NCBI GenBank assembly: GCA_021162425.1
Contig: JAGGYQ010000046.1
Location: 1-38,660, forward strand
DNA from: Candidatus Aenigmatarchaeota archaeon
GTDB lineage: Archaea > Aenigmatarchaeota > Aenigmatarchaeia > QMZP01 > QMZT01
Length of the DNA: 38,660 nt
Reading direction: 5' to 3'
Made by a program: the position numbers and the translations under genes. Under the pieces are notes generated by a model. The model ran no database searches. It was not told the origin of the DNA and saw only the letters and a list, made by a program, of their open reading frames with translations. Positions 1-38,660 of this stretch are shown here, piece after piece. Numbering within the stretch: the first letter of the stretch is position 1; every line of letters starts with the position of its first letter.

Positions 1-126
1 AATATCCTTCGGGTCAGTCATACCCTTCGGAAGTTTTACAAGGACGGGCGAGCCCTGGGCTATCTGTAAAGCCCTTGCTGATATAATTCTTGCCCTCTCA
101 TACCTTGTGCGTTCCTCCATTGTCAT
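1..126 (-). CDS. rpoK: DNA-directed RNA polymerase subunit K (Rpb6/omega homologue), N-terminal part; the gene runs off the window start
   Basis: Not in the ORF track because no stop lies in the window. Reverse-strand translation from the ATG at 126 gives [42 protein letters not shown]. This matches the conserved ERAR(I/L)IxARALQ(I/L)xxGxP core of archaeal RpoK. Confidence 0.75.
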
Positions 127-145
127 CGCCCATTGTCCCTTCGAA

Positions 146-610
146 TCATTCGATATGGATCTTGTTCGCTTTTTCTTTCTTTTCCGCCTTGGGTATGCTT
201 ACCTCAAGTATACCATTTCTGTATGTTGCCTTTGCTTGATTGGGAATTACTTTGACAGGTAAATTCAAAGACCTGTAGAAACCTTTGTATGACCGCTCTA
301 CTCTGAAAAAGCCTTCTTTTTTCTCCAGAATTTTGTCTTTTCTTTCTACCTTAACTGTTATTGAATCTTCGCTTACATTTAAATCTATATCCTCCTTATT
401 TACGCCCGGTATTTCAAACCGAACAAGGAGATAGTCTCCTTTGTCTTCGATGTCAGTCAATGGTGTTTTAAAATCCACGAACGTTTTTGTCGGCTCGAAC
501 TCAAATGATTTTGTAAGGTCTGCGAAGTTGTTGAAAATTCTGTTCATCTCCTTTTGGAGTCGTCTGACCTCATCGAAAGGGTCATGCCAAACCATATCAT
601 CACCTGCCAA
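146..610 (-). CDS. hsp20: Small heat-shock protein, Hsp20/alpha-crystallin family
   Basis: 154-aa ORF with an alpha-crystallin domain ([12 protein letters not shown]...ITVKVERK...GILEVSIPK). The track start at 610 is TTG. An in-frame ATG at 595 (MVWHDPFDE) preceded by GGTGAT is an equally likely true start. Confidence 0.9.
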
Positions 611-709
611 ACTTTAAATATTTTTTTTGAAACATTAAAACTGTTATTAAATATCTCAAATATTTATATGAAAAGTTAAATTTTTAAATTTTACTCCAAT
701 AATATATGC
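611..709. promoter_or_regulatory. Divergent AT-rich promoter region between hsp20 (-) and the wHTH regulator (+)
   Basis: TATA-like boxes at 613-620 (tttaaata), 661-669 (tatttatat) and 682-689 (ttttaaat). The last lies about 22-28 nt upstream of the ATG at 710, which suggests a leaderless transcript. AACA-N7-TGTT dyad at 631-645. The octamer tgaaacat (628-635) recurs inverted at 1143-1150, upstream of the thermosome gene. Confidence 0.4.
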
Positions 710-1123
710 ATGGAATTGACAATAAGGTCACTGAAACCGCCGACGAGGGCCAATCTCGATGAAGACCTCGAGTGGTTTTGCAAATCACTGGGTCTGGTCA
801 ACAGGCGCGACAAACATAAAACATGCTTCAAAGTCTTCAGGCTGATAATAGACTATTCCAAAAAAGGTGAAGAAATTTCAGCCAATGAAATAGCGAGACA
901 AATAGGAATAACAAGAACTGCAGTAATTCATCATCTAAGGACGCTTAAAGATGCAGGGATAGTGATAAACGAGGGGACTACCTACGAGTTAAGAATGAGG
1001 AGTTTGCAGAAAATAGTTGATGAGATCAAGATGGACCTTGAAAGGACATTAGCACATGTGAGGGAAATCGCAGAGGATATAGACAAAATGCTTGAAATGC
1101 CCGTGAGACCCAAGGTGAAATAA
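710..1123 (+). CDS. Winged-helix (ArsR/TrmB-like) transcriptional regulator, candidate heat-shock regulator
   Basis: 137-aa ORF with an HTH segment ISANEIARQIGITRTAVIHHLRTLKDAGIV and a C-terminal helical tail. It sits between hsp20 and the thermosome gene, as the archaeal heat-shock regulators (Phr/HSR1 type) sit beside chaperone genes. Confidence 0.65.
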   Translation: MELTIRSLKPPTRANLDEDLEWFCKSLGLVNRRDKHKTCFKVFRLIIDYSKKGEEISANEIARQIGITRTAVIHHLRTLKDAGIVINEGTTYELRMRSLQKIVDEIKMDLERTLAHVREIAEDIDKMLEMPVRPKVK

Positions 1124-1177
1124 AAATCTTTATATATCTCTGATGTTTCATTTAAAAGATTAAAGGAGGTGTTTGAC

Positions 1178-2833
1178 ATGGCAAACGGGATTGCACAACT
1201 TGGTGGACAGCCAATATTGATACTTTCAGAAGGCACAACAAGAAGCAAGGGCAAAGAAGCTCAGAAAAACAACATAGCAGCGGCGAAGGCAGTTGCTGAC
1301 GCTGTGAGGACAACATTGGGCCCAAAAGGCATGGATAAAATGCTTGTCGATTCGCTGGGAGATGTTGTCATTACAAATGATGGGGCAACAATCCTTGATG
1401 AGATGCAGATAGAGCACCCTGCAGCGAAAATGATGACAGAGGTTGCAAAGACACAAGATAAGGAGGTAGGCGACGGGACGACTACAGCGGTTATCCTTGC
1501 AGGAGAGCTTTTGAGAAATGCAGAGAACCTGTTAGAAAAAGAAATTCATCCCACGGTAATTACAAAAGGTTTCAGGGCAGCAAAGCAGAAGGCCCTTGAA
1601 ATTCTTGAGAAGATGGCCCATGAAGTTAAAATAGATGATGATAAACTGCTTCTTCAGATAGCTGAGACCGCAATAACAGGGAAATCAGCAGAGAAGGCAT
1701 CAAAAGAGCTTGCACAGACAGCAGTAAAGGCTGTTAAAAAAGTAGCGGAAATCAAAGACGGGAAGCTTGTTGTTGACACAGAAAATATAAAGATAGAGAA
1801 GAAGCAGGGAGGCTCAATGAACGATACAAAGATGATAGAAGGCGTTTTGATAGACAAAGAGGTTGTCCATTCTGCTATGCCAAGAAGAATCGAAAAAGCC
1901 AAGATAGCGTTAATAGACTCTGAATTCGAAGTAAAGAAGACAGAGACAGATGCTAAAATCGATATAGATTCGCCAGATAAGCTTCAGGCGTTCTTGGAAG
2001 CAGAAGAGAAGATGTTAAGGGATATGGTTCAGAAAGTTATAGATGCAGGAGCCAATGTTTTGTTCTGCCAGAAAGGAATAGATGATGTGGCACAGCATTA
2101 CCTAGCAAAGGCAGGTATACTCGCGGCAAGAAGAGTCAAGCAATCTGACATGAAAGCTTTGGCTAGAGCAACAGGAGCGAAGATTGTCAGCAATATAAAT
2201 GAGCTGACAAAAGATGATTTGGGATACGCAGGACTTGTTGAGGAAAGAAAAGTCGCCGGAGACGAAATGATATTTGTCGAGAAGTGCAGAGATCCCAAAG
2301 CTGTAACAATCCTCATAAGAGGTGGGACAGAGCATGTAATAGATGAGGTCGAGAGAGCAATGGAAGATGCAATAAAAGGTGTCGCTGCTGCTTTGGAGCT
2401 GGGTAAGATAGTCCCAGGTGGCGGGGCACCCGAAATGGAGGTTGCAATGGCTGTCAGGAAATACGCCGATAAATTCAAGGGAAGGGAACAGCTTGCAATA
2501 CTCGCATTTGCAGATGCAATGGAGGTTGTACCAAGAAGCCTCGCAGAGAACGCAGGGCATGACCCGATAGACAAACTTGCAAATCTCAGGTCAGAGCACG
2601 ACAAAGGGGCGAAATCAGTAGGTCTTGATGTGTTCTCGGGTGATGTGAAGGACATGATAAGACAGGGTGTTGTGGAACCACTAAAAATAAAACTTCAGGC
2701 AATAAAATCAGCAGCAGAAGCAGCAGAGATGATTTTGAGAATAGACGATGTGATAGCAGCCAGCAAATCAAGCAGCTCGGGAGGACCATCTTCTTCGCCT
2801 CCGGGAATGGGAGGCGGTATGGGAGAATATTAA
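1178..2833 (+). CDS. ths: Thermosome subunit (group II chaperonin, Cpn60/TCP-1 family)
   Basis: Motifs [28 protein letters not shown] and VPGGGAPE, plus a [10 protein letters not shown]-type tail. The track start at 1169 is GTG. The ATG at 1178 lies 7 nt after GGAGGT (1165-1170) and is the likely start. Confidence 0.97.
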
Positions 2834-2840
2834 ACCTCCT

Positions 2841-2862
2841 TTCCTTTTATTTTTGCGGTTTT
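2841..2862 (+). terminator. Oligo-T tract downstream of the thermosome gene (archaeal-type terminator candidate)
   Basis: ttccTTTTaTTTTTgcggtttt begins 8 nt after the TAA stop. Archaeal RNA polymerase terminates at T-runs. Confidence 0.4.
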
Positions 2863-2921
2863 ACTTGAGTTTGAATCTGCTTATTTTTCTGCTGAAGCAT
2901 GGGTAAACTTTTTAAATCTTT

Positions 2922-2960
2922 ATGAATATATATTCATATCAGAAATGAATTAATATTCAA
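2922..2960. promoter_or_regulatory. Twin palindromic operator candidate, ATGAAT-N4-ATTCA(T/A), two copies 23 bp apart
   Basis: Site 1 is 2922-2937 (atgaat atat attcat), inside a perfect 18-bp palindrome at 2921-2938. Site 2 is 2945-2960 (atgaat taat attcaa). Both lie just downstream of a TATA-like tttttaaat (2909-2917) and just upstream of the DUF5320 start at 2980. Confidence 0.5.
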
Positions 2961-2979
2961 AACTATGGAGGTGATAAAA

Positions 2980-3327
2980 ATGCCATGGGGAGATGGAACA
3001 GGTCCATGGGGTCTTGGACCAATGACAGGCAGAGCAGCAGGTTACTGTGCAGGCTACAATGTCCCAGGATATGCAAACCCTGTACCAAGAGGCTTTGGCA
3101 GAGGTTTTGGTCGTGGATTCGGAAGGGGCTTTGCCAGAAGAGGATTTTTCGGAAGGGCATGGATTCCCATTCCAGCAAGATGGAATATCCCTTACGCAGT
3201 AGAACCAGCACAAACATTTGAATACCCGAAAGATGCAGAAATAGCAGAGCTTAAGGCGGAAAGAGAAGCTTTGCAAAGAGAACTCAAGGCTATAGAGGAT
3301 AGACTCCGCGAACTCGAAAAGAAATAA
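2980..3327 (+). CDS. DUF5320 family protein (GDGTGP...GRGxGYCAG N-terminus, GRGF repeats, C-terminal coiled coil)
   Basis: MPWGDGTGPWGLGPMTGRAAGYCAGY is the signature N-terminus of DUF5320. It is followed by (GRGF)x4 and a heptad-like AELKAEREALQRELKAIEDRLRELEKK. The ATG at 2980 follows GGAGGTGA (2967-2974); the track start at 2965 is probably too long. Confidence 0.8.
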   Translation: MPWGDGTGPWGLGPMTGRAAGYCAGYNVPGYANPVPRGFGRGFGRGFGRGFARRGFFGRAWIPIPARWNIPYAVEPAQTFEYPKDAEIAELKAEREALQRELKAIEDRLRELEKK

Positions 3328-3351
3328 ATTCAAGCAAATCAATGATTTATC

Positions 3352-3684
3352 ATGCCAAGACCAAGGATACCCCGGAGGGTATGGTTTCAACCAGGATTCA
3401 CTTATTTCAAACCGGTAGGTGTCCCGCTAGCGAATATACTTGAAGTGATCATAACGGTGGATGAGATGGAAGCTATAAGGTTGAAGGATTACGAAGGATT
3501 GGATCAGGTGAAGGCAGCTAAACGCATGGGCATTTCGCAGCCAACATTTCAGAGAATTTACGAATCCGCGCGCAGGAAAATAGCGGATGCCCTTGTGAAC
3601 GGAAAGGCCATAAGAATAGAAGGCGGTCATTACACATTCGTGGGCAGAGGCTTCGGTAGAGGTAGATTTGGAAGGAGATTCTGA
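3352..3684 (+). CDS. DUF134/UPF0251 family predicted DNA-binding protein
   Basis: [26 protein letters not shown]...[57 protein letters not shown] matches the DUF134 pattern, a sigma-70 region-4-like HTH. The C-terminal tail is [13 protein letters not shown]. Confidence 0.85.
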
Positions 3685-3688
3685 TACA

Positions 3689-4108
3689 ATGAAATACAGA
3701 GAAACATTTGTCAAAACAGCCAGAAGTTTCGGTGAGTTCATACCTTTATTAATAGGTGTTTTGCTTCTCGTTTCTCTTTTAATTTCGGCTATGAGGATGA
3801 AGTTGTTCGAGTTAAACATTTTCACAGGGAATGTCTTCATAGATTCATTCATAGGAGCTGTTTTCGGTAGCTTTGCAACAGGCAATCCCATAACGAGTTA
3901 CATAATAGGTGGAGAATTTCTCAGAAATGGCATACCACTTGTTGTGGTCACATCATTCCTTGTTGCATGGGTCACAGTGGGTATGGTTCAACTACCGGCT
4001 GAAAGCATAATGCTGGGAAGACGTTTTGCAATAACGAGAAATCTCGTGAGCTTCCTGCTATCAATAGCTGTTGCTGTAGCCGTGGTTTTGACGTTGGGTT
4101 TGGTATGA
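3689..4108 (+). CDS. Integral membrane protein, first half of a two-gene permease
   Basis: Four predicted TM helices. The ATG at 3689 follows GGAAGGAG; the track start at 3668 is TTG inside the DUF134 gene. The stop overlaps the next start (ATGATG at 4105-4110). Confidence 0.7.
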   Translation: MKYRETFVKTARSFGEFIPLLIGVLLLVSLLISAMRMKLFELNIFTGNVFIDSFIGAVFGSFATGNPITSYIIGGEFLRNGIPLVVVTSFLVAWVTVGMVQLPAESIMLGRRFAITRNLVSFLLSIAVAVAVVLTLGLV

Positions 4109-4620
4109 TGAATGGAAAGAGGAAATCTTCAAGGAAACTGGAATGGGTGTTCATGCTAGTTGTTATTATTCTCTACATACCGTTATACTTTTTGAACAGC
4201 GGATTTATTGAAAATTCCCTAAAAATATTCGTCAACACATTCATCAAAGTGATACCTGTGATAATCGTTGTATTTGCCGTCATGTATATTGTGAATCTTT
4301 TTGCAGATAAGAAAAAAATCATGAAATACGTTGGTGAATCATCGGGTCTCAAAGGATGGATATTTTCAATAATAAGTGGTATCCTGTCAACAGGACCTGT
4401 ATACATGTGGTATCCACTTCTCAGGAATTTGAAGGAAAAGGGAATGAAAGATTCACTTATAGCAACATTTCTCTACAACAGAGCGGTCAAAATACCTCTG
4501 ATACCTATCATGATCTACTATTTCGGTTTTTTATTTACCGTGTTGCTTATGTTTTATATGATAATATTTTCTGTTATCAATGGTTTGATAGTAGGGTTAT
4601 TGAATAAAGGAGGTAGGTAA
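4105..4620 (+). CDS. Integral membrane protein, second half of a two-gene permease
   Basis: 171 aa with 4-5 hydrophobic helices. It is start/stop-coupled to the preceding membrane gene, and the next gene follows after a 1-nt gap. Confidence 0.7.
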   Translation: MMNGKRKSSRKLEWVFMLVVIILYIPLYFLNSGFIENSLKIFVNTFIKVIPVIIVVFAVMYIVNLFADKKKIMKYVGESSGLKGWIFSIISGILSTGPVYMWYPLLRNLKEKGMKDSLIATFLYNRAVKIPLIPIMIYYFGFLFTVLLMFYMIIFSVINGLIVGLLNKGGR

Positions 4621-4621
4621 T

Positions 4622-5047
4622 ATGAGAATAGCTGTTAGCTCGACAGGACCTGATCTGGACAGTCAGGCAAGCCCTGTATTCGGCAGGTGTCCATACTTTG
4701 TGATAGTGGACGTTGAAGGAAATGAGATAAAAGGAGCGAATGGGTTCCCGAATCAGGCAATGAACATGCCTGGAGGCGCAGGCATAGCATCAGCAGAATT
4801 TGTAGCCAACCAGGGTGTTCAGGTTGTTATCTCTGGTTCTGTGGGACCCAGATCTTTCGATGTCCTTTCTCACGCAGGCATAAAAATGTATCAAAGCATC
4901 CCAAAAACTGTGAGAGACAATGTGATGGCATTCATCGAAGGTAAACTCAAGCCTATAACAACACCTGCTGGAATGGGTGCGGGAATGGGACCTGGCAGAG
5001 GACTCGGCGGTGGTTTCGGCAGAGGAAGAGGCGGAGGAGGATGGTAA
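4622..5047 (+). CDS. NifX/NifB-C-terminal-like (dinitrogenase FeMo-cofactor-binding fold) protein with a Gly/Arg-rich tail
   Basis: MRIAVSS....VFGRCPYFVIVDVEG..I......NQAMNMPGGAGIASAEFVANQGVQVVISGSVGPRSFDVLSHAGIKMY fits the NifX-like domain pattern. The tail is GMGAGMGPGRGLGGGFGRGRGGGGW. Confidence 0.8.
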   Translation: MRIAVSSTGPDLDSQASPVFGRCPYFVIVDVEGNEIKGANGFPNQAMNMPGGAGIASAEFVANQGVQVVISGSVGPRSFDVLSHAGIKMYQSIPKTVRDNVMAFIEGKLKPITTPAGMGAGMGPGRGLGGGFGRGRGGGGW

Positions 5048-5071
5048 ATCCATCCTTTTCTGGTGTTAAGA

Positions 5072-5701
5072 ATGGAGAACGATATGGAAAACATAAAGAG
5101 TGAAGTGCTGAACTGTAGGAAGTGTGAACTATGGAAAACCAGGAAGAATCCAGTAGTCGGCGAAGGTTCATTGAAGGCTAGAATAATGTTTATTGGTGAG
5201 GCACCGGGTTTCAACGAAGACCTTCAGGGAAGACCTTTTGTCGGCAAAGCAGGAAAGGTTTTAAATGAGCTGATTGAAAGTATAGGATTGAGAAGGGAGG
5301 ACGTTTACATAACAAATGTTGTGAAATGCCGTCCACCTGAAAACAGAGACCCAACGCCAGAAGAAATAGAAAAATGTTCGCCATACATTAACAGACAAAT
5401 CAAGATTATAAGACCTGAGATAATCTGCACACTCGGGAAGCACTCAACGTCATATATCTTCAAAAAATTCGGTTTACCACACGACAATATAAGCAGAATC
5501 CACGGAAAAATCTACAGGGTAAAAAATCTATTCTATGATTTGCTCGTAATACCGCTTTATCATCCTGCGGTCGCTGTTTACAATGCTGACATGAAATCAG
5601 AACTTGTAGAGGATTTCAAAATTGTAAAGGAGGAATACATGAGATTGGGTGGTCTGGATGAAAATAGCAATACCAACAGACGGGAAAAATGGATTAGATG
5701 A
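5072..5701 (+). CDS. udg: Uracil-DNA glycosylase, family 4 ([4Fe-4S] type)
   Basis: CRKCEL...VVGEG...IMFIGEAPGFNEDLQGRPFVGKAGKVLNE...VVKCRPPENRDP...EKCSPY...LYHPA. These are the family-4 motifs, including the four cluster cysteines. Alternative starts are GTG 5063 and ATG 5084. Confidence 0.9.
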   Translation: MENDMENIKSEVLNCRKCELWKTRKNPVVGEGSLKARIMFIGEAPGFNEDLQGRPFVGKAGKVLNELIESIGLRREDVYITNVVKCRPPENRDPTPEEIEKCSPYINRQIKIIRPEIICTLGKHSTSYIFKKFGLPHDNISRIHGKIYRVKNLFYDLLVIPLYHPAVAVYNADMKSELVEDFKIVKEEYMRLGGLDENSNTNRREKWIR

Positions 5702-6017
5702 AAGAGTTGCATATCACTTCGGTAGATGCGCAACATATACGATACTAGATGAAGAAGGGAATGTCGTTGAAATCATAGATAACACAAGTGAACATTTTGG
5801 CGGCCGTGGAATGCCGGCAGAGTTATTGAAAGAGCGTAATGTTGATGTTTTGTTGTGTAGGGGTATAGGACCAAGAGCTATAGAACTTGCAAATAATCTG
5901 GGAATGGACGTTTACGTTGGAGAGGCTGAAAGTGTAAAGGATATGTTCAAATTATGGAAGTCCGGTAAGCTCAAAAAGGCGACACTGGACGACACGTGTG
6001 GAGATCATAAGGTGTGA
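5658..6017 (+). CDS. NifX/NifB-C-terminal-like cluster-binding protein (second copy)
   Basis: MKIAIPTDGKNGLDERVAYHFGRCATYTILDEEG.VVEIIDN...H.GG.GMPAELLKERNVDVLLCRGIGPRAIELANNLGMDVY. It overlaps the UDG 3' end by 44 nt in another frame. Confidence 0.8.
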   Translation: MKIAIPTDGKNGLDERVAYHFGRCATYTILDEEGNVVEIIDNTSEHFGGRGMPAELLKERNVDVLLCRGIGPRAIELANNLGMDVYVGEAESVKDMFKLWKSGKLKKATLDDTCGDHKV

Positions 6018-6019
6018 CC

Positions 6020-6472
6020 ATGAGACAGAATTTCTGCGAGATTCCAATCGAAAACGCAACGGATGAAGAGGTGAAGGAAATATTGACAAAATATAATGTA
6101 ATTGCAGTTGTCGGTATGTCGAGAAACCCGGAAAAAGATGCGCATAAAGTTCCCAAGTATTTAATGGAGCATGGTTACAAAATAATTCCAGTGAACCCAT
6201 TTGCAGAAGAAATTCTTGGATTAAAGGCATACAAGGACCTAAAAAATATCAAAGAACCCGTGGACATAGTCGATATATTCAGACCACCCGAAGAGGTAAT
6301 GGATATTGTCAAAAAAGCTGTTAAGATAAAGGCAAAGGTTGTGTGGATGCAGAAAGGTATAGTTAAAAATGCTGCGGCTGATTACGCAAGGGAGCATGGT
6401 TTAAAGGTGGTCATGGACAAATGCATGATGGTTGAACATATGAAATTGGTTAAAGAAGGTGTTCTGAAGTGA
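6020..6472 (+). CDS. CoA-binding domain protein (YccU/YneT-like)
   Basis: VIAVVGMSRNPEKDAHKVPKYLMEHGYKIIPVNP...VDIVDIFRPPEEV...KAKVVWMQ.G is the typical small CoA-binding (Rossmann) protein pattern. An alternative GTG start at 6014 overlaps the previous stop. Confidence 0.8.
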   Translation: MRQNFCEIPIENATDEEVKEILTKYNVIAVVGMSRNPEKDAHKVPKYLMEHGYKIIPVNPFAEEILGLKAYKDLKNIKEPVDIVDIFRPPEEVMDIVKKAVKIKAKVVWMQKGIVKNAAADYAREHGLKVVMDKCMMVEHMKLVKEGVLK

Positions 6473-7311
6473 GAATAGCGATAACAGGCGGGAAAGGGGG
6501 AACAGGAAAATCAACTGTTGCAACTGCGTTGGCGAGAGGACTTGCGAAGAAATACAATATCCTTCTCCTAGATGCAGATGCAGATTGTCCGAATGACCAT
6601 ATAATACTAAACGCGGAAAGAAAAAAAGTTAAAGATGTTTTTCAATTCAAACCTATTTTTGATTTCGATAAATGTATAAAGTGTGGTTTGTGTGCAAAAG
6701 TCTGCAAAGAGAAAGCGATAGTTTTTGTGAAAGGAAAGCATCCCATGTTTATAGAAGACCAATGCATTGGATGCAAAGCGTGCATGATTGTGTGTCCGAC
6801 AAAAGCTATATCTGAGGGTGAAAAGAAAATAGGTACGATTTATGAGGGTGAAAATTACGGTGTAAAGCTTGTAACAGGTGAGATGGAGATAGGAATAGAG
6901 GAAGCTTCGCCAACTATTAATGCATTGAAAAAATACGTGGAGAAAGATAAGAACAAATACGATTTTGTCATCGTCGATACGGCGGCAGGGACACACTGTA
7001 GCGTTATATCCGCTTTAATGGGTTGTGATTTAGCTCTGGCTGTTACCGAGCCAACACCACTCGGAAGACATGACGCTGAACTTATATTAAGATTAACCAA
7101 AATACTTGATATACCAACAAAAATCATTCTCAACAAAGCAGATATCGGTGATTATGGACTAATAAAAGACTTGGCAAAGAAATATGAAACCGAAATAATA
7201 GCCAAAATACCTTATAGAAGAGAAATAGCAGAAGCTTACTCGAGAGGTGAACCGATAGAAGATGAAGAAATAAATAAGATAGCTAAATGGTTAATAACAT
7301 GGGGGAAATAA
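6469..7311 (+). CDS. MinD/ParA-superfamily P-loop ATPase with an inserted 2x[4Fe-4S] ferredoxin domain
   Basis: Deviant Walker A GGKGGTGKST. Two cluster motifs: CIKCGLCAKVC and CIGCKACMIVCP. Walker B FVIVDTAAG. The GTG start overlaps the previous TGA. Confidence 0.9.
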   Translation: MRIAITGGKGGTGKSTVATALARGLAKKYNILLLDADADCPNDHIILNAERKKVKDVFQFKPIFDFDKCIKCGLCAKVCKEKAIVFVKGKHPMFIEDQCIGCKACMIVCPTKAISEGEKKIGTIYEGENYGVKLVTGEMEIGIEEASPTINALKKYVEKDKNKYDFVIVDTAAGTHCSVISALMGCDLALAVTEPTPLGRHDAELILRLTKILDIPTKIILNKADIGDYGLIKDLAKKYETEIIAKIPYRREIAEAYSRGEPIEDEEINKIAKWLITWGK

Positions 7312-7766
7312 ACTTCAAGCCAATAGGTTATGTGAAGTCAAGATTCAAAGACCCTGAAGACCTAACGTTCGCATGTGAGAAGGGTTTACTCACGAAGACT
7401 GAAAGCGAAATAGTGATAAATAAAGAATATGCAGAAGGAATGGCAGGTCTTTCTAGTTTTTCGCATATATGGATAATATATCACATAAACGAAGCGAACA
7501 GAACAGAAATGAAAACATATCCAGGACCAACAACTATAAAAGGTTTGCCTGTTGTTGGTGTGTTCGCTTCCAGAAGTCAATATAGACCAAATAAAATAGG
7601 GTTGAGACTGGTTAAATTAGCCGAACTCAAAGGAAATGCTTTGAAAGTCATCGGCCTGGATGCGATAGATAAGACACCTGTTCTGGATGTAAAGCCTTTC
7701 ATACCTCATTTTGATAAACCGAAAAAGGCGAAGGTCGCAGAATGGTATAAAGGATGGTATGTATGA
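7287..7766 (+). CDS. TrmO/TsaA (YaeB, UPF0066) family SAM-dependent methyltransferase-like protein
   Basis: FKPIGYVKSRF....D............I.I..EY.EGM.GL..FSHIWIIYH......TYPG......GVFASRSQYRPN.IGL..V.L......L.V.GLDAID.TPVLDVKPF is the family pattern. It overlaps both flanking ATPase genes. An alternative ATG lies at 7299. Confidence 0.8.
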   Translation: MVNNMGEINFKPIGYVKSRFKDPEDLTFACEKGLLTKTESEIVINKEYAEGMAGLSSFSHIWIIYHINEANRTEMKTYPGPTTIKGLPVVGVFASRSQYRPNKIGLRLVKLAELKGNALKVIGLDAIDKTPVLDVKPFIPHFDKPKKAKVAEWYKGWYV

Positions 7767-8665
7767 AACCAAAGATTATAACCATACTTTCAGGAAAAGG
7801 CGGCGTCGGAAAAAGCAGTATAACCGGTTCTTTAGCAGTGCTTCTATCAAAAGAGAAGAAAATAATAGCAGTAGATTGTGATGTGGATGCATCGAACCTT
7901 GGTTTAGTTTTGGGATTGGAAGAAAACGATTTTGAATCATGGGAACACACAGAAACGTCTGAAAAGGCAAAATTGATAGAAGATAAATGTGTGTCATGCA
8001 GAAAATGTTTGGAAGTTTGCAATTTTTCTGCAATAACATGGAACGACGAGAAGAATTTACCCATATTCAACAAATTCTTATGTGAAGGTTGTGGTGCGTG
8101 TACGCTCGTGTGTCCGACAAAGGCGATAGAGCTTGTAAAGGTCAAGAATGCGAAAATAGGAATTGGTAAAACTCCTTATGGATTCCCAATAATTTCAGGT
8201 CAACTTGAAATGGGCGAATCTGGTTCAGGGAAGGTTGTCACAGAAGTTAAGAATAAAGCTATGAAAATTGCTGAAAGGGAAAAAGCTGAAATAATGCTTG
8301 TTGATTCCGCCGCCGGTATAGGATGTCCTGTTATAGCGAGTGTGAACGGAAGTGATTTTGTTATCGCTGTGACAGAGCCCACGCCGTCGGCTTTGAACGA
8401 TTTGAAAAGAGCTTTGTCTGTTGTTGAGCATTTCAGGATACCTTATGGTTTGATAATAAACAAATACGATATAAATCCAGAATTTACGAAAAAGATTGAA
8501 GAATTTGCAAAGGAAAATGGAATTCCAATATTAGGATTGATACCATACAGCAAAAAATTCGTTGAAGCAGTTATTAACATGAAACCAGTTATTGTCTATG
8601 AAAAGAGATTTGAAAGTATATTTGAAGAAATTAAAGAGAAAATAGTTGAAAACCCCAATATTTAA
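7763..8665 (+). CDS. MinD/ParA-superfamily P-loop ATPase with an inserted 2x[4Fe-4S] ferredoxin domain (second copy)
   Basis: Walker A SGKGGVGKSS. Cluster motifs CVSCRKCLEVC and CEGCGACTLVCP. Walker B MLVDSAAG. The alternative ATG at 7754 overlaps the TrmO-like stop. Confidence 0.9.
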   Translation: MKPKIITILSGKGGVGKSSITGSLAVLLSKEKKIIAVDCDVDASNLGLVLGLEENDFESWEHTETSEKAKLIEDKCVSCRKCLEVCNFSAITWNDEKNLPIFNKFLCEGCGACTLVCPTKAIELVKVKNAKIGIGKTPYGFPIISGQLEMGESGSGKVVTEVKNKAMKIAEREKAEIMLVDSAAGIGCPVIASVNGSDFVIAVTEPTPSALNDLKRALSVVEHFRIPYGLIINKYDINPEFTKKIEEFAKENGIPILGLIPYSKKFVEAVINMKPVIVYEKRFESIFEEIKEKIVENPNI

Positions 8666-8713
8666 TTTTGAATTAAAATCATACTTAAAAAGATGGTAAA
8701 CAAAAAATAAATC

Positions 8714-10018
8714 ATGATAAAAAAATCTAAATCCTGTTCTGATAAAATTGTTAAAAAAGACCATGAGTTAATATCGCCTTCTTATACAAGAAGTTACCCG
8801 CTTGCAATAGATCACGGCGAACGCGTGTACATATGGGACGCTGATGGTAAAAAATATCTGGATTTCACATCTGGTATAGCTGTTGCCAATGTGGGTCACG
8901 CAAATCCAGAAGTCGTAAAAGCTGTAAAGCAACAGGCTGAAAAGATATTGCATCACGCGGGAACAGATTTTTATGCTGAAATACAGGTAAAGGCGGCTGA
9001 AAAGATATCGAGTGTAACACCGGGGAGGTTTAGAAAGAGGGTTTTCTTCACAAATTCTGGAACGGAGTCAGTTGAATGCGCGTTCAAACTTGCAAGATAT
9101 TATAAGAAAAGGATGAGAATGATAGCATTTCTCGGAGCTTTTCATGGGAGAACGTATGCAAGCATGACTTTATCTGCGGCGAAAATTTTACACAAAGATC
9201 ATTTCGCCCCACTTGTTCCGGGTGTAACACACACGCCGTTTCCATATTGTTACAGGTGTCCATTTGGATTGGAATATCCTAACTGCAGATTAAGATGTCT
9301 CGACTATCTTGAAGATGAAATATTGAAAAAAATCACACCCCCAGATGAAGTAGCAGCTGTATTTGTTGAACCTATCCAGGGCGAAGAAGGATATATAGTC
9401 CCGCCAAAAGAGTTTCACAAAAAATTGAAAAAGTTATGTAAGAAGTATGGATTTCTTTACGTCGTGGATGAAATACAAACAGGTTTCGCCCGTTCCGGTT
9501 ACATGTTTGCATCTGAATATTTCGGTGTCACACCAGATATCATAACACTTGCAAAGGCAATTGCGGGCGGTCTTCCCATGGGCGCGTGCGTGTCGCGAAA
9601 GGAAATAATGGAATGGCCTCCTGGTTCTCACGCTTCAACATTTTCAGGTAATCCTGTGGCGTGCGCAGCTGCGATAGCATCAATCGATTACATAAAGAAG
9701 AAAAAATTGTGGAAAAATGCAGAGAGGCTCGGAAAACTAGGTTTAAAATATCTCAATGAACTCAAGGAAAAGTACGAATTCATAGGAGATGTGAGGGGAC
9801 TTGGGTTAATGATAGGTGTTGAAATAGTAAAGAACAAAGAACGTAAAGAACCAGATGCCAAAAGATATAAGAAATTACTATTTGATGCTTTCAAAAAAGG
9901 TTTGCTCCTTCTTGGCTCTGGAAGCACAACCATAAGGATAGCGCCGCCGCTTGTTATAACACAAGAAGAATTTGAAAAAGGACTTGAAATATTCAGCAGT
10001 GTTTTGGAAGGTTTATAA
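8714..10018 (+). CDS. Class-III PLP-dependent aminotransferase (acetylornithine/4-aminobutyrate aminotransferase family)
   Basis: DADGKKYLDFTSGIAV.N.GH..P....A...Q......H.......FTNSGTES.E.A.K.AR.......I.F.GAFHGRT...DEIQTGFARSG...DI.TLAKAIAGGLPMGA (PLP-lysine region). Confidence 0.9.
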   Translation: MIKKSKSCSDKIVKKDHELISPSYTRSYPLAIDHGERVYIWDADGKKYLDFTSGIAVANVGHANPEVVKAVKQQAEKILHHAGTDFYAEIQVKAAEKISSVTPGRFRKRVFFTNSGTESVECAFKLARYYKKRMRMIAFLGAFHGRTYASMTLSAAKILHKDHFAPLVPGVTHTPFPYCYRCPFGLEYPNCRLRCLDYLEDEILKKITPPDEVAAVFVEPIQGEEGYIVPPKEFHKKLKKLCKKYGFLYVVDEIQTGFARSGYMFASEYFGVTPDIITLAKAIAGGLPMGACVSRKEIMEWPPGSHASTFSGNPVACAAAIASIDYIKKKKLWKNAERLGKLGLKYLNELKEKYEFIGDVRGLGLMIGVEIVKNKERKEPDAKRYKKLLFDAFKKGLLLLGSGSTTIRIAPPLVITQEEFEKGLEIFSSVLEGL

Positions 10019-10553
10019 AATTCTTGACAACCCATTCATTCCTCACTTCAGGATGAAACATTATTCCGTATATAGGCTTTCTTTTATGTTTAATCGTCTG
10101 AATACATATGTTTGATTCCGCGAGAATTTCGAAGTCTTTTGTTGGAACTACTGAAAGATTATGAAGTTCGTATGCATCAAATTCTTTCCTACCAGAAAGA
10201 AGCACATCTTGTTTTACAATTCTTATTTTTGTCATTCCTATCTCACTCCTTCTAACTATATCGCATCCAAGGACTTTCGCTATAACCTCCATGCCTGCAC
10301 ATATCCCGAGAACGGGATTCTCAAATTGTCTTATCCATTCAAACTTTTCTAATGCACAAAGAAAATTATTGTCTTTCAAAGCTGTACCGCATAGAATCAC
10401 TTTCTCCGATGAGTCAATGTCATTCTCATTTATTTCTGAAAAATGTTTAATGGCAAAATCGTCAGTTGCCCTGACAATATTGGCGATTGGCTTTACAAAC
10501 TCATAAAGACTTAGCGAGTCTTTTTTATAGGACATGTCAATTATCAAAATCAT
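9993..10553 (-). CDS. Class-I glutamine amidotransferase (GMP synthase subunit-A-like)
   Basis: 186 aa with the nucleophile elbow VLGICAGME and the His-Glu pair in MFHPEV. The size and layout fit archaeal stand-alone GATase subunits. Assignment to GMP synthase is tentative. Confidence 0.7.
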   Translation of the reverse strand: MILIIDMSYKKDSLSLYEFVKPIANIVRATDDFAIKHFSEINENDIDSSEKVILCGTALKDNNFLCALEKFEWIRQFENPVLGICAGMEVIAKVLGCDIVRRSEIGMTKIRIVKQDVLLSGRKEFDAYELHNLSVVPTKDFEILAESNICIQTIKHKRKPIYGIMFHPEVRNEWVVKNFINLPKHC

Positions 10554-11230
10554 TTTTTCACCAGCATTGCCTTCTCTATTGCATAAATGCCGCTGTAGTT
10601 TTTGTATTTTTTAAACGCCTTGACTATTTTCACCTTTTTCGCGAATATCGGTCCATCGCAGACAAATGTTTCGAACTCGCCACCCTCACCTATCGGACTT
10701 ATTCTGAATTTTTTATTAAGAATTATAAGCTCATTTAACGTTCTCTTATCTATATTTCTTCCAAGCCAAGTCTCGTCAAACGGGTATGCAAAAACACCTG
10801 AAATTACAGCTTTGAATCCCAGGGAGATGAACTCCTTCATATACTCGACTTCATCTGACTGCCATAGCGGGTTGAAACACCATAAACCCAAATCATTACA
10901 TATTTTCTGAATACGCGTGGACTGATACACGGAAAGGACAGCACCAGAGACAACACCCTCTATCTTGTATTCCCTCATAGCTTTTTCTATCGCCTTTTTT
11001 AGGTCAAACAGTTCTTTTTCTTTTTCTCCTTCTGTCTCAAACGTTACCAAAGGCAGAGATATTGCGTCTGCCTGGAGTCTGGTTAAGTGGATATTTGGTG
11101 TGTGAAACATATAGCTTTCTGGGTTCTTTGAAGAAATGGATATTAAGCAGGTGACATCTTCTTTCTGCATTGCCCTGTAAAGAGCGAAGCATGAATCCTT
11201 TCCGCCTGAAAAGAGGACACCCAATTTCAT
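10550..11230 (-). CDS. dph6: Diphthine-ammonia ligase (PP-loop ATPase, MJ0570/Dph6 family)
   Basis: MKLGVLFSGGKDSCFALY carries the SGGKDS PP-loop, followed by ...GVVSGAVLSVYQ..R....C..LGL....PLW. The stop overlaps the start of the downstream GATase gene. Confidence 0.85.
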   Translation of the reverse strand: MKLGVLFSGGKDSCFALYRAMQKEDVTCLISISSKNPESYMFHTPNIHLTRLQADAISLPLVTFETEGEKEKELFDLKKAIEKAMREYKIEGVVSGAVLSVYQSTRIQKICNDLGLWCFNPLWQSDEVEYMKEFISLGFKAVISGVFAYPFDETWLGRNIDKRTLNELIILNKKFRISPIGEGGEFETFVCDGPIFAKKVKIVKAFKKYKNYSGIYAIEKAMLVKK

Positions 11231-11310
11231 AGATTCGATTTAGGATTTGTATTTTTATTACTTCGCCTGCAATTGCAATAAATTAAAATACTCAAACCAA
11301 TAATAACAAT

Positions 11311-12480
11311 ATGGTAAACATATTTTTGTTTTTAAGTGTGTTGTTTCTGCTTACTTTCCTGTTTGGCAGACTTATGGAAAAAATAAAAATGCCGTGGGTT
11401 TTTTCAGCTCTCATACTCGGTTCTTTTCTCGCTTTTTACAATCCATTCAGCTCAATCACATCATCCAGTACCTTTGTATTTCTTGCAAACTTGGGTATGT
11501 ATTTTTTGCTTTTCATGATAGGGCTTGAGATAGACCTCAAAGAGCTGAAGACTCAGAGCAAATTTATAGTCAGCTCAACGTTCTTCATCATATTTTTTGA
11601 GATGGTATTTGGCAGCCTTATAGTTCATTTTGTCTTTGGATATAACTGGGTGATATCACTTATCGTAGCGTTGTCATTTGCTACTGTCGGCGAAGCCATT
11701 TTGATACCAATTCTTGACGAGTTTAAAATAGTCAATACAAAGTTAGGGCAGATGATAATAGGTATAGGAACGCTTGATGATATCATAGAGGTGGTAGCAC
11801 TTATAATGGCTGTCGTCCTTATTGGTTCCAGTATTCACAGCAATGTTAACATAGGAATGATACTTTTCTCTCTGCTCGTACTTTTTATTCTTGCCATGGG
11901 ACTCACAAAACTTAAGAGAGAGGGGGAAAAGTTCAAATTTCTCAACATAGAGACATTGTTCCTTTTCACGTTATCTATACTGTTTCTATTCCTTGGTGTA
12001 GGTGATTACGCGGACAGCGCACCACTTGCTGCCCTGCTTGCAGGCATCTGCCTTAAAACATTCATACCTACGGAGAGACTCAAGTTAATAGAGAGTGAGA
12101 TAAAAACAATGACTTATGGTTTCTTCGCTCCGATATTCTTTTTATGGGCAGGCTCGGTCATGGATATGCAATACCTTTTCACATATCCTCTGCTTATATT
12201 ACTCGTGGTTCTGGTATCAAAGGGTGCAAAGTTACTGGGGACGTATATCGTTGCACATAAAAAGATAGGAGTTAAAAAATCAATTTTACTTGGGCTCGGT
12301 CTTTCTGTGAGATTCAGCACGAGCATTATAATAATAAAGATACTTTTCGACAGCGGATTGATAACGGCTGGTTTATATTCTGTTATAATAGCATCGAGCA
12401 TAATATTCAATCTCATAATACCTCTTGTGTTCTCTCATCTGCTTGTCAGATGGAATATTGTTAAAAGCAAGAAAGTGTAA
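11311..12480 (+). CDS. Cation:proton antiporter (CPA2 / Kef-type Na+/H+ exchanger family)
   Basis: 389 aa with about 11-12 TM helices. It has a family-like GLEIDLKELK loop after TM3 and a GTLDD segment. There is no C-terminal KTN domain. Confidence 0.8.
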   Translation: MVNIFLFLSVLFLLTFLFGRLMEKIKMPWVFSALILGSFLAFYNPFSSITSSSTFVFLANLGMYFLLFMIGLEIDLKELKTQSKFIVSSTFFIIFFEMVFGSLIVHFVFGYNWVISLIVALSFATVGEAILIPILDEFKIVNTKLGQMIIGIGTLDDIIEVVALIMAVVLIGSSIHSNVNIGMILFSLLVLFILAMGLTKLKREGEKFKFLNIETLFLFTLSILFLFLGVGDYADSAPLAALLAGICLKTFIPTERLKLIESEIKTMTYGFFAPIFFLWAGSVMDMQYLFTYPLLILLVVLVSKGAKLLGTYIVAHKKIGVKKSILLGLGLSVRFSTSIIIIKILFDSGLITAGLYSVIIASSIIFNLIIPLVFSHLLVRWNIVKSKKV

Positions 12481-12484
12481 GATA

Positions 12485-13681
12485 TTAGAATTTCCTTTTC
12501 CATTTGTAATGATTTCCGAATGAACGTCTTGCCCTGAAATCTCTCGGGTTTTCTCTCCATTTTACTTTAACCCTTTCAACTCGAGGAACTTCCTCTTTCT
12601 CAATACTCACCTCATTGTTTCTCAGAATCCTTCTGAAGTTATCATGGTCTCTTACTGAAAGCAATGTTATTGCCTTGCCTTCTTTCCCCGCTCTTGCTGT
12701 TCTTCCTATCCTGTGTATATATTGCTTGCTTTCAGAAGGAACATCGTAGTTGTAGATGTGCGATACATCCTGTATGTCAAGACCTCTTGCCGCAACGTCG
12801 GTGCACACAAGAACCTTTGTCTTCTTTGAATTAAACGAGTGCATGACGTGGTTTCTCTTTTCCTGCGAGAATCCACCGTGTATTGCAACTGCATTTATTC
12901 CTGACAACTTCAGGTTATTCGCAACGAAGTCAACCGTTCGTCTTGTATTGCAAAATACCATTACAAGGTTCGAATCTTCTTCTTTGAGTATGTGAACAAG
13001 AAGCGAAAATTTCATGTTGTCGGGAACGTCATAGTAAACCTGTTTGAGTTTGGTCGGGTCAACATACTCCTCAGCCGAAATTTTAAGAGGATTCCTCATA
13101 TACCTGTCTGTGATGAGCAAGACATCGTGTGTAATGGTTGCGGAAAACAAGAGTGTTTGTCTGTCTCTCGGGCATTGACTTATAATGCTTTCAACATCTT
13201 CGAGAAATCCCATGTCAAGCATTCTATCAGCTTCGTCGAGAACGAGGATTTTAACTTTACTTAAGTCTATTGTCCCTCTTCTTATGTGGTCAAGCATACG
13301 GCCGGGTGTTCCAACAACGATGTTGGCTACCTTGAGGTTCTCTATTTGCGGGTTTATCGAAACGCCTCCGTAAATTGGAATAATTTTCACGGGCTTATAT
13401 TTCGAAAACATTCGCAACGTGTTTGTTATTTGTTCGGCGAGTTCCCTTGTAGGTGTTAAGACAAGACTTTGAATTTCTTCACCTTTTTTAACATCTTGAA
13501 TGATAATGGAAGCGAATGCAAGCGTCTTGCCTGAGCCTGTCGCAGAGCCTGCGATAACGTCTTTTCCCGCCAAAATTAGAGGTATGGCTTTTCTTTGTAT
13601 TTCCGTTGGCTCTTCGAAGCCCTGCTCCTCGATTGATTTTAAGACACAATCGGCAATTCCTAATTTTTTAAATTCATTCAT
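12485..13681 (-). CDS. DEAD-box ATP-dependent RNA helicase
   Basis: Q-motif region F..PTEIQ, motif I SATGSGKT, Ia PTRELA, II DEAD, III SAT, VI HRIGRTARAG. Basic C-terminal tail. Confidence 0.95.
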   Translation of the reverse strand: MNEFKKLGIADCVLKSIEEQGFEEPTEIQRKAIPLILAGKDVIAGSATGSGKTLAFASIIIQDVKKGEEIQSLVLTPTRELAEQITNTLRMFSKYKPVKIIPIYGGVSINPQIENLKVANIVVGTPGRMLDHIRRGTIDLSKVKILVLDEADRMLDMGFLEDVESIISQCPRDRQTLLFSATITHDVLLITDRYMRNPLKISAEEYVDPTKLKQVYYDVPDNMKFSLLVHILKEEDSNLVMVFCNTRRTVDFVANNLKLSGINAVAIHGGFSQEKRNHVMHSFNSKKTKVLVCTDVAARGLDIQDVSHIYNYDVPSESKQYIHRIGRTARAGKEGKAITLLSVRDHDNFRRILRNNEVSIEKEEVPRVERVKVKWRENPRDFRARRSFGNHYKWKRKF

Positions 13682-13790
13682 AATATTTTCAAGAAAAAGC
13701 GCAAACGACTTTTTCTTTCCTCCTTTTTTCCTTAAATGTTGTGAGCAAAGGTTTATAAAGGTTTAAAATAGCAGAAATTAACTTATTATC

Positions 13791-15338
13791 ATGGATTTTG
13801 TTAATCATCGCCTCATAAAAAATGGAAAAATAGAGTCCAGACTTTATCAGGAAACTATTCTTGAGAGCGCAGTAAAACATAACCTTTTGTGTGTGTTGCC
13901 GACAGGATTGGGGAAAACTGCGATAGCTGTAATATTAAGTGCATATAGATTCGATGCCTATCCGAATTCAAAAATTATGATACTTGCCCCCACAAAGCCT
14001 TTAACAGAGCAACATTTCAAAACATTCAAAGAAGTGATGAACTTACCGGAAAGCGATTTTGTCCTTATTACAGGTCAGATAAAACCTGAGAAGCGAATGG
14101 ACCTTTACCAAAAAGCCAAATTGATATTTGCCACACCACAAACAATCAAAAACGACCTTGAGAACAAAAGACTTTCCCTCGAAGATGTAAGTCTTCTGGT
14201 TTTTGACGAAGCCCATCATGCCGTTGGTGATTACGCATATCCTTATATTGCAAAAAAATATATGGAAGAAGCGAAACACATACGAATTCTTGGATTGACT
14301 GCCTCGCCAGGCGGGACAAAAGAAAAGATCAAAGAAATAATGAAAAATTTAGGGATTGAAAAAGCAGAGATAAGGACAGAAAATGATTATGATGTGAGAC
14401 CATGGGTTAAGGAAAAGCGCATCGAATGGGTTTCTGTCGAGCTTCCGTCAAGTTTCGATACCATCAGGAGCTATCTGAAGAAAAGCTTGGAAGAGAGAAT
14501 AGAGAGTCTTAGAAAGATAGGGTTTTCGAAGCCATCGAGATTGGTTACCAGAAGAGACCTGCTTGAGCTTCAGAAGACCCTCCAAGGCAAAGCTCATGGT
14601 CGTTCAAAATATTGGGGCATAGTTGTTGCTTCGCAGGCAATAAAAATAGAATACGCCTTGACATTGCTCGAAACGCAGGGGATAACATCACTTCACAGAT
14701 ATTTGAAAAAATTATCATCTGACGGCTCAAAATCATCCAAATCTCTTACGAATGATGATACAATAAAGCATGTGATGAGCATAACATCTAAATTGCGCGC
14801 AAAAGGTTACACACATCCCAAAATGTCAAAGCTGTGCAAAATAATAAGCAACCAACTTTGCAAAACCCCTAATTCTAAAATAATAATATTTGCAAACTAC
14901 AGAGACATGGTGAAGCAGATAGTGAATGTGCTTTCAAACATTGAAAATGCAAGACCCATCGAGTTCATGGGACAGAGAGAAGGCATAACGCAGAAAGAGC
15001 AAAAAAGGCGCATACAGGACTTCAAAGACGGGAAATATAACATACTTGTAACCACCTCTGTCGGAGAAGAGGGAATAGATATACCCGAGATGGAACTGGC
15101 AATATTCTACGAGCCTGTCCCGAGTGAGATTCGCCTGATTCAAAGAAGGGGACGCGTCGGGCGAACAAAACTCGGAAGAATCATCATACTTCTGACAAAA
15201 AGGACACGTGATGAAGCTTACTACTGGACAGCACACAAAAAAGAAAAGGTGATGAAAAAAACGCTGTATGACATCAGAGGCAAAGGGGATATAAAAATGA
15301 AGAAGAAAGGACAACTGAAAATCGAAGATTTTGCATAA
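13791..15338 (+). CDS. hef: Hef/FANCM/Mph1-type SF2 helicase, helicase module only (no ERCC4 nuclease domain)
   Basis: N-terminus RLYQE......N.L.VLPTGLGKT, then DEAH (VFDEAHHAVGDYAY), LGLTASPG and QRRGRVGR. The ORF ends at 515 aa, immediately before gatD. Confidence 0.8.
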   Translation: MDFVNHRLIKNGKIESRLYQETILESAVKHNLLCVLPTGLGKTAIAVILSAYRFDAYPNSKIMILAPTKPLTEQHFKTFKEVMNLPESDFVLITGQIKPEKRMDLYQKAKLIFATPQTIKNDLENKRLSLEDVSLLVFDEAHHAVGDYAYPYIAKKYMEEAKHIRILGLTASPGGTKEKIKEIMKNLGIEKAEIRTENDYDVRPWVKEKRIEWVSVELPSSFDTIRSYLKKSLEERIESLRKIGFSKPSRLVTRRDLLELQKTLQGKAHGRSKYWGIVVASQAIKIEYALTLLETQGITSLHRYLKKLSSDGSKSSKSLTNDDTIKHVMSITSKLRAKGYTHPKMSKLCKIISNQLCKTPNSKIIIFANYRDMVKQIVNVLSNIENARPIEFMGQREGITQKEQKRRIQDFKDGKYNILVTTSVGEEGIDIPEMELAIFYEPVPSEIRLIQRRGRVGRTKLGRIIILLTKRTRDEAYYWTAHKKEKVMKKTLYDIRGKGDIKMKKKGQLKIEDFA

Positions 15339-15387
15339 TTGCCACCGACATGATACTTATTTTAATTCACATGCGAATATTCATAAT

Positions 15388-16749
15388 ATGTATTCTCGAG
15401 CCGTAGAGAGAGTCCTGAAGGCAAAGAAGATAAAAATCGGTGATCACGTAATTCTGCTCAAAAACGGTAAAAAATACAAGGGCGTGCTTCTTCCTAAACC
15501 AGACTTTGGAGACCCCGACACATTGCTGATAAAACTTGATAACGGGTATAACACAGGGTTCAGGATTAAAAATATCGAGATAAAAAACCTTCGCACAAAA
15601 GAACCTGAAAACGTTGAAAAGGAGGTAGAATACGAATTCGGTAAGATAGGCAAAAGATTTTTGAATGTGAAATTCAACCCAAAAAAACCAAAGGTTTCTC
15701 TCATATCAACTGGTGGAACGATTTCATCAAGAATAGATTACAGAACAGGTGGTGTTTATGCATTGGAAAAGCCTGAAGAAATACTCCACAACATTCCTGA
15801 ACTTGCAGATATTGTAAATCTTCACATGATGAGCCCATTCAACAAAATGAGCGAAGATATGCAGCCTGAAGATTGGATAGAGATAGCCAAAACCATCGCC
15901 AAAGAATTGAACTCAGGGAAAAAAGGAGTTATATTAACGCATGGAACAGACACGCTGCACTACACGTCAGCTGCCCTGTCATTCTTTCTGAGAAATCTCA
16001 GGAAGCCGGTGGTATTCGTTGGTTCTCAGCGGTCGAGCGACAGAGGTTCATCAGATGCAGCAATGAACTTGGTATGCGCTTCGCATATAGCTGTATCCAA
16101 CATCGCAGAAGTCGGCATATGCATGCATGGAGCAACAGATGATAAATACTGTTTATTTATAAGAGGGACAAAAGCCAGAAAAATGCATTCAACACGAAGA
16201 GACGCCTTCAGACCGATAAACGAAAAACCACTTGCAAAGGCATGGCAAGACGGGACAATCGAGATACTGAACAACAACTTCAAAACAAGAAATGATAATG
16301 AAAAGGTAAAACTTGACACAAGATTTGAGAAGAAAGTAGCGTTGCTTAAAGTTTACCCAGGCTCGGACCCAGATGTTATAGATTTTTACATCGGCAAAAA
16401 ATACAGAGGTTTTGTCGTAGAAGGGACAGGAATGGGTCATGTCCCTACATTTGCAAAGAAAAGCTGGGTGGAAAAAATAAAGAAACACACAAAAGACGGT
16501 ATACCCTTTGTTATAACAACGCAGACTATCTATGGAAGGGTAAATCCATATGTATACACCAATTTGAGAAAGCTATTCTTGGATGCGGGAGCTATATCAG
16601 GCGAAGATATGTTAAGCGAGACTGCATATGTCAAACTCGGCTGGGTGCTTGGGCATACGAAAGACATCAAAAAAGTAAAAGAATTAATCCTCACAAATTT
16701 CGCAGGCGAAATAACCTCAAGAACAGAGACTGAAACATTTCTAATTTAA
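15388..16749 (+). CDS. gatD: Glu-tRNA(Gln) amidotransferase subunit D
   Basis: Asparaginase-type motifs ISTGGTISS and THGTDTLHYT, with an N-terminal AD1-like domain. It lies directly upstream of gatE. The track start at 15331 is a TTG overlapping hef; the ATG at 15388 (MYSRAVERVL) is preferred. Confidence 0.93.
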   Translation: MYSRAVERVLKAKKIKIGDHVILLKNGKKYKGVLLPKPDFGDPDTLLIKLDNGYNTGFRIKNIEIKNLRTKEPENVEKEVEYEFGKIGKRFLNVKFNPKKPKVSLISTGGTISSRIDYRTGGVYALEKPEEILHNIPELADIVNLHMMSPFNKMSEDMQPEDWIEIAKTIAKELNSGKKGVILTHGTDTLHYTSAALSFFLRNLRKPVVFVGSQRSSDRGSSDAAMNLVCASHIAVSNIAEVGICMHGATDDKYCLFIRGTKARKMHSTRRDAFRPINEKPLAKAWQDGTIEILNNNFKTRNDNEKVKLDTRFEKKVALLKVYPGSDPDVIDFYIGKKYRGFVVEGTGMGHVPTFAKKSWVEKIKKHTKDGIPFVITTQTIYGRVNPYVYTNLRKLFLDAGAISGEDMLSETAYVKLGWVLGHTKDIKKVKELILTNFAGEITSRTETETFLI

Positions 16750-16759
16750 GGTGTTGTAG

Positions 16760-18661
16760 ATGGAAAGCATGGATTATAAAAAGATAGGCCTCAAATGCGG
16801 AATTGAAATCCACCAGCAGCTTGACACAAAGCAAAAGCTTTTCTGCAAATGTAAATCGAGATTGGCTGAACACAATCCCGTAATGGAAGTTATCAGGAAA
16901 CTCCGGCCTGTTGTCGGTGAGACAGGAGAGATAGACACGGCAGTCCTTTACGAAACGATGAGAAATAAAGAATTTCATTACTTTGTTTATCCAGAAGAGT
17001 CATGTTTGGTTGAGCTTGATGAAGAACCGCCACACGAACCGAACCCCCAAGCGTTAAGAATTGCCTTGACAATAGCAGAGCTTCTGAAATGTGATATACC
17101 TGATGAGATACATTTTATGCGCAAGATTGTTATAGACGGCTCTAACACTTCAGGTTTTCAAAGAACCGCAATTATTGGATTGAACGGGAAAATAAAAACA
17201 TCATTCGGAGATGTAGGTATAACCAATGTTTGCCTCGAGGAGGAATCATGCAAAATTATAAAACGGGATGAGAATCGCGTCTTTTATGGGCTTGACCGCC
17301 TTGGCATACCACTCGTGGAAATAGGTACATCTCCAGACATACATACACCAGGGCAAGCAAAGGAAGTCGCCCAAAAGCTCGGAATGCTTGTGAGGTCAAC
17401 TATTGTAAAACGCGGTCTTGGGACAATACGTCAGGACATAAACGTTTCAATAAAAGATGGCGCGCGTGTCGAAATAAAAGGTGCGCAAGACCTCAAACTT
17501 ATACCAAAGCTTGTCGAACATGAGGCCATGAGGCAGGTGAATCTCATTAAAATAAGAGACGAGCTGAAAAAATCAGGCTTCAGACCAGTAAAACCAAAAC
17601 ACGTTCACGTTTCTCACATATTTTCAGATTCGGAGTCGAGAATTACCAAAGGAAAAACAACACACGCCTTACTAATACCTAATTTTGCGGGATTCCTGAA
17701 GAGAAGGCTCACACCCACCCGAACGCTGGGAAATGAAATAGCAAGTTATGTGAAAGCGGAAACAAAACTGAAAGGCATAATACATAGCGATGAGGACCTT
17801 AGCAGATACAGGCTTTCGGGCGAATTTGAAATTTTGAGAAAGCATTTGAAGGCGAGGAAGAACGACACTTTGATAATAGCAGTAGGTGAAGAGGATGAAG
17901 TCAAAAAAACAATGGAAGTGATAGCCAAAAGAATAAACCAACTCCTTATAGGCGTCCCCGAAGAGACAAGAAAAGCTCTGGATAACGGTGATACAGAATA
18001 TCTTAGACCGCTGCCCGGGTCTGAGAGGATGTACCCAGAGACAGATGTTATGCCAATAAAAATAACAAAGAACCTGCTCAACGAGATAAAAGAGAATCTT
18101 CCCGAAGTTCTCGAAGTGAGAGAGAAAAGGGAGATTGAAGAAATCAGAAAAAAAACCAAATTAAGTGATGAGTTGACAGTCCAGCTCGTCAGGATGGGGA
18201 GAAAGAGGTTATTTGACAGATTAGTTGGTCTGGGATATGACCCGAAAATAGTTTCAACCACGCTGACCGTTACGCTTCGCTATCTGGAAAGGAAAGAGAA
18301 GGTGAATATATCAAAGATCGACGACAGGCATTTAATCGAGACTTTCGAAGCTTTGCGTTCCGGTCGTATATCTAAGGAAGCGATACCGGAGGTTTTGAAA
18401 TGTTTTGCCGACAACCCAAACGAGACAATAGAGCTTATACTGGAAAAAACAGGATTGAAGCCGATAGGTAGGGATAAACTGAAAGAAATTGTGAAAAAGG
18501 TGATAGAAGAAAATAAGAATCTTGTAAACGATCCGAGAGGCGAGGACATTTTATTCGGTCTTGTCATGAGAAAGGTGAGGGGGAGAGCGAGAACAGATAT
18601 AGTGAAAGCTGTATTGAAAAAAGAAATAAAAAAATTCACAAATACTCACACTTTCCAATAA
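16760..18661 (+). CDS. gatE: Glu-tRNA(Gln) amidotransferase subunit E
   Basis: GLKCGIEIHQQL......KLFC.C, then the GatB/E core and an inserted AspRS-like domain. At 633 aa it is adjacent to gatD. Confidence 0.95.
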   Translation: MESMDYKKIGLKCGIEIHQQLDTKQKLFCKCKSRLAEHNPVMEVIRKLRPVVGETGEIDTAVLYETMRNKEFHYFVYPEESCLVELDEEPPHEPNPQALRIALTIAELLKCDIPDEIHFMRKIVIDGSNTSGFQRTAIIGLNGKIKTSFGDVGITNVCLEEESCKIIKRDENRVFYGLDRLGIPLVEIGTSPDIHTPGQAKEVAQKLGMLVRSTIVKRGLGTIRQDINVSIKDGARVEIKGAQDLKLIPKLVEHEAMRQVNLIKIRDELKKSGFRPVKPKHVHVSHIFSDSESRITKGKTTHALLIPNFAGFLKRRLTPTRTLGNEIASYVKAETKLKGIIHSDEDLSRYRLSGEFEILRKHLKARKNDTLIIAVGEEDEVKKTMEVIAKRINQLLIGVPEETRKALDNGDTEYLRPLPGSERMYPETDVMPIKITKNLLNEIKENLPEVLEVREKREIEEIRKKTKLSDELTVQLVRMGRKRLFDRLVGLGYDPKIVSTTLTVTLRYLERKEKVNISKIDDRHLIETFEALRSGRISKEAIPEVLKCFADNPNETIELILEKTGLKPIGRDKLKEIVKKVIEENKNLVNDPRGEDILFGLVMRKVRGRARTDIVKAVLKKEIKKFTNTHTFQ

Positions 18662-20094
18662 TTTGGCGATTCCTCTGTTATGATGATATCATGCGGATGT
18701 GATTCTTTGAGACCAGCAGGTGTTATCCTAACGAGTTTTGCATTTTTCCTCATTTCATCTATATTTTTACAACCTGAATAACCCATTGATGATTTCAAAC
18801 CACCGACAAGTTGAAATACTATTTCAGAAACATTTCCTCTGTAAGGAACCACACCTTCCACGCCCTCTGGAACAAGTTTGGTTTCACCTGCCTGTGAGTA
18901 TCGGTCCTTCGAACCTTTTTTCATTGCGCTTATCGAGCCCATGCCTCTGTATCTTTTGTATTTTCTTCCGCCTATGAAAACAACATCGCCTGGTGCTTCT
19001 TCAGTCCCGGCAAACAGCGAACCTATCATAACAGCAGAAGCTCCAGCAGCTATAGATTTTGCCATATCCCCTGAATATTTTATTCCACCATCCGCTATCA
19101 CACGAACCCCGTGCTTTTCCGCTGATTCAACAGCAGACATTATTGCTGTGATCTGAGGCACACCAACACCTGCAATTATGCGTGTTGTGCATATGGAACC
19201 CGGACCAACACCAACCTTGACAACATCTGCCCCTGCTGCTATCAGGTCTTCTGACCCTTCTTTTGTTGCAACATTCCCACCGATGATATCAATTGCATAA
19301 CGCTTTTTTATTCTTTTGATAGCGTTTATCACATTCTCGCTGTGCCCGTGTGCTGTGTCAATTACTATGACATCAACTTCCGCATTTATAAGGGACTCAA
19401 CCCTCTTCTCATCAAAAGGCCCAACAGCAGCGCCTACAAGAAGTCTGCCTTCTTTGTCCTTCAATGCATTTGGGTATTTTTTTGTTTTTTCCAGATCGGT
19501 CCATGTTACAAGACCTTTTAATCTCCCCTGCTCATCAACAACAGGGAGTTTCTCTATTTTGTGTTTGTCCATAATTTCCATTGCTTTGTTGACATCTTTT
19601 TCCGTTATTGTTACAGGATGTTTGGTCATGACATTTTTGACTTTTTCATCTGGATTCTTATCGAATCTTATGTCTCTCATTGTTACGATACCTATAACTT
19701 TTCTGTTTTCATCTATCACAGGGAAACTGCCTATTCCATGAGCGTTGATTATGTTGAATAGTTTTTCAATTTTGTCTTCAGGCGAAACTGTCACAGGGTT
19801 GCGGATAATCCAAGATTCAAATTTTTTCACTTTCCTGACCTGTGTGACCTGTTCATCAATGCTCATGTTTTTGTGAATGATACCAATGCCGCCTGCCTGA
19901 GCCAGGGCTATGGCAAGTCTTGCTTCGGTCACCGTATCCATCGCTGCGCTTAGGATCGGTATGTTGAGTGATATGTTCTTTGTCAATTTTGTTCTGATAT
20001 CGACGTCTCTTGGGATGACGTTTGACCTTCTGGGAAGAATTAAGACATCATCAAAGGTTAGCGCTATACCCTCAACTACTTTTCCACTTAACAT
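18646..20094 (-). CDS. guaB: IMP dehydrogenase (with tandem CBS domains)
   Basis: [16 protein letters not shown], catalytic loop [12 protein letters not shown], and GGIKYSGD...GMGS..AM. The 3' end overlaps the gatE 3' end by 16 nt (convergent genes). Confidence 0.96.
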
Positions 20095-20123
20095 ATTAAG
20101 ATTGGGATTCCTTATTTAAAAGT

Positions 20124-20870
20124 TTATTTTACATATATGATGCTGGCGTTATTGTTGGTTTTTCTGACAGCTACTATGTCGCCTTTTCTTATCTTTGCTG
20201 TCTGGTCATCCTGTCCGTCTATGCATACTTCTCCCTCGTTATTGAGACATTTTACTTTAACCGAGCCTCTGTTTATTAGTATTTCTCCTTTTTTAAGCCT
20301 TCCAGAATAAGGGGCTATTGCCACTACACCGAATTTTTTTGACATATCTTCCAGGGGTTTTGCTCCAGCAGAGGCAGCATATGCATGTGAGCCGGTCGGG
20401 GTGTAGACTAGTATACCAGAGTTTCTTTCTACTGTCTTTTTTCCTTTTAAAGTTAATTCTGCGTCAAGGATTCTTCTGACGTAAATCGGCGAAATGAGAA
20501 CATCGTTCAAAGCCAAAAATGGCATTTTTGTTTTGTTTATGTATGCTTCAAGCCTGGTGTATTTTTTCACCTCGTAATCTTTCCCCTCTTTTCCAAACAA
20601 GAGATTTCTCAATTTCCTTCCGAAGTTTTTTGGATTTGCTGTCATATAATAGCCGACAGAACTTCCTGGATTTATTCCGAATATGGGGGCGGATAGTGTA
20701 TTCTGGTGTCTTAGAACTGTTCCATCACCCCCTATGAGTATGGCGAGGTCAACGTTGTTTTTATCGGTGAGAGTGTACTTAAGTCCGAATCTGTCCAGAA
20801 TTTTGCAGACTTTTTTCTTTATTTCCTCTCCATAACCTGTTTTGCACCCCACGAAAACTTTTGAGAACAT
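20124..20870 (-). CDS. nadK: NAD(+) kinase
   Basis: LILIGGDGTVLR carries the GGDGT motif, followed by ALNDV....., STPTGSHAYA.SAGA-like YTPTGSHAYAASAGA. The internal ATG at 20870 (MFSKVFVGC) is preferred over the track start at 20939, which overlaps the divergent gene. Confidence 0.88.
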   Translation of the reverse strand: MFSKVFVGCKTGYGEEIKKKVCKILDRFGLKYTLTDKNNVDLAILIGGDGTVLRHQNTLSAPIFGINPGSSVGYYMTANPKNFGRKLRNLLFGKEGKDYEVKKYTRLEAYINKTKMPFLALNDVLISPIYVRRILDAELTLKGKKTVERNSGILVYTPTGSHAYAASAGAKPLEDMSKKFGVVAIAPYSGRLKKGEILINRGSVKVKCLNNEGEVCIDGQDDQTAKIRKGDIVAVRKTNNNASIIYVK

Positions 20871-20927
20871 ATTTTTAATTTTAACCCAGACTTTTAAGTA
20901 TTTGTTTCTTTGAGATATATTTTTACT

Positions 20928-21569
20928 ATGAATATCCATAGAAAAAAATTGTTCGAAGTAACCCTTTGGGTAATCTTTTTGGCAGGTTTGCTGAAGGCGT
21001 ACGTGCTCCCTGAGATCGCTTTGTTAGTTGGCAAAGAATTCATCTGGATACCCGATTGGGTGAGCGCCCCGTACAGCGGGCATCTCATAGCGGTTTTCAT
21101 GGGCTTCCTACCTGTGGCAGGCGTTGCGGATTATTTCTTTAGGAGGGGGCATCTGGAGAGAAGGAAACCGAGAACGTTACACCTTGTGTTCGGAGTCCTC
21201 CTCATAACCGGGGCGTTCCTCGCGGTGTGTGAGCGTATCTTCGTGGGGGGCGATTCTCTGTTCTCGGTTTTCTGGACACTTTCTGACACCCCGTTCTCTG
21301 GCCTGGCGTTCGGACTGCTCATTCCGTTCCACAGGCTTGAGAAAGAAAAGAGACTGCTTTTATTTTTATCCACGTTCGCATTTTTCTACATAGGGGTCCC
21401 TTTTGCAGCGGCTGCGAAAATTTTAAACCCTTCCCTTTCAGGCCTTCCTTCGTATAATCCGCCTTTCTGGCTTGATGCGTGGTTCTGGAGCGACATGATA
21501 GTAAATATCGGGGTCGGAGCTTTCATTTTCTGGGCGCTTTTGAAAAAGGGAAAGATGAAAGGGTTATAA
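20928..21569 (+). CDS. Integral membrane protein, unknown function (about 6 TM helices), compositionally GC-rich
   Basis: Hydrophobic helices run throughout, and no family is recognised. GC content is visibly higher than in the neighbours. The ATG at 20928 is preferred over the TTG at 20910. Confidence 0.6.
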   Translation: MNIHRKKLFEVTLWVIFLAGLLKAYVLPEIALLVGKEFIWIPDWVSAPYSGHLIAVFMGFLPVAGVADYFFRRGHLERRKPRTLHLVFGVLLITGAFLAVCERIFVGGDSLFSVFWTLSDTPFSGLAFGLLIPFHRLEKEKRLLLFLSTFAFFYIGVPFAAAAKILNPSLSGLPSYNPPFWLDAWFWSDMIVNIGVGAFIFWALLKKGKMKGL

Positions 21570-21591
21570 AATCTGGATTTTAAAATACAAT

Positions 21592-21864
21592 ATGTACACC
21601 AAATTTTTAACAATCTGTATTATACTCGGAGTTTTCGTGATTTTAACATGGGCTCCCTGGCTGGACAACCAGAAAATTCATGACAATGTTTTTCAGGAAA
21701 AAGCGCATAAAGATGGAACGTATGGATGGGTTATCCAGCCGAATGGAAGCAAGAGTTATGAACTGATATGTGATTACAAAATCAATTATGCCCCTTTAGG
21801 GAGATGGGTGGCAAGCTGCGAAGGTGGATATTACGTGACGTTCTGGGGAGAGATAGTTGAATAA
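21592..21864 (+). CDS. Small secreted or membrane-anchored protein, unknown function
   Basis: 90 aa with an N-terminal hydrophobic segment (FLTICIILGVFVILTWAPW) followed by a soluble domain with two Cys. It is on the same strand as the preceding membrane gene, 22 nt downstream. Confidence 0.5.
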   Translation: MYTKFLTICIILGVFVILTWAPWLDNQKIHDNVFQEKAHKDGTYGWVIQPNGSKSYELICDYKINYAPLGRWVASCEGGYYVTFWGEIVE

Positions 21865-21911
21865 TATGATGCAATTTAATAAATCAAATCAATTATTATA
21901 GGGGGTTAGAA

Positions 21912-22070
21912 ATGAAATTTAATAAAAAAGGCTTTGTTACAGGAGCAATTGTTGGTGCAGTAGTAGGGGCTGTCTCAGGGATAACAAATTCAGGGATAGT
22001 GGAAAAAATTTTAATAGCGGTTGTTCTTGGCGCTGTTGTGGCAACAATTATATATTTCATCTGGAAGTAG
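21912..22070 (+). CDS. 52-aa glycine-zipper membrane peptide (below the ORF-track size cutoff)
   Basis: Own translation: MKFNKKGFVTGAIVGAVVGAVSGITNSGIVEKILIAVVLGAVVATIIYFIWK*. It has a GxxxGxxxGxxG zipper plus a second TM helix. The ATG is preceded by aGGGGG (21901-21905). The 93-aa minus-strand ORF here (21896-22177) looks like its antisense shadow (P/T/A-rich). Confidence 0.5.
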   Translation: MKFNKKGFVTGAIVGAVVGAVSGITNSGIVEKILIAVVLGAVVATIIYFIWK

Positions 22071-22133
22071 AAATAGTCGCCAATTCCTAAATTCTGCTTT
22101 GTGAAATAGTCTGGCTTCGAATAATAGTTGTTA

Positions 22134-22174
22134 GCAGAAATTGTCGTATATATTTTATGAAGGGAGACCGCCGC
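22134..22174. repeat. Left arm of a ~40-nt imperfect inverted repeat (partner at 23224-23261)
   Basis: gcagaaattgtcgtatatattttatgaAGGGAGACCGCCGC. The 14-nt core (22161-22174) is the exact reverse complement of 23224-23237. The outer blocks gacaa, tctgc and (at)n are also shared. Confidence 0.6.
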
Positions 22175-22185
22175 CAACCTTATAG

Positions 22186-22923
22186 TTAGTTTTCATCTCC
22201 TCCTTTATAAATAACCAATATAACGGGCAAAAGTGTTAAAATGGAGCAGATTACATGATCCATTTTTCTTTTTAACACCCCTTTAAGATAGTCAGATACC
22301 CTGTCCGAGTCTGTTATAATAAATTCGTCACGAGAAAAACCCGATATGACAATATAGTGGCCATGTGTAAATCCTCTTATATCGCTATATTCATCATCCT
22401 CTGTTGTTCTTTTGATACCAAAAAAAATATTTTCATTCACAGGAGCGATAACAGGTATCCTATTTTTTAAAAAATGCTTAATTAACTCCTTTGTAATGAT
22501 GGAAAAAACAAGTTCTCCACCATTTTCTATAAATAATTTTGCCGTTTTCAATGGATACAAATTCCATTCTGTTATATATTTGTCTTTTCTTTTGATGGAA
22601 GACAAAAATTTTATTCTCCGCTCTATTTTATTTAGGAGTTTTTTGTTGTTGAGATTTATCCACGAGGGATCAAAGATTTCTGTAGATGAAGTTATGACTT
22701 TGGTTTTAAAGCCTCTTTTTAAAGCTGAAAGACCCAGAAGAAATATCCAATCCATGCCCTTGTATATTGTTTTTGTCTCTTCAATTAATTCCTTTATATC
22801 GTATTTTTTTCTTGTAAAGTATTCCATTACTTCAGCTAAACAAGTTGGTGCACATTGCATATATGGCTGTCTGTGTCTAGGAACTTTCAATCTGATTGAC
22901 ATAAAATTAATATGTTTATGCAA
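22186..22923 (-). CDS. Stand-alone papain-fold cysteine peptidase, C39-like
   Basis: RQPYMQCAPTCLAEVMEYF parallels the C39 Q-x(4-5)-C-[GA]-P-x-x-L...Y motif (oxyanion Gln plus catalytic Cys). HGHYIVISGFSRDEFIITDSD parallels the C39 His block H[FY]VV....(D/N)P. No ABC-transporter domain is attached. Confidence 0.55.
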   Translation of the reverse strand: MHKHINFMSIRLKVPRHRQPYMQCAPTCLAEVMEYFTRKKYDIKELIEETKTIYKGMDWIFLLGLSALKRGFKTKVITSSTEIFDPSWINLNNKKLLNKIERRIKFLSSIKRKDKYITEWNLYPLKTAKLFIENGGELVFSIITKELIKHFLKNRIPVIAPVNENIFFGIKRTTEDDEYSDIRGFTHGHYIVISGFSRDEFIITDSDRVSDYLKGVLKRKMDHVICSILTLLPVILVIYKGGDEN

Positions 22924-23102
22924 TTAAAATATTTTAAACACTAACTATAGTAACTATCCACAAAAATTAAACAATATATAAAAAGCCTTGGATGCGAAGT
23001 AAATAATCATTTAGGGAGATTCGGTATAAATTGTTTAGCTTTTGGAGCTAAATTCTTATTCATATTTAAACTCTTCTGGATTACTCAGGTTCATCAAAAG
23101 AA

Positions 23103-23342
23103 CTAAAAAAGATTATTGTCCCATGTTCTTTTAACTTTAGAATATCTTCTGGAAGACTTGTTATGGGGTTTTGACATATATTTAATATCTCTATATTGTA
23201 TAGCTATTGGACGATAATATTTAGCGGCGGTCTCCCTGTTGATTATATATGACAACTCTGCAGTGCGTCGCATCTTGCCTTCATTGCATTCGACTCTGCC
23301 AACAAGCGTTATCAGGTTCGCCGGACGCTTTTGCTGGCTCAC
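23103..23342 (-). CDS. Hypothetical small basic protein (79 aa); coding status uncertain
   Basis: The ORF lies between glyA and the peptidase gene on the same strand. It is Lys/Arg-rich and no family is recognised. Its 5' half (about 23220-23342) is the only GC-rich part of an otherwise AT-rich spacer and contains the right inverted-repeat arm. Confidence 0.3.
   Translation of the reverse strand: MSQQKRPANLITLVGRVECNEGKMRRTAELSYIINRETAAKYYRPIAIQYRDIKYMSKPHNKSSRRYSKVKRTWDNNLF
23224..23261. repeat. Right arm of the imperfect inverted repeat (partner at 22134-22174)
   Basis: GCGGCGGTCTCCCTgttgattatatatgacaactctgc. About 31 of ~41 aligned positions match the reverse complement of the left arm, including a perfect 14-mer. 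Confidence 0.6.
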
Positions 23343-23349
23343 CCAATGT

Positions 23350-24591
23350 TCACCTATAAATCACAAAATCCTTACAAAGCTCCTTCACTTCATTTCTGAT
23401 TTCCTCGAGCTTTCGGTTATCTTTGTAGTTCTCTATTGCCTTATTTATGAGGTCTCCTATATACTTCATCTCACTTTCCTTCATACCTCTCGTCGTTACC
23501 GCAGGCGTTCCCAGGCGAATACCACTCGGATCAAAGGGACTTCTGGGGTCGTAAGGAATCATATTCTTGTTAACAGTTATGCCTGCTTTGTCCAACGCCT
23601 CTTCTGCCTCTTTTCCTGTTAACCCTTTGTTACGAAGATCGATAAGAATAAGATGATTATCGGTCCCATCTGTTATCAGTTTGAATCCTTGACTCATCAA
23701 CCTGTCGGCCAACGCTTTCGCATTTTTGACTATCTGCCTTCCGTATTCCTTGAACTCAGGCTGCATTGCTTCTTTAAACGCGACGGCCTTCGCCGCTATA
23801 ACGTGTTCATGTGGTCCTCCCTGCAAACCAGGGAACACAGCCCTGTCAATCGCCTTTGCAAACTTTTCCTTACACATTATCATTGCTCCTCTCGGACCGC
23901 GAAGTGTTTTGTGCGTCGTTGTTGTAACGACATCTGTGAATGGGAATGGCGACTGATGAACACCTGCGACTATCAAACCTGCGATATGCGATATATCCGC
24001 CATAGATATCGCTCCAACCTCTTCCGCTATTTCGTGGAACACCTTGAAATCTATCTCCCTCGGATACGCGGTGGCGCCTGAAACTATGATTTTAGGCTTT
24101 TCCTGTAGAGCGATTTTTCTCACTTCATCATAATCTATCAGGTGTGTTTCAGAATCCACGCCATAATGAACAACTCTATAAGCTTTCCCTGAGAAATTGA
24201 CTTTGTGTCCGTGTGTGAGATGACCGCCGTGAGCAAGATTCATACCCATGAATGTCTCTCCAAACTCGAGCAAGGCGAAGTAAACCGCGATATTTGCAGG
24301 TGACCCAGAATAAGGCTGAACATTGACATGCTCCGCTCCAAAAAGCTTCTTCGCTCGCTCTATTGCAAGATTCTCAACTATGTCGATATATTGATTCCCC
24401 CCGTAATAACGTTTCCCGGGATAACCTTCGGCATACTTATTGTTAAACACGCTTCCAAGCGCGCGAAGGACAGCCTTGCTGGGGAAGTTTTCCGATGGGA
24501 TAAGTTCGAGGCCTTCGTTTATCCTTTGAGCTTCTTTTATTTCCAGCTCAAAAATCTCATTGTCAATTGCCTTTAACTCTTCATCCCACAC
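23350..24591 (-). CDS. glyA: Serine hydroxymethyltransferase
   Basis: [30 protein letters not shown], and the PLP-lysine block [13 protein letters not shown]. Confidence 0.97.
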
Positions 24592-24659
24592 ATTCCCACC
24601 AAACCCGTGATAATTATTTTGCGTTGAGGTTTAAATGTATAGAGGTTCAATACAAGAAT

Positions 24660-25226
24660 ATGATATCGGGGCCTGAATTAAAAGGGGAAAGAATCGAGTT
24701 AAGAAAACTGACACTCTCCGATGCTAGCGATATTCATAGAAATTTGCAGGACAAAGCGATAATCAAATGGACCATGCATATCCCTTGGCCTTATAAAATG
24801 CAGGACGCTGTAAAATTTATCAGAAAAACGCACCACGGAATCAGGAAGAAGACAAATTTCACTTTCGGAATCGTATACAAGGAAACCAGTAGAGTAATCG
24901 GTGTTATCCGTATCGGAGACATCGACTGGAAAAACAAGAACGCAGAGATAGGCTACTGGCTGGGTAAAAAGTATTGGGGCAGAGGTTTGGCAAGCGAGGC
25001 CGTAAGATTAATTCTAAAATTTGCTTTCGAGAAGTTAAAACTCCATAAAGTTTACGCAGGCCTTTTTGAAGAAAATATCGCCTCCAGGAAAGTATTAGAA
25101 AAATGCGGATTTAGACTGGAAGGAACAATAAGAGAATGCAGATTCAGATACAAAAAATGGCATAACGAATTGAGGTTTGGAATACTGGAATCAGAATACA
25201 AAATGAACACGAGTGAGTATGAATAG
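24660..25226 (+). CDS. GNAT-family N-acetyltransferase (RimJ/RimL-like)
   Basis: IELRKLTLSDA....................IG.I.....DW.N..AEIGYWLGKKYWGRGLASEAV......AFE.L.LHKVYA.....N..S.KVLEKCGF..EG. The ATG at 24660 is preferred; the track start at 24567 overlaps the glyA 5' end. Confidence 0.85.
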   Translation: MISGPELKGERIELRKLTLSDASDIHRNLQDKAIIKWTMHIPWPYKMQDAVKFIRKTHHGIRKKTNFTFGIVYKETSRVIGVIRIGDIDWKNKNAEIGYWLGKKYWGRGLASEAVRLILKFAFEKLKLHKVYAGLFEENIASRKVLEKCGFRLEGTIRECRFRYKKWHNELRFGILESEYKMNTSEYE

Positions 25227-26343
25227 AAAAATTCGCAGGCTACTCAGCGAGTTTGAAAAGAAAACCTCAGCTGTTCCTCGATGCCCGCATTTCGGCGAGT
25301 GCGGGGGCTGTTCATTTCAGGATATGAAATACGAAGAGCAGTTGGAAATGAAAAAGTGGATTGCCGAGAAAATTTTTGATTTTAAAATCGAAATAACACC
25401 TTCCGAACCATTTGCATATAGGAACAGGATGGACTTTGTGTGCGCGTTTGGAATGATCGGATTGAGAAGAAAAGAAACATTCAGTCATGTCGTGGAGATA
25501 GAGAACTGCCCTCTGATGTCCCGAAGGATGAACAACGTCTTTCTCAGGGTAAAGGATATAGTCAGGGATTCTGGATTGAAAGACTACAATTACCTTAAGC
25601 ATGACGGCTATCTTCGGTATATAGTTCTGCGTGAGGCAAGGTTCTCGAATCAAATAATGATAAATTTTGTCACAGCAACCAATGACGAAAATATAAAAAC
25701 TGTTATGGACAAGGTTTCATCACTATCCGAGTCTGTTATATGGAGTGTGAATTCCAGCAAATCGGATGTTAGCTTCGGTGAAGTCAAGGGTTCTTTAAAA
25801 TCTCGATACATAAGAGAGAGGTTCGATAATATCAGTTACTTGATAGGTGCGAATACATTCTTTCAGACAAACCCTGCTATGGCGTTAAAGCTTTACAGAA
25901 GGTTAAAAGAAGAGGTTTATGGAAATGCTCTTGACCTCTACTGCGGGGTCGGTGGAATATCTCTTTTTATTGCGGACAAAGCAGACAAAGTTATTGGCGT
26001 GGATATTGTAAAAGAATCCATAGAACTCGCAAAGAGAAATGCAAAGACAAACAGGATAGACAACGTTGAATTTTTCAACGAAAACGTGAAGGATTTTCTG
26101 AAGAAAAAACTACGCGTTGATATTGTTGTGATAGACCCACCGAGGGCAGGATTGAGCAAAAAAATCGTCGAGAGAATAACGCGAATCAGACCTGAAAAAA
26201 TAGTTTATGTCTCGTGCAACCCATTCAGCTTGAGAAGAGATATAGAATGGTTTAAGGATTACGAAATAGAATTGATTGAGGCATACGATTTTTTCCCGCA
26301 GACCCCTCATTTCGAGATGCTGGGAATATTAAAAAGGAAATGA
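25219..26343 (+). CDS. RNA (uracil-C5)-methyltransferase, RumA/RlmC/TrmA family, with a [4Fe-4S] site and no TRAM domain
   Basis: Cluster cysteines CPHFGECGGC plus ENCPL. SAM motif I DLYCGVGGISL, motif IV VVIDPPRAGL, and catalytic YVSCNP. It overlaps the GNAT gene stop. Confidence 0.88.
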   Translation: MNRKIRRLLSEFEKKTSAVPRCPHFGECGGCSFQDMKYEEQLEMKKWIAEKIFDFKIEITPSEPFAYRNRMDFVCAFGMIGLRRKETFSHVVEIENCPLMSRRMNNVFLRVKDIVRDSGLKDYNYLKHDGYLRYIVLREARFSNQIMINFVTATNDENIKTVMDKVSSLSESVIWSVNSSKSDVSFGEVKGSLKSRYIRERFDNISYLIGANTFFQTNPAMALKLYRRLKEEVYGNALDLYCGVGGISLFIADKADKVIGVDIVKESIELAKRNAKTNRIDNVEFFNENVKDFLKKKLRVDIVVIDPPRAGLSKKIVERITRIRPEKIVYVSCNPFSLRRDIEWFKDYEIELIEAYDFFPQTPHFEMLGILKRK

Positions 26344-26356
26344 AGTTAACATGTCC

Positions 26357-26881
26357 TCATTTTCCCTTATATGTCTCAAAAAACACTATATCTTTCAGCT
26401 CTCTTCTTGTACTGATGGGCTTTTCGTTCGGATAGCCAAGTGTGATGATTGCAACAGGTCTAACATGCTTTGGTATGTTCAATATTTTTCGAACCTCACC
26501 CTCATTAAACGCTCCTATCCAGCATGTCCCCAGACCCAATGCATACGCCTCCAGCATCATGTTCTCTACCGCTGCTCCACTTTCCTGAATAGAATAGACA
26601 TCCACGCCCCTTTGTCCATAATGAGATATTTTATCCATATTGCAGCATACTATTACACACACAGGGGCTTCTTTAATATATTCTTGGCCATACGATGCCT
26701 TGCACAATGCTTTCTTTGTTTCAGGGTTTTTCACGACTATATATTCAACGCATTGGAGATTTCCTGCGGAGGGCGCCCAGCGCGCGGCTTCTAATATTTG
26801 AGCTATTTTCTCATCTTCGACTGGTTTGTCCAAATAGGAACGCACACTCCTTCTGTTTTTTATCGCTTCTTCGACTTCCAT
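26357..26881 (-). CDS. Nitroreductase-family FMN oxidoreductase
   Basis: IKNRRSVRSY.DKPV......IL.AAR.APSAGN.Q......V........L.....GQ.....AP....VC is the typical nitroreductase N-terminal pattern, followed by the C-terminal TLGYP. Confidence 0.88.
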   Translation of the reverse strand: MEVEEAIKNRRSVRSYLDKPVEDEKIAQILEAARWAPSAGNLQCVEYIVVKNPETKKALCKASYGQEYIKEAPVCVIVCCNMDKISHYGQRGVDVYSIQESGAAVENMMLEAYALGLGTCWIGAFNEGEVRKILNIPKHVRPVAIITLGYPNEKPISTRRELKDIVFFETYKGK

Positions 26882-26931
26882 GATATTTAATTATGTGCTA
26901 ACTTTAAATTTCATTCAACGAAATCTATTTC

Positions 26932-29274
26932 ATGATAACAAGGGTGAAACTCGTCAACTGGAAATCGCATAAAGAGACAGAGCTTCAATTTTCCAAAGGT
27001 GTGAACGCCCTGATAGGAATTATGGGTTCGGGGAAGACGAGTGTTATGCAGGGTATAGCATTCGCATTGTTCGGGACATTCTCACTTCTGCAATCAAAAA
27101 AACTTCGCTTGGACGACCTTCTTATGAAAAAACCTGTCGAAGCGAGTGAGGCACTGGTGGAGCTAGAATTCGTAATTAATGGAAAAACCTACACTATCAG
27201 GAGAAAACTCACAAAGGGGAAAGGCACAACAGAGGCGGAAATTCGTGAAGACGGAAAACTCATTGAGGTGAGCCCAGCGGGTGTTACACGCGAGGTCGAA
27301 CGCATACTTCAGATGGATTATGATTTATTCCAGCGGGCGGTTTACTCCGAACAAAACGCCCTTGACTATTTTCTTCAGATTCCGAAGGGAAAGAGAATGG
27401 ATAAAATAGACAGCATGCTTAAACTTGACCTGTATGAAAAAGCGAGAGAAAACGCGGTAAAACTTCGGGGGAGAATCATCGAACGCAGAAATGAAAAGAT
27501 GAGAGTCATCGAGGAACTGAAAAACAGGGACATAGAAAAAAGAATGAAACAGCTCGAAAGCGAAATCTCTCAAAAGAAAACAGAAATGGACAGACTATCA
27601 AAAGAAAAAACAGACATCGAGAAAAAAGCTGTTGAACTCACCGAAATTCTTGAGAAACACGAATCCGTGAAAAGGGAATACAACGAACTGTTAAAAAAGA
27701 TGGAATCATTGAACTCGAGGATATTCGAAATAGAAAGATACTTACAAATGAAAAAAGATGTTGAAAAAATTCAGGTCAACGAGGGCATGCTCACCAGACT
27801 TTCCGACAAGATAAAAGAGATCGATGACACAGTCAACCGTATGGAAAATGAATTGAAGAATGCAAGAGAGTCCCTTTCGAAGGCGAAAGGCAGACTCGAT
27901 TTCATACTGCAGCAGATAAATGACTATGAAAATCGAATAAATGAGATGAAGTCAAGAGAGACCGAAATCAACAAACTTCATGAACTCCTCGGTAGCGAAC
28001 CTGAAGAAAAACTAAAGAATTTCCAAGATACAATAGACGACATTAAAAAGAAGGTCTACGCACTTGAAACTAAACGCGAAGAACTTGAGAAAACTCTGGG
28101 GGAACTAAAAACTGCTGGTAACAAATGCCCTGTCTGCGAATCCCCTCTCTCAGAAGAGAGAAAAAAGAACATTCTTGAGGAAAAAAACTCGAACCTTCGA
28201 AAACTCAACCAAGAGCTTAAAATAATGAAAAAATCGCTCGAGAACAGAGAAGAGGAATTCAGAATTTTCAAAGAAAATTACGAAAAATACAAAGAACTCG
28301 CGGATTCGCTCAAAGATTATAAGGAAATAACCGAGAAAACAACCGAGCTCAAAAACGAGAAAAACTCGCTGGAGAAAACCGTGACAGAAATAGAAAACTC
28401 GCTTAAAAGCAAAGAGGTAGAATTGTCCGCATTAAGAAAAAAACTACAGGAAAAAATAATCGAAAAACAGAAAATGAGCGACCTGCTCCGCAAAAAAGAG
28501 GAACTCGAAGAGCTCAAAAAAGAAAAAGAAGACATAGTCAGAGAGAAATCAGAGCTCGAGGAACAGAAAAAAGCATATGAGCATTCCCTGAGCAAAATAG
28601 ATGAGGCAGGAACAAGAAAAGAAAGGGATAAGGTCATAGGAAGGTTGAAAGCGATAGAAACTTCGCTAAAGCACATAGCAGAACTGATCAACGAGAAGTT
28701 AAAATCACTCGAAGAGTTGAGCAAAGATATGGAAACATTTACGAAATATAAAGAAGACATCAAGAATTATGGAAAAATAATTGAATGGGTGGACAAATTC
28801 ATAAAAATTTTAAAAATCACACAAAACCAGTTAAGAGACGAATTCCTCAAAACCGTAAACCATATAATGAATTTTATATGGCCTGAGCTTTATCCATACG
28901 GCGACTTTAAAGAAATAAAAATGCTTGTCGACAACGACTACATACTGCAGTTAAAAACTTCAAGGGGATGGGTCAATGTGGAAAGCGTGTCTGGGGGCGA
29001 ACGAACCATCGCATGCTTGGCGTTGAGAATTGCATTTTCCCTTGCGTTCACACCAAATCTCCGCTGGTTAATTCTTGACGAACCAACTCACAACATGGAC
29101 AGCAACGCCATAAGACATTTCGGTGAGATTTTGAAGAACAAAATGGAAAATTTGGTTGAACAAGTATTCCTCATCACGCATGAAGAAGCATTGTCAGACT
29201 ATATAAACGGTTGCATATACAGATTAGAAAGAGAAAAGGACAAAGATGGTATAACAAAACTCGTGAAATTGTAA
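26932..29274 (+). CDS. rad50: Rad50-type SMC-like ATPase with a zinc hook
   Basis: N-terminal Walker A GIMGSGKTS. A roughly 500-aa K/E-rich coiled coil contains a central CPVC hook (GNKCPVCESPL). C-terminal signature SGGE, Walker B LILDEPT and H-loop ITHE. Confidence 0.88.
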   Translation: MITRVKLVNWKSHKETELQFSKGVNALIGIMGSGKTSVMQGIAFALFGTFSLLQSKKLRLDDLLMKKPVEASEALVELEFVINGKTYTIRRKLTKGKGTTEAEIREDGKLIEVSPAGVTREVERILQMDYDLFQRAVYSEQNALDYFLQIPKGKRMDKIDSMLKLDLYEKARENAVKLRGRIIERRNEKMRVIEELKNRDIEKRMKQLESEISQKKTEMDRLSKEKTDIEKKAVELTEILEKHESVKREYNELLKKMESLNSRIFEIERYLQMKKDVEKIQVNEGMLTRLSDKIKEIDDTVNRMENELKNARESLSKAKGRLDFILQQINDYENRINEMKSRETEINKLHELLGSEPEEKLKNFQDTIDDIKKKVYALETKREELEKTLGELKTAGNKCPVCESPLSEERKKNILEEKNSNLRKLNQELKIMKKSLENREEEFRIFKENYEKYKELADSLKDYKEITEKTTELKNEKNSLEKTVTEIENSLKSKEVELSALRKKLQEKIIEKQKMSDLLRKKEELEELKKEKEDIVREKSELEEQKKAYEHSLSKIDEAGTRKERDKVIGRLKAIETSLKHIAELINEKLKSLEELSKDMETFTKYKEDIKNYGKIIEWVDKFIKILKITQNQLRDEFLKTVNHIMNFIWPELYPYGDFKEIKMLVDNDYILQLKTSRGWVNVESVSGGERTIACLALRIAFSLAFTPNLRWLILDEPTHNMDSNAIRHFGEILKNKMENLVEQVFLITHEEALSDYINGCIYRLEREKDKDGITKLVKL

Positions 29275-29314
29275 TTCGCAAATAATTTTAATTCAGAAAG
29301 CCAAAAATGAAATA

Positions 29315-31411
29315 ATGAGGCGAAAATTTTCTATACTTGCTGTTATTTTGGCTCTAATGCTGACAGCTTCCGCGGTATCGGCGCATATGAACGAATCGTC
29401 CAACAAGACATTTTCAAATTTTTCAGCTACCGAAGAAAAGAATTTATGCCCTGATATGACACCATATAATTCATGCTCAAACAAAAAACCATACCTCTGC
29501 CTCAATGGAGAGCTTATAGAGAATTGTTCTGTATGCGGTTGCGAGGAGGGTGAGGACTGCCTCTCTGATGGGACATGTTATTTCAATCACAGACCAAAAA
29601 TATACCGAATAGGTGATGTTGTTGCGAAGGAAGGAGAAGATATATCATTTCAAATCAACGAAGGTGAGAAGTTAGAATTCAATATCACAGCCGAAGACGA
29701 GGATGGAGACTCAATAACATATTTTGCCGTAAATCTGCCAAATGGCTCGGTTTTTGAACCGAATGGTCATTTTCTCTGGATACCTGGATATGGTTTGGAA
29801 AAAAGGCAGTATTATGTTACATTCATGGTTGTAGACAATCCTGTCACAGGAAGTCCAAAGTCAAGCGAACAGAACATTTGGATATATGTGGGTAAAGTGA
29901 ACAGACCGCCTGTGGTCAAATTCGCTAACCACAGCCTCAAGACAGATGAGAATGTTCTTTTAGAATTTAAACTGAACGCAGAGGACCCGGATGGCGACAA
30001 ACTCGTATATTACGTTGACGCGCTCCCGAAAGGTGCCAACTTTAACAACAAGACAGGAGAATTTTCATGGATACCTGATTTTGAACAAAAGGGAAATTAC
30101 GAATTAACATTTATTGTGTCCGATGGTGCCAGCAATGTGACGAAGAAAATACTGATAACGGTCGGTGATGTCAACAGACCGCCGTTTGCAAAAATATCGT
30201 ATCCTCTTCAAGGACAGGAGTTTTCCCTGAACTCGGATGTTTACTTCAGCTCTTCTGAAAGCTATGACCCTGACAATGATGACTTGACATTTGTGTGGGA
30301 TTTCGGAGACGGCTCGACAATCACAACAAAGGAAACAAACGTAAAGCACAGGTATGTCAGCCCGGGCACATATAATGTAACGCTTCTGGTGGCGGATAAA
30401 AAATTGCACAGCAAAGATACAATCCCAATTGTTATACAGGAAAGAAAAATAAGGGACACCGACAATGATGGAGTTCGAGACGAAATAGACAAATGTCCAG
30501 ACACACCTTCGTATATGAAGGTAAATATGTACGGCTGTCCATTACCCAAATACTCGAAGTTCATGAACAATATAACAACTGACTTCTCCATGGTAGATGT
30601 CACAAATGCCACGAATGTCGTAATAGGCATTCCAGGAAAGGCAAAAATTGAATTCAGAAGGAACAGAATAAATCTCGTTGGCAAGGATATTGACAGAGCC
30701 ATAGAAATAAAAAATGACACCATCACGGTAAAAACAGACCTAATCCCCGAGCTGAACAAATCAGCCATAATAACTTTTTACCATGTTAACTTCACAGATC
30801 CCGTGATAGTCAAGGATGGCGTCTATTGCAGGGAATGCAAAATAATAGACTACATCAACGAGACGCTGACCTTTTTCGTCCCTCATTTCACTTCATACAC
30901 GCTTATGGAATGGTCATCTTATGCAGGATATTGTGGAGATGGTCTATGCTCACTTTACGAGACGTGCTATGATTGCGAGGTCGATTGTGGTAAATGCAAG
31001 GAATCCATGGAATCACCCGGCGAATGTAAAGAATTATGGGTATGCTCCCCATGGTCAGACTGTAATGAGCTGGACCTTATGACAAGGGAGTGTGAAGATA
31101 TAAATCAATGCGGAACGGAAAGAAACAAACCTGTAGAAATAGCGGAATGCAAAAAAGGCATGAACCTCTTTTCTCTGACGCTCTTTGGGACTGTGATTTT
31201 CCTTCTTACAGTAATGTATTTAGTGGCAGAACATGCAAAAAAGAGATTAGAAAAAAGAAAGATGAACATGCTTGAACTTAAAAAATTTGTGAAGGGACAT
31301 ATGTATAGAGGGTACACAAAAGATGAGATAAAAAGGATTTTGAAGGAAAAGGGATACAAGGATAAAGAGATAAAAGACATAATCAATGAAGTGGAAAAGG
31401 AGATATTCTGA
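29315..31411 (+). CDS. Large Cys-rich surface protein: signal peptide, two cadherin/He_PIG-like Ig repeats, PKD domain, TSP3-like Ca-binding motif, Cys-rich stalk, TM anchor and short basic cytoplasmic tail
   Basis: Signal peptide MRRKFSILAVILALMLTASAVSA. Repeats ending VNRPP (twice). PKD signature FVWDFGDGS....HRY..PGTYNVTL.V.D. DTDNDGVRDEIDKCPDT motif. CGDGLCSLYETCYDCEVDCGKC block. TM segment LFSLTLFGTVIFLLTVMYLV. At least 15 N-x-S/T sequons. Confidence 0.75.
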   Translation: MRRKFSILAVILALMLTASAVSAHMNESSNKTFSNFSATEEKNLCPDMTPYNSCSNKKPYLCLNGELIENCSVCGCEEGEDCLSDGTCYFNHRPKIYRIGDVVAKEGEDISFQINEGEKLEFNITAEDEDGDSITYFAVNLPNGSVFEPNGHFLWIPGYGLEKRQYYVTFMVVDNPVTGSPKSSEQNIWIYVGKVNRPPVVKFANHSLKTDENVLLEFKLNAEDPDGDKLVYYVDALPKGANFNNKTGEFSWIPDFEQKGNYELTFIVSDGASNVTKKILITVGDVNRPPFAKISYPLQGQEFSLNSDVYFSSSESYDPDNDDLTFVWDFGDGSTITTKETNVKHRYVSPGTYNVTLLVADKKLHSKDTIPIVIQERKIRDTDNDGVRDEIDKCPDTPSYMKVNMYGCPLPKYSKFMNNITTDFSMVDVTNATNVVIGIPGKAKIEFRRNRINLVGKDIDRAIEIKNDTITVKTDLIPELNKSAIITFYHVNFTDPVIVKDGVYCRECKIIDYINETLTFFVPHFTSYTLMEWSSYAGYCGDGLCSLYETCYDCEVDCGKCKESMESPGECKELWVCSPWSDCNELDLMTRECEDINQCGTERNKPVEIAECKKGMNLFSLTLFGTVIFLLTVMYLVAEHAKKRLEKRKMNMLELKKFVKGHMYRGYTKDEIKRILKEKGYKDKEIKDIINEVEKEIF

Positions 31412-31412
31412 G

Positions 31413-32039
31413 TTATTCTATCTTGGGAAAACCTATATGCGCGACTGTTATTGTGCCTGAATTTTTTTTGTTCATGCCCTTCTTTTTTTCGTAAAATGTA
31501 ACAGTGAGATCAGGTTTTACGGAGATGCCCATGACTTTCCCTGTGTCGCTATCAATGCCTGAAGGGCAGTCTATTGACACCTTGAACCCCTTCATCTTGT
31601 TGAATTTCTTTATAACCTCTGCATAATCTTCCTTTATGATATTTTTGAGGCCTGTTCCTATGAGGGCATCCACCAAAATATCTGCCGATATGTTGGGGAT
31701 TTTCCCAATATAAAATTTGATAGGCTTTTTCAAACATTTGAGGGAGTTCAGAATTGCATAATTTTTTCTTGCGCTTTCGCTCCTAAGCAGGCTCGGGTTT
31801 TTAACGAAAAAAATCAAGACTTCTGCCCCGTATATCAGAGCATGTCTTGCGAAAACAAGTCCGTCCCCCCCGTTGTTCCCTGTCCCGCAGAATATCAAAA
31901 CTTTTTTATTTTTCAACCCCACTTTTTTATTGACTATTCTGGCAGCATTCGCTCCCGCATTCTCCATCATTATGTCCTCAGATATGCCTATTTCCTTTGC
32001 CTTGCTCTCTATCTGCCTGATTTTTTCAACAGAAATCAT
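31413..32039 (-). CDS. nnrE: NAD(P)H-hydrate epimerase (YjeF N-terminal domain only)
   Basis: LMENAG-like IMMENAGANAA, and FCGTGNNGGDGLV. At about 208 aa it has no C-terminal dehydratase domain. The ATG at 32039 is preferred over the TTG at 32060. Confidence 0.85.
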   Translation of the reverse strand: MISVEKIRQIESKAKEIGISEDIMMENAGANAARIVNKKVGLKNKKVLIFCGTGNNGGDGLVFARHALIYGAEVLIFFVKNPSLLRSESARKNYAILNSLKCLKKPIKFYIGKIPNISADILVDALIGTGLKNIIKEDYAEVIKKFNKMKGFKVSIDCPSGIDSDTGKVMGISVKPDLTVTFYEKKKGMNKKNSGTITVAHIGFPKIE

Positions 32040-32092
32040 GTTAATAATTAATTTTGGCAAAACTTAAAGCTTTTCGTCACAAAATTAAAAAT

Positions 32093-33598
32093 TCACATAA
32101 AACTCTTCGCATCTTCGATTATTCTTTTTGATTCTTCGGCGAATCTTTTTGCTGCTTGTTCCAAAGGAATGCCCTTTCCAGATTCCTTTGACATTCTTTT
32201 CCTTATTCTCACAAATATGGGATAGTTCACAGCCTCGCCCACTATCAATCCTGTTCCCACTCGCAGACCGGAGATTTGATTGAGGACATCTTTTGTTATT
32301 CCTTCTGACGAGCGCCCGATGTGGTCGAGGTCGTATGGATTGGTAACACGAAGTATGATATGTGTGTTGCATTGTGACAGGGCTGTGGTGGAGAGTTGTA
32401 TAGGCCTTTGCGAAACCAAACACAAGGAGGCGTGGAATTTCCTCCCCTCGCGGGCGATGGTCTGGATGATACCGCGGGAGATCGCATTCTCCGCTCTCGC
32501 TGTCTCGGGGACAAACTGATGCGCCTCTTCAAGAATCAAAAGAAACGGTGGGATTTTATTTTCCCTTCTGTAATTGAACATCTCTCTTGCAAGATGCGCA
32601 ACTACCATCTGTTTCTTTCGGTTGTCGATGAAGCTTGAAAGGTCGATGATGCTTAATACGCCCTGCTTCACTATATCTGCAACAGGCGGGTTGTCTGAAA
32701 GGTCAAAAAGCTCTGTGTTCATCAAATCTGTTAATATCGTTATCAGAACATCTTTTGTGGATGATTTTATTTTTCCATCGCTTTCGACAAGTTTTATAAG
32801 TTCTTCAAGTGAATAGTGGGACTTCTCTTCTTTTAGATTGTGCAGAAACCTTGACAACTCCCTGACCTGGACATTCGATAATTTAGGCAAAAACTCGGAT
32901 ATTTGCTGTGTTGAGAGTTTGGAAAGCCCTATTTTTATATCCTTTCCTTCGATTATATTCACCTTTCCTGCATATTCTGGGTCTGATGCAAACGATGTGT
33001 ATTCGCCGTGAACATCTACGATAACAATCCCTACCTGACCATCTTCTTTTCTGCGTTTAAGCAACTCCTCGGCAAGAACAGAGACGAGATATGATTTCCC
33101 TGCACCTGATATTGCGAGGATAGCAAGGTGCTTTTGCAAAAGTCTCGTCATATTCAATGTTACTTTAACATTATGATGAGGTATATCTCCTATTTCAAGA
33201 CCATTCTCGTCCATTCCAAGAAATCTCTTCAATAGCTCAGGGTTGGCTTCGAAGACCTTTGTCCCGGGGGATGGAGGAATTGAAACATCCGAGAATATAT
33301 TTTCGTCCTTTCTATAGATACCAAGCGGTATGACCTCTGCATTCAGATACTCCCAATTATCGACTGGAAATATGTCTTTCATGGATTGTGAAGATTCGTA
33401 TCTTTCAACGGACTCCGGTCTCGAGAAATATCTGTTAGTTTTTATGACATCGGAAACTCTCCCCACCATTAAACCTTCTTCTGTTTCTATCTGAACGAAC
33501 TGCCCGCGTCTGACAACTTCACCTTTTTTCACGACAAAGGATAGCCTACGCGTAGACGGGGCGTCAGGATTTGAAATCACAATGCCGATTTCTTTCAT
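32093..33598 (-). CDS. herA: HerA-family (FtsK/HerA superfamily, DUF87) hexameric helicase/translocase ATPase
   Basis: N-terminal HAS-barrel-like segment GIVIS.......L.FVV.KGEVVRRGQFVQIE.EEG.MVGRV.DV. Walker A AISGAGKSY, Walker B FLLILEEAHQF, and arginine-finger region LVSQRP. Confidence 0.85.
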   Translation of the reverse strand: MKEIGIVISNPDAPSTRRLSFVVKKGEVVRRGQFVQIETEEGLMVGRVSDVIKTNRYFSRPESVERYESSQSMKDIFPVDNWEYLNAEVIPLGIYRKDENIFSDVSIPPSPGTKVFEANPELLKRFLGMDENGLEIGDIPHHNVKVTLNMTRLLQKHLAILAISGAGKSYLVSVLAEELLKRRKEDGQVGIVIVDVHGEYTSFASDPEYAGKVNIIEGKDIKIGLSKLSTQQISEFLPKLSNVQVRELSRFLHNLKEEKSHYSLEELIKLVESDGKIKSSTKDVLITILTDLMNTELFDLSDNPPVADIVKQGVLSIIDLSSFIDNRKKQMVVAHLAREMFNYRRENKIPPFLLILEEAHQFVPETARAENAISRGIIQTIAREGRKFHASLCLVSQRPIQLSTTALSQCNTHIILRVTNPYDLDHIGRSSEGITKDVLNQISGLRVGTGLIVGEAVNYPIFVRIRKRMSKESGKGIPLEQAAKRFAEESKRIIEDAKSFM

Positions 33599-33641
33599 TC
33601 TTTGATATTAAATTGAAAACTTAAAAAATCTGAGGTTGATG

Positions 33642-34037
33642 TCATTTTCTTTGTTTTTTTCCAATCTTTCTTTGTAATTCCTTGATGAATTCCTCGTCAG
33701 GAAATCTTATATCCAAGTTTTTGAAATATTTTTCGGCGTCTCCGTAGTTTTCGGGGTAAAGTGTCACGAAATAGTCTCTGTGAAAGTTCATATGCTTGAT
33801 TAGAAGGCAGAGGTCGCCATGCTGTGTCAAAGTTATGTGATTGTTACCAAATATTATTGCCCTGAGTTGTTCGTATGCCTTTCTTTCTTCTTCATTCAGC
33901 TCTTCAAGTTCGTAGTCGGCGTTCGTTGCATGGTATAGCCTGATGCTCCCTTGCCTGTGCATGTCTATGAGCTGCTTTATGCCCGGGTGTCTGTGGTAGA
34001 ATATCAGGGCGGAATGATCGAGCGTTATCTTTACCAT
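33642..34037 (-). CDS. Hypothetical 131-aa protein upstream of herA; possibly PIN-like
   Basis: It is on the same strand as herA, 43 nt upstream. It shows an alternating beta/alpha pattern with an N-terminal strand VKITLDHSALIFY resembling the PIN LDT(S/N)xLI strand, plus later acidic positions (E44-E52, D75, D88). No family is confidently recognised. Confidence 0.35.
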   Translation of the reverse strand: MVKITLDHSALIFYHRHPGIKQLIDMHRQGSIRLYHATNADYELEELNEEERKAYEQLRAIIFGNNHITLTQHGDLCLLIKHMNFHRDYFVTLYPENYGDAEKYFKNLDIRFPDEEFIKELQRKIGKKQRK

Positions 34038-34069
34038 TTTTCACCACAAATAAATTAGAATCAAAGTTT

Positions 34070-34234
34070 TTAATCATTTGCATCTACGTGCATTGCCTTT
34101 ATTTTCATGGCATCTTCAAGGCTGCTTCTTTCAAACTCTGGCTTTGTCCTGCCTGTCCTGAACATTCTGTGCGCTAAATACATCACAAGCAGGAACGATA
34201 CAGAACCGAACAACTCAACAATCAATTCGTTCAT
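34070..34234 (-). CDS. Hypothetical 54-aa single-TM peptide; coding status uncertain
   Basis: MNELIVELFGSVSFLLVMYLAHRMFRTGRTKPEF... from the internal ATG at 34234. The upstream part of the track ORF (to 34390) is better explained as the C-terminal remnant of the IS200-like pseudogene. Confidence 0.3.
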   Translation of the reverse strand: MNELIVELFGSVSFLLVMYLAHRMFRTGRTKPEFERSSLEDAMKIKAMHVDAND

Positions 34235-34689
34235 TACACATTCTTCTTTTTGGATATTTTTAAACTTTATGTTTATTAGGAGCGTGTCTAAAAATAACTC
34301 TGTTTCCTTCCCTCTTCGTTGCACGCTGGAAAAATAAAGTCCATACGAAATCCCCCTCGCCGAGACATTTTCCCAAATGAAGATCAACAAGCCGCGGGAA
34401 TTGTTAGATACGCCCTGTGAAAAGGAAAATTTATAAATAATTGTCCTTTTAATATTGAATATGATAAAAAGAGGGAAGAGATAATAGAGTATTTTTGAAG
34501 AGTATCTTACCTGAAGACATAACCAAAATCGATAACGAGGTGGACATGGTCGAGGTCAAAACCGATTTTGATTATTTTTGCTCCTTGTTCGGATAAAATT
34601 TCTTCGAACATTCTGGCGCAGAATGTTTTTATCCTCTCGTACCCAAATATTTTATGACGGTATTTGGGTATGAGGGCTTTCACCTCCAA
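34235..34689 (-). pseudogene. tnpA: Decayed IS200/IS605-family Y1 (HUH) transposase gene (tnpA remnant)
   Basis: The 60-aa ORF contains IPKYRHKIF and the HUH motif DHVHLVI, then a premature TAA. After the stop the same frame continues with family-like SILKGQ..LFINFP....Y. A further frame (track ORF 34070-34390) reads IWENVSARGISYGLYFSSV...ETELFL, resembling FWARGYFVSTVG..EE.I..YI but lacking the catalytic Tyr. There is therefore at least one stop and at least one frameshift. Confidence 0.65.
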
Positions 34690-34734
34690 GATATTTGTTA
34701 CTTTATTATTGGGATTCTGCGCTCAAGAAGCAGA

Positions 34735-34754
34735 CCACCGGTTAAAACCGGTGG
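34735..34754. repeat. Perfect GC-rich hairpin/palindrome ccaccggtt-aa-aaccggtgg upstream of the tnpA remnant
   Basis: A 20-nt perfect palindrome (7-9 bp stem) lies 46 nt upstream of the tnpA remnant start and 41 nt upstream of the UbiA-family ATG. IS200/IS605 elements carry subterminal hairpins at the left end, upstream of tnpA. Confidence 0.5.
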
Positions 34755-34794
34755 AATTCTTTATTTAAATAACATTTTAGTGATACTAAAATTT

Positions 34795-35613
34795 ATGAAC
34801 CCTAAGGCATACTTAAAAATGCTGCGTGTAAGAAACTGGTTGGGATACTTTCTTATCGCCACTTTGGGATATGTAATCTTCACAAAACTGAACGCTTACA
34901 TTTCAGAAACAATATTCTTTTATGCGCTCATTTGCCTGTGCTTGGGTTTTAGTTTTTCCATAAACAATTGTTTTGATAACAAGGAGGATTTATTAAAAAT
35001 AAAAAACAGCAACCCGGTAGCTGCAGAAGAAATAAGGCAGAAAGAGGGCATAGTATTCTCCCTGCTTTTAGCATTCCTTGGGATGATCCTTTCTCTTCTG
35101 CGTGGTTTAAATGTTTTCTATTTCTTTTCTGTTCTCATTTTTCTGTCATTTTCGTATTCCTCCCCACCGTTCAGATTAAAGTCAAAACCGCTTCTCGATC
35201 TAATCTCCCATGGTCTTTTTTTCGGTTCTTTACTCTTTTTATTCCCTTCTGTGTTCTTTTCCAAAAGTTCCGAGCTCTTGCACATTCTCATTGCAATATC
35301 CATATTTTATTTTTCTCTCATCCTTGAACTGAGAAACCACATAGAAGATTATGATAGCGATAAAAAAGCTGGTCTAAGAACAACAGTTTGCATGCTTGGA
35401 TTGGATACATCCAAAAAACTCACGCATTCTCTCTCGCTTCTGTTTCCTTTATCGCTCCTGCCTGTTTTCTTCACAATTAACAAGCACACAACAATGTTTC
35501 TGGCAATAACAGCGGTTTTTTACCTTATGTTTTGCACAAAGAAATCTTACAGGGTACTTGATATTTATTCCAATCTCTCATATTTTTTAATAGCATTAGG
35601 TGTTTTACTATGA
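34795..35613 (+). CDS. UbiA-superfamily prenyltransferase (membrane)
   Basis: Multi-TM protein with the two Asp-rich motifs NNCFDNKED (NxxxDxxxD) and EDYDSDKKAG. The ATG at 34795 (MNPKAYLKMLRVRNW) is preferred; the track start at 34654 runs through the hairpin and the tnpA remnant. Confidence 0.8.
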   Translation: MNPKAYLKMLRVRNWLGYFLIATLGYVIFTKLNAYISETIFFYALICLCLGFSFSINNCFDNKEDLLKIKNSNPVAAEEIRQKEGIVFSLLLAFLGMILSLLRGLNVFYFFSVLIFLSFSYSSPPFRLKSKPLLDLISHGLFFGSLLFLFPSVFFSKSSELLHILIAISIFYFSLILELRNHIEDYDSDKKAGLRTTVCMLGLDTSKKLTHSLSLLFPLSLLPVFFTINKHTTMFLAITAVFYLMFCTKKSYRVLDIYSNLSYFLIALGVLL

Positions 35614-36698
35614 GGATAGCGCTCTGTAGCGATTATTTTTATCCGAAAATAGGGGGGATAACAACCCATATAGAGGGCTTGGCAAGGGCATTGGAAGAAA
35701 GAGGGCACGAGGTAGCGATAATCACAAAGAAAGCAAAATTTGATGATAGACAGCACAAGCTAAAAGTGATCCGCGTGAATTCGATTTTTAAAACCTCAAG
35801 GGTATTGGACATACCCCAAAGTTCCGAGCTAGAAAGAAGAATAAAAGAATTTAAACCGGATGTAATTCACGGACATCACGCTTTTTCGCCAATATCCCTT
35901 CTTTCCATATCCGCAGGCAAAAAACTGGGGATAAAAACAGTTTTAACCAACCACTCCATCCAGTTCCTGTACGATTTCGATTACTTGTGGAAACCATCAT
36001 CTTATGTTCTTTTTCCTTACAGGGAATATATTAACAACGCTGACAGAATAATTGCAGTAAGCAACGCGGCTGCAAAATTTATATCCCATTTCACATCAAA
36101 GAATGTAGAGATAATAGGCAATGCGATAAATGTCAATGAGTTTTCTCCGGAAGTTAAAATGTTTGACGGAAAAAGTGTGCTTTTTGTTGGAAGATTTACC
36201 TATCGAAAAGGAATTTATATTCTTTTAGAGGCTTTTCAAAAAGTTAAACAAGAAGTGGAAAATGCACATCTCACGCTTGTGGGCAGCGGTTACTTTTCTC
36301 ATATAACAGATTTGCTTATACGGGCTTTAAATTTAAACAAAAATGTTTCTGTAATGGAAGGGGTGAAAAAAGAAAAACTTGTAGAAATTTATCAGAATTC
36401 CCATGTATTTGTTCTCCCTTCTGTTTACGGAGAATCGTTCGGTATAGTTCTTTTAGAGGCAATGGCATCAAAAACGCCTATAATTGCTTCTGATGACGGA
36501 GGAATAAATGAGTTAATAAAAAATGAGAAGACGGGATTTATTGTAAAAAAAGGCGATGCAGGAAAATTATCTGAAAAAATAGCTGAATTACTTTTGGACC
36601 AAAATCTCTCAAAGAAAATTTCAAGCGCTGCATTTCGCGAAGTTAAAAAGTACGATTGGAAAAATATAGTCAAAAAATTAGAAACTGTTTATAGGTAG
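35610..36698 (+). CDS. GT4-family (GT-B fold) glycosyltransferase
   Basis: MRIALCSDYFYPKIGGITTHIEGLARALEERGHEV at the N-terminus, and the C-terminal EX7E block PSVYESFGIVLLEAMASKTPIIASD.GG. The start overlaps the UbiA-family stop (ATGA). Confidence 0.9.
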   Translation: MRIALCSDYFYPKIGGITTHIEGLARALEERGHEVAIITKKAKFDDRQHKLKVIRVNSIFKTSRVLDIPQSSELERRIKEFKPDVIHGHHAFSPISLLSISAGKKLGIKTVLTNHSIQFLYDFDYLWKPSSYVLFPYREYINNADRIIAVSNAAAKFISHFTSKNVEIIGNAINVNEFSPEVKMFDGKSVLFVGRFTYRKGIYILLEAFQKVKQEVENAHLTLVGSGYFSHITDLLIRALNLNKNVSVMEGVKKEKLVEIYQNSHVFVLPSVYGESFGIVLLEAMASKTPIIASDDGGINELIKNEKTGFIVKKGDAGKLSEKIAELLLDQNLSKKISSAAFREVKKYDWKNIVKKLETVYR

Positions 36699-36703
36699 TG
36701 AAA

Positions 36704-37825
36704 ATGGTTGAAATAAGCGTGATTATTCCTGTATATCGAGGATCAAGGCTATTGCCAGAACTGTTAGGCACATTGTTAAACCAGAAAATGGATCCAGGGC
36801 TTTACGAGATCATTGTGATAATAGATGAACCAACCGAATACTCTTTAAACCTCTTAAAAAAATATGAGAAAAAAGTGAGATTTGTTGTAAATAAAAAAAG
36901 GCTTGGAAAGGCAAACGTCTTGAATCACGCTGTTAAGCGTTCCTCTGGAAATATACTGCTTTTTCTTGACAGCGATATAACCCTTCCGGACGACAGGGAT
37001 TATCTCAAAAAGATTATAGATGAAATGGAAGATGCTGATATTTTGGATATAAAAAAGGAAGTAATAAGGAATTCATTTCTATCAAGAATTACTTATTATG
37101 AATACGTTGGTTTTAACATAGGTTCTTGGTTTGTCTCCAAATTTGCTGGAAAATGCCCGGCTGTCAATGGTTCAGCATTTGCTGTAAAGAAGAAAGTGTT
37201 AACTTCATTAAAAGGCTTCAGAAAAGTTATCGCAGAAGATTTGGACCTCGCTGTAAGAGCTTTCCTTGAAAATTACAGATTTAAATACACCAAACAGATT
37301 AACGTCTATAATTCTGTTCACTCGAACTGGAAAAATTGGCTTACACAGAGAAAAAGATGGTCAATAGGTGCTGCGTTGTGGTTTAAAGAATGGTACAAAG
37401 ATTTATTGAAAATTTGTGCAAAACAGCCCCAGATATTTCTCCCCGGTCTGTTTTTTCTGTTCCCTTCCATTGTGTTGGTATTGCTTTATTTTTTCATGCC
37501 GAACTTACTGATGTACAAATTTTTCTCTTTAATCTTTCTTTTACTCGCTGTGAAATTGAATTTTATGTTTCCTGTCCTTTGGTTATCCACAATCAGCATA
37601 GATTTTATAAAGAGTTTGTTGTCATCTGTTCTGAGTTTCCTCTCATTTTTGATTGTATTCTTTGTTTTATCGAAAAAACTGGATTTTCGGTTTAAGTTGC
37701 ATGAGTTCTTGGTTTACTATTTCTTTTACTCGCTTTTAGGATTGTTTGTTATGATCGCTGCTCTAATAAGTGTGTTTTTCTTTGATAGAAAAGCAGCGAG
37801 AGTGATATCAGACTGGAAAATATAG
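36704..37825 (+). CDS. GT2-family glycosyltransferase of the processive (D,D,D,QxxRW) type with a C-terminal TM bundle
   Basis: ISVIIPVYRG, LFLDSDI, AEDLDLA and QRKRW, followed by about 4 TM helices. The alternative GTG at 36698 overlaps the GT4 stop. Confidence 0.88.
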   Translation: MVEISVIIPVYRGSRLLPELLGTLLNQKMDPGLYEIIVIIDEPTEYSLNLLKKYEKKVRFVVNKKRLGKANVLNHAVKRSSGNILLFLDSDITLPDDRDYLKKIIDEMEDADILDIKKEVIRNSFLSRITYYEYVGFNIGSWFVSKFAGKCPAVNGSAFAVKKKVLTSLKGFRKVIAEDLDLAVRAFLENYRFKYTKQINVYNSVHSNWKNWLTQRKRWSIGAALWFKEWYKDLLKICAKQPQIFLPGLFFLFPSIVLVLLYFFMPNLLMYKFFSLIFLLLAVKLNFMFPVLWLSTISIDFIKSLLSSVLSFLSFLIVFFVLSKKLDFRFKLHEFLVYYFFYSLLGLFVMIAALISVFFFDRKAARVISDWKI

Positions 37826-37911
37826 GTTCTCTTTGCCATTTTCTAAAATTTATATATGTTACAAATAATTCATATATATGCAAAATTATGTTCATAATAT
37901 GGTGATTGAAA

Positions 37912-38660
37912 ATGGAAGATAAAAATATAGGGACAATAACCACGATTCAGATTTTGAAATCTGCAATTGGAAATCCAGTTACGAGAGAGTTGATTTCTTC
38001 CATTTCTAACTGGTGCGAGAAGGACCGAAAGAATAGATTAGAGGTGGCGTTAGAATTATGGACTAAACAAAGGAAGGACGCTTGCTGGAAATGCAAAGCA
38101 GCTGAAAAGGGATTGGCTAGAATTCTGAAGACCGGTGGGAAGGCATTTGGCGTTTCTGAGGAAGAAATGCGTAAAAAATTCAGCGACCCCTGGTGGAGGA
38201 AGGGACTGACGAATGTTTTGCGAGGTATAGCTAAATTTGGAATTCAGCGACCATTTGTTTCAGGAGCTCCATTCTTGGTTGTATGGGACATCACCTGTGC
38301 TTGCAATTTGAAGTGTAAGCATTGCTATGCCACAGCTGGAAGACCGCTACCAGATGAACTCACTACCGAAGAAGCGAAACAGGCGATAGATAAGCTGGAT
38401 CGAGCAGGCGTGCCAATAATCGCTTTTTCTGGAGGGGAGCCTTTGGTCAGGCCGGATATATTTGAATTATCCAGATATGCAGCAGATAAAGGAATTTATG
38501 TGGCGATGGCTACAAACGGGACATTGATAACGAAGGAGACTGTGAAAAAAATGAAAAAATCAGGAATACAATTCGTTCAAATTTCTTTAGATGGTGCTGA
38601 TGCAAAAACCCATGATGGATTTAGGGGTGTTCCAGGAGCATTTGACAGAACGGTTAAAGG
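37912..38660 (+). CDS. Radical SAM enzyme (MoaA/NirJ/PqqE-like core) with a ~130-aa N-terminal extension; 3' end lies outside the window
   Basis: Not in the ORF track because no stop lies in the window. Own translation from the ATG at 37912 (GGTGAT lies 5 nt upstream): MEDKNIG...ACWKCKAAEKG...PWWRKGLTNVLRGIAKFGIQRPFVSGAPFLVVWDITCACNLKCKHCY...AFSGGEPLVRPD...MATNGTL...VQISLDGADAKTHD. CxxxCxxC and GGEPL motifs are present. Confidence 0.85.
   Translation, partial: MEDKNIGTITTIQILKSAIGNPVTRELISSISNWCEKDRKNRLEVALELWTKQRKDACWKCKAAEKGLARILKTGGKAFGVSEEEMRKKFSDPWWRKGLTNVLRGIAKFGIQRPFVSGAPFLVVWDITCACNLKCKHCYATAGRPLPDELTTEEAKQAIDKLDRAGVPIIAFSGGEPLVRPDIFELSRYAADKGIYVAMATNGTLITKETVKKMKKSGIQFVQISLDGADAKTHDGFRGVPGAFDRTVK

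Follow-up and report, generated by a model that had tools for sequence, protein, structure and literature searches.

A candidate iron-sulfur storage and delivery cluster in an Aenigmatarchaeota archaeon, related to the orp and IssA systems, and its conserved palindromic control site

Introduction

The closest described relatives of the gene cluster analyzed here come from Desulfovibrio and Pyrococcus. Products of the Desulfovibrio orp genes have been purified as a complex of Orp3/Orp4 (MinD plus two Fer4 motifs), Orp5, Orp8 and Orp9. In vitro, Orp3/Orp4 receive Fe-S clusters from MrpORP, an Mrp-type partner whose Di-Nase domain has the motifs CxHFGHCE and CDH and binds a [3Fe-4S] cluster (PMC6345978). 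A role in cell division was proposed by the authors, yet the physiological role of the complex is unsettled, and the cluster that accompanied Orp8/ORP through purification was a Mo-Cu sulfide and not Fe-S (PMC6345978), which speaks against an Fe-S function. Pyrococcus IssA, a relative with a NifX domain, keeps its iron and sulfur in the form of thioferrate, and in vitro it rebuilds a [4Fe-4S] ferredoxin; its tail is cationic, with Gly and aromatic residues (PMC5524996). IssA-clade proteins are more abundant in Methanococcus voltae grown on FeS2 (PMC9431491). However, thioferrate-like particles still form in Pyrococcus without IssA (PMC8219758), so that its role as a store is not proven to be essential.

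The window studied here, 38,660 nucleotides of contig JAGGYQ010000046.1 from a Candidatus Aenigmatarchaeota archaeon, encodes a pair of MinD-Fer4 ATPases together with NifX-like proteins, which is the gene content of the Desulfovibrio orp cluster, a type specific to anaerobes. The original prediction had described this block as an uncharacterised metallocluster-handling system. Metal or metallocluster handling remains the best-supported reading, but "uncharacterised", like the statement that the combination is without experimentally assigned function, is outdated given the work on the Desulfovibrio ORP and Pyrococcus IssA relatives. The most probable function of the cluster is storage or delivery of iron-sulfur material, and we give roughly even odds (about 0.5) to the fuller reading that it is the Aenigmatarchaeota (DPANN) version of a pan-anaerobe orp/IssA-type cluster, operating as a DUF134-repressed Fe-S storage and delivery module.

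Layout of the gene block

Eleven densely packed ORFs occupy the + strand from 2980 to 8665, separated by gaps of at most 36 nt or overlapping one another (Table 1). The starts listed are the most probable ones, judged by where family members begin and by Shine-Dalgarno-like sequences. The tight same-strand block and all of its junction coordinates had been recognized correctly in the original prediction, and profile searches (Pfam, NCBIfam) returned every family that it had named. Its upper limit of 25 nt for the gaps was slightly optimistic at the UDG, where the 5084 start leaves 36 nt. The remainder of the window is free of nitrogenase, hydrogenase and CODH genes, as predicted. A scan for terminators, not tuned for archaea, found no terminator-like site on the + strand within the block. 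An aminotransferase gene lies 48 nt downstream, on the same strand.

Table 1. Features of the gene block and its upstream region, in window coordinates.
Feature	Position	Strand	Basis	Junction with next gene
Operator site 1	2922-2937	none	perfect 16-nt palindrome ATGAATATATATTCAT	
Operator site 2	2945-2960	none	degenerate copy ATGAATTAATATTCAA, 3 mismatches	
DUF5320	2980-3327	+	Pfam	24-nt gap
DUF134 HTH	3352-3684	+	Pfam	4-nt gap
permA, half-size permease A	3689-4108	+	paralogue of permB; no Pfam match	ATGA overlap, permB start on permA stop
permB, half-size permease B	4105-4620	+	Pfam ArsP_1	1-nt gap
NifX1, NifX-like protein 1	4622-5047	+	Pfam Nitro_FeMo-Co	36-nt gap (15 nt with UDG ORF from 5063)
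UDG, family-4 uracil-DNA glycosylase	5084-5701	+	NCBIfam Arch_udg	44-nt overlap
NifX2, NifX-like protein 2	5658-6017	+	Pfam Nitro_FeMo-Co	2-nt gap or GTGA overlap
CoA_binding_2	6020-6472 (alternative start 6014)	+	Pfam	GTGA overlap
MinD-Fer4 #1 (MinD1)	6469-7311	+	Pfam CbiA/ParA + two Fer4 motifs	overlap of 13-25 nt
TrmO_N-only protein	7299-7766 (alternative start 7287)	+	Pfam TrmO_N	ATGA overlap
MinD-Fer4 #2 (MinD2)	7763-8665 (alternative start 7754)	+	Pfam CbiA/ParA + two Fer4 motifs	

Conserved core and linkage to iron genes

We surveyed synteny in 80 genomes or loci with DUF5320 as the anchor, and counted neighbours in the 48 DUF5320-anchored loci that extend at least 5 kb downstream. The conserved core consists of DUF5320, usually two NifX-like genes, and the MinD-Fer4 pair in fixed order. 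NifX genes are found in 39 of the 48 loci (two or more in 32), MinD-Fer4 genes in 35 (paired in 29) and an Mrp-like gene in 25, and neither the UDG nor the aminotransferase appears in any of them (0/48 each). The expectation that this combination of families recurs in anaerobe genomes was borne out by the survey; conservation of the neighbourhood across Bacteria and Archaea holds for the core but fails for the UDG (0/80). Unlike about half of the related loci, the window operon has no Mrp-type carrier, a point against our main reading.

In 25 of the 80 loci the next gene upstream, on the same strand, belongs to the Fur family, NifU_N/IscU and DUF364 ("heavy-metal chelation") genes occur in six loci each, and DPANN sister loci carry ZIP, a CDF::NifX fusion and an EncFtn-like (encapsulated-ferritin-like) gene. 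The linked Fur, IscU, ZIP, CDF and encapsulated-ferritin-like genes point to iron and Fe-S rather than to Mo, W or Ni cofactors.

Palindromic control site and its candidate regulator

Operator site 1, located 57 nt ahead of the DUF5320 start, overlaps the AT-rich region of the core promoter, and its centre is 23 nt from that of operator site 2. Allowing at most one mismatch, we counted 14 occurrences of the core TGAATATATATTCA in the 1.23 Mb of the window and the loci, where 0.83 would be expected. The 13 copies outside the window all belong to archaeal loci, where each precedes a DUF5320 or NifX gene by 21-103 nt. Six loci have a second, weaker site at similar spacing. The palindrome is kept upstream of these clusters in both DPANN and Asgard archaea. 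When metagenomes were scanned with the motif only, 55 of 121 sites fell within 200 nt upstream of DUF134, DUF5320, NifX or MinD genes, and 26 sites were directly upstream of DUF134 genes. We found no description of a conserved control site of these clusters in the literature searched, and this palindrome is the new element here.

The DUF134 protein (Pfam 3.7e-30, with additional weak Sigma70_r4 matches) has a helix-turn-helix resembling sigma-70 region 4 and no Cys; no solved structure was found among its relatives. Among the 32 ORP-type metagenome loci that bear the motif and span 4 kb or more, 28 encode DUF134 and only one an ArsR-like protein. We regard DUF134 as a candidate repressor of the operon. 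It may not be the protein that binds the palindrome, because the same palindrome is used by ArsR-linked efflux operons and the window also holds an ArsR-like gene (710-1123).

The MinD-ferredoxin ATPases

Each ATPase carries two CxxCxxCxxxC motifs in an insert between switch I and Walker B, giving an inserted 2x[4Fe-4S] ferredoxin domain, and conservation analysis finds nine invariant Cys per ATPase type. MinD1 ("type 1") is Orp3/Orp4-like, with the deviant Walker A sequence GKGGTGKS and an invariant Cys177 seven residues past the Walker B Asp; MinD2 ("type 2") has its invariant Cys188 likewise seven residues past that Asp, and a conserved Cys39 in DCDVDA. The AF2 model of MinD1 (pLDDT 91.7) adopts the SIMIBI fold, with Foldseek matches to MinD, HypB, ApbC and NifH-class NTPases. 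The gene order type 1 to type 2, the latter as the 3' member, is found in 38 of 40 pairs from Bacteria and Archaea. The paralogy of the two ATPases, their domain content and their fixed order are established.

A P-loop dimer with Fe-S clusters is also the design of NifH, BchL and CfbC, and the pair could work as a low-potential reductase driven by ATP, similar to NifH or archerase, that activates an enzyme or cofactor pathway not linked to the cluster. The cofactor on the NifX-like proteins would then be something else than simple Fe-S, and the system would play no part in Fe-S storage. The invariant switch-II Cys of each type would suit such an enzyme, and nearby Radical-SAM (15 loci), SAM-methyltransferase (10) and TrmO_N (7) genes hint at cofactor chemistry. 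We consider this unlikely, since the 80 loci show no conserved linked gene for a candidate client enzyme, the Fur and IscU linkage favours iron and Fe-S, and the fold search places the ATPase closer to MinD, HypB and ApbC than to NifH. Alignment of the invariant Cys onto NifH Cys132 was weak (probability 28%), which also counts against our main reading.

NifX-like proteins and DUF5320

Profile and structure-database matches establish the NifX-like fold and homology of both proteins. NifX1 (Pfam 3.6e-21) is of the MTH1175/ORP/IssA type, matching MTH1175 (PDB 1EO1, 8.3e-28) and D. gigas ORP (2WFB, 2e-16), and ends in a Gly/Arg-rich tail whose final residue is Trp. At 30 residues with two aromatics, this tail compares poorly with that of IssA (70 residues, 14 aromatics). 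NifX2 (Pfam 9.1e-19) is of the PH0822 type (PDB 2YX6, 5.8e-14), and its motifs HFGRC near the N-terminus and CGDH near the C-terminus resemble the motif pair of the MrpORP Di-Nase domain. DUF5320 (Pfam 1.6e-31) begins with a conserved MPxGDGTGPxGxGPMTGRxxGYC containing one invariant Cys, followed by (GRGF)n repeats and a C-terminal helix; order in its AF2 model (mean pLDDT 58) is confined to helix 84-114. RG-rich repeats are equally well known as motifs for RNA binding or condensate formation, which counts against an Fe-S reading.

The match to 2WFB raises another possibility, that the NifX-like proteins, like the D. gigas orange protein, carry Mo/W-Cu sulfide clusters in thiometallate or heterometal handling or detoxification, the ATPases and permease serving molybdate, tungstate or copper homeostasis. 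In homologues of 2WFB an S2MoS2CuS2MoS2 cluster is bound non-covalently (PMC6345978). During nitrogenase maturation, precursors of FeMo-co are bound by the NifX fold, and heavy-metal efflux operons under ArsR control have the same operator sequence. Yet Mo/W transporter and molybdopterin genes are absent from the 34 most recurrent neighbour families of the 80 loci, where Fur, IscU, ZIP, CDF and Mrp-like genes recur instead, and no Mo/W enzyme was found in the window; we rate this option as unlikely.

Their MinD/ParA membership might instead suggest a system for cell division or positioning, in which the ATPases set the site of the septum or of other structures. This was the initial proposal for the Desulfovibrio ORP complex: orpR inactivation causes morphological defects, and in D. 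vulgaris MrpORP is located at the pole. This is improbable here: the ATPases score far below MinD equivalog cut-offs (61.9 vs 201.75, NCBIfam), MinC and MinE genes are absent, the altered morphology could be a secondary effect, and the ferredoxin inserts, NifX-like partners and Fur/IscU/transporter linkage are left unexplained.

Permease and accessory proteins

PermA, with about four hydrophobic segments, and permB are paralogues (profile cross-hits around 1e-20), and permB (ArsP_1 1.7e-9, profile positions 4-130 of 294) is related to the N-terminal half of ArsP_1 permeases. Adjacent pairs also occur in six other loci, and within the survey the split permease is confined to DPANN-type loci and one Clostridia contig, with ZIP or CDF in its slot elsewhere, so it is not a general part of the module. 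Import had been an assumption.

The CoA_binding_2 protein (Pfam 3.2e-44; PH1109, PDB 2D59, 5e-37) has homologues of about 127 aa adjoining or between MinD-Fer4 genes in six loci. The TrmO_N-only (TsaA-like) protein has no other domain (Pfam 4e-32; TIGR00104 122.6 bits vs a cut-off of 93.25) and finds the single-domain AF_0241 as its top PDB match; its gene sits between both ATPase genes, and short homologues occur in 7 of 80 loci. With a presence in only about 6-7 of 80 loci, both are lineage-specific accessories.

Proposed mechanism

If the cluster is an Fe-S storage and delivery module, a DUF134 dimer on both palindromes, which overlap the core promoter, would shut off the operon, its own gene included, until released by a signal linked to metal or Fe-S. 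The split permease would carry a metal ion or a complexed metal through the membrane, inwards or outwards, and NifX1 and NifX2 might bind labile non-cysteinyl Fe-S species in the manner of IssA, Orp8 and the MrpORP Di-Nase domain, with the NifX1 tail and the DUF5320 repeats holding an anionic Fe-S polymer or clusters electrostatically. MinD1 and MinD2 are envisaged as a heterodimer with four [4Fe-4S] clusters, in which the invariant switch-II cysteines may build a shared interface site. ATP binding and hydrolysis would then gate electron transfer and/or cluster hand-over between carriers and apo-client proteins, likened to NifH, Nbp35/ApbC and CooC. Although speculative, the CoA_binding_2 and TrmO_N-only proteins could be accessory subunits, one possible role being a thiol (CoA) that aids Fe-S mobilisation; the UDG would take no part.

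Extent of the system

Tight packing by itself is not special because the entire window is gene-dense, and the unrelated UDG and downstream aminotransferase share the strand, but the notion that adjacency merely reflects compact packing of a small DPANN genome, with no functional unit, is wholly implausible and refuted for the core genes by their synteny across Bacteria and Archaea, fixed paralogue order and conserved operator. Cross-phylum synteny places the gene set beyond chance. The view of all eleven genes as one system therefore stands for the core and not for the UDG or, given their sparse distribution, the two accessories. For the UDG, adjacency does remain the explanation: found in none of the 80 related loci, it is an embedded passenger outside the conserved system. 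It is a clear family member (273.9 bits vs the Arch_udg cut-off of 250) with a four-Cys pattern, and the NCBIfam model begins at residue 8 of the ORF that starts at 5063.

A conserved core of DUF5320, NifX-like and MinD-Fer4 genes

The window is archaeal: the best named relatives of its thermosome are almost exclusively Candidatus Aenigmarchaeota/Aenigmatarchaeota, and the nearest named relatives of its two MinD-type ATPases with an inserted 2x[4Fe-4S] ferredoxin domain (MinD-Fer4) are likewise DPANN archaea. Eleven ORFs occupy the + strand of the block under study, in the order DUF5320, DUF134, permA, permB (two half-size permeases), NifX1, uracil-DNA glycosylase (UDG), NifX2, CoA_binding_2, MinD1, TrmO_N and MinD2. 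With start codons chosen by family N-termini and Shine-Dalgarno-like sequences, the successive junctions are a 24-nt gap, a 4-nt gap, an ATGA overlap, a 1-nt gap, a 36-nt gap, a 44-nt overlap, a 2-nt gap (or GTGA overlap), a GTGA overlap, a 13-25-nt overlap and an ATGA overlap. The gene coordinates of the original prediction were all correct save the UDG start, for which 5084 is the most likely position, given that residue 8 of the longest ORF is where the archaeal UDG model of NCBIfam begins. All of its family names were confirmed by Pfam/NCBIfam with the exception of that of permA (the first half of the permease), for which Pfam gives no match. Close packing is uninformative in a gene-dense genome, and conservation is the informative criterion.

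Coordinates of features in the window and in related loci of the survey (L numbers)
Feature	Position	Remark
ArsR/HTH_20-type regulator gene	710-1123	1.8 kb upstream of operon, thermosome gene between
Thermosome	1169-2833	best named relatives 73-77% identity
Perfect palindrome	2922-2937	
Degenerate palindrome copy	2945-2960	
Eleven-gene operon	2980-8665	+ strand
DUF5320 Gly-Arg repeats	3088-3150	middle of protein
DUF134 Gly-Arg C-terminus	3649-3684	
NifX1 Gly-Arg tail	4952-5044	
Family-4 UDG	5084-5701	[4Fe-4S] family, passenger
Peptidase_C39-like gene	22186-22923	
ZIP transporter	L001:10088-11099	
CDF fused to Nitro_FeMo-Co domain	L003:2848-4089	
Encapsulated-ferritin-like gene	L003:7259-7999	
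SRP54 gene with intein and LAGLIDADG endonuclease domain	L005:1-1664	Aenigmarchaeota contig
DUF123 and DNA-alkylation repair protein	L005:7049-8004	
Fur-family regulator gene	L072:7266-7739	example
18-mer palindrome with DsrE/DsrF-like gene and 80-aa ORF	L175:6703-8344	

The neighbourhoods of three MinD-Fer4 homologues were inspected first, one in a Pacearchaeota genome, one on an ENA contig and one on an Aenigmarchaeota contig. All three contain DUF5320, DUF134, between one and three Nitro_FeMo-Co genes and two MinD-type ATPase genes side by side. Each context also contains a transporter, be it a split ArsP_1-like permease, a ZIP or a CDF::NifX fusion, while the inserted genes (Lactamase_B, DUF123 and one for DNA-alkylation repair among them) vary; in the Pacearchaeota locus the cluster is closely followed by an EncFtn-like gene. 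The ZIP, the CDF fusion and the encapsulated-ferritin-like gene listed in the coordinate table adjoin or lie near the cluster in sister DPANN loci, and an SRP54 gene with an intein occurs on the Aenigmarchaeota contig.

An alignment of 22 DUF5320 proteins, used as query, returned 80 loci from GTDB species genomes that span the Atribacterota, Firmicutes, Deltaproteobacteria, Omnitrophota, Planctomycetota, Spirochaetota, Chloroflexota, Bacteroidales and Lentisphaeria among bacteria, and the Asgard archaea, Thermoplasmata, Methanosarcinales and DPANN among archaea. These are best tblastn matches, many on truncated contigs, with ORFs called by a simple script and search profiles seeded from the window proteins; window families were counted in those 48 loci whose sequence continues for 5 kb or more on the downstream side of DUF5320. 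Further linked families emerged when every ORF in the neighbourhoods was clustered de novo and representatives were compared with Pfam, the counts being made over all 80 loci.

Families associated with DUF5320 in the survey
Family	Loci
NifX-like	39/48
Two or more NifX-like	32/48
MinD-Fer4	35/48
MinD-Fer4 pair	29/48
Mrp-like ATPase without ferredoxin insert	25/48
DUF134	14/48
CoA_binding_2	6/48
TrmO_N	5/48
Split permease	3/48
UDG	0/48
Downstream aminotransferase	0/48
Radical-SAM	15/80
MBL-fold	15/80
ARMT1-like	14/80
FmdB zinc ribbon	10/80
SAM-methyltransferase	10/80
NifU_N/IscU	6/80
DUF364 'heavy-metal chelation'	6/80
Pyridine-nucleotide disulfide oxidoreductase	6/80

On the counts in the 48 loci the core consists of DUF5320, NifX-like genes and the MinD-Fer4 pair, and these families are syntenic across Bacteria and Archaea. 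The eleven-gene system proposed earlier thus holds in its core, but not in its full membership, given that UDG, absent from every related locus, is a passenger outside the system. CoA_binding_2 and the short TrmO_N-only protein are recurrent accessories: the former always adjoins, or sits between, the two ATPase genes, and each occurs at about ten times the rough expectation (<1%) for an unrelated single-copy gene in such a neighbourhood. Directly upstream of DUF5320, on the same strand, 25 of the 80 loci (mostly bacterial) carry a Fur-family regulator gene, and elsewhere the regulator slot is filled by a sigma-54 activator (8/80, in bacterial loci only), PadR (8) or DUF134. Small Fer4-matching ORFs of all sizes were seen in 22 of the 80 loci, and in five bacterial ones (L028, L072, L073, L076 and L083) a stand-alone ferredoxin-like ORF of about 57 aa (57-58 aa) lies between the NifX-like and MinD-Fer4 genes.

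Two paralogous MinD-Fer4 ATPases

Both ATPases combine Pfam CbiA/ParA with two Fer4 motifs, and conservation of the eight ferredoxin Cys is complete or almost complete (95-100%) in each lineage. In 38 of 40 pairs, bacterial and archaeal alike, a MinD1-type gene precedes a MinD2-type gene. The two genes belong to two old paralogous lineages, and from their fixed order we infer that MinD1 and MinD2 form an obligate heterodimer. Each lineage possesses an invariant Cys seven residues past the Walker B Asp (DTAAGTHC and DSAAGIGC), the spacing of Asp125 and Cys132 in NifH, and the MinD2 type has an additional conserved Cys within DCDVDA. The profile alignment of the ATPases with NifH is confident only from the P-loop to switch I, the switch II match being weak (probability 28%) and made against an approximate NifH sequence, which leaves the correspondence with Cys132 as a lead.

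The AF2 model of MinD1 is confident (pLDDT 91.7), and its fold matches are MinD, FleN, HypB, ApbC, Cfd1 and NifH-class NTPases. Structure searches found no solved structure with the ferredoxin insert, an exact-sequence look-up of MinD1 gave no match on record, and literature searches for COG1149 or an inserted ferredoxin domain led to HdrA/Fsr papers only.

NifX-like proteins, DUF5320 and Gly-Arg repeats

Both NifX-like proteins are single-domain by Pfam. NifX1 carries the globular IPR003731/Nitro_FeMo-Co domain (PF02579, 3.6e-21), its closest solved relative being MTH1175 (8.3e-28), which Vaccaro et al. placed in the IssA clade, and it also matches 2WFB, the structure of the D. gigas orange protein (ORP), at E = 2e-16. 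[quoted passage not shown] In the 22-protein alignment DUF5320 begins with an invariant N-terminal motif containing a single Cys, followed by (GRGF)n repeats and a C-terminal helix. This helix alone is ordered in the AF2 model, which is otherwise of low confidence, mostly disordered and compatible with intrinsic disorder.

The tail of NifX1 comprises 30 residues (15 Gly, 3 Arg, 1 Phe and 1 Trp), and GRG/RGF-type repeats are found in three operon proteins, namely at the C-terminus of DUF134, in the middle of DUF5320 and in the NifX1 tail. Judged from these repeats, a chemistry like that of the IssA tail is probably common to all three. More broadly, among 124 NifX-like proteins linked to such clusters, 24 contain 12 or more Gly/Arg/Lys in the last 30 residues. 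It is conceivable that such repeats bind a common anionic ligand or RNA, or form condensates. The Gly-Arg tail cross-matches the GR tail of Sm D1 in PDB searches.

A palindromic operator and its candidate regulator

Upstream of DUF5320 we found a perfect 16-nt palindrome, ATGAATATATATTCAT, 57 nt from the start of the gene, with a degenerate copy 23 nt downstream of the first, both overlapping the AT-rich core-promoter region. The core TGAATATATATTCA (at most one mismatch) occurs 14 times in 1.23 Mb (window plus 86 loci) versus 0.83 expected. Beyond the window its 13 copies precede DUF5320 (12) or NifX (1) by 21-103 nt, in archaeal loci only (Pace-, Woese- and Aenigmarchaeota and two Asgard genomes). 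Genome loci bearing the palindrome at ORP-type clusters are L001, L003, L005, L009, L010, L012, L018 and L043.

A gene-independent metagenome scan with the exact 18-mer TATGAATATATATTCATA yielded 120 stretches with 121 sites (loci L087-L206), of which 55 are at most 200 nt upstream of DUF134 (26), DUF5320 (25), NifX (5) or MinD (1). An ORP-type gene is present in 71 of these loci; among the 32 of them that measure at least 4 kb, DUF134 occurs in 28 and an ArsR-like gene in 1. Of the loci without ORP-type genes, 20 of 49 have an ArsR-like regulator beside P1B-ATPase or CDF efflux genes. Because the DUF134 and ArsR linkages are nearly mutually exclusive, a single palindrome exists in two disjoint contexts, ORP-type clusters and ArsR-linked efflux. 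The likeness to ArsR/SmtB operators is that the exact 18-mer also stands upstream of ArsR-P1B-ATPase and ArsR-CDF operons, whereas ORP-type loci are linked to DUF134, an unrelated, sigma-70 region-4-like HTH family; the two families may have converged on one operator.

In the ORP-type context DUF134 is the linked and apparently autoregulated regulator, and its near-constant linkage to the palindrome at such loci makes it a candidate repressor acting at 2922-2960. An ArsR/SmtB sensor as the binder was downgraded by the 1/32 versus 28/32 counts; the ArsR-like protein of the window is the alternative candidate for this element, and no copy of the palindrome precedes its own gene. We found no description of the operator in the searchable literature, and likewise nothing relevant for COG1342/UPF0251.

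The DUF134 protein of the window has 110 aa, no Cys and a Gly-Arg repeat at its end. Most DPANN cluster DUF134 proteins (L001, L003, L005, L009, L012 and L079) bear a C-terminal four-Cys ribbon, CxCPxCG...CxKCG, that is absent from those of the window and L010, so that the sensing portion of the regulator seems to differ from one lineage to another. At three metagenome loci (L175, L180 and L189) the 18-mer lies between a DsrE/DsrF-like sulfur-relay gene and an 80-aa ORF that precedes a 250-aa ferredoxin-domain protein, and these may be further regulon members.

Relationship to known systems and proposed function

The system had been put forward as uncharacterised and without any experimentally assigned function, a description that is outdated and overstated in view of work on the ORP complex and IssA (PMC6345978, PMC5524996). 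The orp operons of D. vulgaris encode Orp3 and Orp4 (MinD-type, two [4Fe-4S] motifs each), Orp5, Orp8 and Orp9/MrpORP, which form a complex by pull-down (PMC6345978; PMC3897727). Orp8 is the Nitro_FeMo-Co 'orange protein', and MrpORP holds Fe-S on both domains and passes clusters to Orp3/Orp4 in vitro (PMC6345978). IssA, a Nitro_FeMo-Co protein of Pyrococcus furiosus, is a store of Fe and S in the form of thioferrate; it uses a cationic Gly/aromatic tail and rebuilds the ferredoxin [4Fe-4S] cluster in vitro (PMC5524996). Growth on pyrite raises the abundance of IssA-clade proteins in Methanococcus voltae (PMC9431491), and Pyrococcus cells without IssA still make thioferrate-like particles (PMC8219758).

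The window operon shares with the ORP complex two paralogous MinD-type ATPases with two [4Fe-4S] ferredoxin motifs each, single-domain Nitro_FeMo-Co proteins homologous to the orange protein, and confinement of both cluster types to anaerobes. Two Deltaproteobacterial loci (L017 and L081) unite DUF5320, NifX, the MinD-Fer4 pair, an Mrp-like ATPase and a sigma-54 activator. At a guess, Orp7 (DVU2107) may be a DUF5320 protein. The operon differs, however, in that an Mrp/NBP35-type carrier (MrpORP/Orp9) is absent from the entire window, that DUF134 and a palindromic operator replace sigma-54/OrpR control, that a split permease, CoA_binding_2 and a TrmO_N-only gene are added, and that it forms a single archaeal operon rather than the two divergent operons of Desulfovibrio. 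NifX1 resembles IssA (PF2025) in its Nitro_FeMo-Co/IPR003731 domain followed by a Gly/Arg-rich cationic tail, and both belong to sulfide-rich anaerobic settings; the IssA tail, in contrast, has 70 residues with 14 aromatics versus 30 with 2, MinD-Fer4 partners have not been described for IssA, and the RG-repeat chemistry of the window is spread over DUF5320, NifX1 and DUF134. The locus is an archaeal cluster of the orp/IssA type that lacks an Mrp carrier and sigma-54 control and has in their place the DUF134 regulator with its operator, the split permease and the two small accessories.

Nitrogenase maturation (NifH with NifX/NafY/NifB) offers a parallel in its SIMIBI P-loop ATPase dimer with Fe-S (a presumed dimer in our case), in its small NifX-fold carriers of labile metalloclusters and in the position of the switch-II Cys. 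On the other hand, the window has no linked nif genes or radical-SAM NifB domain, NifH holds one bridging cluster whereas the window ATPases would carry theirs in the inserted ferredoxin domain, the ATPase fold is nearer MinD, and the literature assigns NifX-like proteins of this type to neither the NifX nor the NafY clade. Mrp/NBP35/ApbC and CooC/HypB share the deviant Walker A of the MinD/Mrp superfamily and dimer-interface Cys sites for cluster or metal hand-over, for which the window ATPases have a candidate site, and ApbC, Cfd1 and HypB are among their fold matches; unlike Mrp/NBP35 they lack the CxxC Mrp signature, and their full 2x[4Fe-4S] insert has no solved counterpart.

Gene content, homology, synteny, paralogue order, conserved cysteines and operator distribution are best accounted for by a self-regulated Fe-S handling module, whose ligand, heterodimer, direction of transport, DNA-binding protein and clients are its inferred parts. 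In such a module the transporter would supply or remove a metal species, the NifX-like carriers and RG-repeat DUF5320 would hold labile Fe-S material, and the MinD-ferredoxin heterodimer would mediate ATP-gated electron or cluster transfer to clients. Handling of Mo/W-Cu thiometallates, for which the purification of ORP with a Mo-Cu sulfide cluster speaks (PMC6345978), fits the neighbour families less well, as does an ATP-dependent reductase for an unlinked pathway. Cell division, to which the ORP authors proposed a connection (PMC6345978; PMC3897727), also fits them less well. Scores against the MinD models lie far below the cut-offs (TIGR01969, 61.9 bits versus 201.75; TIGR01968, 58.9 versus 212.9), and the window has no MinC or MinE gene.

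An Fe-S handling module would be of interest since Fe-S acquisition, storage and insertion are poorly understood in strict anaerobes, above all the genome-reduced DPANN archaea, and what the ORP complex, conserved as widely as it is, does in the cell has been a question since 2011. The locus and survey join ORP, IssA, DUF5320 and DUF134 into one conserved system, to which genes for Fur, IscU, Mrp-like proteins and iron/zinc transporters are repeatedly linked. They assign the two ATPases to defined paralogue types, point to a candidate interface site and provide a precise cis-element with a candidate cognate regulator as a direct experimental entry, along with practical handles for cultivable carriers (Thermovorax subterraneus, Desulfovibrio and methanogens). 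A rather unlikely extension is an ancient anaerobe-wide route of Fe-S storage and assembly that draws directly on inorganic iron and sulfide without SUF/ISC scaffolds. Here polymeric thioferrate-like Fe-S would be held by DUF5320 (RG repeats and coiled coil) and tailed NifX-like carriers, the NifH-like MinD-ferredoxin heterodimer would use ATP for its reductive mobilisation into client [4Fe-4S] clusters, and DUF134 would be a new archaeal family of metal/Fe-S-responsive repressors converged on an ArsR/SmtB-like operator. Were this true, it could be a main Fe-S supply line in genome-reduced DPANN archaea.

Accessory genes and the remainder of the window

PermB covers only positions 4-130 of the 294 in the ArsP_1 profile, and permA is its paralogue (profile cross-hits near 1e-20). 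In place of one ArsP_1-type polypeptide of about 300 aa that spans the full profile, the operon thus encodes two paralogous halves. The TrmO_N protein scores 122.6 bits with TIGR00104 (cut-off 93.25) and 4e-32 with Pfam TrmO_N, the only domain that Pfam detects, with no C-terminal TrmO domain, and at 155-159 aa it is shorter than the full-length form (~235-247 aa). Its best solved match is single-domain AF_0241 (147 aa), the bacterial chains 7BTU and 1XQB having 237 and 247 aa. That CoA_binding_2 and the TrmO-like gene are random passengers was dropped, both being found at conserved positions in 6-7 of the 80 loci.

UDG belongs to family 4 (NF040953, 273.9 bits versus a cut-off of 250) and has the CxxC...C...C four-Cys pattern. 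In two operon versions of the Aenigmarchaeota type the embedded passengers belong to DNA repair, UDG here and DUF123 with a DNA-alkylation repair protein in L005. This may be chance, or the passengers may be Fe-S clients expressed together with the operon.

Elsewhere the window encodes common archaeal housekeeping functions (GatDE, IMPDH, SHMT, Rad50, HerA, helicases and glycosyltransferases), and nitrogenase, hydrogenase and CODH genes are absent from it, as originally predicted. Rfam and tRNA scans of the window found nothing, and a sigma-70 promoter scan, of a bacterial type not meaningful for an archaeon, stayed below shuffle expectation. At 22001-23000 the G+C content falls to 0.316 versus about 0.40 elsewhere, and this segment houses small ORFs and the Peptidase_C39-like gene.
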